Shown here piece after piece: positions 1 to 64,000 of a stretch of 64,000 bases of DNA. The stretch comes from a virus (Duplodnaviria; Caudoviricetes), in IMG/VR virus record IMGVR_UViG_3300022555_000004. The stretch is one strand, 5' to 3'. A program made the translations under genes and the position numbers. Under the pieces are notes generated by a model. That model saw only the letters and a program-made list of their open reading frames with translations, did not search any database and was not told the DNA's origin. How positions within the stretch are numbered: the stretch's first letter is position 1; every line of letters starts with the position of its first letter.

Positions 1-7762: not shown

Positions 7763-7871
7763 TTGTATGGTTGGGGTGCTGGATGTTTGCGATCCAGATC
7801 CTGACTGTTTTTTTGAGAGGAATTGCGCCTCTATTGTAGGATAACTATTAATTTTTCCCAACTCATAATTC

Positions 7872-7900
7872 AGTATAACAAACTTTGATATGTTTGTCAA
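7872..7900 (-). promoter_or_regulatory. sigma70 promoter pointing into the ncRNA block
   Basis: TTGACA-17bp-TATACT. Confidence 0.75.
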
Positions 7901-8128
7901 CTATTTTAATTTTTTAAATCTAATTTTTATTTGTGGTAGGGATCAACCCATTTTCGTGAATATTACCAAAATAATTGTTAGACTCAATTCCCTGAGGCTT
8001 TTGGAGAACCAATCTTTATAGGTAACTGACGTATCGTGTTGACTATCGTAACTGACCGTCTGATGTGGTTCCCTCACTCATTAAATACATTATAACACAC
8101 TAAAATCAATATGTCAATGATTATTTTT

Positions 8129-8335
8129 TTAATATTTTAAACTCTTGGATATATCATCGGGATTTTCTTTTCCTATGATATCCAATACATTTTTATATGC
8201 TTCAATACTTCTCACGGCATGAAATATAATAGCGGATACTTTAGCCCCGTCTTTACATGCCTGATAGAACAACGCACCTTCCCTTGTTGCTTCTCCGTAT
8301 TTTCTTTTTATCTCCATTTTCTTGATTGTTTCCAT
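8129..8335 (-). CDS. hypothetical protein
   Basis: Tiling ORF. Confidence 0.5.
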   Translation of the reverse strand: METIKKMEIKRKYGEATREGALFYQACKDGAKVSAIIFHAVRSIEAYKNVLDIIGKENPDDISKSLKY

Positions 8336-8584
8336 TTAAATATCTCCATTGTTATCAATAAACAAATTAACTAATTCAAAGGCCGGTTTATGGTCACGAT
8401 AAAATGCTTCACCATAAACATTGGCGACTGTTACATTAACAATCTTTTTATCAGGTAAAATAAAACTGATAAAGGTCACAGTCCTATCACTAAAAGGGGA
8501 TCGTATTTCTTGTATCTTACACCCATACCCAATAGCCTTCAATGATTTTCGTAAACTTAATTTTTGCTTGTTTGTATATTTCAT
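8336..8584 (-). CDS. hypothetical protein
   Basis: Tiling ORF. Confidence 0.55.
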   Translation of the reverse strand: MKYTNKQKLSLRKSLKAIGYGCKIQEIRSPFSDRTVTFISFILPDKKIVNVTVANVYGEAFYRDHKPAFELVNLFIDNNGDI

Positions 8585-8585
8585 T

Positions 8586-9035
8586 TTATTTAATCCTCTT
8601 TATAATATTTCTCAATTGAACTCTTTTTTCAATTGTGCCATATCTGATTATAACACACTTCAATGTGGTTCGTAATACCTCATGCGTGCTAACACGGCTA
8701 CCAACTTTGATGCGAACATAGTAACCACGGCCAACATAGTTTTGGTTGGCCATAAATCCCATTTCCCACAATGATTTAGGAAATAATTTTTCCCATCTAT
8801 TAATGGTTGGTCTTGTAGTATTCTGCCACGAAAAAGTAGTGGATTGTGCCGTTCTATCAGTAGGTGTTGCCTTGATAAAACCCCAAGAAATCCCCAAACG
8901 TCTCAACGCATCTGGATTGCTTTTACAAGCATTCACTTGTTGCGCCTTGACCAAAGCATCCTTCATTTCAGGATGAATGTCTGGATGAACCAATCTAATT
9001 AAATCTCTGTATATTGTAGTAGGTGTAAAAGTCAT
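8586..9035 (-). CDS. J-domain-like protein
   Basis: N-terminal IYRDLIRLVHPD (HPD motif). Confidence 0.6.
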   Translation of the reverse strand: MTFTPTTIYRDLIRLVHPDIHPEMKDALVKAQQVNACKSNPDALRRLGISWGFIKATPTDRTAQSTTFSWQNTTRPTINRWEKLFPKSLWEMGFMANQNYVGRGYYVRIKVGSRVSTHEVLRTTLKCVIIRYGTIEKRVQLRNIIKRIK

Positions 9036-9121
9036 TGTTTTAACCCTTTCTTTACTTTTTCCTTTGATTATAACATAAATTGTTCATCATGTCAAGGATT
9101 ATTAAACCCTTAACATTCATA

Positions 9122-9511
9122 TTATTCCTTATTGTTTTCCACCGGAATATCACGTTCTGATTCTAACTTGAATGTATAATGTGTCAAAAAAGATGCGATA
9201 GGTTTTGACCGTTGAATGTATAATACATTGTCTTTTGCGTTATAATATTTGGCAGCCGTTGATGAAATAAGAGATTCGCCAGTATCATAAACAACATATG
9301 TGCCGGCCCTAGCGATTTTTGACGGATCAACTTTGATATAATCATATTTCAATGTAACAGAAACACACAATAGAACACATAACCATACCCAAAAAAAAGC
9401 AAACATGCCCCCTACAAGGCCATCATCACTAATCATTGCCCATGCAATCAATATAGCAAAAACAACGACTAATACAATTGCTGTTACAATTCCACTAATT
9501 TCTACAAACAT
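9122..9511 (-). CDS. membrane protein
   Basis: Two N-terminal hydrophobic segments. Confidence 0.6.
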   Translation of the reverse strand: MFVEISGIVTAIVLVVVFAILIAWAMISDDGLVGGMFAFFWVWLCVLLCVSVTLKYDYIKVDPSKIARAGTYVVYDTGESLISSTAAKYYNAKDNVLYIQRSKPIASFLTHYTFKLESERDIPVENNKE

Positions 9512-9512
9512 T

Positions 9513-9770
9513 TTATTCCCCCTTTTCTTCTGGTATCAATTCTTTATATAGGGCGTCATCATCCCATACTCGTTCACACACGAATTTCTTTTTCTTGACT
9601 TCTGTGTTCAAATATTTCCCGATAGACTCTGCCAATAACAATTCATCATATACGGTTTCCGGTATATCAATATACTTATACAGTCCGCCGTTTTTAAATA
9701 ATACTATCAAAGTGTTATTCTCATATCCAACACTTTTTACATTTGAACTTTCAACATTTATTAATTTCAT
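9513..9770 (-). CDS. KTSC-domain protein
   Basis: VESSNVKSVGY...L.V.FKNGGLY.Y..IP..VY..LL.A.S.G.Y. Confidence 0.85.
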   Translation of the reverse strand: MKLINVESSNVKSVGYENNTLIVLFKNGGLYKYIDIPETVYDELLLAESIGKYLNTEVKKKKFVCERVWDDDALYKELIPEEKGE

Positions 9771-9835
9771 TTTGTTCTCCTATAATTTAATATTTTATTA
9801 TTTTATTTTACCACAAAAAATTAAATTTGTCAATT

Positions 9836-10120
9836 TTAATATACGTCTTCACTGTAAAGTAGCCCACCACGATACCCACCAGAATATGATGGAATACCAG
9901 CATCAATTTGAAGTTTATATCCATCTGCCCTATTGACAAATCTGTTACAAGATGTCATAAACCCCTGATCGCTATTTTTGAAACATCTGTTTCGTTGATA
10001 AATTAAAAATATGCAATCCGAATGTCGGTGGCCACGCCAAATATATCCGGTGTCATCCTTAACGGCAGCACATATACAAATTTCTTTATTCATTTTGTTG
10101 TCCTCTGTTTCTTTATCCAT
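9836..10120 (-). CDS. conserved phage hypothetical protein
   Basis: ICAAV...GHRH.DC...QGF.T...RFV.R...LYSED. Confidence 0.7.
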   Translation of the reverse strand: MDKETEDNKMNKEICICAAVKDDTGYIWRGHRHSDCIFLIYQRNRCFKNSDQGFMTSCNRFVNRADGYKLQIDAGIPSYSGGYRGGLLYSEDVY

Positions 10121-10290
10121 CCATCAAACAAGTCTTTAACTTCACGTTCATTCATTCCCATTATTTCAAAGAAAGCCTTACGTTCAGCATCATTTTTATT
10201 AAACCCACGAATCATTAATTCATCTGTTCGTTCTGTCAAATACGTGTATGCGTATCGTAAAAACCAATCTGTTTTTCTTATCGCTTTCAT
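10090..10290 (-). CDS. hypothetical protein
   Basis: Tiling ORF with GGAGG SD. Confidence 0.5.
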   Translation of the reverse strand: MKAIRKTDWFLRYAYTYLTERTDELMIRGFNKNDAERKAFFEIMGMNEREVKDLFDGWIKKQRTTK

Positions 10291-10299
10291 AGTCGCCTC

Positions 10300-10845
10300 C
10301 TATATCGTATATCGTAAATCCGACCAATCAATCAAATATTCACATTCAAATTCTTTCATTTTGTTTTTTAGTGCCACAACGTCCTGACGAATTTTCATAT
10401 ATTCATCGAACCATTCATCGGTATGTTCCACGGCGTTACGATATTTCACATAGGTATCCAGTTGGGTGTAATATCGTTCATTTTGTTTCCTGACATAATC
10501 CATATTAAGTGTTTGCCTTTTTTGGCCATCACTCAATCGAAGCGTCAATGTTTTATTGCCCTTTGCCATAGTAAGCTCAAGACCATTCCATCCCTTCCTG
10601 ATGTATAAATTAAAATCACCTGAAATTGTCAATCGAAGACGGTCAATTAATCGTTTGGTAATTAATTTGCCATTCCAAGACGCCAATGCTGGGTCAAGGA
10701 TGTTGATCATATATGTCGTTGCTTCAATGTTATCCATATATTCTTTTAATTTGGTTTTCAATTCTTCTCTTTTAGTCATATATATTTCCTCGTTTTTATT
10801 TGTATTATACACGAAAACATAGTGTTTGTCAAGGAAATTCTTCAA
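10300..10845 (-). CDS. hypothetical protein (true start probably MTKREEL)
   Basis: Long ORF; a promoter lies inside the 5' extension given in the track. Confidence 0.6.
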   Translation of the reverse strand: MKNFLDKHYVFVYNTNKNEEIYMTKREELKTKLKEYMDNIEATTYMINILDPALASWNGKLITKRLIDRLRLTISGDFNLYIRKGWNGLELTMAKGNKTLTLRLSDGQKRQTLNMDYVRKQNERYYTQLDTYVKYRNAVEHTDEWFDEYMKIRQDVVALKNKMKEFECEYLIDWSDLRYTI

Positions 10846-10976
10846 CTGTTGGCTGTGCCGTTGGAACTCGCCACAAATTCAGACAGGCAATGGGTTTCCG
10901 AGGGTATAAAATACTTGACAAAAGGGCTCTTATAGTGTATGATGTTCATATAAAATAAAGAAAAGAGGATATAAAA

Positions 10977-11129
10977 ATGGATTGGTTAAATTATACTGAC
11001 TATGTGCCTAATACATTTCCAGATATTTTTAAATTGTTAGATTCGAGAGATTATCGTTCCCATAATTTTTATGAACGATATACAGGCAAAAGTAAGAAAT
11101 TCAAGAAGAACAAACGAAAAGGTAAATAA
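10977..11129 (+). CDS. small basic protein (50 aa)
   Basis: MDWLNYTDY...KSKKFKKNKRKGK after a TTGACA promoter and AGAGGA SD. Confidence 0.5.
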   Translation: MDWLNYTDYVPNTFPDIFKLLDSRDYRSHNFYERYTGKSKKFKKNKRKGK

Positions 11130-11146
11130 TCCTTGACTTATAAGGA

Positions 11147-11545
11147 TTGTTGTGTTATTATGTAAAAAGAAATGAGGAAAAGACTATGGCAAATTTTGAA
11201 GGTGTAACAGCAAGTAATTCTCCGGCAATTAAACCGGATAAAATAGATAAAATTAAGGAAATCGTTGATAGGTATTGTTTGAATGAATTGGCATGTGGTG
11301 TTCGTGATGGGTGCCTTGAATTATATGGATACGATTTTTTCTATGTATCTGCCAATGAACCGAATGATATGGATGATGAATACGACAAAACTGATAATTT
11401 CTTGAAAGAAATTGCTCCACTATTACTTGAAAAATTGGTTATTCAAAGTGTTGGGTCGGAGAAATGTCGGTTTCCACTGGCGGCACAGGAAATTGTAGTG
11501 TTGCCTAATGGTGATATTACATATAATGGATTTAAGGGAGAATAA
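11147..11545 (+). CDS. hypothetical protein
   Basis: ORF after sigma70 promoter. Confidence 0.6.
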   Translation: MLCYYVKRNEEKTMANFEGVTASNSPAIKPDKIDKIKEIVDRYCLNELACGVRDGCLELYGYDFFYVSANEPNDMDDEYDKTDNFLKEIAPLLLEKLVIQSVGSEKCRFPLAAQEIVVLPNGDITYNGFKGE

Positions 11546-11548
11546 GAT

Positions 11549-11761
11549 ATGACAGCAATACAGGATATAGAAAACACAAAGAAACGGTTGATTGCCCGAG
11601 CGGCTAAAAGGGGTATATGGGAGAATTTTGGGCAAAAAGAACGCCGGAAATTACAAGATAAATATACACCAGAAATGTGTAAAAATGATGATTTTCATGA
11701 TGTTCATCGGGCAATTATGGAATTTGAACTATGGTGCATGAATTATGATGGAGGCAAATAA
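11549..11761 (+). CDS. hypothetical protein
   Basis: GIWENFGQKE.R.L..KY. Confidence 0.6.
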   Translation: MTAIQDIENTKKRLIARAAKRGIWENFGQKERRKLQDKYTPEMCKNDDFHDVHRAIMEFELWCMNYDGGK

Positions 11762-12134
11762 CATGAGAAATTCAATTAAATTATCGGAAAAACATGGTGT
11801 AAATCCAATGATACCAACATGTTTTTATTGTAATAAAGAGAAAAACGAAATAATACTATTTGGTAAATTACCTTATGATGAAAAGGCACCAATGACGGGT
11901 GTTATCAACATGGAACCTTGTGATGAATGTAAAGGATATATGGAAATGGGTATTATCCTTGTATCTGTAAGGAACGGCGAACCCCACGATAATCCATATC
12001 GCACTGGTGGTTGGGTGGTTATGAAAGAGGAAGCAGCAAAACAAATTTTCAATACTCTTGGAAAAAATCGTTTTGTTTTTGTTGAGGACGAAGCATGGGA
12101 TCAGTTGCAGTTGCCAAGGTCTTTAGATATTTAA
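11745..12134 (+). CDS. conserved phage Zn-ribbon-like protein
   Basis: HGVNP...CFYC...EPCDEC. Confidence 0.65.
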   Translation: MMEANNMRNSIKLSEKHGVNPMIPTCFYCNKEKNEIILFGKLPYDEKAPMTGVINMEPCDECKGYMEMGIILVSVRNGEPHDNPYRTGGWVVMKEEAAKQIFNTLGKNRFVFVEDEAWDQLQLPRSLDI

Positions 12135-12220
12135 TAAAAAAGATGGTTTTTATTGAAAAAAATGGTTGACAAAACAAATTCTATGGTGTAAGATAAAACT
12201 ATAAAAAAAATAAATGGAGG

Positions 12221-12574
12221 ATGTTAATTATGAACAAAGCTACTTTGATTGATTTTGTGGCCGCAGAAACAAGCATGACAAAGAAAGACGCACGCAGTGC
12301 GATTGAGGCCGTTATTGAGGGTATCGTTGAAGGATTGTCGTCTGACAATAAGGTTGCCCTTGTTGGTTTCGGCACGTTCCTGTTAGTGGATAAGAAAGCC
12401 CGAACAGCTCGCAATCCGAAAACAGGTGAGGCCGTTGAAGTACCGGCAAAGGTTGTTCCGAAATTCCGCCCATCGGCTACTCTTAAAGAGTATTTTGAAG
12501 GGTATGATCTCGGTGAAGACAACGATGTAGAGGAACTGGAAGATGTCGCCTCTGCTGATGAAGTCATTGCCTAA
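12221..12574 (+). CDS. hup: HU family DNA-binding protein
   Basis: MNKATLI...V.LVGFGTF...RTARNPKTGE...VPKFRPS..LK. Confidence 0.95.
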   Translation: MLIMNKATLIDFVAAETSMTKKDARSAIEAVIEGIVEGLSSDNKVALVGFGTFLLVDKKARTARNPKTGEAVEVPAKVVPKFRPSATLKEYFEGYDLGEDNDVEELEDVASADEVIA

Positions 12575-12590
12575 TCAGTAAAAGAATAAA

Positions 12591-12620
12591 AAGAGGGCGG
12601 GATTTCTCGCCCTCTTTTTT
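12591..12620 (+). terminator. intrinsic terminator
   Basis: AGAGGGCG-GGATTTCT-CGCCCTCT followed by T run. Confidence 0.8.
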
Positions 12621-12750
12621 ATTTACAATTTTATAAAATTAGGGTATAATTGATTAGAAAGGTAGAAAATATGAAGTGGCGGTATATTTTAATAGCGATA
12701 TGTCTTACATTGTTTTCAATGGCATTAAATAATGTCAATGAAATGACGTT

Positions 12751-13695
12751 GTGTATATTACTTGTTATGTGGCTACATCAGAAGGATGTGATGAAATGAT
12801 AAATGATAAACAGGCAATTTGGGTGTTCAAACATGAACCTACTGAATTTGAAGATATGGTTCTCAATGAGGATGTTCGTGGTAAATTAGGAAAGGCATTA
12901 GTTGAAATTCCAAATCTAATGTTAGTTGGCCCTGCTGGTGTTGGTAAAGGAACCTTTACACATATATTTTTGAAAAAAACAGGTCTTGATAGTCTTTGGG
13001 TAAATTGTTCTGATGAAACATCTATTGATAATATCAGAACAAAAGTGAAATCGTTCGCAACATCTTTGGGTATTACACCTTTGAAGGTTGTTGTATTGAA
13101 CGAATGTGATTTTCTATCGGTGCCCGGCCAAGCCATGCTTAGAGATTTGATTGAACAAGTCCAAAAAATTACACGGTTTATTATCATGTGTAATTATGGT
13201 CATAAGATAATTCCCGAATTACAATCTCGATGTCAGATTGTTGAATTAGGCAACCCACCTTTGAAGGATGTTGCTAAATTTGTTATGGGAATACTCAAAA
13301 AAGAAAAAGTGGTCATTGATAAAATAGAAACAGTGGTTGATACAGTAAAAAAATTATATCCAGATATTAGGTCAACCATCAATACACTACAATTGAATAC
13401 AGTCAATGGCTGTATTACAAATGTCAAACTGGAAAATACAACTGGCGTTTATGATAAAATATTGAACCTAGCAATGTCTTCTGACTTAGACGGTATAAGG
13501 AAAGCATTGAGGTCGAATACAATAAATTATACCGATTTATATCAATACTTTTTTGATAATGTCGGTGGGTTTAAGTCGCCGGGGGATGCCATCATTGAAA
13601 TCGCCGAAGCAATGTATCGTGATAGTATTATCGCAATCAAAGAAATCAATTTCATTTCATGTGTTTTGAAATTGATTAAAAAGGGTTGTATATGA
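12751..13695 (+). CDS. gp44: clamp loader large subunit (RFC/gp44-like AAA+)
   Basis: GPAGVGKGT, VVVLNECD, ELQSRC. Confidence 0.9.
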   Translation: MYITCYVATSEGCDEMINDKQAIWVFKHEPTEFEDMVLNEDVRGKLGKALVEIPNLMLVGPAGVGKGTFTHIFLKKTGLDSLWVNCSDETSIDNIRTKVKSFATSLGITPLKVVVLNECDFLSVPGQAMLRDLIEQVQKITRFIIMCNYGHKIIPELQSRCQIVELGNPPLKDVAKFVMGILKKEKVVIDKIETVVDTVKKLYPDIRSTINTLQLNTVNGCITNVKLENTTGVYDKILNLAMSSDLDGIRKALRSNTINYTDLYQYFFDNVGGFKSPGDAIIEIAEAMYRDSIIAIKEINFISCVLKLIKKGCI

Positions 13696-13934
13696 AATGC
13701 GATGGGCACATAAACATCAATTCCGGTGGCGCTCTTTGGAGGGCAACGTGTGACCTTGAAGAAGGACATGAAGGTTCTCATGTGTTTTATGGTGATAATT
13801 ATAAACTGACATGGCTTACACAGGCAAAGATGATTGAGAATTATAATCATGAAGTAGGTTTGTTATCGGACGAAGTAAAAGAAAATTGTAAAAGAAAACT
13901 AATGGTAGAAAATCTTGTAGAGAGTATATTTTAA
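13686..13934 (+). CDS. hypothetical protein
   Basis: Tiling ORF, C..C.L..GH.G.H. Confidence 0.5.
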   Translation: MYMKCDGHININSGGALWRATCDLEEGHEGSHVFYGDNYKLTWLTQAKMIENYNHEVGLLSDEVKENCKRKLMVENLVESIF

Positions 13935-14335
13935 TGGCTGAGAAAACCATATTCGATTATTTGAATAATATTTATTTGAAGGGCGATTTGAAGTACGATA
14001 AGAAATTAGCACCTGTTTATCTTATTTCATTATGGTTGTCCCATGATAAACAACTACTTGATATTGTTGACAAAATCAACGAGTTCCAGTTCTTTCTTCC
14101 AGACAATTTAATTTATGAATATTATTATCATAAGGTGCCTAAAGGAAAACGATATATAAAGTGGGTTAAAAAAGAAGAAGTTGATAAAAAGGAAAAGGAA
14201 AAATTTGATTCTATCCGCAAGGATATGATGTTATCAAAAAAGGAAATGTCTTATTTTCAATCGTTTACAAATCTATTGGAAAGTAATAAGATAAGTAAGA
14301 AAACAACAAAAAATGCATCATCAATATTTTTATAG
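13934..14335 (+). CDS. gp62: clamp loader small subunit (gp62-like)
   Basis: TIFDYLNNI...Y.Y...VPKGKRYIKW.K; adjacent to gp44. Confidence 0.75.
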   Translation: MAEKTIFDYLNNIYLKGDLKYDKKLAPVYLISLWLSHDKQLLDIVDKINEFQFFLPDNLIYEYYYHKVPKGKRYIKWVKKEEVDKKEKEKFDSIRKDMMLSKKEMSYFQSFTNLLESNKISKKTTKNASSIFL

Positions 14336-14347
14336 AAGGAGCAAAAA

Positions 14348-14605
14348 ATGATTATTAAACAGGATGTTAATGGAAATGTTTTGGAAATCCAATGTGATAT
14401 TTGCAAAGCACGGTTCGATGTTAAGGAAGAAATGGATGAATTTATCTGTTTCGATTATGTTATGGGTGAAGGCGCCCAGTATCCAGATAAACAAATTCAA
14501 GCGGATATTTGTCAGGATTGTTTTATTGAAGCATTCCCCACATTGTTTGAGGATGAAGAAGCAGAACCAGAAATGCCTATCACATTTAGCAATGAAGGAT
14601 ATTAA
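14348..14605 (+). CDS. hypothetical Zn-binding protein
   Basis: CDIC...DICQDC. Confidence 0.6.
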   Translation: MIIKQDVNGNVLEIQCDICKARFDVKEEMDEFICFDYVMGEGAQYPDKQIQADICQDCFIEAFPTLFEDEEAEPEMPITFSNEGY

Positions 14606-14623
14606 TAAGGAAATGGTGGAATA

Positions 14624-15373
14624 ATGTTAATCAACACAAGTGAATTAAAAACGTTTTTAAAAAAGGCCACGATCAACTACTGTATTGATAGTGTTCAGAT
14701 AAATTTGACAAAAGCCCTCGTAACATCAAAGATGATTTCGGCGGCCTCTGATGTAATTTCATTACTCAAATTACCTAATGAAATACTACCTAGCATGAAG
14801 GCCACGGATACATTGGTTCTGAATTTTGCTGAACCAAATACAAACATCGTTCCATACCTCAATCTTATTGATGATGATGTAGAAACAACGATAGCTATTA
14901 AGGATGAAAAAATTACATTGATTCAGGGGAAACAAAAATCCAATATGTTTTTTTGCTCGCCCCAAATGGTAAATGTTTTTGAGGCGGATAGTCCACGAGC
15001 TGATATTGATTACTTCAAAGTGATGGATATTGATGATGATTTTATTGAATCCTTCAATAAAATTAAAAAGATTGGGTCAAAATTTAATAAGATTTATTTT
15101 GGTGTTTTGGATAATGTGTTATATATAGAAGCATCGGATAAACAAAATAGATTTTCAAATGGATTGAGAATTGATTTATGTGACGTGACATATGATAATA
15201 TGTCCATGTGTTTTGATTTCAAAAATGTGGTCAATGTAATGTCGGTATTAGACATGGTTGATTTTACATGTCATTTTGCCTATGTTCCAGAACAAGAATT
15301 AGGTATGATATATATCGGAAATGAAAATGAAAGTGAAAAATACTATTTAATGAGTAAAAACGATGGTGTATAA
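14624..15373 (+). CDS. gp45: sliding clamp (gp45-like)
   Basis: ~250 aa, two-domain pattern, syntenic with gp44/gp62. Confidence 0.7.
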   Translation: MLINTSELKTFLKKATINYCIDSVQINLTKALVTSKMISAASDVISLLKLPNEILPSMKATDTLVLNFAEPNTNIVPYLNLIDDDVETTIAIKDEKITLIQGKQKSNMFFCSPQMVNVFEADSPRADIDYFKVMDIDDDFIESFNKIKKIGSKFNKIYFGVLDNVLYIEASDKQNRFSNGLRIDLCDVTYDNMSMCFDFKNVVNVMSVLDMVDFTCHFAYVPEQELGMIYIGNENESEKYYLMSKNDGV

Positions 15374-15417
15374 TTTCCTTGACAATTCAATAAAAATGGT
15401 GTATAATAGGTTTATAA

Positions 15418-15885
15418 TTGAATAAGAAAGGAAATGGAAAAATGACGGATAACATTTTTAATGTGTTATTTCTTGATTTTGACGGTGTTCTCAATAGGTA
15501 TGGTCATTTAAAGAGTTGTGGGCTTTTATCGAAAAATTGTATTTCAAAATTAAATACGATTGTGGAGCAAACAGAAAAGTTAAGGATTGTAATTTCAAGT
15601 TGTTGGAGGATGGGTCGTTCAGTTGAAGTGTTACGACATATCTTGAAAAATGGTGGATTTAAGTATTCAAATTTTATTATTGATACTACGTTGTTTGGTG
15701 TTGAACTGAGCACAAGGGGTGATGAAATTAAGGAATGGCTTAGTCGAAATAATCGTGTAAATAAATTTGTTATTATTGATGATAATTCTGATATGGCACC
15801 TTATATGGATCGATTGGTTCAAACCAATGGTAAAATGGGAATTACAGATAATGATGTAAATGAAGTTGTAAATTTGTTCAAATAG
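15418..15885 (+). CDS. HAD phosphatase, Swiss-army-knife RNA-repair type
   Basis: LFLDFDGVLN, IVISSCWR, FVIIDD. Confidence 0.85.
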   Translation: MNKKGNGKMTDNIFNVLFLDFDGVLNRYGHLKSCGLLSKNCISKLNTIVEQTEKLRIVISSCWRMGRSVEVLRHILKNGGFKYSNFIIDTTLFGVELSTRGDEIKEWLSRNNRVNKFVIIDDNSDMAPYMDRLVQTNGKMGITDNDVNEVVNLFK

Positions 15886-16079
15886 AAAGGATGACGTATG
15901 TGTAAAGGAAAGTTTTTTCATACTTGGGTAAATGGAGTGAGGCAAAAGCCGAACAATGGGTAAGAACGAATTATTTTCATGCCAGTGAACAATTTTTTTA
16001 TAAAATGTTCCAAAATAGGTATTGTGAACGATGTGGCAAATATACGAAAAGATATATTTTAGAAGATTAAAAAAATAAG

Positions 16080-16108
16080 TTGACAAACATGAATAAATAA
16101 GGTATAGT
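16080..16108 (+). promoter_or_regulatory. sigma70 promoter for Ubl
   Basis: TTGACA-17bp-TATAGT. Confidence 0.8.
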
Positions 16109-16139
16109 GTAGTTACAAAATTAAACAGGAGGTTATGTT

Positions 16140-16418
16140 ATGGAAAGAGAAGTTTGGGGTGGTGAAAATTTTCAGTATAATGAAGGCGCAATCCAAACTG
16201 GCATTATGGTAAACGGAACGACAATTCCGGTTGAACCAGGCGCTAGTTTTAGGGATACAATCAAAAACGTGTCGCTTGATGCGGGTTTTGGTAAGTATCG
16301 TGTGTTTCTGAACGGTGCTGAAATTCGTCCGTCTGAAGCGCCCGCTCTGTTCAACGCAGGCGATAAAGCCGAAGTGCGCGCATATGACGATGCCGGAGCT
16401 ATAATCCTTTGCCAGTAA
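16140..16418 (+). CDS. ubiquitin-like (beta-grasp) protein precursor
   Basis: IMVNG..IPV...YRVFLNG.EI...F.AGD..EV.AYDDAG plus a 6-aa extension; adjacent to E2/E1/JAB. Confidence 0.75.
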   Translation: MEREVWGGENFQYNEGAIQTGIMVNGTTIPVEPGASFRDTIKNVSLDAGFGKYRVFLNGAEIRPSEAPALFNAGDKAEVRAYDDAGAIILCQ

Positions 16419-16549
16419 GGATTTGGACGTTTAATTCATGGGTTTCGCGAAATCAGTGAAAAAAGGTTGTATATATTATGTATACAACCTTTTTACGTTG
16501 TATCCAATGGTATGCTGAACGATACGATATTGGTGGATAAAAATAAATG

Positions 16550-16578
16550 TTGACAAATGGAACAAAACGTGGTATTAT
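16550..16578 (+). promoter_or_regulatory. sigma70 promoter for E2-like gene
   Basis: TTGACA-17bp-TATTAT. Confidence 0.75.
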
Positions 16579-16608
16579 AAGAGAAAAAAATGAAGAGAGG
16601 ATATAACA

Positions 16609-17475
16609 ATGGCTGATACCAGCAACATTAAAGATAAGCTTAAAGCATATCATGACAGTATGATTCAAACACTTGAAACGTTGAAAATTGACGATCTCAA
16701 AACAACGACTGTTACGATACGTCTAGGCAATAAAATATATGATTTGGTTGCTTCAAAAGAATCCGTGATTGTTGATGAAGATCAGATCAGGAAAGAATTT
16801 GAAGATAAACTAACAGAAAAACGTTTGAATATCAGGGATACAATTAAGGCTAAAATGTCCGAAGTTTCGGCATTAGTGTCGTCTATTCAAAGTGAATATG
16901 AACGAAAAGAAAAAATCCTAAAGGATACAATGTCGAAAGCGGCACCTATGCCAGAAGTAACATGGTCACATGCACAACGTGGGTTGTCCATTGTTAAGGG
17001 TGGTTCGCGTGGTGAAATTATTTGGATTGTCAAAAGAACGTATAATCCTAAATTCATGGATCATAAGAGTATTGAACCGTTATATGTCAAGAAATTAATG
17101 ACCCATATTTATATCAGAATTACAACTAGGGATAACGCTGTTATGGGTGTGTCTTCACACTATATGAATAATATGGATTATTTTGACCACTATCATCAAG
17201 CCCGTCCTGATTGTTGGGGAAATTGGAAATACCCTAAATCGTGGAATACCGCGGATGATATTATCAAAATCGCTGATGATGCCACATCTGTAATGGAAAA
17301 CATTAACACAATGTCCGTTGCACACAGGACGCCATCGTTGATGCCACGGTTGGAAACTTTACGCCGTCATTTAGCCAAAGATCCGATCGCTCCACCTGTT
17401 GTTAAGGTTGGTGTGTCTGATATGAGAGAAGGACTTGGTATGAACGCTCCAAATAGCGATATTTGGGGAAACTAA
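16609..17475 (+). CDS. coiled-coil plus prokaryotic E2-like protein
   Basis: N-terminal helical region; C-terminal FDHYHQARPDCWG with Cys202. Confidence 0.65.
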   Translation: MADTSNIKDKLKAYHDSMIQTLETLKIDDLKTTTVTIRLGNKIYDLVASKESVIVDEDQIRKEFEDKLTEKRLNIRDTIKAKMSEVSALVSSIQSEYERKEKILKDTMSKAAPMPEVTWSHAQRGLSIVKGGSRGEIIWIVKRTYNPKFMDHKSIEPLYVKKLMTHIYIRITTRDNAVMGVSSHYMNNMDYFDHYHQARPDCWGNWKYPKSWNTADDIIKIADDATSVMENINTMSVAHRTPSLMPRLETLRRHLAKDPIAPPVVKVGVSDMREGLGMNAPNSDIWGN

Positions 17476-17479
17476 CAGG

Positions 17480-17510
17480 ATGAACCGGAGGAAATTTTCC
17501 TCCGGTTCAT
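17480..17510. terminator. 14-bp perfect hairpin
   Basis: ATGAACCGGAGGAA/TTCCTCCGGTTCAT. Confidence 0.75.
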
Positions 17511-17517
17511 TATTATG

Positions 17518-17546
17518 TTGACATAACAGGGGTTTTGTGTTATAAT
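17518..17546 (+). promoter_or_regulatory. sigma70 promoter for E1-JAB
   Basis: Perfect TTGACA-17bp-TATAAT. Confidence 0.85.
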
Positions 17547-17577
17547 CAATTTATAATAAAGAAAGGAAATAAAAACT

Positions 17578-18159
17578 ATGAGCCGTTTATATGAACGACA
17601 AGAAAGTTTAAAATTGAATAAGGATATTAGCATCACCGTGATTGGTTGTGGTGGTGTTGGTTATTGGACGGCAAAATTTGCTGCAATGTCTGGAATTGAA
17701 AAGATTTATTTGTTTGATTTCGATGTTATTGAGGAACATAATTTGAATCGGTTGGATTTACCGATAAGTGCAATTGGTCAGAACAAAGCGGCCGTTACGA
17801 AATCGGTTATCAATTTTTTACGTCCTGAAACGACCGTGTTTGCACTGCCTTTCAAATTTAAAGAAGGTCTTTTCAAAATGACAGATTGGATTATTGATTG
17901 CACAGATCGTTCCAATGTTCAAGAGGAAAATCAAGCTATCGCAAAAGCCAATGGTGCAAAATATTTGAAGGTTGGGTATAACGGTGAACATATCACTTTA
18001 TCAAATGTTGTTGCCGAGTGGGGTGAGTCTACCGATGGGTACACGGTTATTCCATCGTGGGTTGTTCCTGCCACCGTTGTGGCCGCACTTGCCGTTGGAA
18101 AAATCATGAAATATTATGATAAAGAGATTTCTACCAATTTAAAAGATTTGTATAATTAA
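17578..18159 (+). CDS. ThiF/E1-like adenylating enzyme
   Basis: VIGCGGVG, DFDVIEEHNLNRL, NKA, IIDCTD. Confidence 0.92.
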   Translation: MSRLYERQESLKLNKDISITVIGCGGVGYWTAKFAAMSGIEKIYLFDFDVIEEHNLNRLDLPISAIGQNKAAVTKSVINFLRPETTVFALPFKFKEGLFKMTDWIIDCTDRSNVQEENQAIAKANGAKYLKVGYNGEHITLSNVVAEWGESTDGYTVIPSWVVPATVVAALAVGKIMKYYDKEISTNLKDLYN

Positions 18160-18163
18160 GATT

Positions 18164-18979
18164 ATGGGAAAAAAGAAAAATAGGAGAAAAAAGAAAATGA
18201 ATAAAATATATAGAGCATATAATTTTCAATCAGTTGAAAATCAATTGGATGCACTTGAACCGATTGCGGCCGATGATGGGTGGGGTAACACCGCTGATGA
18301 TTTGAAGGTAGTTTCCACTTGTGGACGTAAACCAGAAGGAGCATTGACAATTTTATTCAGTCGGATTGCCAAAGCAAAGGTTGATATTCTAATGAAGAAA
18401 TATCAAAATCTGGAATGGTTAGCATATCTAATTGGCGATGCTAGTAACCGATTTGTACGAGATATTGTTTTACCTGAGCAAGAAGTAACGTCTGGAGCGG
18501 TTACTGTGACTGGCCCTCAGCCGAGTTCTGATGTAATGGGTGTCATTCATTCCCATCACAGCATGGGAGCGTTCTTTTCGGGGACAGATGATGCTTATAT
18601 CAATCAAAATTATGATATTTCGGTTGTCGTTGCCCACAATGGAATTAAAGCACAGGTACGATGGGTAACGCCTTGTGGATATAAGGTTGTGTCGGATGGT
18701 CAGGTTATTGTTGAAAGCGAAAATCTGTTTGATGAAAACGATTTTATCAGCCAAGTGGATACGGTGGTTACACCTAAAACCTTCAACCTGATTAAATCCG
18801 TATGTGGAACAGGAACAAAAATTCCTGTAAAACATCGAAAAGGTATAAGAGGATTGTCAGGATTGTCAGGATCGTATATGCCAAAAGTTGATATTGATGA
18901 AGAAACATCACCTGAACATCCAGATGAAGGTGAAAATTTGGCGGATATGCTCACACGGGATTTCTGTAACAGGTCATAA
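18164..18979 (+). CDS. JAB/MPN metalloprotease (deubiquitinase-like)
   Basis: EWLAYL...GVIHSHHSMGAFFSGTD (E...HxH...SxxD). Confidence 0.9.
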   Translation: MGKKKNRRKKKMNKIYRAYNFQSVENQLDALEPIAADDGWGNTADDLKVVSTCGRKPEGALTILFSRIAKAKVDILMKKYQNLEWLAYLIGDASNRFVRDIVLPEQEVTSGAVTVTGPQPSSDVMGVIHSHHSMGAFFSGTDDAYINQNYDISVVVAHNGIKAQVRWVTPCGYKVVSDGQVIVESENLFDENDFISQVDTVVTPKTFNLIKSVCGTGTKIPVKHRKGIRGLSGLSGSYMPKVDIDEETSPEHPDEGENLADMLTRDFCNRS

Positions 18980-19000
18980 TTTAAATTTAAAATAATAATT

Positions 19001-19040
19001 AAAAAACCCATAGGATATTTTTTACCTTATGGGTTTTTTA
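19001..19040 (+). terminator. intrinsic terminator
   Basis: AAAAAACCCATA...TATGGGTTTTTT. Confidence 0.7.
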
Positions 19041-19136
19041 TTATAAATAGTGTTGTAATAAAAATATGTATTATCGGAAATGTTTAGTATTCTTGAATTG
19101 TTTATGATTGAATATCAAATAACAACATTCAAACAA

Positions 19137-19195
19137 ATATATCCGGCTGCCCTGTTGCTAATGCATATTTTACCACATAAAAAATACAATGTAAA
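19137..19195 (+). repeat. ~59-bp dispersed element, copy 1
   Basis: Near-identical to the reverse complement of 61577-61634. Confidence 0.85.
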
Positions 19196-19211
19196 TAGAA
19201 GGTAAGAATAA

Positions 19212-19571
19212 ATGCGACTAACACTGACGACAACACAGTTTTGCCAATTAGTAATGTGTATGTTGTACGATTCCCTCGTCCGGCCGGACGAGATTGTTCC
19301 TATTTTGAATAATCAAGACTATAATGATCTTATGACGCTTTTGAAACAACGTGGATGTCGTACAATTTTTCAACAATACTACATGAGATTAGACCCTCAA
19401 ATGAGAATTAGGTATAGAATGATTGATGATGTGTTCAGGGATAACAATAAGAATATGGATATTTTTCTGGACATAAGGAAAGAACGTGTACCCGTTGAAA
19501 AGAAAGGCCTGATAAGACGCACAGGCGAGTTCTTGGCAAAGGTTGTAACACTAGGATTATATAAAAAATAG
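19212..19571 (+). CDS. hypothetical protein
   Basis: 119-aa ORF. Confidence 0.55.
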   Translation: MRLTLTTTQFCQLVMCMLYDSLVRPDEIVPILNNQDYNDLMTLLKQRGCRTIFQQYYMRLDPQMRIRYRMIDDVFRDNNKNMDIFLDIRKERVPVEKKGLIRRTGEFLAKVVTLGLYKK

Positions 19572-19584
19572 GAGGAAGTAAAAA

Positions 19585-19902
19585 ATGGGTGGTGAATTTT
19601 TTGGAAGTGGTTTGACACACGATCAAACAAATCTTGCAGCGGAAACGAGTCCTGATACAGTTGACCCAGGCAAGATTGAAACAGATGTAAGTGGTGTATT
19701 TGCTGATGGGAAAAAAGATAGTTTTCCGATCTTCACGGTTAATAAGGAAGATTTTTATAATAACATGAAGGCTGACCGAAAACGAATGAGATTTTCAACT
19801 GAACCGGCGGCAAATTATCTAAGAGGAACACGATATAATAGACCGTTTTATATTCAATATAAAGGGGAACAGGGAGAGAATTTTTTGAGGAAGGTAAAGT
19901 AA
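19585..19902 (+). CDS. hypothetical protein
   Basis: Strong GGAGG SD. Confidence 0.6.
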   Translation: MGGEFFGSGLTHDQTNLAAETSPDTVDPGKIETDVSGVFADGKKDSFPIFTVNKEDFYNNMKADRKRMRFSTEPAANYLRGTRYNRPFYIQYKGEQGENFLRKVK

Positions 19903-19903
19903 A

Positions 19904-20113
19904 ATGATATTCAAACATTATATCAAGAATTACAAGAAGTTAAATGAAGGTGTATCTTTAGATGAAGGTGCTGTAGCATGGGATGATTTGACTGCTTTTT
20001 ATAAAAAAGCTGATAAAACAGAAATTGCTAAAATGGAACGTCTTGTTAAAAATGAAGATTGGGATGCATTTAAAACCCTTATTTATAAAGTTATTGGCGT
20101 AATGGTAAAATGA
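19904..20113 (+). CDS. hypothetical protein (possible internal head protein)
   Basis: N-terminal KKLNEG..LDEG. Confidence 0.5.
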   Translation: MIFKHYIKNYKKLNEGVSLDEGAVAWDDLTAFYKKADKTEIAKMERLVKNEDWDAFKTLIYKVIGVMVK

Positions 20114-20370
20114 CAGAACAAGAATATGATTTTATCCGAACATTAGAAAATAATAATCTGAATATTATGCGCCGAATGTCGAATATAGAAACATTAAACA
20201 ATCAAAATGATATTATAAAATTACATGATGATATAACCAAAACCCTTGATATTATTTACAATTTACTTATGGCAAGAAATATAACTACTAAAGAAGGTGT
20301 ATATACCTTAGAACAAATGAAGATAGGATTTATTGAAATGCTAGCGTTACTGGACGAATTATTATCTTGA
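20110..20370 (+). CDS. hypothetical protein
   Basis: Tiling ORF. Confidence 0.5.
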   Translation: MTEQEYDFIRTLENNNLNIMRRMSNIETLNNQNDIIKLHDDITKTLDIIYNLLMARNITTKEGVYTLEQMKIGFIEMLALLDELLS

Positions 20371-20425
20371 CAAACCAATAATTTTGTGGTATTATATACT
20401 TAAATTAAGAAGGAAAATGTGAAGA

Positions 20426-21295
20426 ATGACAACCAGCCTGATAGACCTTAACAACCTCGCCGTTAGACATTATTGCTCAAAAGAAGTGGGTTATGATACA
20501 GATGAACCCAACATATCATTATGGAAACATAATGTAATTGACTCAATATATCAATCGTTATATAAAGAACCGTCCCTAAATGAGATTGTTCTTGCTGTTG
20601 ATGATAGGAAATCATGGCGAAAATTATATTGGGCTAGATACAAAGAATCACGAAAAGGAAAACGAGATAAATCCAAAATTAACTGGAATATTTTTCATAC
20701 AGAATATAGAAAATTTTGTGATGAAATTCAAGACAACCTACCATTCAAAGTATTACTTGTTGAAAATGCCGAAGCTGATGATATCATTGGCGTTCTTGCT
20801 TTAAAAGATAATAGGGAATATATTGTTATTTCTAATGATGAAGATTATTTACAATTAGTGTCAGATAGGGTAAAATTGTATAATCCTCAAAAAATGATGT
20901 TTATGGATTGTCCTGATACAGAGAAATTTATCGTAATGAAATGTCTTACTGGGCAAGCAAAGGATGATATATTCAATATTAAAACACCGTTAGATTGGCC
21001 GGCAGGCAAAAGAAAGCCGGGTTTTGGTGAAGTTTCGGCAAACGCTGTTCTTAGTTCTGGATACAAGGACTGGCTTATTAAAAATAACTTAGAAAAACGA
21101 TTTGATGTAAATCGTATTTTGATTGATTTTCATAGAATACCAACTACGATAAAGTCAAGAATAATAAATGCTTACAAGAATTATATATTAGCTCCACCAG
21201 ATAGAATGTATGGATTTTTTGCTGGAAATAAGTTTGGCGGTTTTATTGAAGATTTCAGTAGGGTTGAGAGCAAACTTTTACAATTATACAATTAA
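20426..21295 (+). CDS. rnh: T4-like RNase H / 5'-3' exonuclease
   Basis: LIDLNN, LAVDD..SWRK...YK..R, EADDIIG, SNDEDY.QL, G.AKDDI. Confidence 0.9.
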   Translation: MTTSLIDLNNLAVRHYCSKEVGYDTDEPNISLWKHNVIDSIYQSLYKEPSLNEIVLAVDDRKSWRKLYWARYKESRKGKRDKSKINWNIFHTEYRKFCDEIQDNLPFKVLLVENAEADDIIGVLALKDNREYIVISNDEDYLQLVSDRVKLYNPQKMMFMDCPDTEKFIVMKCLTGQAKDDIFNIKTPLDWPAGKRKPGFGEVSANAVLSSGYKDWLIKNNLEKRFDVNRILIDFHRIPTTIKSRIINAYKNYILAPPDRMYGFFAGNKFGGFIEDFSRVESKLLQLYN

Positions 21296-21310
21296 ACGAA
21301 AGGAACATCA

Positions 21311-21568
21311 ATGAAAACGTATTTTGTTGTCAATGAAAAAGAAAAAGACGAGTTTGAAAAGAAATATCAGGCACCATATGGTCTGCATACATGCCCTAAT
21401 TTTGATTTTGAAGAATCAGCCGTTGGTTTTGTAGAAACATCTCCATATAAAGGACGAAACGATCTTATCGTAGAACGATGGGAAAATGGTGAGTGTACAG
21501 TTGTATATCGTGGTATTTGGTATACGACAGAATTGGACATGATGGATGAAAATAGAATTTTAAACTAA
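21311..21568 (+). CDS. hypothetical protein
   Basis: Tiling ORF. Confidence 0.5.
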   Translation: MKTYFVVNEKEKDEFEKKYQAPYGLHTCPNFDFEESAVGFVETSPYKGRNDLIVERWENGECTVVYRGIWYTTELDMMDENRILN

Positions 21569-21630
21569 TTAAGGAAAACGAGAGGTGTGGCATTTGTTTG
21601 CCACACCTTTTTCTGTTTTAGGTAAGACAT

Positions 21631-21921
21631 ATGGTAACATATCTTAAAAAAGAAGAAATATATCCATTTTTTGGATTAGCAAAAAATGGTCAAGTGTTTG
21701 TTCAAGAAGGATTACCAAAGAAGGTAAACGAATTTGTTATAGAACATGAACAATATCATATCACTGATATGATAGCAAAATGGTGGGTATGGCGTGAGAT
21801 TAAGGCTAATTGTTATGCTGGTATAAGGCATCCGGTTGGGTTCTTTCATACATTATACTTAACATTGAGTAGTTGGGATAGAATAAAATTATACATAAAA
21901 AGATCACAAGACGGAATATAG
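21631..21921 (+). CDS. hypothetical protein with HExxH-like motif
   Basis: VIEHEQYH...EI.AN. Confidence 0.5.
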   Translation: MVTYLKKEEIYPFFGLAKNGQVFVQEGLPKKVNEFVIEHEQYHITDMIAKWWVWREIKANCYAGIRHPVGFFHTLYLTLSSWDRIKLYIKRSQDGI

Positions 21922-21955
21922 AAATAGGACGTTTTCGGAATTTGGAGGAAAATAG

Positions 21956-24900
21956 ATGAATAAAGGAATAGAAAATTCACAATTGAGTGAAATGGCAAAA
22001 AGAATATTTTTGGATTTGTATAGTTTCAGTGATGAAACTATTGACGATACATTCAAACGGGTTTCAAAAGAATTTGGTAACGATGATGATGCTAAATTAG
22101 CATATGACTTAATGAAGAAAAATATATGGCGTCCATCAACACCGATATTTTTTAATTCGGGGTCAACGAAAAAGATTTTTTCGGCATGTTGGGTGGTAAA
22201 CCTTGATGATAGTATGGATAGTATATATGATGTAGCAAATGTTGCAAGAAAAATCTTTCAGAGCGGTGCTGGCATTGGTATTCCTATTGGCAAGTTGCGT
22301 GAAAAGGAAGCTAATATATATGAAGGTCAGGAGAAAACTGATAATGTTCCCAGCGGACGTTCAAGCGGCCCAATATCATTTATGACATTATTTGATGCTG
22401 TTGGGGCAACAACAAAATCTGGTGGTAGAGCAAGACGAGCAGCTATTATGTGTGCTATGCCCATAAACCATCCTGATATTATGGAATTTATCGAATGTAA
22501 AAGTGTTGATGGTGTGTTGTCAAATATGAATATATCTGTATCTGTTACAGATGACTTTATGCAAGCATTCAAAGATAATATACCATATTCTTTGATATCA
22601 CCCGCCAATGGCCCTGTAAAGGAAATAAATGCTAGAGTTATTTGGGATAAGATTGTTGATATGGCACACAAGACTGCCGACCCTGGCGTTTTGTTTATTG
22701 ATACTATCAACAAATTCAATCCTCTGAAAAAAATATTGAAAATTGATTGCACAAATCCTTCGTTGAGGGCAGGAACAAAGGTTATTACTGATGGTGGTAT
22801 ATATCCGATAGAACAATTAGAAAACAAAAAATTTCTTGTTATAAATCAAAAGGGTGAATATTCACCAGCAAAATGCTTTTTATCAGGAAAAGAGAAAGAA
22901 TTGTTTGAAATAACATTAATGGGAGGTAAAAAGTATTATTCAACTGCCGAACATAAATGGCCAGTGTTGAATAACAACATATATGAAAAAAGACAGACAA
23001 CCGACCTCAAATCAGGCGATTACCTACCTATTGTAAGAATGAATTCTCTTGGATATGGTGTGAAGGGCAATTATGATGATGGTTTCGTTATTGGATGGAA
23101 TCTAGGAGATGGATGGATAACAGATAGAAAGGATAATGGTAAACGTCAGTATGGGTTTATATTTAGTAATGAAGATATTGAAAATGGAATATATGATAGG
23201 GTGATGAAAAAAATAACATCAATAACAAATAAAGTATATAATCCTTCAAAGATAGATGGTTGCATTGAATTTAATACAACAAATAATGATTTAGATACTT
23301 TCTTTAGGTCGTATGGTGTTGATAAAAAATCAACTGGGATGCCTTCTAGTGTATGGACAACAGCATCAGAGGAATTTAGAAAAGGGTTGATTGACGGTTT
23401 ATTTTCATCAGATGGTTATGTCGATAAATCTGGAAGCCGATGTGTTTTTTGCAGTAGTAATTATAAATTAGCATCAGATGTTTCAGAAATATTAGGATTT
23501 TATGGAATCAAAACAAGATTAACAGAGTCAACATCATCTAATATATCGTTTCCAAATGGAAAATTATATGGCAGAGCTTATACTAGATATTTCGTACAAT
23601 TGTTCACATCATCATTGATGCATTTTAGAGACATATTTACTCTTTCAAATAATAGGAAAAATGAGTTGATGTGGATGAAAAAATCATTAAATAAAGGTGG
23701 AATGGTATATGATAATATTAAAATAAAGAGTATAACCAAAACAGATATAAAAGAAGATGTGTGGGATATTAGTGTTTTTGATGATACACATACTTTTAAA
23801 CTTTCTCATGTGATCACAGGAAATTGCGGCGAACAGCCTTTGATTCCATATACATCTTGTAATTTGAGTTCAATCAATTTACATAGATTTTGTAGTAATG
23901 ATGGATATAATTTTGATGGACTATATAAAACAGCATACAATGTTACAAGATTGATGGATAATCTTATTGATAATATGGAATTTCCAGATGAACGGTTCAA
24001 AATTAATGTATTGAAGTATCGTCCAATAGGTGTTGGTATTATGGGGTTGGCGGACACTTTATATGAAATGGGTTTGCCATATGATGATAAAGAAGGACAG
24101 ATATTTGCTGAAAAATGTATGAAGATTGTTACTACAGCCAGCTTAGAGGCTAGTTCTGATATAGCAAAGGAAAAAGGAACATTTACTGATTATAAACTTG
24201 TAGAAGATGATGTTTTAGAAATTGTATCTTCTTTTATTGATGACCCATCAGTATTAGAAAAAATTAAAAAATATGGTTTGAGAAATTGTCAACACACAAC
24301 GGTGGCGCCAACCGGAAGTATTGCTTTATCATGTGATTGTTCATATGGTATGGAACCGAGTTTTGGTTTAGTATTTCAAAAAAGATTGGTTGAATCTGGT
24401 GATACATATATTTTAGTCAATCCAATATTCAAAAAGAAGTATGAAAACGAATCATGGTATACACCTGAAATGATTGAGAAAATCGTTCAAAACGGAGGGT
24501 CATTGAAGGGTATTAGAGGAATACCAAAAGAAGTACGTGAAGTATTTGTTGTTGCTCATGATATTAAAGCTAAGGATAGAATTGATATGCAGTCTGTATT
24601 ACAAAAACACGTATCGACTGCCATTAGTAGCACGACAAATTTACCATCCACAACAACAAGGGATGAAATATCTGAAATATATAGATATGCTTATCAAAAA
24701 GGACTGAAAGGTGTTACAATTTATAGGGATGGTTCTAAAAAATTGCAACCCATTTCTTTTTCAAATAAAGAGAAAGTAGAGGTTGTTCCTAATTTTAAAC
24801 GACCTACAAAATTATTAGCAGTTAGACATGAAGTTGAAACCGGCAATGGTAAAATGTATATCATCGTATCAACACATGATGGCAAACCTGTAGAAGTTTT

Positions 24901-25258
24901 TCTTTCAATGGGTAAATCTGGACAATTATTCAATAGTTTTTGTGAGGGTCTTGGAAGAACCGTATCCATTGCGTTACAACACGGAACGCCGGTAGCGGCA
25001 ATCATCAAAACCCTTGAAGGAATAAATTCAGACCGTCCTAATTGGTTCAGGTTTGAGGAAACAGATAAAAAGCCAACACAAATATTGTCGATTCCAGATG
25101 CTATAGCAAAATTATTGGAACGATATTACCTGAATGATAATAAAATCATCAATGTTGAATCAGAAGGTGAATTATGTCTAAAATGTGGTAGATATGCTGT
25201 TATACCTTTTGAAGGATGCCATATATGCACATCATGTAATGATAGTCGGTGCGGATAA
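21956..25258 (+). CDS. nrdJ: class II (B12-dependent) ribonucleotide reductase with intein
   Basis: SACWV, GGRARRAA, NP|CGEQPL, YRPIGVGIMG, TVAPTGS, C-terminal TSCPD-like domain and Zn ribbon. Confidence 0.9.
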   Translation: MNKGIENSQLSEMAKRIFLDLYSFSDETIDDTFKRVSKEFGNDDDAKLAYDLMKKNIWRPSTPIFFNSGSTKKIFSACWVVNLDDSMDSIYDVANVARKIFQSGAGIGIPIGKLREKEANIYEGQEKTDNVPSGRSSGPISFMTLFDAVGATTKSGGRARRAAIMCAMPINHPDIMEFIECKSVDGVLSNMNISVSVTDDFMQAFKDNIPYSLISPANGPVKEINARVIWDKIVDMAHKTADPGVLFIDTINKFNPLKKILKIDCTNPSLRAGTKVITDGGIYPIEQLENKKFLVINQKGEYSPAKCFLSGKEKELFEITLMGGKKYYSTAEHKWPVLNNNIYEKRQTTDLKSGDYLPIVRMNSLGYGVKGNYDDGFVIGWNLGDGWITDRKDNGKRQYGFIFSNEDIENGIYDRVMKKITSITNKVYNPSKIDGCIEFNTTNNDLDTFFRSYGVDKKSTGMPSSVWTTASEEFRKGLIDGLFSSDGYVDKSGSRCVFCSSNYKLASDVSEILGFYGIKTRLTESTSSNISFPNGKLYGRAYTRYFVQLFTSSLMHFRDIFTLSNNRKNELMWMKKSLNKGGMVYDNIKIKSITKTDIKEDVWDISVFDDTHTFKLSHVITGNCGEQPLIPYTSCNLSSINLHRFCSNDGYNFDGLYKTAYNVTRLMDNLIDNMEFPDERFKINVLKYRPIGVGIMGLADTLYEMGLPYDDKEGQIFAEKCMKIVTTASLEASSDIAKEKGTFTDYKLVEDDVLEIVSSFIDDPSVLEKIKKYGLRNCQHTTVAPTGSIALSCDCSYGMEPSFGLVFQKRLVESGDTYILVNPIFKKKYENESWYTPEMIEKIVQNGGSLKGIRGIPKEVREVFVVAHDIKAKDRIDMQSVLQKHVSTAISSTTNLPSTTTRDEISEIYRYAYQKGLKGVTIYRDGSKKLQPISFSNKEKVEVVPNFKRPTKLLAVRHEVETGNGKMYIIVSTHDGKPVEVFLSMGKSGQLFNSFCEGLGRTVSIALQHGTPVAAIIKTLEGINSDRPNWFRFEETDKKPTQILSIPDAIAKLLERYYLNDNKIINVESEGELCLKCGRYAVIPFEGCHICTSCNDSRCG
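22760..23824 (+). mobile_element. intein with LAGLIDADG endonuclease (355 aa)
   Basis: TNP|SLRAGTKV...HVITGN|CGEQ; IGWNLGDG and LIDGLFSSDG motifs. Confidence 0.9.
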
Positions 25259-25544
25259 ATTAAGTGAGGTATTTGATATGTTTGATGATATTTTAGATGA
25301 TAAAAAAGATGATAAAAAGATGTGGGTTTTTTATGTTAAGAGTGTAAGTAAGGACAGTAATGGCATGCCACTTGTCAATATTAGCATTGACTCTGTAAGT
25401 TCAAAACTTGATAACGGATATGTATTAGAAGATGGTAGATTTATCAACAAAGAACAAGTGATAAATGAAATAACACCAACAAATAAAGAAAGTATAAATG
25501 ATGTAAACAATGCTGCAATATTTGTTGAGAATTTAAAAACTTGA
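25185..25544 (+). CDS. hypothetical protein (true start probably MFDMFDD)
   Basis: ORF after nrdJ with GAGG SD. Confidence 0.5.
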   Translation: MVDMLLYLLKDAIYAHHVMIVGADKLSEVFDMFDDILDDKKDDKKMWVFYVKSVSKDSNGMPLVNISIDSVSSKLDNGYVLEDGRFINKEQVINEITPTNKESINDVNNAAIFVENLKT

Positions 25545-25592
25545 CTTTAGTATAAAAAAATGTTAGGATAAAATAAAAAAGAGGAAAATGTT

Positions 25593-25865
25593 ATGTGGAA
25601 TAAAATTGTGGCATGGATTGTTATTGTTGTTATGTGTTTATCAATGGTTGCCTGTGGTAGTTCAAAGGTGATTGATGGTGTTACATATGAAACATATGGC
25701 TTATTCAACAAAAATGAAGAAAAAGACGATAATATCAAATATAAAACCATTATCGGCAATGTTGTATGGGGCATCATTTTGTTTGAAACCATTGTAGCTC
25801 CAGTGTATTTTTTCGGATTTTCACTTTATGAACCAATTGAAAAGAAAACAAAAACAGCCAAATAA
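25593..25865 (+). CDS. putative lipoprotein
   Basis: Signal peptide ending MVACG; YETYGLFN. Confidence 0.65.
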   Translation: MWNKIVAWIVIVVMCLSMVACGSSKVIDGVTYETYGLFNKNEEKDDNIKYKTIIGNVVWGIILFETIVAPVYFFGFSLYEPIEKKTKTAK

Positions 25866-25888
25866 AATTGAAAGGTAGTTTATACTAC

Positions 25889-25966
25889 ATGAGTATAATG
25901 TTAAATGAGAACAGCGGCAGTAGAGTATGGTTTTCATCGGATTATCATTTTGATCATATTTTTTGA
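25889..25966 (+). pseudogene. truncated 5' remnant of metallophosphoesterase gene
   Basis: MSIMLNENSGSRVWFSSDYHFDHIF*; same peptide start recurs at 26621. Confidence 0.85.
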
Positions 25967-25974
25967 AATATTTT

Positions 25975-25982
25975 TATAAATA
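25975..25982 (+). promoter_or_regulatory. T4-type late promoter
   Basis: TATAAATA upstream of HNH gene. Confidence 0.7.
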
Positions 25983-46273: not shown

Positions 46274-47115
46274 TGATTTTATATTTCAACACAGATAATG
46301 ATATTTCAACAGCAATCAATAGTATAACAAAATCAAAGGGTAAAGATATTACTTCTATTTTTATGATATGGATCCCAACTGAAAAGGGCACAAGCCAAAC
46401 TAAGGCTAGTGCCCTTCTTAGTCAGACAGAAGTGTTAGAAAAATATACCAAGACAATTCCTATTGTTATTTTTGATAGATATAGAAGCATCACAAAAGAA
46501 GAACATAATTGGTTGAAGAAGTTCAAAGTAACATTTTTTGAACCATCCATATGCCCAAGAGAAGGATTCAAATATTTACCAAATTGGACGAAAATAAAGA
46601 CATTGGATGATATAAAACTTAATGAAATGAATCGTAATATTAATCTAGGTTATATTGGTTCTATATCAGACAGAAGTAAATCATTTGAAAAATATTATGT
46701 AAAACCAAAATCACTGAATGATATTGTTGTATCTTATCATAGTAAATCAATTCAACCGAACAATGAACAAGAATATTCGTCCCTTGGCATGCAAAATTCT
46801 GTATTAGATTTTAAAGATATAGAATTTTCTGTTATATTGGGAAGTATCAATGATTATATTGTTGGCCATTTAGACCAATTTTATTTTAGAGCATTGGAAC
46901 ATAATTGTATTCCAATAGTTCCAGCTGAAAATAGATATTATTCGGCATTACTGACTTGTGATACACATAAATGGTATGATACGTATTTCAAAATGTATGA
47001 CACAATTTACATTGGAATGATTCATGATATATATGAACGAATTAGAAAATATTATCCTGAAATGGATATCAAATACACAGCAGAGATAATAAAAAAATAT
47101 TTGGGAGAGAAATAA
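46273..47115 (+). CDS. GT-B fold protein, loosely T4 beta-glucosyltransferase-like
   Basis: IVIFDRY...FFEP...NLGYIGS..DR...FEKYY...ALEHNCIPIV. Confidence 0.4.
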   Translation: MILYFNTDNDISTAINSITKSKGKDITSIFMIWIPTEKGTSQTKASALLSQTEVLEKYTKTIPIVIFDRYRSITKEEHNWLKKFKVTFFEPSICPREGFKYLPNWTKIKTLDDIKLNEMNRNINLGYIGSISDRSKSFEKYYVKPKSLNDIVVSYHSKSIQPNNEQEYSSLGMQNSVLDFKDIEFSVILGSINDYIVGHLDQFYFRALEHNCIPIVPAENRYYSALLTCDTHKWYDTYFKMYDTIYIGMIHDIYERIRKYYPEMDIKYTAEIIKKYLGEK

Positions 47116-47840
47116 TGAGTAAATTTGAAGATGAAATAGATGAAATTTTATTTGATGGGGCAAAGCAAAAACCAATGACATATGTTGCCATTGTGTTGGA
47201 TTCATCAGGTTCAATGGCAAATCTTGCTAATGAAATAATTGGTGGTTTTAACAGTCAATTAGAATTGTTCAAAGAAAAGAATAACGAAACACCGATCAAA
47301 CTATCGGTTGTTACATTTGATTCGACTGTTCGTCCTGTTATGTGGGATAAAACACCAAACAGTGTATTAAAATTGACAGATAAATCGTATATACCTACTG
47401 GTATGACAGCTTTATCTGATGCTGTTGGTGATGTTATAGAACATTATTCTGAAATTGCAGAAAAAGACAAAGAAGCGGCGTTTCTTATTGTTATTATGTC
47501 AGATGGTCAGGAAAATGCTTCACAAAGATACACTACATCACAAATAAAAGAATTGATAACAAAATATACAGATACAAATATGTGGACATTTACATATATG
47601 GGAGCTAATCAGGATATGTGGAATGTTTCACAAACATTTGGTATTGCTACAGGAAATACAATGGCATTTTCTGCAACAAATTCTGGCGTAAATGTAGCAT
47701 ATACATCACAAAACAATGCTTTCGATTCATATCTTACAGCAAGGGGAGCACGTGGCCCGGAAGGCCCACAAGGGGCACAAGGATGGGCAGGATTTACACA
47801 AACCAAAAATTTCTATAATGCTAAAGACGCGGTTGTATAA
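47115..47840 (+). CDS. vWA domain protein
   Basis: VAIVLDSSGSM, VVTFD, GMTAL.DAVG, IMSDGQENAS; short G-X-Y tail. Confidence 0.88.
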   Translation: MSKFEDEIDEILFDGAKQKPMTYVAIVLDSSGSMANLANEIIGGFNSQLELFKEKNNETPIKLSVVTFDSTVRPVMWDKTPNSVLKLTDKSYIPTGMTALSDAVGDVIEHYSEIAEKDKEAAFLIVIMSDGQENASQRYTTSQIKELITKYTDTNMWTFTYMGANQDMWNVSQTFGIATGNTMAFSATNSGVNVAYTSQNNAFDSYLTARGARGPEGPQGAQGWAGFTQTKNFYNAKDAVV

Positions 47841-47887
47841 AAATATCTTGACATACTACTTCATTTGTGGTATTATAAAAAGAAAAT

Positions 47888-48190
47888 GTGGAGAATAATA
47901 TGTCAAAAATGGATATAACAATAAGTCGGGATGCAACACTAAACACTGGAAATTATTCGTCAATCAAACCTTCTGTTACATTGACATTGAAGGATGTTGA
48001 TGCTGATGTTGTTTCAGAAAAATATGAAAAATTATCAAGAGTGTTGGATGTTTTTATGATGTTGGAAACGTTGGCATTGGGTAGTGAAATGGAATCGGCG
48101 CAGACTATGGGATATAAAAAATATATAACAGAATTAGAAAAAGTAGATAACCCATTAGATGATGCAATAAATATTTTGAAAGGACTATAA
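47888..48190 (+). CDS. hypothetical protein
   Basis: TLNTGNYSSIK motif; downstream of sigma70 promoter. Confidence 0.55.
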   Translation: MENNMSKMDITISRDATLNTGNYSSIKPSVTLTLKDVDADVVSEKYEKLSRVLDVFMMLETLALGSEMESAQTMGYKKYITELEKVDNPLDDAINILKGL

Positions 48191-48191
48191 A

Positions 48192-48536
48192 ATGGAAGAA
48201 ATGATGAAATTGGATCGAAAATCGGGTGTTCAGGAAGAAGTGCCTTTTATCAACCCAACGAGAAAAGCAATGAAAGAAATGTTGATGCCACAGATTGGCG
48301 AAATGATTGATAACCATAAGGTTACATATATCAATTATGGTCAATTTAGATTTTCAGCGGTAAGTGTTCAGTTGCCAGTGTTAGGCGATAAACTGGAAAG
48401 TAATGGTAGGATATATGAAGTTGAACGAATTGATCCAGCAAAGGGCCAATTCAATGCTGTGTTCAAGGGGTTTAAAGAAAATCCTGTAGTAGAGGCTCCG
48501 GTTGAGATTGAGGACGATCTGGTAAAAGTAATATAA
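48192..48536 (+). CDS. hypothetical protein
   Basis: Last plus-strand ORF before convergent junction. Confidence 0.55.
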   Translation: MEEMMKLDRKSGVQEEVPFINPTRKAMKEMLMPQIGEMIDNHKVTYINYGQFRFSAVSVQLPVLGDKLESNGRIYEVERIDPAKGQFNAVFKGFKENPVVEAPVEIEDDLVKVI

Positions 48537-48594
48537 ATTATATTTGGTAATAAAAAACGAATCTTGTATAATCGGATTCGTTTTTTTATGCGTA

Positions 48595-48864
48595 TTATAT
48601 TTCAAATAAATCATCGGGAATATCAAACAAGGGATTTATAATTTCTGTATGTCGTTTCAAGATCCAAAAGTTTCTTTTGTTAACGTCACCGTCCCAGTTG
48701 GTTATTTCCCAATATCGTTCTAAATTAAAACGATAATGACGAACTGAATATATCTCACCAACATTATACCATGTTGTTTTATCTGAATACATATCTTTTA
48801 TTGTATTTGTTATTATTCTAACTTTTATTATTGAATTTAATTCATAATCTGTCAATAAACTCAT
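48595..48864 (-). CDS. small protein ending IPDDLFEI
   Basis: C-terminus resembles the 38159/38360 ORFs. Confidence 0.55.
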   Translation of the reverse strand: MSLLTDYELNSIIKVRIITNTIKDMYSDKTTWYNVGEIYSVRHYRFNLERYWEITNWDGDVNKRNFWILKRHTEIINPLFDIPDDLFEI

Positions 48865-49366
48865 TGATTTTCCTTCTTGTGTTGATGTTTAATTGTAATT
48901 TATCTTTATTATTATCCCACCATACTTTTACACCATCGTTTTTTTGAACCTTACTGGCACTAATCCAATCACATAACATTTCGGTCAAATAGATGTCATT
49001 CATTTCCGCCGCTGTAACGCCGTTCCATAATTCAGGTATTGCCCACCATTGCCAATGATGTTTATTTCGTTTGATATGCAATCTCCACGCTTCATCAAAG
49101 GCATCATCGCCTGTTTCTGCTGGCTTACAATAATTTTTTGTTTGCATATCAACTGTTGGTGTGTGTTTACCATTGAAGTGTTTTGCATAAGGAATAAATT
49201 CTGATGGTAAAAATTTAGATAAGTCATGTGTCAAACCACGCCATATCAATCCCTTTTTTGAACATTCAATAAAAACATACCATTTGTGTTTTAAAACATA
49301 TTTTAAGTATTGAAAATACATATATTTCCTCCTATTTCTTACAAAAAGATAAAGACCCAAAATCAT
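48842..49366 (-). CDS. DUF5662-like (HD-type) protein
   Basis: HKWYV...HDLSKF...H...NKHHW...EMLCDW. Confidence 0.75.
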   Translation of the reverse strand: MILGLYLFVRNRRKYMYFQYLKYVLKHKWYVFIECSKKGLIWRGLTHDLSKFLPSEFIPYAKHFNGKHTPTVDMQTKNYCKPAETGDDAFDEAWRLHIKRNKHHWQWWAIPELWNGVTAAEMNDIYLTEMLCDWISASKVQKNDGVKVWWDNNKDKLQLNINTRRKINEFIDRL

Positions 49367-49415
49367 ATAAAAAATACGATTTGGGTCTTTGATTCTATTT
49401 ATAATATTTTAGAAA

Positions 49416-49607
49416 TTAGTTTTTCCACAAGCTCCCTGCTTCTGGCTCGTCTTTCCAAAATCGTTGTTCCTGCCCAGTAGACCAAGAATCATTGGGATCT
49501 TCTTTTGATACATTTACCAATTCTTTGTTAATTTCTTTGTTAATTTCTTTGTTAAAAATTTCAAACATATCATCAAACATTTCGTCAAACATAACGGTGC
49601 CCTCCAC
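49416..49607 (-). CDS. hypothetical protein
   Basis: Short ORF behind sigma70 promoter. Confidence 0.4.
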   Translation of the reverse strand: MEGTVMFDEMFDDMFEIFNKEINKEINKELVNVSKEDPNDSWSTGQEQRFWKDEPEAGSLWKN

Positions 49608-49637
49608 TCTCTTTTTTCTCTTATAATAACATATTTA

Positions 49638-50750
49638 TTATTTTTTGTCAACATATTTCTTTACATAGTTTTTCATTGTGGTGTATATTGTTTCTATGTT
49701 TTCTTCTGTCAATTCAGGATAACTAGGTATCATAAAACATTCTTTCGATAATATACTCGCTACTTTTTCATTGTCTGGATAATGAATGCCTGGGGCATAC
49801 GAATGCTTGCTCATAGGATAGAACATAGGTCTAACATCAACGCCGTTATTTCTAAAATATGATTCTACATGGCTATATCCGTTTTTATTTCCAATTATTC
49901 GTACACCACACATCCAATTTGAAGGTGTTGTGTCAAAATCAGTTTTTTGCAATACTACATGTGGTATGGTTGGCAGTATTGATCTATATGAATCAAATAC
50001 CCAATTTTTCTTTTCAATAATAACATCCAAATATTCTAGTTGGCCATATAGGATAGCCGCTTGAACATTAGTCATTCTATAATTATATCCTAATTCATCG
50101 TGAATGTATCTGGTATTTGATTGTCCTTGCCCATGTAGTTTTTTGGAAAAATCATAAACATTTTTATTATTTGTAATTATGGCACCGCCTTCACCACATG
50201 TAATTGATTTATTTCCAAAAAATGAGATAGATGAACAAAGGGATTCGGTGCCTACATATTTATTTTCATATTTTCCTAAAAATCCTTCACAGGCATCTTC
50301 CATAATAATTGATTGTGGATATTTTCGTAATAGTTCAGGGACATTGACGGTGGCACTAACATTATGAACAACAAGTAAAGCGTTTTTTTCGACATCAAAA
50401 GGATCAACTAGGTTATAATTGAGGTTCCATGTGTCAATATTTGCATCGAATGAAAGTAATTTATATTTATTATCAAAAAGAAAGCCATTCCAAGCGGCAA
50501 CATAAACATTATTAGGAACGATGATGTTTTTGATGCCCGGATAAAATTTATATAGTGATCGGGACATAAGATGAACGGCGGCGGTGCCAGAGTTCAATAG
50601 AAGAACATATTTTACATTCAACAATTCTTTCAATTTTTCTTCAACTAATTCTTTATATTTTCCTTGTGATGAAATCCAACTAGAGGCAATGGCATCATAG
50701 GCATATTTGAGAACATCCGGTGGTAAAAAGGGTTGGTAAATTTCAATCAT
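49638..50750 (-). CDS. DegT/DnrJ/EryC1/StrS aminotransferase (perosamine synthase-like)
   Basis: WISSQG, NSGTAAVH, EDACE, SFFGNKSITCGEGG, GYNYRMTN.QAA. Confidence 0.92.
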   Translation of the reverse strand: MIEIYQPFLPPDVLKYAYDAIASSWISSQGKYKELVEEKLKELLNVKYVLLLNSGTAAVHLMSRSLYKFYPGIKNIIVPNNVYVAAWNGFLFDNKYKLLSFDANIDTWNLNYNLVDPFDVEKNALLVVHNVSATVNVPELLRKYPQSIIMEDACEGFLGKYENKYVGTESLCSSISFFGNKSITCGEGGAIITNNKNVYDFSKKLHGQGQSNTRYIHDELGYNYRMTNVQAAILYGQLEYLDVIIEKKNWVFDSYRSILPTIPHVVLQKTDFDTTPSNWMCGVRIIGNKNGYSHVESYFRNNGVDVRPMFYPMSKHSYAPGIHYPDNEKVASILSKECFMIPSYPELTEENIETIYTTMKNYVKKYVDKK

Positions 50751-50907
50751 ACAAAAAATTTCTCCTTAGTCACATACTTTGATGCCAATATATGGTGCTG
50801 CGCAAAATGGACAATCTGGATCACATTCTTCATCATCTTCATATATAATTTCTGTTTGTGTTGGTTGTTTTTCTTCTTTTTTAGTTGGTATAAGATCATC
50901 AAACATA

Positions 50908-52170
50908 TTACTTCTCCGGTGGATATATTTCTAAATTCGGTAATGGAAATATAAATTTTGTTCCAGACGCAATGGCATCCTTCTCTCGTTCTAAGATTTC
51001 TGTTTTGAAGTGCCAAGGGCCTACTAGATAATAATCTGGCTTCATTTTTCTTGATTCTTCTTCACTAATTATTTCGATATTAGTACCTAGTGTATGTGCA
51101 CCAAATTTATCTGCATTTCGTTCAGCAGCATATGGAATTAGGTTGTTATCAATTCTAGCTGCTTGTAACAACGTATTTACCTTTGTAGATGCGCCATAGA
51201 GATGGACTGTTTTTCCATTTGCTTTTATATAATGAATCATTCTCAAAAGATTATTTAGAATTGAATAAGTTCTATCAGCAAACTCGTTATATGGTGTTAT
51301 GTCATCTAATGCCATATCAAATTCTAAATTTCTAAGTTTATTAATATTTTCATGTGATATACAGAAATTATTACATCTTTTCTTTACAGCGACACATTGG
51401 ACACTACCACCATTTATATCATTCAACGTGGCATCAATAAGTTTCATGCCACATGTTTCTAACAAGGATTCAATAACGGATAAACTATAATAGAAAATAT
51501 GTTCACCACATACTGTATCAAAGGCATTCATTTGTAACATAGTAGGTAAATATGACATTTCAAAAATCCATATTCCATTATCACTCAATATGTGTCTTAT
51601 GTTATCAATAAATGTTTCTGGATTTTCTAGGTCATATAATACGGCAATAGATGTTATAATATCGAATTTTATATTTTTCAGTTTTTCGGTTGGAAAGAAA
51701 TCCTTTATAACTGTTACAGAAGGATCTTTGATAGAACATACAACACTGGATGGATCTACAGCATATTTTCTATAACAAGACGGATAATATGATAATAATG
51801 TACCATCATTAGCTGCTATATCAAGGACATTTATTAGATGTTTCTGTGTTATAGGTGGAATGATGTTTGTAGCCATATCTACAATTGATTTTAGATGGTC
51901 TCGCATCGTTTGTGTTGTTGCTGATACATACCAATATTCATTATATAGAATATATGGCGGAATTGTCTTAGATAGTTGAACCGCTCCACAAGCATTTTTT
52001 CCTTTTGTTGTATCACACCACATCAATTCTAAAGGAATTTTTCTATGTGATGGTTCTGGTCTATTGGGATGACAAAACGATCCTTGTAAATATTGTTCTC
52101 TTAAATCAAGGATTGGTGTTAGTTCACTATCACATATTCTGCAATTTTTAACATGTTTCAATCTGTTCAT
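50908..52170 (-). CDS. NDP-hexose C-methyltransferase
   Basis: CRIC...LDIAANDG, FDT.CGEH, YGASTK.NT, VGPWHFK.EI. Confidence 0.88.
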   Translation of the reverse strand: MNRLKHVKNCRICDSELTPILDLREQYLQGSFCHPNRPEPSHRKIPLELMWCDTTKGKNACGAVQLSKTIPPYILYNEYWYVSATTQTMRDHLKSIVDMATNIIPPITQKHLINVLDIAANDGTLLSYYPSCYRKYAVDPSSVVCSIKDPSVTVIKDFFPTEKLKNIKFDIITSIAVLYDLENPETFIDNIRHILSDNGIWIFEMSYLPTMLQMNAFDTVCGEHIFYYSLSVIESLLETCGMKLIDATLNDINGGSVQCVAVKKRCNNFCISHENINKLRNLEFDMALDDITPYNEFADRTYSILNNLLRMIHYIKANGKTVHLYGASTKVNTLLQAARIDNNLIPYAAERNADKFGAHTLGTNIEIISEEESRKMKPDYYLVGPWHFKTEILEREKDAIASGTKFIFPLPNLEIYPPEK

Positions 52171-52173
52171 AAA

Positions 52174-54165
52174 TTATCTCCCATTATATTTAAGTTCTTT
52201 TTCAGCCAAGGCCATATCATAATCTATCATTAGAGAAACCATATCAGCAAAAGATATTTCTGGTTCCCATCCTAATATATTTTTTATTTTAGTTGAATCG
52301 CCACATAGATAATCGACTTCGGATGGTCTGAATAAATTTTTATCTATTTCTAGGTATTTATATGGATCTAGATCTAATTTATTGAAAGCGATTTCTAAAA
52401 AATCTCTGACCGAATGTGCCGATCCACTACATACAACAAAATCATCTGGTTCAGTATGTTGTAACATCATCCACATGGCACGAACATAATCTCTTGCATG
52501 GCCCCAATCTCTATGGGCATCTATGTTTCCTAATGTTAATTTATCTTGTAGTCCTAGTTTTATTCTGGTTGCTGCTCGTGTTATTTTTCGTGTTACAAAA
52601 TTTTCGCCGCGTCTTTCACTATTATGAACCTTAAATAGATTTGGCCCTGTTGCAAATGTTTTACTTTCAGTTTGTATATCAAAAAACTCATTTCCCGATG
52701 TATCTATTATATTAATAATCTCATTCCTGTTTTTTGTTACACCCTTACCGAATTTACAATCAATTTTATCTGTTGTAAAACATGTATAATAATATCGTTT
52801 ACCATCCCTATATTCACATTTAACTTTAGGTCTTTGAATTGAGAATGATTTGAATATATAAATTAAACCAAGACATAATGTTGCAGATGATGTCGTAAAT
52901 CCTTTATATTCATATTGTTCATTTCCCTTTTTTCGTCCGTCAGCCGCATAATAACCATCAAAGAAGGCTTTTTTAATTTCTATTGATGAGTTTAGTATAT
53001 ATTTTGGGACTCTTTTTTCTTTATTTTTTGTATATAATAAGCTTCTCAACCATTGACATAATGTTTTTGGACAATTAAATTTTAATGACCATATATCATT
53101 CTTACAATTTTCATATTGGCCGGGCCCACAATTAGACAGTTTATATTGAATACCATATAATGATGAGAACATATCACCATATACCACAAGTTCTTCCTTA
53201 TCACAACCTGTTAATCTTATTTCAGTTCCTTCGGATATACTGCCATCACCACATACAAATCCTAAAAACATGGCAAGTTTTGTATCACTTGATAATGTTG
53301 TATTTTGTGATGGATATGATATATCAAAGACATTATCACCTATTTTCCAATCAGATGTATATATTTCATTATCATTTTCATCAAAAGCAACATGGTCTAA
53401 TGTTGCCTCGTAACAAGATGATACGGTTTGAACCAGTTTCATAGGTTTGTTTTTTTCTTGATATGATGTTCCACCTATTATTTTAGTAAACTCTAAGCCA
53501 TTCCATACATCACATTTTTTATAGTAATCTAATATTCCTTCCCATCTATGTGATTTAAATATATCTCCTATTGGTAATACATCAATTAAATTATTATCAT
53601 CTTTGATTATTAATGGACTTTCATATAAAATTGATTCATGATTGAAAAGTAATCCATTGGTAGCAAACAATCCATATGCTTTTCGATATACATGAACCAT
53701 ATGATATGAGAAGATTTTAGCTACGGCATAAGGACTTTCAGGTTTAAATAATGTGCTTTCATTTTGTGGTGGCAACGATGAACCAAACTGTTCACTGCTT
53801 CCTGCTTGATAGAACCTGGCTTTCGGGCATGCTTTTCGGATTGCTTCTAACAATCTCAATGTTCCTATTCCTGTTATATCAGAAGTAAATTCAGGAACTT
53901 CAAATGAAATCTTTACATGACTTTGCGCACCAAGGGCATAAACTTCATCAGGATTTAAACTATACATCAAATCAACCAAATTTGCCGTTTCCGCCAAATC
54001 ACTGAAATGTAATATAATTTTATCAAGTATATGGTCAATTCGACTATTACTAACACTACTTGACCTTATTATTCCATGAACAATATATCCTTTACTTAAT
54101 AACAATTCGGCCAAATATGACCCATCTTGACCATTTATACCAGTCAGGAGCGCGGTTTTCTTCAT
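52174..54165 (-). CDS. gmd: GDP-mannose 4,6-dehydratase with intein
   Basis: TGINGQDGSYLA, AQSHV..SF, YQAGSSE, SPYAVAK, FNHE|SERRG.NFVTRKI, RDWGHA. Confidence 0.95.
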   Translation of the reverse strand: MKKTALLTGINGQDGSYLAELLLSKGYIVHGIIRSSSVSNSRIDHILDKIILHFSDLAETANLVDLMYSLNPDEVYALGAQSHVKISFEVPEFTSDITGIGTLRLLEAIRKACPKARFYQAGSSEQFGSSLPPQNESTLFKPESPYAVAKIFSYHMVHVYRKAYGLFATNGLLFNHESILYESPLIIKDDNNLIDVLPIGDIFKSHRWEGILDYYKKCDVWNGLEFTKIIGGTSYQEKNKPMKLVQTVSSCYEATLDHVAFDENDNEIYTSDWKIGDNVFDISYPSQNTTLSSDTKLAMFLGFVCGDGSISEGTEIRLTGCDKEELVVYGDMFSSLYGIQYKLSNCGPGQYENCKNDIWSLKFNCPKTLCQWLRSLLYTKNKEKRVPKYILNSSIEIKKAFFDGYYAADGRKKGNEQYEYKGFTTSSATLCLGLIYIFKSFSIQRPKVKCEYRDGKRYYYTCFTTDKIDCKFGKGVTKNRNEIINIIDTSGNEFFDIQTESKTFATGPNLFKVHNSERRGENFVTRKITRAATRIKLGLQDKLTLGNIDAHRDWGHARDYVRAMWMMLQHTEPDDFVVCSGSAHSVRDFLEIAFNKLDLDPYKYLEIDKNLFRPSEVDYLCGDSTKIKNILGWEPEISFADMVSLMIDYDMALAEKELKYNGR
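52621..53634 (-). mobile_element. intein with LAGLIDADG endonuclease (338 aa)
   Basis: NHE|SILYES...FKVHN|SERRG; FLGFVCGDG and FFDGYYAADG motifs. Confidence 0.88.
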
Positions 54166-54166
54166 A

Positions 54167-54793
54167 TTATACCTCCATAAACAATTTTGTTATATCACTC
54201 TTTCTTTCTTCATTTATCCGACCATGACATCCACCATGACATTTGATACATAATGTTATTAGATTGTCTTCTGAACAATTAGATTTATCATAATCTTTAT
54301 GGTGAACTTGATTGCTTTTTTTGGCTCCACATAATTGACATAAATAGCCATCCCGCTCTCTAATTATTTTCTTCAATTTATTTGTAAATTTACCACCATA
54401 ATAAGTGAATGATGTGGATGTGCCGCCTTTCCATTTTGGATTTTTATCACCAGAACTATCCCAATGGGTTTCTTTTACTCTGTCGCTAATTTTCTTTCTA
54501 ACATCAGGTCTTTTGGAAGGATTATTATCACCTGATAGATATACATCTGAACATGGTTTACAGCAAAATTGCCTATTTCTATGTTTATATTTTATATCAA
54601 ATATTATATGACATTGTTTACATTCTATTGATATCAAAGGTGTTTGCCTTTCAATATGTTTTTTACCTTTGTTTTTTAGTCCATTATGTTTTTTGGCACA
54701 TAACCCCGAGCAAAAAGCTCTATTTTTATTTCTTTTATTATCAGGAACTTCAAAATCTACATTACATTGTTTACATTTTATTATTTTCCTCAT
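54167..54793 (-). CDS. HNH homing endonuclease with N-terminal Zn fingers
   Basis: CQLCG...VHHKDYDK.N..EDNLITLC..CH. Confidence 0.88.
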   Translation of the reverse strand: MRKIIKCKQCNVDFEVPDNKRNKNRAFCSGLCAKKHNGLKNKGKKHIERQTPLISIECKQCHIIFDIKYKHRNRQFCCKPCSDVYLSGDNNPSKRPDVRKKISDRVKETHWDSSGDKNPKWKGGTSTSFTYYGGKFTNKLKKIIRERDGYLCQLCGAKKSNQVHHKDYDKSNCSEDNLITLCIKCHGGCHGRINEERKSDITKLFMEV

Positions 54794-54820
54794 TTAATAC
54801 CCCCGTCAATATTCTTATGT

Positions 54821-54828
54821 TATTTATA
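54821..54828 (-). promoter_or_regulatory. T4-type late promoter
   Basis: TATAAATA upstream of HNH gene. Confidence 0.7.
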
Positions 54829-54869
54829 AAAAAATATTAGCCGGTAATGCCTATAATAAAATATTTTAT

Positions 54870-54917
54870 TTATTGGCCATTTATACCAGTGATCAAGGCT
54901 ACTTTTTGTTTGCCCAT
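54870..54917 (-). pseudogene. truncated 5' remnant of gmd
   Basis: AGGAG SD, MGKQKVALITGINGQ*; matches gmd start MKKTALLTGINGQDG. Confidence 0.85.
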
Positions 54918-54928
54918 TTGATATTCTC

Positions 54929-55231
54929 CTATAAGGTCTTATGTTTCTTTTGAATAAAACCAGCATCATCTAAGTTTTGCCCTGCTAATGCTGCCTTTAT
55001 CATATCAATTATTTTACCATCTATTTCGTCCATATAATTGTTACGTTGAACATTCAAATCCGTTACTTTCAAAAAGTAATCATATAATGAACGTATGCCT
55101 TCGTCCGTTTGATATTTTGCTTTGAAATCTTCAAATGATCCTCTACGTATATCATATAATTTTTCCTGCTCTGCATACATCTTTGTATTTGTTGTGGCTA
55201 GCTTGTCCACCAACGACCCTACTGTGTCCAT
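54929..55231 (-). CDS. hypothetical protein (DUF4254-like)
   Basis: DTVGSLVDKL...LNVQRN..MDEID. Confidence 0.5.
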   Translation of the reverse strand: MDTVGSLVDKLATTNTKMYAEQEKLYDIRRGSFEDFKAKYQTDEGIRSLYDYFLKVTDLNVQRNNYMDEIDGKIIDMIKAALAGQNLDDAGFIQKKHKTL

Positions 55232-55232
55232 A

Positions 55233-55847
55233 TCAATATCTCCTTTTATATATTATATCATTTTTTGTTTTGAAATCTATTGTGTAAAATGGTTCTAGTG
55301 TCCTATTTAACTTATCGGCATCAATCTTGTCAACCTCAATACAAAATATTTTAGGATAATACTTTCTATCAATTTCTAATATTCCATCTATAGCTTCTAA
55401 TTCATGCCCCTCAACATCTAATACGAATAAATCAATTTGTATATTCTCAATAAAGACCTCTGAAAACTTAACACATTCCACATCAAACGTAATATATTTG
55501 AATGTATCGTCATGTTCCACTTTATCATGATATGTCAATGAACCTATACCATATACAATGGAACTATTTTCTTTTATACAATCAGTAAATTGCGATGTTC
55601 TATGTGAATTTGATAACGCATAATTTAAGTTTCGACAATGTGGCCTGTTTTGAACTAACTGACTATATAATCTATCAACAGGTTCAATATTTATTCCTTT
55701 CCATTTTAAACATCGTTCCAAAGTGAAACATGTATTTTCTGATATACCATCAGCCGCTCCACATTCTACAAAGAAGCCGTCTTTCTTATTTCGGAAATAT
55801 CGTTTTATCAAAAGTTCATCTAATTTATTCTGTCCATAATATCTCAT
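55233..55847 (-). CDS. FkbM family methyltransferase
   Basis: YYGQ, FFVECGA.DG...NT, GINIEP, LDVEGHE. Confidence 0.88.
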   Translation of the reverse strand: MRYYGQNKLDELLIKRYFRNKKDGFFVECGAADGISENTCFTLERCLKWKGINIEPVDRLYSQLVQNRPHCRNLNYALSNSHRTSQFTDCIKENSSIVYGIGSLTYHDKVEHDDTFKYITFDVECVKFSEVFIENIQIDLFVLDVEGHELEAIDGILEIDRKYYPKIFCIEVDKIDADKLNRTLEPFYTIDFKTKNDIIYKRRY

Positions 55848-58800
55848 ATGTCAATAATCTCATTCAAATATTCTTTTGTATTTTTAGCTAAAACGATATT
55901 TTTATACATTTCTTTATTTGTATCATATAACCAATTCATTATAGGTGTGGTTTTATCATCTTTGAAACTGATTGTTTTCTTGGCAACTACACTAGATATA
56001 ACAAAGTTACCGCCTGTACCAATACAAATAACACCCTTTGCCTTATTCATAACATAACAATCGTGTTTTATATTTTCTATTTTTGGAACCGTGGCATCCA
56101 ATGATGAAATCGACAAATCAATAATATATTTTGCTCCTAAATTTTCTATAATGTCGTCATATATACAAAACGTATTTTTCTTGACATCTTTTTGTTTATA
56201 TTCGGCAACATCAGCCAGCGCTCGTTCACCAAGTATAACAATTTTATATTTTTTCCGTAAATCTTTTAATATTCCCCAAAACCCATATGATGTAATAGAA
56301 CTTTTATATTTTTTATAATCAAAGGTTCTTACTTTTGTTGTCAAAACAATATAATTATTCTCTTTTAATCCCTGTGGTAATACATCAGATACATTACAAA
56401 AGTATTTTTCTAAAGAATGGTTTTTAGGAATAATTTTTAAATCATCAACATACGTAAGTTCTTTCATATGATCATAGTCTTGGTCGTCTGTTATCGTATA
56501 TTTATCTGTATCATCAAACAATAACGACAATAGGGATGCACAGAATTTATAATATACATTGTTGCCATCCCGATAATTATCAATAATTTCTTGACTAGGC
56601 GATATATAGATTTTATCGTATTTATTTTTGATTTCATCTAAAAATAATTTGTTATATACTATATCACCAATACCCATATAAGATTTTAGTTTTAAGATTG
56701 GTTTTTTATCCATTTTTCCTAATTCTGATAACCAATAAATAAATTTATCAAAATCAATAGTCAAATAGGCATTAGATTTAACTTTACACCAACGATGATA
56801 TAATTCGGTAACTAAAGGTCGTTCATCTTCTTCCCAAAATCCTAATACCTTTCCTGCCATCAATGTCAAACAGAAACCACCACCCATACCTAGTGTTATA
56901 TTATATTCAGCGTCCTTCATATACATACAGTCTTGTTGCAGTCTTTTTAATGTTGCTGATGTTGTTGGTGTATATGATAAATCAACTATATTTTCTTTTG
57001 GAATATTGTCTATAATATCTTTGTATATAACGAATATGTTGTCTGTTTGGTTATTATATTCCGGCCAATTAGGAAGGTTCTGTTCACCTAATATAACAAT
57101 CTTATATTTCATTGATACATCTTTCAATACTTTATAAAATTCATCTTTATGTTTTTCATATGTTGATTTTTTTAATGCTCTGATCTTAGTTGTGATTGTA
57201 ACATATGGCCCAATGTTTAGATATTTACCTTTACAAATTAAACTTTGTAAGTGTTGTGGACTAACAACTTGAATCAAATCACCACCATATAATGTTTCAG
57301 TATTTCGTTTTTGAAAGGATAGATCATTATGTGATTCATAATACGGATCAGAAAACAACAATTTCATATAATCCATTATATATCCTTTCTTGTATGCTGG
57401 TGTTCTCAATTCATCAAAAAATTCGGTATTCGGAGAAATAAGAACCTTACTATATCTATCTTTAGTATAATCCATCATGGCCCTAATCAATAAAAGGTCG
57501 CCAAACCCCATATTAACTTTCATTTTGAATACTGGTTTTTTATCTAATAGTGAGTTGAGTTTTAGGAAAAATGCTTCAATATTATCATATATAAAGGTGC
57601 CAGGATAATTTTTTTGTTTGAATAATATAGGATTGACATCACATGGATTATTTTTAGAATAATAACCAATAACCTTTCCGACAGCTGTTGCCATACAAAA
57701 CGGCCCGCCATTACCAAAAGTTATGTTGTATTCAGCATCTCTCATATAAAGGCATTCTTGTTTTATTTTAGCAATCCTATTTCCCTTTATGGCATTCAAT
57801 GTTGTAAAGGTCAAATCAACTATACGGTCTTTTGGAATAACGTTAATTATGTCATAATACATACTATATACACGATCTTTTAAAATAACTTGTTCCTTAT
57901 ATTTTAAAAGTTCACGTTCACCCATAAGGACTATCTTATATTTGGCAGATAATTTTTTCAATATGTTCAAGAAACGTGCTTTTATTTGTGTGTTATATTC
58001 GGTAATTAGAAGTTCTCTTACTCTGGTGGGAATAACAAGGTATGGGCCAATATTTAACGGTTGCCCCTCACATAGTTCATCTGATAAATTTGGTTTGACT
58101 ATATCAACTCTGTCTATACTTGAAAATGTCCAAGCAAATCTTGGCGGATAGTTCTTATTAGGAACATCTATCGTATAATAAGGCTCTTTGAATAACATTT
58201 TTAACATTGACATCGTAAATGCTAAATCATCTTTATTAGGTTCTCTATATGTGTTGTATGATTCTATATTAGGTGAGATAATAACTTTTTTATATTTATA
58301 ACTTAGATTATCTAATATACTTCTGGAATATAACAAGTCGCCAATACCAAGATTGATTTTCACCTTATAAATTAAATTAGATGGTTGCTTTGTAACATAA
58401 GAATCAATGGATGGGGTTGTCAAAGCATATACAGGTAATTTACCAGCTTCTATTCTATCAATAGGAGCATATAATGTTCCACCACCACATAGTCGTATAA
58501 TTTTTTCTCGTATCTTATTATAATTAGAAGTTGCTGAAATATCCTTCAAACCACTTCTCATATTTCCTCTACGGAATATTACAGCATCAGTTGATATAAA
58601 CTTATTCTGTTCTTGTGATGAAAATGCTTTTTCGGGATCATCTATTGAGAAAACAATAACAGGACATTGTTCCTGATATAAAAAAACAATTTTTTCGATA
58701 TAATCTGTGTGTGGAGTAATATCTTTTGGCAACATAATAATCAAATCATCGTTTGATATGTTTTTTATTTTATTATTGATTTCTTTGAGCGGACGTTCTG

Positions 58801-58870
58801 ATGACAAAAGGATCACTTCGTATCCTTCTATATCGACTTTTTTATAGTCATAGGCAAAAATATAAACCAT
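55844..58870 (-). CDS. multi-module glycosyltransferase-like protein (three tandem GT9/GT-B-like repeats)
   Basis: Three ~280-aa repeats: G.GD, KYKIV..GE., A...I..G.GG. Confidence 0.7.
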   Translation of the reverse strand: MVYIFAYDYKKVDIEGYEVILLSSERPLKEINNKIKNISNDDLIIMLPKDITPHTDYIEKIVFLYQEQCPVIVFSIDDPEKAFSSQEQNKFISTDAVIFRRGNMRSGLKDISATSNYNKIREKIIRLCGGGTLYAPIDRIEAGKLPVYALTTPSIDSYVTKQPSNLIYKVKINLGIGDLLYSRSILDNLSYKYKKVIISPNIESYNTYREPNKDDLAFTMSMLKMLFKEPYYTIDVPNKNYPPRFAWTFSSIDRVDIVKPNLSDELCEGQPLNIGPYLVIPTRVRELLITEYNTQIKARFLNILKKLSAKYKIVLMGERELLKYKEQVILKDRVYSMYYDIINVIPKDRIVDLTFTTLNAIKGNRIAKIKQECLYMRDAEYNITFGNGGPFCMATAVGKVIGYYSKNNPCDVNPILFKQKNYPGTFIYDNIEAFFLKLNSLLDKKPVFKMKVNMGFGDLLLIRAMMDYTKDRYSKVLISPNTEFFDELRTPAYKKGYIMDYMKLLFSDPYYESHNDLSFQKRNTETLYGGDLIQVVSPQHLQSLICKGKYLNIGPYVTITTKIRALKKSTYEKHKDEFYKVLKDVSMKYKIVILGEQNLPNWPEYNNQTDNIFVIYKDIIDNIPKENIVDLSYTPTTSATLKRLQQDCMYMKDAEYNITLGMGGGFCLTLMAGKVLGFWEEDERPLVTELYHRWCKVKSNAYLTIDFDKFIYWLSELGKMDKKPILKLKSYMGIGDIVYNKLFLDEIKNKYDKIYISPSQEIIDNYRDGNNVYYKFCASLLSLLFDDTDKYTITDDQDYDHMKELTYVDDLKIIPKNHSLEKYFCNVSDVLPQGLKENNYIVLTTKVRTFDYKKYKSSITSYGFWGILKDLRKKYKIVILGERALADVAEYKQKDVKKNTFCIYDDIIENLGAKYIIDLSISSLDATVPKIENIKHDCYVMNKAKGVICIGTGGNFVISSVVAKKTISFKDDKTTPIMNWLYDTNKEMYKNIVLAKNTKEYLNEIIDI

Positions 58871-58883
58871 TTAAAAAAACCAT

Positions 58884-59501
58884 TTATCCTTTTATCTTTT
58901 TTATTGGTGTTCCAACATATGTACCGGATTCAGGAATATCTTTTATAACAACACTACCCATTCCTATCGTAACAGTATCCGTTATATTTATATCTTCGAT
59001 ACAAGAAGAATTGGTGCCAAAGTATATTTTTTTGCCTGTTTTTACTTTTCCACTAATATTGACACCCGGCGCAGTTGTAAAATAGTCGCCTAAAACACAA
59101 TCATGCCCTATAGTTGTTGATAAATTTAAGATTGAAAAATCACCAAGTTGTATATCACAAGTCAATATTGTTCCAGCACATATAATAGTTCCCTTACCAA
59201 TATTTATTGTTGAGGGATCTAATAATTGAACAGTTGGATCACATAATACGGGAAAACGCGCATAGGGAAATTTTTGTAATATATTATTGACAACCTTTGA
59301 TCGTAACGATGGATTGCCTAATGCTATAACTATAGGGATAGCAGGATTATAATATTCTTCACTTATAACAGGAACACCATAAATTGGTTCACCATTTTCT
59401 TTATCAACAAATGCTACTGGCGTATGGCCTAATCGTTTTACCAACGCGTATACTTCCTTTGCAAATCCACTTGCGCCAAAAATATTAATATTCATATTCA
59501 T
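58884..59501 (-). CDS. NeuD/PglD/PerB-like sugar N-acetyltransferase
   Basis: IFGASGFAKEV, IALGNP..R, hexapeptide repeats, IGHD, YVGTP. Confidence 0.9.
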   Translation of the reverse strand: MNMNINIFGASGFAKEVYALVKRLGHTPVAFVDKENGEPIYGVPVISEEYYNPAIPIVIALGNPSLRSKVVNNILQKFPYARFPVLCDPTVQLLDPSTINIGKGTIICAGTILTCDIQLGDFSILNLSTTIGHDCVLGDYFTTAPGVNISGKVKTGKKIYFGTNSSCIEDINITDTVTIGMGSVVIKDIPESGTYVGTPIKKIKG

Positions 59502-59785
59502 ACTATGCCCACATCATCTAAAAACCTTTGAACTTGTCGATTTTGAACCACATTAATTGTTCTTTCTACAATTATACGTATTTCCGTTCTTATATTGCCT
59601 GTAATTGCATCTGGTATCAGAGCAACACTATATTGTGCGTCTATATGTGGCTTCAATGAAGAACCATAATTAACTATGCCCTGCGGAATACCAACGTGTC
59701 CTTTGGGCCCATTATGGCCAACTGGCCCAACTGACCCTGTTGGCATATCATCTTTTTTCTTTTTTACAATCAAATCTTCAAACAT
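59498..59785 (-). CDS. hypothetical protein with short G-X-Y stretch
   Basis: GSVGPVGHNGPKGHVG. Confidence 0.45.
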   Translation of the reverse strand: MFEDLIVKKKKDDMPTGSVGPVGHNGPKGHVGIPQGIVNYGSSLKPHIDAQYSVALIPDAITGNIRTEIRIIVERTINVVQNRQVQRFLDDVGIV

Positions 59786-59790
59786 AATTT

Positions 59791-60720
59791 TTATCCTCCG
59801 ATTATTTTACAGATTTCTGAAATCCTTTCTCTATCATCAATTTTTGGTATATTAAAAAATTGTGCATGTTGCCCTTCTTCAGCATAGTCCTTGATGCCAA
59901 ATGCCGTCCAATAATTAGGGTCATCTCCATACAGTCTGGACGGTGCGCTGAAACTAATAAACTTTTTATCCCTATTCAACATGTTTTCACTAACATAAGA
60001 AAATGTGTGAGGGCCGGAATTTCTTCCAATCAACACATCACACTTTGTACTCAAATAACTTATTTCATTCAAATCATTTCCATTACAATCGCCTAATAAA
60101 CCAGATACATAAATGATGTTATCTCCTACTACATTACTTTTATTTGATATATAAAACATTATATCTGGAAATGTTCTGGATAATTCTAATATAATAGGAT
60201 CAAAATCAAACCTTATCGCCTGTTCAGAACCAAATTCATTGTTACAAATTAAAACCTTTCTACATAATGTATCAATGGCATCAATGGGATTAGTGTTATA
60301 CATACCACATTTATAATTTATTTTCGGTAAGAACTGTTTATAATCCTTTGATAATTCTAGTTCAAATACTTCATTTAGAGTTTGATTGAATATATTCCAT
60401 GCGGTAAGAAGTGTGGCACTATGTTTATTGAAATGCGTCCCATTATATGCTAGATATTGGGTATTGATGAATAGTGTGTTATATTCAATATGATACCCTC
60501 TATTATCAAATGTTTTTGGGATTTGTTTAGATGTCCAATACAGAGGAATGCCTAAATCACCCAATGTTTTTATTGATTGTGGGTGGTTTAATCTATACTC
60601 ATATCCATGTATTTTATTTTTGATATACCAGATAAAAGTTCGTATACAATGAAGATCACCTGCGTTGAAATAGTTGCGAAAAACTATAGTATTAAATTTT
60701 TTACTTTTTGACATGACCAC
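59791..60720 (-). CDS. GT-B/GT9-like glycosyltransferase
   Basis: YFNAGDLH, DLNEISYLS..CDVLIGRNSGP. Confidence 0.7.
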   Translation of the reverse strand: MVMSKSKKFNTIVFRNYFNAGDLHCIRTFIWYIKNKIHGYEYRLNHPQSIKTLGDLGIPLYWTSKQIPKTFDNRGYHIEYNTLFINTQYLAYNGTHFNKHSATLLTAWNIFNQTLNEVFELELSKDYKQFLPKINYKCGMYNTNPIDAIDTLCRKVLICNNEFGSEQAIRFDFDPIILELSRTFPDIMFYISNKSNVVGDNIIYVSGLLGDCNGNDLNEISYLSTKCDVLIGRNSGPHTFSYVSENMLNRDKKFISFSAPSRLYGDDPNYWTAFGIKDYAEEGQHAQFFNIPKIDDRERISEICKIIGG

Positions 60721-61427
60721 CCCACAAATTGATTTCTATACATACTCATATATGGTAAATCGTTTTCTCTACAAAAATTTTTTAATCCATCAACCATTTC
60801 TGTTACGCCATCTGGATATATAACCTGCCACATTTTAGTATTTGATATTGTTTTATATTTACCTCTTTTTTGTCCAGTTCTGCTTTTAATCATTTTTTCT
60901 TTAGTTTCTTCTGTATGTTTTTTCCCTTGTCTTGTATTACTCCAATTGTCTAATGTTTCTTTAGTATATACCCCTGTTTTTCCTTTATTCCAAGGGATAT
61001 GCCCTATATGTGATTTGCTCATTTTTTCTATCATATCAGATGAAAATACAAATCCTGATTGGCCATCGCCGCCATTTGTAAGATTACATAATGGCCCTTC
61101 ATGTAAATTCTTTCTTCCAATGGTTAGTATCATTGATACTTCAAGTTCAAGGGCCGATTGTTCTGATATATTATCTTTATATGGTATGATAAATGGATCA
61201 TGGCCACATGTTCTTTGTATTTTTTTAATTGTATTGACAAATAATTTGTTAGAATTAACTTTGAGATTATATTCAGTCAAATGTTTTGTTGATCGCTTAC
61301 CGTGCCCCTTACCGACATAAAATGGCGCATGGTCAAATGTATATTCGCCAAATATATAACGGCCTGGTTTTGTTGGATCAAGATATACATAGACATAAAA
61401 AATTGGTTCATTGTGTTTTGTTTTCAT
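60684..61427 (-). CDS. GIY-YIG-related homing endonuclease with NUMOD3
   Basis: FYVYVYLDP...PFYVGKG...L.NLT.GGDG, GKKHTEETKEKM; GGAG SD favours ATG 61427. Confidence 0.85.
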   Translation of the reverse strand: MKTKHNEPIFYVYVYLDPTKPGRYIFGEYTFDHAPFYVGKGHGKRSTKHLTEYNLKVNSNKLFVNTIKKIQRTCGHDPFIIPYKDNISEQSALELEVSMILTIGRKNLHEGPLCNLTNGGDGQSGFVFSSDMIEKMSKSHIGHIPWNKGKTGVYTKETLDNWSNTRQGKKHTEETKEKMIKSRTGQKRGKYKTISNTKMWQVIYPDGVTEMVDGLKNFCRENDLPYMSMYRNQFVGWSCQKVKNLIL

Positions 61428-61566
61428 AATGTACTCCATGTTGTATTTCAATGTATTTATAATTTTTTGAAATAATTTCAAACACGGATGGTTTATGTTG
61501 TAAAATAAAGAAATCACCATTATTAAAGTAGTTACGAAACACAATAAAATTAAATTTATTTTTCAC
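61408..61566 (-). pseudogene. 5' remnant of the GT gene at 59791-60720
   Basis: VKNKFNFIVFRNYFNNGD matches KSKKFNTIVFRNYFNAGD; contains TATAAATA at 61454-61461. Confidence 0.8.
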
Positions 61567-61576
61567 ATTTTCACCG

Positions 61577-61634
61577 TTTACATTTTATTTTTTATATGGT
61601 AAAATATGCATTAGCAACAGGGCAACCGGATATA
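61577..61634 (-). repeat. ~59-bp dispersed element, copy 2
   Basis: Near-identical to 19137-19195. Confidence 0.85.
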
Positions 61635-61778
61635 TAAATTTTGGAAATTGAGTAATTTGAATATTTTACCTTTTAATTTATATAGATTTTTGTTATAGAT
61701 TTTTATACATTTTACATCAATTTTTAGATAAATTTTAGACAATAAAAAACCCTATACTTTTCAATATAGGGTTTAATA

Positions 61779-62114
61779 TTAGTATCCATTCATTTTAGAT
61801 TCAAAATAAATATCTTCAATTCCAGCATCAAATAATGTTGATTTATGAATATACCATTCTAACAAAATTGATCTAAACCATAGTGGCATATCTTCACAAT
61901 TATTATACATTGAGGTATGGCCTTCAAGTTTAAATACATGTTGGGATACTTGTGTTATATCATCCTTATGAAAACTCATTTCCTTATATGATATATTTGA
62001 TGTAAGCCGTTCCATTCGTTCAATAAAATCATCTAAATTAGTATCTTGTGTTGTAATGAACAGATAGAAACTAGCGGAAGACGAATTTGTTACATGGTCT
62101 AATTTTACTTTCAT
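61779..62114 (-). CDS. 'VTNSSS' family protein 3
   Basis: MKVKLDHVTNSSSASF. Confidence 0.75.
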   Translation of the reverse strand: MKVKLDHVTNSSSASFYLFITTQDTNLDDFIERMERLTSNISYKEMSFHKDDITQVSQHVFKLEGHTSMYNNCEDMPLWFRSILLEWYIHKSTLFDAGIEDIYFESKMNGY

Positions 62115-62115
62115 T

Positions 62116-62478
62116 TTAATATCCACCATCCCCTTGCATAATTTCTATTTCATTATCATCAAACTCAACACCATATAATCCTTCGTCACAAAGGTATTGT
62201 CCTAAACCAGCATCATCACTTGAAGCACTAAGGATTACTATATTTTGACCTTCTTTCAATAATTGAAGGCATTTTTTATAATAGTCATCCGTTTCTGTAT
62301 AACCATAATCCTCCATATAGGTAATCAATTCTTCTTCATTTGTTATAATATTTTCTATCAGGGTAGATAGATCAAAAGATATTTTTGCCTTCAACGGTTT
62401 GGTTGATAATCTTTTAGGAACAGATATAACAAATGATGTGCTTGAACTATTGGTTACAAAATCTAATTTTACTTTCAT
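62116..62478 (-). CDS. 'VTNSSS' family protein 2
   Basis: MKVKLDFVTNSSSTSF. Confidence 0.75.
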   Translation of the reverse strand: MKVKLDFVTNSSSTSFVISVPKRLSTKPLKAKISFDLSTLIENIITNEEELITYMEDYGYTETDDYYKKCLQLLKEGQNIVILSASSDDAGLGQYLCDEGLYGVEFDDNEIEIMQGDGGY

Positions 62479-62479
62479 A

Positions 62480-62869
62480 TTAGTTATACCAAATTTCATC
62501 AATCCAATCAGCTTGTTCAGCAATGCCTAGTTCAGCAAGAACATCATTGACAGATTTTTTGATATCACCGACAGTCATATCATCTGGCATATCTTGTGGG
62601 GTGATACCTATATAAATATTTTCACTATCATTGTCAGTTGTAACTGAAAGTTTCTTTGATGATAAGTAGGCATCTAAAACATCATATATAGCATCTTCTT
62701 CATCAACCGCTAATTTGTATTCATTATATGTTTGTTCTGGTTTCTCAAATTCATATAATTTACGAATAAGATCTTCATTTTCCATCAAATCATTTCGTTC
62801 TAGTGTTACACCCCAAGCGCAGAACGATGTGCTCGAACTATTTGTTACAAAATCCCTTTTTACTTTCAT
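62480..62869 (-). CDS. 'VTNSSS' family protein 1
   Basis: MKVKRDFVTNSSSTSF. Confidence 0.75.
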   Translation of the reverse strand: MKVKRDFVTNSSSTSFCAWGVTLERNDLMENEDLIRKLYEFEKPEQTYNEYKLAVDEEDAIYDVLDAYLSSKKLSVTTDNDSENIYIGITPQDMPDDMTVGDIKKSVNDVLAELGIAEQADWIDEIWYN

Positions 62870-62996
62870 TTTCCTTTCCTCCATCAACAAATTTTATTTT
62901 AAAACCACAACTTGTACAAATATAATACATTCCCCCAACCGCCAACTTTATGAACAGATTTGCAGTTGGGGCAAACGATTATTTCATTATTCATTT

Positions 62997-63434
62997 CTAA
63001 TTCTCCATATAATCAGTTATTCTAAGTATAACAGATTTCATCGGTAAATGTAAACCTGTGCGTAACTTAGTGTAATCAGACAATTTTAAATATTTGAAAC
63101 CATCAATTTCAGGAACCGGATCACCATATGCCTTGGTGGTTGATATACATTTTAATGATGAAATTGGTGGTAGTTTTGATACACGATAGATAAAAATAAC
63201 AACATCTTTCGTTTCATGTAATGGATAAATTCCAATGTAACGAAGTAGAGATTTTTCTAATTTGATACCTGTTTCTTCTTTAAATTCTCTAACAGCAGTT
63301 TCTTGATGTGTTTCGCCCTGTTCACCGACACCTTTAGGCAAATCCCAAAAAGTTGGAACGTCCCCTGTCGGATGAACAGCCAAGAATAATTTGTTATCAG
63401 TGAAAACTATGGCAGACGACACTTTTATGTTCAT
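62997..63434 (-). CDS. NUDIX hydrolase
   Basis: WDLPKGVGEQGETHQETAVREFKEETG. Confidence 0.92.
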   Translation of the reverse strand: MNIKVSSAIVFTDNKLFLAVHPTGDVPTFWDLPKGVGEQGETHQETAVREFKEETGIKLEKSLLRYIGIYPLHETKDVVIFIYRVSKLPPISSLKCISTTKAYGDPVPEIDGFKYLKLSDYTKLRTGLHLPMKSVILRITDYMEN

Positions 63435-63632
63435 TTATACCCTAGCCATTTCCTTTTTTTCTTTGTATTCATTTAGATATGTAAGGGAGCCTGTATTTGG
63501 ATCTTTTACTATTTCTTTGCATAATATGATACAGTCTTCACAAACATGTTGTTCAATACCGTTTTTCTCTATAACAACCCATTTGTTCTTACCCTTAACT
63601 AATTGTTTTCTACATAAATCACATACAAACAT
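63435..63632 (-). CDS. ClpX-type C4 zinc-finger protein
   Basis: CDLCRK...HVCEDCIILCKEIV. Confidence 0.75.
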   Translation of the reverse strand: MFVCDLCRKQLVKGKNKWVVIEKNGIEQHVCEDCIILCKEIVKDPNTGSLTYLNEYKEKKEMARV

Positions 63633-63656
63633 ATTTATTTCCTTTCATTTTTTATT

Positions 63657-64000
63657 TTATAAACCATACGGACATGTAAACGGATCTTTTTTAAGATTAG
63701 TACGAAAGTGTTTGAATATTGGGCTATTATCCCAAACATCTTTAATTGTGTGATAATATAAAGATTCGCCATAAATATCCCTGTCACCATATGAGCATGG
63801 CATCATTACCATATCACAGCCGATATATACACTATATCGGCTTGCTTCACATGTATCCGTGTATAATTTTTCATCTTTCGTGAATGTATCAACTTTACCA
63901 ATCTTACAAAACAAGCATGAATCAGCGCCAATTTTAAATTTATTTCTTTGATTTCTCAAATAAGGAAGAAGTCGTTTTACATCATCATTATTTAAAGACC
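63657..64000 (-). CDS. radical SAM/SPASM protein, C-terminal part (runs off window)
   Basis: G.DSC...CEASRYS.YI...MMPCSY...W.NS..F..FR...CP; frame open to base 64000. Confidence 0.75.
   Translation of the reverse strand, partial: SLNNDDVKRLLPYLRNQRNKFKIGADSCLFCKIGKVDTFTKDEKLYTDTCEASRYSVYIGCDMVMMPCSYGDRDIYGESLYYHTIKDVWDNSPIFKHFRTNLKKDPFTCPYGL

Follow-up and report, generated by a model that had tools for sequence, protein, structure and literature searches.

A minimal phage-encoded E1-like protein without a catalytic cysteine and with an invariant tyrosine in its crossover loop

A catalytic cysteine has long been held necessary for E1 enzymes. The genome of a T4-like lake phage (Duplodnaviria; Caudoviricetes) encodes an E1-like protein without such a residue next to a ubiquitin-like protein (Ubl), an E2-like protein and a JAB peptidase, which raises the question of how the Ubl could be activated and passed on. 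The DNA analyzed here, referred to as the window, is a stretch of 64,000 nt from the IMG/VR record IMGVR_UViG_3300022555_000004. The four co-oriented genes are located amid T4-type replication genes, which in the window include those for an HU-like protein, the clamp-loader subunits gp44 and gp62, T4 RNase H and ribonucleotide reductase. The genes and the putative regulatory sites of the cluster are as follows.

16080..16108, plus strand: sigma-70-type promoter-like site before the Ubl gene, TTGACA-17-TATAGT (11/12 matches; a consensus match only)
16140..16418, plus strand: Ubl (ThiS-like beta-grasp), 92 aa, assigned by ESM-Atlas structural neighbours, without a Pfam match
16550..16578, plus strand: sigma-70-type promoter-like site with TG extension before the E2-like gene (11/12 matches)
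16609..17475, plus strand: E2-like protein, 288 aa, with a UBC-fold C-terminal domain and a single cysteine, C202
17479..17511, plus strand: hairpin with a 15-bp stem in the E2-E1 intergenic region, resembling a terminator or an RNA-processing site
17518..17546, plus strand: promoter-like site with perfect sigma-70 consensus before the E1 gene, TTGACA-17-TATAAT with TG (12/12 matches)
17578..18159, plus strand: minimal E1, a core ThiF/MoeB-type adenylation domain, 193 aa (Pfam PF00899)
18164..18979, plus strand: JAB/JAMM metallopeptidase, 271 aa (Pfam Prok-JAB)

In a T4-like phage, the near-perfect sigma-70-like sites and the hairpin suggest that the cassette may be expressed early and driven by the host polymerase. 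GenBank phages yielded no DNA match to the window, and their protein matches were weak and partial. PADLOC returned generic Cap2 E1-E2 Rossmann matches only, and PHROGs returned matches to three families of unknown function. In NCBIfam, nothing came near the cut-offs; the matches to PRTRC ThiF and PRTRC protein A were weak and far below threshold.

The 193-aa protein belongs to the E1-like/ThiF superfamily of adenylation domains (Pfam ThiF, PF00899; E 1.5e-21, 77.1 bits, cut-off 28.1). Its AF2 model (pLDDT 87) aligns over residues 1-193 with the adenylation domains of E1 enzymes (Z 20-22, rmsd 2.3-2.9 A, 180-192 of the 193 residues aligned). The matches include SAE2, UBA3, MoeB, ThiF, Atg7, Uba1, UBA5 and MccB, with UBA5 as the top Foldseek match. 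The P-loop glycines G23, G25, G26 and G28 are invariant among the relatives, as is the N-terminal pair R7-Q8. The same holds for R58, K70 and D110, the equivalents of MoeB R73, K86 and D130, which are listed as ATP/Mg residues (PMC12355090). The conservation of the P-loop, of R58, K70 and D110 and of R7-Q8 points to a protein that is probably competent for adenylation. The first-pass annotation had described it as a minimal E1, in agreement with the complete E1 adenylation fold and with its place in a Ubl-E2-E1-JAB cluster. The protein is a complete core adenylation domain without decorations, that is, without a zinc site and without a catalytic cysteine.

Searched with a profile of the family, 1.8 billion cluster representatives yielded 183 clusters at E <1e-30. 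Clustered at 50% identity, the family comprises about 180 clusters, and its members with a recorded taxon are mostly viral. The close metagenomic relatives of the E1 (191-219 aa) number more than 480, and many lie on contigs of 150-240 kb. The distant set consists of 143 full-length sequences among the matches listed, aligned with the E1 of the window. Among the 50 IMG/VR loci fetched (some contigs were fetched twice), the order Ubl-E2-E1-JAB is found in approximately 37, and a JAB-like ORF follows the E1 gene in every one. The literature searched holds no account of this phage E1 family and no characterized member; the 2009 survey of the E1-like superfamily was outside the scope of the search. 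A plasmid match (H31) was set aside: its cluster, which comprises a pair of ThiF genes together with an ABC transporter, is unrelated.

The E1 contains two cysteines in total, C24 in the GCGG of the P-loop and C108 in the DCTD motif. No cysteine follows residue 108, there are no CxxC pairs, and the stretch AEWGESTDGYTVIPSW is present as quoted in the first-pass annotation. At approximately 1% cysteine, 85 cysteine-free residues occur by chance with a probability of ~0.4 (own arithmetic), so that the single sequence is unremarkable. Judging from the alignment, the signal in the absence of a loop cysteine lies at the level of the family, not in the single sequence: within region 143-161 of 149 relatives, no column has a cysteine in more than three sequences. 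The claims that no cysteine follows DCTD and that both the CxxC pairs and a thioester cysteine are missing are thus borne out: C24 and C108 are the only cysteines of the window's E1, the lack of CxxC pairs and of a loop cysteine extends to the 149 close relatives and, apart from the Cys-type sequences described below, to approximately 180 more distant clusters, and no conserved loop cysteine is found among the 149.

Neither of the two remaining cysteines is a plausible nucleophile, given their positions and their variability. C24 is kept in 114 of the 149 relatives and is otherwise V, A or T. C108 is kept in 148 of the 149 close relatives and is replaced by T, A, S, F or V in 20 of the 143 distant relatives among the matches listed. 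In the hhalign comparison with E. coli MoeB, C24 corresponds to L39, inside the GxGxxG loop, and C108 corresponds to C128 of the LDCTDN motif, beside the Mg-binding aspartate.

17896..17907, plus strand: DCTD motif (D107-C108-T109-D110) with the Mg-binding Asp; C108 equals the non-catalytic MoeB C128

C24 and C108 were ruled out as catalytic residues on these grounds. An essential role of an N-terminal cysteine, which the first-pass annotation had named as the finding that would overturn its reading, is not what the alignments point to: as far as sequence can show, both residues are variable and occupy non-catalytic positions. By its residue inventory, the E1 cannot form an E1~Ubl thioester.

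Attention is thereby drawn to the segment that takes the place of the crossover loop in the phage E1.

18004..18060, plus strand: equivalent of the crossover loop, residues 143-161, Cys-free, with invariant W148, G149, G154, Y155, S160 and W161
18040..18042, plus strand: TAC codon of Tyr155, the proposed acyl-accepting nucleophile; invariant Tyr, by analogy to BubCD Y370

In the AF2 model, residues 143-161 join the last core strand (138-142) to the helix 162-177, occupying the place of the crossover loop; the pLDDT is <50 for residues 148-157. The hhalign alignments to MoeB and to Bub-type E1s end at approximately residue 114-137, short of the loop, and a phmmer search of the PDB with E1 residues 118-193 gave nothing relevant. 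Tyr155 is found in 149 of 149 close relatives; in the window's E1 it stands within ..DGYTVIPSW, part of the very motif quoted in the first-pass annotation, where it was overlooked. In distant phage E1+JAB loci with 24-39% identity, the loop still contains G-Y. Among the matches listed, 134 of the 143 distant full-length representatives have Tyr at position 155. All nine representatives without it have Cys154 followed by Gly instead ("CGVTIPSW" versus "GYTxIPSW"; among the matches listed), and none of the Tyr-type sequences among the distant representatives aligned, again among the matches listed, has Cys154. In the same wider set of 143 sequences (among the matches listed), W148 is Trp in 107 and S160 is Ser in 118; on the latter count, Ser160 was ruled out as the nucleophile.

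All nine Cys-type sequences group in a single clade (SH-aLRT 88), which in a midpoint-rooted quick tree is nested next to the group of the window's E1. This single clade indicates that the Tyr/Cys exchange was one evolutionary event, which was thereafter kept across deep and long branches. Two Cys-type loci, L053 and L054, encode the same E2, with FEHYH..DCWG and FTHYH..DCTG, and the same JAB. The tyrosine, or the adjacent cysteine, in a mobile loop over the adenylation site is most simply read as an acyl acceptor. The invariant Tyr155 could instead have a role in binding or gating.

Further features of the Cys-type loci were observed. A Ubl was not detected upstream of the E2-like gene in either locus (L053:2821-3141, L053:3141-4010; L054:40-1167), and the E2-like proteins of Cys-type loci measure 289-375 aa and differ in their N-terminal regions.

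The partner proteins were characterized individually. For the 92-aa Ubl, Pfam gave no match; structural similarity to ThiS-family clusters was found in the ESM-Atlas (TM 0.58-0.72 over residues 16-88). The protein ends in ..YDDAG, followed by the 6-residue tail AIILCQ. Among 27 orthologues, ..D[VE]AG is the prevailing end, followed by 0-7 further residues, which fits trimming by the JAB peptidase. A few orthologues lack the ..AG end, namely L005:3770-4021, L015:1845-2138, L033:1930-2280 and L016:2771-3049, which end in ..YDTPASS, ..YDKAA, ..YDEASAS and ..YDVPGVE, respectively. Such variant ends may mean that the activated C-terminal residue is not always Gly. The JAB protein matches Pfam Prok-JAB (E 4.7e-07, 30.1 bits, cut-off 25). 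Its JAMM motif is E84...H129-x-H131...S139-x-x-D142, and all five residues are invariant in 41 of 41 orthologues.

The E2-like protein consists of a long N-terminal helix or coiled coil (~1-110) and a C-terminal UBC-fold domain (~112-280). Its AF2 model has a pLDDT of 77. VIA-align placed residues 108-283 on approximately 25 UBC E2 structures over 113-136 residues, with moderate Z values of 5.0-5.9, and a viral Prok-E2_D cluster is a structural neighbour in the ESM-Atlas (TM 0.55). When the whole model is used in Foldseek, the N-terminal helix dominates the matches. The protein has no Pfam or PDB sequence match, and a Pfam search of all 25 E2 orthologues at E up to 10 gave no match to Prok-E2 or UQ_con. 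The sole cysteine, C202, is part of a motif that is invariant in the orthologue alignment (F192-x-H194-Y195-H196..C202-W203-G204). This accords with the pattern of UBC/E2 proteins, in which the cysteine lies on the loop behind the beta-meander and a histidine precedes it. The 288-aa protein is accepted as an E2 on its fold and motif, with a moderate Z and without a sequence-profile match. Prediction of a complex of two E1 chains with Ubl 1-86 and E2 105-288 gave scores of 0.21 and 0.00 against a mark of 0.32, which is neutral either way.

A precedent for E1s of this kind is provided by the Bub (bacterial ubiquitination-like) systems, formerly 6E/DUF6527 (Ye, Gong, Chambers & Corbett 2024, PMC11601596). 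The E1s of these systems, among them BubCD of Citrobacter sp. RHBSTW-00271 (PDB 9ea4/9ea5) and BubBD of E. coli ZDHYS365, have no loop cysteine and one invariant loop tyrosine, which is Y370 in BubCD. The substitution Y370F abolished conjugation both in vitro and in cells, and it was concluded that Bub works via tyrosine and serine oxyesters (PMC11601596). JAB-E1 fusions of BubCD architecture were recovered (8e-50 for their profile versus Citrobacter BubCD); in the alignment, their invariant tyrosine coincides with that of BubCD, whose surroundings (..ERGYITG..) form a G-Y context like that of the phage E1.

The E1s of Bub and of the phage are alike in that a single adenylation domain carries a cysteine-free loop with one invariant tyrosine in G-Y, and both belong to systems that also comprise a Ubl, an E2-fold protein and a JAB peptidase. 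In other respects they differ. With 193 aa, the phage E1 is smaller than the Bub E1 domain (approximately 285 aa), and it lacks the CxxC pairs that are kept in eight aligned Bub-type JAB-E1 fusions. Bub E1s are fused to JAB (type I) or E2 (type II), whereas the phage E1 stands alone; a search for longer proteins yielded only distant fused forms. The partner E2 has an invariant Cys with HxH in the phage but Ser in Bub. For BubE (DUF6527, PF20137), which Bub operons encode, Pfam gave no match in the four cluster genes and three flanking ORFs. The phage E1 is encoded by a phage, behind putative early-type promoters, in contrast to the location of Bub in a defence island. The phage E1 also shows no special sequence affinity to BubCD: the search E value is 6e-06 for BubCD and about 1e-14 to 1e-13 for MccB, Uba1, TcdA and UBA5. 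Given this lack of affinity, the shared tyrosine may be convergent. The tyrosine solution common to both may have arisen by convergence or may be very old. By architecture, the phage E1 is not a Bub E1; by analogy, it would work like one.

With MoeB and ThiF, the phage E1 shares the core fold over the whole protein (Z ~21), the P-loop and the conserved Arg, Lys and DCTD Asp, and the systems are also alike in their substrate, a ThiS-like small protein ending in Gly. The phage E1 differs from MoeB/ThiF in the absence of Zn-binding CxxC pairs, in being approximately 55 residues shorter, in the absence of a loop cysteine and of a sulfur-transfer context, and in its linkage to E2 and JAB. The loop cysteines are C184 in ThiF and C187 in MoeB. 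UBA5, Atg7 and Uba4 resemble the phage E1 in being small non-canonical E1s whose nucleophile, in the phage E1 a proposed one, is placed in the crossover loop close to its C-terminal end and not in a separate Cys domain. In UBA5, this nucleophile is Cys250 (PMC11601596), compared to a tyrosine at a nearby position in the phage E1. The anti-phage Bil systems (BilABCD) consist, like the phage cluster, of four separate genes for Ubl, E2, JAB and E1, but the phage E1, unlike that of Bil, is a single 193-aa domain without a catalytic cysteine. The phage E1 is neither a MoeB/ThiF protein nor a thioester-forming E1 nor a BilD-type E1.

A hybrid relay, with a tyrosyl oxyester on the E1 followed by a cysteine thioester on the E2, is regarded as the likeliest mechanism and is put forward with moderate confidence. 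Tyr155 is proposed as its nucleophile on account of its invariance, the Tyr/Cys exchange and the Bub precedent. We infer all chemical steps, as well as the E1 dimer and the target, as follows. The JAB peptidase would trim the short tail of the Ubl and expose Gly86. The E1, which as with other single-domain E1s is probably homodimeric, would adenylate this residue with ATP/Mg. The hydroxyl group of Tyr155 on the mobile crossover loop would then attack the adenylate, giving an E1~Ubl tyrosyl oxyester (an aryl ester). The loop would swing out for transfer of the Ubl onto the UBC-fold E2, where Cys202 would hold it as a thioester before it is handed on to a target. The first-pass annotation had proposed that the adenylate is passed straight to the E2 cysteine. 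Its premise that no E1 thioester is possible stands; the omission of a covalent E1 step is probably wrong, as such a step is likely kept through Tyr155.

That proposal corresponds to a reading in which the E1 only adenylates, E2 Cys202 attacks Ubl-AMP within the E1 active site, and Tyr155 serves in docking, gating or positioning of the Ubl tail. A loop wholly without cysteine and a single, invariant E2 cysteine agree with it, and acyl-adenylates made by MccB are captured by exogenous thiols to give thioesters (PMC11118369). However, the exchange is left unexplained by direct transfer, since the sole clade without the tyrosine gained an adjacent cysteine and kept the same E2, and the only studied Cys-less E1s, those of Bub, require the loop tyrosine. 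We know of no E1-E2 pair described as dispensing with an E1 intermediate, in a two-step cascade from adenylate to E2. Direct transfer is considered unlikely. A lower probability is given to the Tyr155 oxyester passing the Ubl directly to the target, or to the E2-like protein being the main acceptor or an adaptor and not a true thioester carrier. Such a bypass would accommodate E1+JAB pairs with neither Ubl nor E2 within 4 kb upstream (L008, L023), as well as the long N-terminal coiled coil on the E2-like protein. The invariant HxH..C on a UBC fold, however, is the signature of an active E2, and the gene order with E2 is kept at most loci.

Finally, the cluster might not conjugate proteins at all and might serve in thiocarboxylate sulfur carriage of the MoaD/ThiS type or in C-terminal modification or cyclization as by MccB, PaaA or TcdA. 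Several of the best matches by sequence or fold, namely MccB, PaaA, TcdA and MoeB, do their chemistry without an E1 thioester, and the Ubl resembles ThiS. Yet no rhodanese, cysteine desulfurase or cofactor/thiamine genes are found in the cluster, which is located amid T4-type replication genes, and the E1 is tightly linked to a JAMM peptidase and to a UBC-fold protein with a catalytic-type cysteine. A function without conjugation is accordingly rated very improbable, and the hybrid relay is retained as the preferred reading.

The catalytic-cysteine rule for E1 enzymes was broken only in 2024, by the Bub systems. A catalytic tyrosine in the crossover loop is already known from Bub; the phage family differs in being minimal, unfused and zinc-free and in having a Cys-E2. 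At 193 aa and without a zinc site or extra domains, it is the smallest E1 design seen in this analysis. In the proposed relay, the E1 would carry the Ubl as an oxyester and the E2 would carry it as a thioester, a mixed form intermediate between Bub, where every step uses oxyesters, and canonical cascades, which rely on thioesters throughout. The exchange of Tyr and Cys at adjacent positions of the loop, seen in a single family, provides matched natural pairs for the question of nucleophile choice. The location of the cluster amid T4-type replication genes and behind putative early-type promoters hints that ubiquitin-like tagging is used by the phage on its own behalf, beyond being a target of such systems in defence.

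Several loci of the family deviate from the typical arrangement. In L008, L009, L012 and L023, E1+JAB pairs (~61% identity to the E1 of the window) have no recognizable Ubl or E2 within 4 kb upstream, and unrelated small Cys-containing ORFs are located there instead. In the distant phage E1+JAB loci L047, L048 and L050, a protein of approximately 300 aa with 20-30 cysteines is encoded directly upstream of E1 (L047:3022-3990, L048:3217-4038, L050:3068-3967), and a small ORF ending in ..AG plus one residue is found near the E1 gene. The Cys-rich protein may be a zinc-finger or RING-like E3 partner. In L041 (1468-2514), an E1 of the family with the loop GYTIIPSW continues into a C-terminal extension of ~150 residues; the fusion has 348 aa and 14 cysteines, mostly within the extension. 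A 278-aa ORF resembling GIY-YIG-type homing endonucleases is inserted between the E2 and E1 genes of a related phage, L004 (4112-4948, minus strand; the same contig as L020).

In the window itself, positions 15418-15885, just upstream of the cassette, encode a 155-aa protein that matches HAD_SAK_2 (E 8e-26), the HAD domain of 'Swiss Army Knife' RNA-repair proteins. The ORF of the ribonucleotide reductase large subunit (window 21956-25258) has 1100 aa and contains a long insert after approximately residue 275, which in appearance is intein-like with an endonuclease domain.

Follow-up and report, generated by a model that had tools for sequence, protein, structure and literature searches.

An intein, an adjoining HNH endonuclease gene and a start stub at the gmd gene of a lake phage: a likely scar of intron-less homing

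Background

Mobile endonuclease ORFs of fungal mitochondria, such as the one at Allomyces atp6, displace the old end of the gene that they enter and bring in a substitute for it on the incoming DNA. In those ORFs it is the 3' ends that are replaced, often with in-frame fusion to the host gene. At the locus described here, in contrast, it is the 5' end of a gene that appears to have been replaced, and the nuclease has an ORF to itself. The gene is the sugar-nucleotide gene gmd, and the locus lies in a 64,000-nucleotide stretch of DNA from an uncultured lake phage (IMG/VR record IMGVR_UViG_3300022555_000004, Caudoviricetes), which will be referred to as the window.

Free-standing homing endonucleases of the Seg and Mob type, which spread by intronless homing in T4-type phages (SegG, MobE; PMC2988022), share a number of features with the HNH gene of this locus. 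In both cases an intergenic nuclease gene sits beside a conserved gene; the nuclease gene occupies a given site in some relatives and is missing from it in others, carries neighbouring DNA along and is found at the boundaries of genetic exchange; it is preceded by a candidate late-promoter box, and the protein is assembled from modular HNH and NUMOD-type DNA-binding parts. The differences are that the window HNH belongs to a different protein family, neither the gene nor the locus having a close relative in 50,697 phage records, that the target is gmd and not a gene of replication or nucleotide metabolism, and that cleavage and homing are here predicted from sequence.

The MobA system of phage T4 (mobA HNH, HomR and the gene 60 bypass cassette; Bonocora et al. 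2011; bioRxiv 10.1101/2022.08.31.505936) is similar in that an HNH gene moves into coding DNA and carries with it a homologous replacement for the part of the host that surrounds its own site of cleavage. Only in the MobA system are the boundaries fixed (in six clades), the host segment deleted and the gene split into two proteins, whereas the present locus retains the old segment as a stub and an undivided gene, has boundaries that vary by lineage and lacks a bypass element.

In T4, experiments have demonstrated one-sided homing in which illegitimate junctions form at microhomology, as related in section 5 of PMC2988022, which cites Parker et al. 1999. As presented in that section, such repair uses homology on one side and little or none at the other junction, which is also what is proposed here; an event of exactly this type would leave the old start of gmd, and in one relative the end of the upstream gene, as a scar. 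The T4 experiments described there used engineered substrates, whereas the present case is a natural footprint whose junction microhomology is not confidently readable. Every piece of the locus is of a known kind, and no new kind of element is revealed. Its interest lies in offering what appears to be a natural, datable footprint of an intron-less homing endonuclease entering a gene region, and in defining a new HNH family that is associated with the gmd start and for which a cut region is predicted.

Organization of the gmd locus

On the minus strand of the window the 100-aa gene (p100) is followed by a gmd stub, a spacer, the HNH gene and a complete gmd that an intein interrupts (Table 1). 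An earlier note on this DNA had described the stub layout, the HNH gene and the intein with Ser1 at the FNHE|S site, and all of these were confirmed in the sequence; its statement that the architecture occurs a second time also held, as the layout recurs in case 1 of this window. The last codons of the HNH gene contain the GGAGG ribosome site of gmd. The HNH stop codon is followed by a single T and then by the ATG of gmd, a geometry that is identical in the window and in the related locus L082.

Table 1. Positions of the features at the gmd locus of the window
Feature	Position	Strand	Remark
p100 (100-aa gene)	54929..55231	-	left flank of locus; weak DUF4254-like match; clade A with L001 and L086
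GGAG + 15-codon gmd stub MGKQKVALITGINGQ + TAA	54870..54929	-	native gmd start position
GGAG of stub	54929..54926	-	sequence read
ATG and TAA of stub	ATG at 54917; TAA 54872..54870	-	translation MGKQKVALITGINGQ, then stop
Spacer between stub and HNH gene (76 nt)	54794..54869	-	contains TATAAATA and G-rich HNH ribosome site
TATAAATA, candidate T4-type late-promoter box	54828..54821	-	27 nt 5' of HNH ATG
HNH gene, 208 aa, free-standing	54167..54793	-	two Cys-rich modules, NUMOD3-like stretches, C-terminal HNH domain
gmd, whole, 663 aa	54165..52174	-	N-extein + intein + C-extein
gmd N-extein, aa 1-177, working start MKKTALLTGINGQDG	53635..54165	-	Pfam GDP_Man_Dehyd, E 7e-113
Class 1 LAGLIDADG intein, 338 aa, at FNHE|S	52621..53634	-	splicing residues and Pfam LAGLIDADG_3
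gmd C-extein, 148 aa + stop	52174..52620	-	translation
TGINGQ-coding 18-nt patch ACTGGTATAAATGGYCAA, working gmd copy	54144..54127	-	17/18 match to stub copy 54890..54873

Contigs from three runs of an independent lake study of 2020 matched the stub and both intein junctions with 0 mismatches. The stub was bridged by X3 record 15 (54625-55407), which includes the p100 gene and the HNH start, and both intein junctions were matched by X3 record 13 and X5 record 18. That the stub could be an assembly chimera of two gmd alleles is hard to reconcile with such contigs from independent runs. The related idea, that it is a chance ORF resembling a gmd start, could appeal to the AT-rich region and to the stereotyped TGINGQ codons of such phages; yet all 15 residues of the stub agree with a Gmd N-terminus and stand behind p100 exactly where gmd natively begins. 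The stretch ACTGGTATAAATGGYCAA itself was found exactly twice, at 54890..54873 and 54144..54127, and matches to it with up to three mismatches occur three times in all in the window, compared to 0.24 expected from shuffled sequences. Chimera and chance are both considered extremely improbable.

The HNH gene

The HNH protein of the window matches HNH families of PHROG (E 7e-16); its own Pfam match is under threshold (E 2e-3), and among the 16 members of its family Pfam HNH is matched by 12 and NUMOD3 by 9. Comparison of the family profile with the PDB found the HNH domain of IscB (E 7e-8). Residues C152, H164, H165, N177, C182 and C185 are invariant in the 16-member alignment and C155 is nearly so; the alignment and the profiles identify a beta-beta-alpha-metal catalytic motif of the HNH type with zinc-binding cysteines.

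Close homologues (54-65% identity) were found directly 5' of gmd in four other lineages (L001, L082, L083/L084 and L095). Distant homologues (40-47% identity) occupy other loci, as expected of a homing endonuclease family. Scans of viral contigs with HNH or p100 singly yielded almost nothing, and alignment-based scans were necessary. Because the HNH gene lies 5' of gmd in the four lineages, and gmd is intact in relatives that lack it (L086, L088 and L093, see below), we regard the window HNH as a free-standing homing endonuclease specialised on the start of gmd. It most likely cuts HNH-less gmd alleles within the conserved 5' part of the coding sequence, in the vicinity of the GxxGxxG codons, and cleavage may reasonably be placed near ACTGGTATAAATGGCCAA, as judged from the end of the stub at codon 15. 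The few alleles at hand showed no evident sequence difference by which HNH-linked could be told from HNH-free ones. The working gmd shares the 18-nt patch of the stub; a recognition site wholly within this patch would therefore leave the carrier genome without immunity.

The TATAAATA box in the spacer may serve late expression; the motif is mildly enriched in the AT-rich window, with 23 copies found and 15.7 expected. A sigma-70-like match (54809..54780) was set aside, since the start would fall within the HNH ORF.

The gmd stub and its origin

The stub starts 11 nt past the stop codon of p100 and ends after GINGQ, inside the GxxGxxG motif. In the HNH-less relatives L086, L088 and L093 gmd abuts the upstream gene, and an intact gmd is found at the position of the stub: in L088 it begins 12 nt past the upstream stop codon, in L086 and L093 it overlaps this stop. 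HNH-free gmd alleles, for which the earlier note had recommended looking, thus exist in three relatives. None of them keeps a stub plus a second copy, so that the refuting condition named in the note, a remnant in relatives without the HNH gene, did not hold. The stub and the working gmd start differ in length and in most of the first 8-10 codons, and therefore represent two separate alleles rather than a recent internal duplication. These comparisons support the view, already expressed in the note, that the stub is the old gmd start, displaced by the HNH block.

Gene conversion between the two 18-nt patches was considered and dropped, because their 17/18 identity is not rare for TGINGQ codons: it is only mildly unusual, being reached by 3.4% of TGINGQ allele pairs of AT-rich phages. 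In a comparison aimed at finding the native start, the stub and the working start proved equally similar to the start of L093. The sole hint on this point is that LITG is present in the stub and in the gmd of the clade A relative L086 (LISG in L001), and LLTG in the working copy and in L093.

The stub could also be a working upstream ORF or leader, which regulates HNH or gmd by translation-dependent control or by a terminator hairpin. It has retained a good ribosome site and a start codon, its 3' end can be drawn as part of a hairpin that precedes a U run, and it was unchanged in samples of 2017 and 2020. This identity, however, reflects one near-clonal phage and is uninformative on selection. 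The RNA of stub and leader folds no better than shuffled sequences (z -1.1 and -1.3), and a terminator scan found nothing at the stub. Moreover, the stub is present in no relative, and it ends 76 nt before the HNH start, which makes translational coupling unlikely. A regulatory role is very improbable.

Junctions of the HNH block

In L001, L082, L083 and L095 the HNH gene lies cleanly between the upstream gene and gmd, with no stub; in L095 the upstream gene is other than the p100-type one. The left junction varies among the HNH-bearing lineages. In L082 it lies in the spacer between p100 and gmd, and the leftover belongs to the upstream gene: the remnant of the 3' end of a clade A p100 (EEKHKTL and stop codon) follows the stop codon of the locus's own p100. 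This remnant is the mirror scar of an illegitimate left junction. The spacer of the window is weakly collinear with the HNH leader of L001 (local alignment, p about 0.02-0.03 against shuffled sequences). With the HNH leaders of the relatives its homology is marginal (p about 0.02-0.16), which makes it uncertain where exactly the left junction lies and whether there is microhomology.

We consider it likely that the locus is a homing-endonuclease scar, formed as the HNH gene spread through break repair in which the nuclease gene and the gmd DNA linked to it are copied jointly. In the ancestor, gmd would have followed directly after the 100-aa gene. A break at or just past codon 15 would have been repaired on the right side by homology from an HNH-bearing donor, and the left end would have been joined illegitimately to donor DNA upstream of HNH. 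The old start would thereby have been left as a translatable but functionless 15-codon stub, its role being taken over by the HNH-linked gmd start; the whole gmd with its intein probably arrived with the same event or near it. The phage encodes UvsX-like and gp46-like recombination proteins. We infer that the stub is a lineage-specific scar of one-sided, illegitimate break repair and not a fixed part of a cassette.

According to a different explanation, spacer, HNH gene and a spare, recoded gmd start make up a discrete start-replacing cassette, which inserts regularly after the GINGQ codons and leaves the old start upstream at every homing, the stub-free relatives being the result of later deletions. 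Different nucleases would make repeated use of such a cassette, both in this phage and elsewhere, and the stub would show precisely where the cut is made; if true, this would be a 5'-end counterpart of T4 MobA/HomR and of the fungal mitochondrial endonuclease ORFs with substitute gene ends, gmd being rescued by 5' replacement. The layout of the window fits, with the gmd ribosome site within the 3' end of HNH and a working start 3' of HNH replacing the old one 5' of it, so that the incoming DNA supplies a substitute gene end; case 1 of the window shares this layout, and the MobA element likewise bears a homologous replacement region (bioRxiv 10.1101/2022.08.31.505936). The relatives speak against it. 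Independent insertions do not have the same boundaries: the stub is found in none of the four other HNH-bearing lineages, and the left junctions differ, that of L082 having left a piece of the upstream gene. In addition, HNH-linked gmd alleles do not resemble one another in their first 13 codons more than HNH-less alleles do, and it is the whole gmd of the window, not the start alone, that groups with L093 (see below). On these grounds the duplicated 5' end that the earlier note ascribed to the HNH cassette could not be upheld as a constant part of it. Since the stub-free relatives might have lost a stub through deletion, they do not strictly exclude a regular cassette, which in our judgement is a rather unlikely explanation.

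Phylogeny and block exchange

The p100 of L082 belongs to clade B (80% identity to L088), and its HNH and gmd pair with those of L001 (74% and 88/82%, respectively). In the gmd tree L001 and L082 were joined with support of 100/99 and the grouping of the flanks was rejected (p-AU 1.4e-4), whereas the p100 tree rejected the L001 + L082 pair (p-AU 4e-4). This conflict between the trees of the linked genes and of the flank is clear, and it demonstrates that a block was transferred in L082.

The gmd of the window is nearest to that of L093 (exteins 83/81%, intein 74%; 92/95 in the nucleotide tree), whereas p100 rejects the pairing of the window with L093 (p-AU 2e-11). The downstream methyltransferase shows no greater similarity to L093 (61%) than to L082 (60%). 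It is thus the whole gmd, and not just its first 13 codons, that groups with a relative of distant flanks. The AU tests for the window gmd were non-significant and did not reject the alternatives (p 0.07-0.36). For the window, the trees and identities are thus no more than moderately suggestive of a gmd body foreign to its flanks. The locus and the mirror scar of L082, taken together, show a sugar-nucleotide gene that behaves as a mobile module exchanged among lake phages.

The intein in gmd

The translation reads Ser1 in SILYESP, TLDH in block B, and FKVHN followed by SERRG, in which Ser is the first residue of the C-extein; these are the splicing residues of a class 1 intein. There are two LAGLIDADG motifs with acidic residues (LGFVCGDGS and FFDGYYAADG), and matches were obtained to Pfam LAGLIDADG_3 (E 3.6e-6) and, in the PDB, to the V-ATPase intein (E 1e-3). 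The insertion is in frame, and the site is contiguous in L001, L082 and L088, where NHES and RRG are uninterrupted. Both nucleases of the locus, HNH and LAGLIDADG, are presumably active.

The note had described gmd as parasitised twice. L093 has the intein and lacks HNH, and therefore the two parasites are independent; conversely, L001 and L082 have HNH and lack the intein. L083, which has HNH, was left out of this comparison, its gmd being incomplete at the contig end.

Checking the site in protein databases, as suggested earlier, showed that at least 59 other Gmd protein clusters, among them bacterial and archaeal ones, have a homologous intein. Both junctions of the FNHE|S site matched strict patterns in 40 of these clusters; the others, except for one cluster, matched at one junction. 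The bacterial and archaeal inteins at NHE|S (e.g. entries of Deferribacter abyssi and of a Methanophagales archaeon) share with that of the window the site, Ser1 and the HN-Ser junction, and nearly all measurable ones are 338-349 aa long. The window intein is 43-57% identical to most of them and 74% to the phage copy of L093. It differs from the bacterial and archaeal copies in being phage-borne, and the allele is already present in public protein databases. Taken together, the window carries a splicing-competent-looking intein, a second and independent parasite of gmd, of an allele widespread in bacterial, archaeal and phage Gmd proteins. A literature search found no paper describing an intein in a Gmd 4,6-dehydratase; one match concerned UDP-glucose/GDP-mannose dehydrogenase. 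Contig joints skipping about 1.3 kb were also seen; they derived from unrelated intein-less gmd genes, lay off the intein boundaries and were discarded. In short contigs of a sediment run of 2025 identity was 97-98% in the intein core compared to 81-86% in the exteins, which may be taken as a hint, and no more, of splicing or homing activity of the intein.

Anatomy of the gmd locus

All genes of the gmd region lie on the minus strand. Between p100, a 100-aa gene, and the HNH gene there is a leftover gmd start, the stub, whose TAA falls within the GxxGxxG nucleotide-binding motif of Gmd. The 663-aa protein that follows is a GDP-mannose 4,6-dehydratase with an inserted LAGLIDADG domain (Pfam, E 7e-113 for the dehydratase). 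The window contains exactly two copies of the 18-nt stretch coding for TGINGQ, one in the stub and one in the working gmd. The first 8-10 codons of the stub and of the working gene are unlike in both sequence and length, thus the starts are two alleles rather than the products of a fresh duplication. Contigs from three runs of an independent 2020 lake study had no mismatches over the stub and both intein junctions, which rules out an assembly accident at either place; a chance ORF or a chimera as the source of the stub is excluded by its position, its sequence and the independent assemblies. The arrangement described in the earlier note (stub, HNH gene, intein-split gmd) was confirmed.

Features of the gmd locus, of case 1 (another HNH-plus-stub locus of the window) and of related phage contigs (L numbers)
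Feature	Position	Strand	Remarks
p100 (100 aa)	55231..54929	-	upstream end of locus
gmd-start stub, 15 codons	ATG 54917, TAA 54872..54870	-	MGKQKVALITGINGQ; GGAG, ATG 8 nt on
Spacer between stub and HNH gene, 76 nt		-	contains TATAAATA at 54828..54821
HNH ORF, 208 aa	54793..54167	-	
gmd, 663 aa	54165..52174	-	starts one base past the 208-aa ORF
gmd intein, 338 residues	53634..52621 (aa 178-515)	-	begins with Ser after FNHE
Case 1	25889-26700	+	25-codon stub, TATAAATA, HNH gene and second gene-start copy, ahead of metallophosphoesterase gene
Repeat protein, 1008 aa	55844-58870	-	
Ribonucleotide reductase large subunit, 1100 aa	21956-25258	+	intein, roughly residues 291-620
C-methyltransferase	50908-52170		without intein
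C-methyltransferase homologue	L088:4802-7087		339-aa intein, residues 124-462
Leftover p100 3' end	L082:5918-5941		EEKHKTL and stop
HNH homologue and gmd	L095:2980-4652		178-kb phage contig
GIY-YIG/NUMOD3 endonuclease gene	L083:1592-2419		just upstream of p100 homologue
gmd with GINGQVG	L083:3397-3585, L084:804-1103		HNH-linked

The presence of TATAAATA ahead of the HNH gene would fit late expression of the T4 type for genes of this sort, although the enrichment of the motif in this AT-rich window is only mild. The 1008-aa protein encoded upstream of the locus has about three internal repeats and no Pfam match, and is kept at this place in L001, L082, L088 and L093.

An HNH family at the start of gmd

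The 208-aa protein is by itself below the Pfam cut-off for HNH, and matches PHROG HNH endonuclease families (E 7e-16). In the family alignment (n=16) the C..C, HH, N and C..C columns are kept; 12 of the 16 members have a Pfam HNH match and nine have the NUMOD3 motif, which is characteristic of homing endonucleases. The family profile matched the IscB HNH domain in the PDB (E 7e-8). These features identify the product as an HNH nuclease.

Protein and DNA searches yielded a small group of syntenic phage contigs from lake, sludge and sediment. L001, L082, L083/L084 and L095 (IMGVR_UViG_3300032046_000003) have close homologues of the HNH gene (54-65% identity) directly 5' of gmd, in the last case (54%) behind a different upstream gene, and more distant homologues occupy unrelated loci. 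By its genomic positions the family is tied to the gmd start. In L083 a second nuclease gene, of the GIY-YIG/NUMOD3 type, places two such genes within 1.8 kb. The HNH-linked gmd of L083 and L084 has GINGQVG where GINGQDG is expected in the nucleotide-binding motif, a change that might protect against cutting.

HNH-less gmd alleles were found in three relatives. A retained stub, which by the earlier note would refute its reading, was looked for in all three with negative result. In L088 gmd starts 12 nt past the p100 stop; the ATG of gmd overlaps this stop in L086 and L093. Since these alleles begin at the p100 stop or 12 nt beyond it, the window stub occupies the native gmd start position. A regulatory role for the stub was backed neither by folds nor by terminator scans.

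Block transfer and its probable scars

The p100 proteins split into clade A (window, L001, L086) and clade B (L093, L082, L088, L083). The clearest case of block movement is L082, whose p100 belongs to clade B (80% identity to L088) and whose HNH gene and gmd pair with those of clade-A L001 (74% and 88/82%). The gmd tree supported L001+L082 (100/99) and rejected the flank grouping (p-AU 1.4e-4), whereas the p100 tree rejected L001+L082 (p-AU 4e-4). Directly after the resident clade-B p100 stop, L082 carries a leftover clade-A p100 3' end, the mirror image of the window stub, which continues into an HNH leader with clear homology to the L001 leader (alignment score 96 vs shuffle mean 17). A block starting in the donor p100 end, spanning the HNH gene and reaching into gmd was transferred, with its left side joined illegitimately.

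The closest match to the window gmd is the L093 gmd (83/81% in exteins; nucleotide tree 92/95), and the window+L093 pair was rejected by p100 (p-AU 2e-11). In the downstream methyltransferase the window shares 61% identity with L093 and 60% with L082, L093 and L082 sharing 72%. AU tests of the window placement on gmd alone were not significant (p 0.07-0.36). The whole window gmd is probably foreign to its flanks; the picture is weaker than for L082 but points in the same direction.

For the stub, the reading that fits best is an old gmd start of the recipient. The HNH gene is most likely a free-standing homing endonuclease gene spreading by intronless homing and taking adjacent gmd DNA along. 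The recipient gmd would have been broken at codon 15 or shortly after, its right end mended through homology and its left end fused, with no homology involved, to donor DNA lying upstream of the HNH gene. Experiments on T4 intron homing have demonstrated break repair of this kind, one-sided and illegitimate, with microhomology junctions (PMC2988022, section 5). The window phage has genes for UvsX-like and gp46-like recombination proteins. With such a break and left-end joining, the end of the stub would set a lower bound for the predicted cut position. In L082 the junction lies some 10 nt ahead of the gmd ATG, a position that agrees with more extensive resection. The similarity between the window spacer and the L001 leader is marginal (p 0.02-0.03); if it holds, the window junction would lie at the CAA/TAA boundary.

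A rival reading, which corresponds to the 5'-replacement architecture of the earlier note, is a regular cassette that would enter gmd after GINGQ every time and supply a second start; such a cassette would resemble the MobA/HomR element. Case 1, with an HNH gene recognized by Pfam (E 4e-5) and a TGA-bearing insert in its second gene-start copy, shows the same layout, but the stub is absent in all four other HNH-bearing lineages, the left junction of L082 differs, and the HNH-linked gmd starts are not especially alike. A regular cassette is unlikely; the interpretation in the earlier note, taken as a whole, was supported in part. Of greatest use are an HNH family devoted to the start of gmd, the natural scars of two lineages, which record a probable one-sided invasion, and a predicted cut region open to testing.

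The gmd intein

The HNH gene and the intein both belong to known kinds of element. In L093 the HNH gene is absent, yet the intein is present at an identical position (74% identity), and L001 and L082 have the HNH gene without the intein; in L083, which has the HNH gene, gmd runs off the contig end. These distributions show that the two are independent parasites, in agreement with the proposal that gmd was parasitised twice.

The intein holds TLDH and two LAGLIDADG motifs, and its terminal HN is followed by SERRG. Its endonuclease part matched solved V-ATPase inteins weakly (E 1e-3). A check of the databases for this site, as the earlier note had advised, showed that at least 59 further Gmd protein clusters (90% identity) contain a homologous intein, mostly 43-57% identical to the window intein. 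Strict patterns for both NHE|S junctions matched in 40 of the 59 clusters, and the rest, bar one, match one junction. Among the entries are those named Deferribacter abyssi and Methanophagales archaeon, as well as a protein with two inteins. The literature search found no paper describing the NHE|S Gmd allele; its plain presence in public databases means that its kind is not new. In run X6, a 2025 metagenome of freshwater sediment, short contigs share 97-98% identity with the intein core but only 81-86% with the flanking exteins (window 53129-53647), a weak hint of recent intein movement.

The C-methyltransferase beside gmd carries a Cys1 LAGLIDADG intein in L088 and none in the window. The ribonucleotide reductase large subunit of the window also contains an intein (Pfam Intein_splicing, LAGLIDADG_3), thus, together with that of gmd, the phage has at least two.

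Follow-up and report, generated by a model that had tools for sequence, protein, structure and literature searches.

An uncultured T4-like lake phage carries a free-standing GIY-YIG homing endonuclease gene that is flanked by two copies of the start of one and the same gene, a truncated one and a complete one. We consider it likely that a homing cassette inserted inside codon 18 of a phage gene for a putative glycosyltransferase, just after the sequence coding for the FNxGD motif, and that a complete gene was rebuilt downstream of the nuclease. The window, that is the whole 64-kb stretch of DNA analysed here, was compared with related loci that carry or lack the nuclease.

The locus and its duplicated gene start

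All parts of the locus lie on the minus strand, in the order native upstream region, GTG and first 18 codons (from 61566), 85-nt leader, nuclease gene and intact transferase gene (to 59791). An earlier note on this DNA had claimed a nuclease between a truncated and a complete copy of one gene start, and both this layout and its placement of the single elements, all of them on the minus strand, are borne out by the coordinates of the following features:

61747..61774, minus strand: intrinsic terminator with a 12-bp stem and a T run, ending the upstream operon
61577..61635, minus strand: native upstream block of the transferase gene, conserved upstream of orthologues, with a second copy in the window
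61513..61566, minus strand: remnant, native GTG (61566) and 17 more codons, VKNKFNFIVFRNYFNNGD, collinear with nuclease-less orthologues
61408..61566, minus strand: remnant open reading frame from the ORF list, 52 codons, of which 18 are native and 34 come from the cassette leader
61425..61497, minus strand: predicted hairpin of the cassette leader, its upstream arm pairing with the Shine-Dalgarno (SD) sequence GGAG (61437-61434) and the AUG (61427), with TATAAATA in the apical loop
60684..61427, minus strand: free-standing GIY-YIG/NUMOD3 homing endonuclease gene, 247 aa, stop codon TAG, assigned by Pfam and PHROG
60712..60725, minus strand: new ribosome binding site (RBS) GTGGGGTGG and ATG of the transferase gene, within the last codons of the nuclease ORF
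59791..60714, minus strand: intact 307-aa gene with ATG at 60714, beginning MSKSKKFNTIVFRNYFNAGDLH, GT-B fold, 140 homologues

The terminator closes an operon that contains a radical-SAM gene, a NUDIX gene and three small tagged proteins, and a terminator is found at the same relative place in L018. The native upstream block, which is probably a promoter/5'UTR cassette, aligns with the upstream regions of the nuclease-less loci L012, L017, L018 and L005 and with that of L015, a second lineage with the nuclease. A 95%-identical copy of this block lies at 19137-19195 on the plus strand and forms a 59-nt repeat with it. The remnant matches nuclease-less orthologues in its upstream DNA, its GTG start and its N-terminus, and homology ends after GGTG, within a GAT (Asp) codon. 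The break had been described as lying right after the N-terminal conserved motif, and indeed it falls after FNxGD, inside the invariant Asp codon. Past codon 18 the frame of the remnant continues as unrelated sequence up to a stop at 61408, 20 nt beyond the nuclease start codon. The length of this ORF is not conserved, since its counterpart in L015 stops after only 30 codons.

The duplicated core comprises 43 nt, with 32 of 43 positions identical between the upstream copy R1 (61557-61515) and the downstream copy R2 (60699-60657), which lie about 0.85 kb apart. Seven of the 11 differences are at third codon positions, in keeping with the divergence pattern reported before, and the other four fall within two changed codons (F/T and N/A). 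Protective recoding is at most a possible reason for this divergence, since in L015 the downstream copy and a nuclease-less allele differ at only 3 of 43 positions. When every ORF start was scored against its own 2.5 kb upstream (ungapped BLOSUM62), the pair reached a score of 70 and was among the top pairs of the window; mismatched-pair nulls in a comparable scan had a maximum of 40. The motif of the transferase family occurs only twice in a six-frame translation of the 64 kb. By these sequence comparisons, chance resemblance of the two copies is excluded.

The nuclease ORF and the intact transferase gene overlap by 31 nt. The new start is two codons longer than the native one (MSKxxKF compared with M/V-x-K-KF), and the same motif and start are present in L015. 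As this longer start is common to both lineages, we conclude that at least the start itself is cassette-borne. The duplication may reach beyond the start into the final nuclease codons: an exact 11-mer points to this in the window (p 0.005), but there is nothing comparable in L015 (p 0.5).

The nuclease, for which an alternative start exists at ATG 61439, was correctly recognized before as being of the GIY-YIG type: it scores above the Pfam cut-offs for PF22945 LEM-3_GIY-YIG (36.9 bits, cut-off 27) and NUMOD3 (33.7 bits, cut-off 20.4) and matches PHROG 314 'homing endonuclease' (E 2e-10), and the catalytic motifs are present. YVY (11-13), YVG (37-39), R45, E96 and N115 are invariant or nearly so in 25 homologues; judged by position in the fold and not by direct alignment, R45, E96 and N115 would be the equivalents of I-TevI R27, E75 and N90. 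A phmmer search with the nuclease against the PDB gave no match. The structural model consists of an N-terminal GIY-YIG domain, a helical linker and a small, confidently modelled C-terminal beta-beta-alpha-alpha-beta domain. With the full model Foldseek returned weak matches only, to I-HmuI, PD-T4-3, I-TevI and UvrC. A separate DNA-binding module with a linker is evident from the NUMOD3 match and the model, the matches to the DNA-binding regions of I-HmuI and I-TevI being weak. Comparison of the window with L015 gave a dN/dS of 0.18 for the nuclease, a sequence-based estimate which indicates that the gene is under purifying selection. No Rfam family was found at E<=1 in 59500-62200, and a group I intron was therefore rejected; an intein was rejected as well, since the Intein_splicing profile scored 17.4 bits against a cut-off of 35.8. 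The nuclease is thus free-standing, and the downstream gene, which begins at a start of its own, can be aligned with orthologues from end to end.

For the transferase, an AlphaFold model (pLDDT 90, pTM 0.90) displays the two Rossmann domains of a GT-B fold. Best Foldseek matches are GT9 heptosyltransferases and other GT-B enzymes (E 1e-7 to 1e-8), among them the GT9 structure 3tov (E 5e-7) and heptosyltransferases (E 2.5e-8, probability 1.0). The gene has no Pfam or PHROG match and could not be assigned to a curated GT sequence family. The earlier label 'glycosyltransferase' hence stands at the level of the fold and lacks support from the sequence profiles. Since UDP-GlcNAc 2-epimerases have the same fold, 'GT-B fold enzyme' is the safe label. 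The gene belongs to a sugar-modification cluster, in which a PglD-like acetyltransferase, an FkbM methyltransferase and Gmd are also encoded.

Relatives with and without the nuclease

The proposed insertion would be doubtful if relatives without the nuclease also carried both copies of the start. Those compared carry one copy only: a single start was found in L017, L012-14, L018, L005/6, L010/11 and dozens of more distant family loci, and in the nuclease-less orthologues it lies directly behind the same upstream region. No second motif copy was found in L005-L014, and in roughly 165 family loci the only further copies belonged to full tandem paralogues or to repeats within a downstream multi-domain protein. 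Among the loci compared, the duplication is therefore strictly associated with the nuclease. The 271-aa gene upstream in L007-L009 was considered as another nuclease and rejected; it is a transferase paralogue (P0054) without nuclease signature.

The second lineage, L015/16, has the insertion at the same nucleotide, with a nuclease that is 70% identical according to the search tool and 68% by our own alignment. In L015, too, a remnant of its own (KRKFETIVFRNYFNNG) precedes a homologous leader, and the transferase gene has the same new start. L017, which lacks the cassette, is 88-95% identical to L015 along the gene, and identity breaks exactly at the repeat borders. These two close relatives thus show a presence/absence polymorphism at one site, with L017 represented by a single low-coverage 1.2-kb contig. 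The repeat of L017 combines the left part of the L015 upstream copy (AGA) with the right part of the downstream copy (AAT TTC TTT), a mosaic that, by sequence, would be expected from co-conversion or from repeat-mediated loss. The downstream copy of L015 differs from nuclease-less L017 at 3 of 43 positions, none of them around the insertion point, and the junction with the gene body is nearly identical. Self-immunity of L015 can consequently not rest on recoding, and it would be unexplained unless the target reaches upstream of the repeat.

Between the window and L015, pS was 0.54 for the nuclease and 0.63 for the host gene; both have diverged about equally, which gives no hint of a recent transfer. 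In the transferase tree the lineages in question fall into a polytomy, so that one gain and two gains cannot be told apart. A blastn search with the region against 50,697 phage records gave no match. Single-sequence searches of viral contigs for the nuclease and the transferase had no matches either, whereas alignment-based scans did find relatives. Among the contigs of four lake-water runs at 59000-62600, which are short pieces with rare variants dropped, none joins the remnant to the gene without the cassette. In many assemblies contigs break 40-180 nt upstream of the gene. We rejected these breaks as presence/absence polymorphism, since the 59-nt repeat explains them.

Predicted leader control, proposed mechanism and alternative explanations

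A T4-type late promoter had been claimed for the spacer between remnant and nuclease, and TATAAATA is indeed found at 61461-61454, in the 85-nt leader. No other stretch is as well conserved between the window and L015 as the leader (83%). The hairpin predicted for it has a minimum free energy of -12.9 kcal/mol in the window and, with differing arm sequences, one of -16.7 kcal/mol in L015, while the 5'UTR of the late transcript is predicted to be unstructured (-0.4 and -0.3, respectively). The z-scores of the hairpin are weak (-1.1 and -1.4), and the fold rests on two sequences. RNAalifold chose a different small hairpin on the two-sequence alignment because of alignment gaps, and we relied on the single-sequence folds. 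According to these predictions, only earlier, longer transcripts would be able to form the hairpin that buries SD and AUG. This would be like the control described for I-TevI, segB and mobE of T4, where the RBS is concealed by a hairpin with a late promoter inside it (PMC2988022).

In the explanation that we favour, the cassette consists of the leader with its predicted promoter-bearing, RBS-masking hairpin, the nuclease ORF, and a new RBS and ATG overlapping the 3' end of that ORF. The second 43-nt copy, corresponding to native codons 4-18, follows the new start and rebuilds a complete gene downstream, and the resident promoter region, the GTG and the first 18 codons stay upstream as a stub. 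The nuclease would cut nuclease-less alleles in or near the conserved GGTGATCTCCA region, and phage recombination of the UvsX and gp46/47 type would copy the cassette, with the stub side and the gene body as homology arms; UvsX-like, SbcC-like and SbcD-like genes are present within the window. An occupied allele would no longer contain the full target, each copy lacking the context on one side: the upstream copy on its right, the downstream copy on its left. The nuclease would be made late, from the promoter in the hairpin loop, and recombination between the repeats could delete the cassette precisely and restore the native gene. Cleavage, homing and self-immunity are steps that we infer.

Beyond this, the duplication itself might be what makes in-gene homing safe, as a general mode in T4-like phages that is used with GIY-YIG and HNH nucleases; we put this forward tentatively, as an idea that could well turn out wrong. 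A long bipartite target would be split between two incomplete copies, neither of which is cut, with the cleavage side of the target near the start codon and its binding side across the GD/LH codons. The spare start would keep the protein whole, and the retained native start would provide the homology arm on the left and might, as a leader ORF, also open the inhibitory hairpin.

The main competitor of the favoured explanation, clearly less probable and still to be taken seriously, is one ancient insertion that pre-dates the lineage split and has been inherited vertically, possibly as an immobile passenger, with L017 arising by precise deletion between the 43-nt repeats and no ongoing homing. 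DNA identity between the window and L015 is uniform, at about 73-83%, over upstream region, remnant, leader, nuclease and gene, the nuclease and the host gene have similar synonymous divergence, and the repeat of L017 resembles a recombinant of upstream and downstream copy; a single old insertion that L017 later lost accounts for the data no less well than repeated homing. However, a purely passive passenger would lose the intact catalytic core and the purifying selection seen here, and the same layout arose at other genes. Moreover, the remnant keeps its IVFRNYFNNG codons with synonymous changes only across about 25% DNA divergence, and renewal from functional alleles fits this better than a long-dead stub. 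The conserved remnant could alternatively mean that the retained native start is functional, either as a leader ORF translated into the 5' arm of the hairpin, tuning the nuclease or the downstream gene on read-through transcripts, or as a half-site operator for autorepression. RBS, start codon and frame of the remnant are kept in both lineages, the remnant ORF ends inside the 5' arm in L015 and beyond the hairpin in the window, and I-TevI binds a homing-site-like operator at its own late promoter (PMC2988022). However, neither the length of the ORF nor its stop position is conserved (52 against 30 codons), a comparable remnant at another locus (L251, see below) has an in-frame stop, and leader and target region share no similarity beyond AT-richness. 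Since the same facts are expected if the remnant is simply the left homology arm, we regard a functional start as unlikely.

Much less probable still is an origin of the remnant from a tandem transferase paralogue, of which only the 5' end would have survived after most of it was replaced or deleted when the nuclease arrived between paralogues. Full tandem paralogues do exist in L007/L019 (the 271-aa upstream gene, P0054), L031 and L100. The remnant, however, is preceded by the orthologous upstream block and GTG that are found before the single gene in L012, L017 and L018. Lineage-specific residues, KFN in the window and KFET in L015, are common to remnant and downstream copy, in contrast to the strong differences seen with paralogues, and homology between paralogues runs past GD into the helix, whereas that of the remnant stops at GD. 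On these three grounds we rejected an origin from tandem paralogues. Chance resemblance or an assembly artefact is hardly credible: the region is AT-rich, and contigs from short reads tend to end some 40-60 nt upstream of the remnant, which the 59-nt repeat explains, but the pair score lies far above the null maximum, and the identical arrangement recurs in the independent assemblies of several studies as well as in the second, diverged lineage.

Recurrence and comparison with known systems

The earlier note had suggested a general mechanism, and this is supported by the L015/16 insertion at the same nucleotide and by recurrence at other genes. In three further phage lineages (L233/L246, L251 and L236) this layout is seen at a Thg1-like gene, the GIY-YIG genes there being distantly related; each of the three has a remnant of 12 codons, and a single start is present in 23 relatives that lack the nuclease. 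At this locus the copies adjoining the nuclease share KNLS, where native alleles have LG, and the remnant of L251 contains the in-frame stop mentioned above. Within the 64-kb window the same layout occurs twice with HNH nucleases, and both cases are real.

The closest known system is the MobA element of T4, which consists of the HNH endonuclease gene mobA, HomR and the gene 60 bypass cassette (Bonocora et al. 2011, cited in bioRxiv 10.1101/2022.08.31.505936). MobA is likewise an in-ORF nuclease cassette that carries its own homologous copy of the target segment, found at one site in several clades, with clean identity breaks relative to nuclease-less close relatives and occasional precise loss ('hit and run') (bioRxiv 10.1101/2022.08.31.505936). 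Element-borne replacement of the target segment is found here in both lineages. MobA differs in being an HNH element for which 55-75 native nt are deleted, whereas here the nuclease is GIY-YIG and the native start is kept as a stub. The MobA host gene is described there as split into two reassembling polypeptides, with translational bypass protecting the site, whereas here the whole protein is made from the new start, without bypass. Native deletion, two functional ORFs, bypass and an HNH nuclease are thus not found at this locus, the 52-codon stub ORF having 18 family codons only.

The cassette shares with T4 Seg enzymes and I-TevI the modular GIY-YIG architecture with NUMOD3-type DNA-binding helices and the embedding of the downstream host gene's expression signals in the nuclease ORF (PMC2988022). 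Spread via phage recombination, as described for them (PMC2988022), would apply to the cassette as well. In contrast, Seg genes are intergenic and I-TevI lies in a self-splicing intron (PMC2988022), whereas here the nuclease is in an ORF, without intron or intein, and the duplicated start prevents harm. The word 'duplicat' is absent from that review (PMC2988022). Besides MobA, the nearest parallel comes from fungal mitochondria, where partial host-gene duplications have been described beside free-standing GIY-YIG and LAGLIDADG genes, affecting the atp9 N-terminus, atp6, cob and cox1 (PMC7487136, PMC6279837). There, too, an additional, truncated copy of one end of a neighbouring gene lies next to a free-standing nuclease gene. 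Unlike the case in the window, these are organellar, mostly concern C-terminal ends and are described as pseudogene by-products of recombination, and they come without an analysis of start replacement and without late-promoter/hairpin control (PMC7487136, PMC6279837). Fractured genes with split inteins are similar in that a nuclease interrupts a phage ORF, an essential one in that case, at a conserved motif and host function is kept (PMC2677866). In contrast to our case, protein trans-splicing restores function there (PMC2677866), whereas here no intein was detected and the downstream gene is complete alone. We conclude that a cassette with a spare start is a real and recurring, but not unprecedented, mode of entering genes.

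Homing endonucleases prefer highly conserved coding DNA and must spare the gene they enter, for which self-splicing introns and inteins are the textbook solutions. The cassette described here has a different one: it supplies a spare RBS together with a start codon and the codons that follow, and the old start remains in place. The occupied and empty allele pairs are natural material for co-conversion studies in uncultured phages. If the duplication indeed serves as the protecting device, 'start-replacement homing' would be a third solution beside introns and inteins. If general, it would explain many short 'orphan' ORFs before nuclease genes in large phage genomes, as well as N-terminal variants of genes neighbouring nucleases and local gene-calling errors. 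It would also predict that the target sites of uncharacterised GIY-YIG and HNH enzymes are the conserved codons at the duplication border, and these enzymes might be possible tools.

Layout of the locus and its duplicated start

On the minus strand, a truncated copy of the transferase gene start (the remnant) is followed by a nuclease gene and then by the intact transferase gene. This confirms the earlier note, which had placed a GIY-YIG gene between duplicated glycosyltransferase starts.

Features of the transferase locus
61774-61747, minus: terminator closing the operon upstream of the transferase locus
61566, minus: GTG of the remnant, first 18 codons VKNKFNFIVFRNYFNNGD
61557-61515 and 60699-60657, minus: duplicated core, 43 nt
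61461-61454, minus: late promoter motif TATAAATA, upstream of the nuclease gene
61437-61434, minus: nuclease Shine-Dalgarno sequence GGAG
61427 (ATG) to 60684 (TAG stop), minus: nuclease ORF, 247 aa
60725-60712, minus: new transferase ribosome-binding site and start, GTGGGGTGG-TC-ATG
to 59791, minus: intact transferase ORF, 307 aa, N-terminus MSKSKKFNTIVFRNYFNAGDLH

About 200 nt of non-coding DNA separate the terminator from the remnant GTG. Past codon 18 the remnant frame continues as unrelated sequence to 61408. The transferase opens 31 nt ahead of the nuclease stop, in a different frame; this stop (60684-60686, minus) is TAG in the window and TAA in L015, a contig of a second nuclease-bearing lineage. 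The duplicated cores are identical at 32 of 43 positions. Seven of the 11 differences fall at third codon positions and the remaining four within two changed codons, so that the copies have diverged mainly at third positions, as had been claimed, and the promoter motif is likewise present in the spacer.

To assess chance similarity, each ORF start of the window was compared with its own 2.5-kb upstream region. The remnant/transferase pair scored 70, among the top in the window; an equivalent scan of mismatched pairs never exceeded 40. In a six-frame translation of the window the family motif occurred in only two places, the remnant and the transferase start. The scan also returned three tandem small proteins (61779-62890, minus) with the common N-terminal tag MKVK-x-DFVTNSSS-x-SF. 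An exact 11-mer, TTTACCATATA, lies at 61593-61603 and 60749-60759 (minus), at similar offsets before the native and new starts (shuffle p 0.005 in the window); L015 has no equivalent.

A 59-nt block also occurs twice (19137-19195, plus; 61577-61635, minus; 95% identity), each copy 11-17 nt ahead of a start codon. In other phages it is conserved ahead of the transferase orthologues, and it contains a MotA-box-like aATGC(A/T)TAT and a TAnnnT. It probably represents a repeated promoter/5'UTR cassette. Because the block is repeated, short-read contigs break near the remnant.

The endonuclease, its leader and the transferase

The nuclease matched the Pfam profiles LEM-3_GIY-YIG (36.9 bits, cut-off 27) and NUMOD3 (33.7 bits, cut-off 20.4) and is classified in PHROGs as "homing endonuclease". 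In an alignment of 25 homologues YVY, YVG, one Arg, one Glu and one Asn were invariant or nearly so. In the AlphaFold model the N-terminal domain is confident, and a helical linker joins it to a small C-terminal domain that is also modelled with confidence; its weak Foldseek matches included I-HmuI, the GIY-YIG enzyme PD-T4-3, UvrC, and the DNA-binding and catalytic domains of I-TevI. An Rfam search of the locus found no group I intron or other family, and an intein profile scored under the Pfam cut-off. The proposed GIY-YIG assignment is thus borne out, and we therefore conclude that this is a free-standing GIY-YIG endonuclease gene.

In both nuclease-bearing lineages the leader is predicted, with weak z-scores, to fold into a hairpin of about 73 nt (-12.9 kcal/mol in the window, -16.7 in L015). 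AUG and Shine-Dalgarno sequence are paired with an upstream arm whose sequence differs between the lineages, and TATAAATA lies in the apical loop in both. A transcript beginning just past this promoter is predicted to be unstructured. Such a promoter/hairpin arrangement has been described for I-TevI, I-TevII, I-TevIII, segB and Aeh1 mobE (PMC2988022); here it is predicted only. Furthermore, the new translation signals of the host gene sit within the nuclease ORF. The review that describes the hairpins notes such embedding for several genes of the seg and mob types and regards it as disfavouring imprecise loss (PMC2988022).

The label "glycosyltransferase" held at the level of the GT-B fold, but the gene has no Pfam or PHROG family. 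Its model (pLDDT 90) resembles GT9 heptosyltransferases and further GT-B enzymes (E 1e-7 to 1e-8), and 140 homologues were found in metagenomes. The FNxGD motif forms the loop following the first strand, its G and D being invariant across the family. The transferase is the first gene of a sugar-modification cluster with a PglD-like acetyltransferase, a 1008-aa protein, an FkbM methyltransferase and Gmd. The 1008-aa protein (55844-58870, minus) has three similar modules, each opening x-Y-K-V-K-I-N-L-G-I-G-D, a loop motif resembling the FNxGD start; it likely represents three fused GT-B-like units. The window also encodes NrdA, UvsX-like and SbcCD-like (gp46/47-type) genes, a set in keeping with a T4-like phage. 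In the 1100-aa NrdA-like ORF (21956-25258, plus) the RNR large-subunit profile matches two separated stretches, and this ORF may hold an insert.

Origin and maintenance of the two copies

The earlier note asked whether nuclease-less relatives also carry both copies. They carry one (L005/6, L010/11, L012-14, L017, L018); in L012-14 a NUDIX gene and a 115-nt spacer precede the single transferase gene. Among about 165 family loci, every other upstream match came from a complete tandem paralogue or from a repeat inside a multi-domain protein; in these, homology runs on beyond GD. Every contig encoding an identical transferase also has the nuclease and both copies. The upstream DNA, GTG and first codons of the remnant align with the region directly before the single gene in L012, L017, L018 and L005. 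The downstream copy is preceded by the final codons of the nuclease and has a start two codons longer (MSKxxKF), found in none of the nuclease-less orthologues. The remnant is thus the resident start of the transferase gene, and the cassette includes, at a minimum, the new start and its ribosome-binding site.

The closest nuclease relative, P0122 (70% identity by the search tool, 68% in our alignment), lies in L015/L016, where the gene order is the same (NUDIX ... nuclease, transferase, PglD-like). There, the native upstream block leads into GTG and KRKFETIVFRNYFNNG, and the break follows GGTG. Next come a homologous leader, which also contains TATAAATA, then the nuclease, and finally ATG-TCA-AAA-AAT-ATA followed by a full copy. 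All parts are about equally diverged between window and L015 (73-83% DNA identity), the leader being best conserved. This divergence gives no sign of recent exchange between the lineages, around which the transferase tree is unresolved. The nuclease (dN 0.17, dS 0.94, dN/dS 0.18) is, by this ratio, a maintained protein; the transferase gave dN 0.22, dS 1.38 and dN/dS 0.16.

Between window and L015 the IVFRNYFNNG codons of the remnant show synonymous changes only. An old dead stub fits this less well than a remnant that has been renewed from functional alleles or converted by the downstream copy. The downstream copy of the window departs from the family consensus near the insertion point (AAC GCA ... 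CTT). That of L015 is the same as in nuclease-less L017 over a stretch reaching from 19 nt ahead of this point to 40 nt beyond it, so recoding cannot be a general protection against self-cleavage. By analogy with I-TevI-type enzymes we infer a long bipartite target that would reach left of the repeat and be incomplete in both copies.

The L017 and L015 genes share 88-95% identity. Identity between the two contigs is lost precisely where the upstream repeat ends and is regained where the downstream repeat begins. Apart from one further difference, the L017 repeat combines the left of the L015 upstream copy (AGA) with the right of the downstream copy (AAT TTC TTT). Such a mosaic would be left either by homing into an allele like that of L017, with co-conversion, or by recombination between the repeats that removed the cassette precisely; the few informative sites fit both.

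The same layout at other genes and in known systems

Three of 80 viral loci with nuclease relatives scored above the null, L233 and L236 among them. Thg1-like proteins belong to the tRNA-His guanylyltransferase family.

Further sites with this layout
L233/L246, 1905-2760; L251, 640-1510; L236, about 1870-2775: phage contigs with a GIY-YIG gene before a Thg1-like gene
Window, 25885-25960, 25983-26600 and 26620-27126 (25885-26680), plus: metallophosphoesterase site, HNH gene between the copies
Window, minus: gmd site, with Gmd at 52174-54165, HNH-like ORF at 54167-54793 and remnant at about 54870-54917

All these Thg1-like sites have a 12-codon copy of the gene start upstream of the nuclease, with an in-frame stop already present in the L251 remnant; 23 relatives without nuclease have a single start. 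Nuclease-adjacent copies share KNLS, whereas native alleles and remnants have LG, which points to a start carried by the cassette. At the metallophosphoesterase site MSIMLNENSGSRVWFSSDYH stands both before and after the HNH gene, and a stop and a frame change separate its second copy from the metallophosphoesterase ORF. The gmd remnant MGKQKVALITGINGQ comprises 15 codons, then a stop, and ends directly after the Rossmann loop. Gmd (663 aa) also contains a mid-protein LAGLIDADG_3 segment (intein-like insert), so that, with the HNH-like ORF and remnant, gmd carries two different selfish inserts. With independent Thg1-like sites and two HNH sites in the window, the suggestion of a general layout rather than one element's peculiarity is supported.

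The nearest phage precedent is the T4 MobA element. Its insert carries HomR, homologous to the deleted target segment; the borders are clean when set against empty relatives, and the element shows "hit and run" losses (bioRxiv 10.1101/2022.08.31.505936). Unlike the cassette here, MobA removes the native piece, leaves the gene in two parts and requires a bypass. In the mitochondria of fungi, partial duplications affecting atp9 (N-terminus), atp6, cob and cox1 accompany free-standing genes of the GIY-YIG and LAGLIDADG types (PMC7487136, PMC6279837). A 2010 review of T4 mobile elements never mentions duplication (PMC2988022), and the literature searched yielded no description of start duplication in phages.
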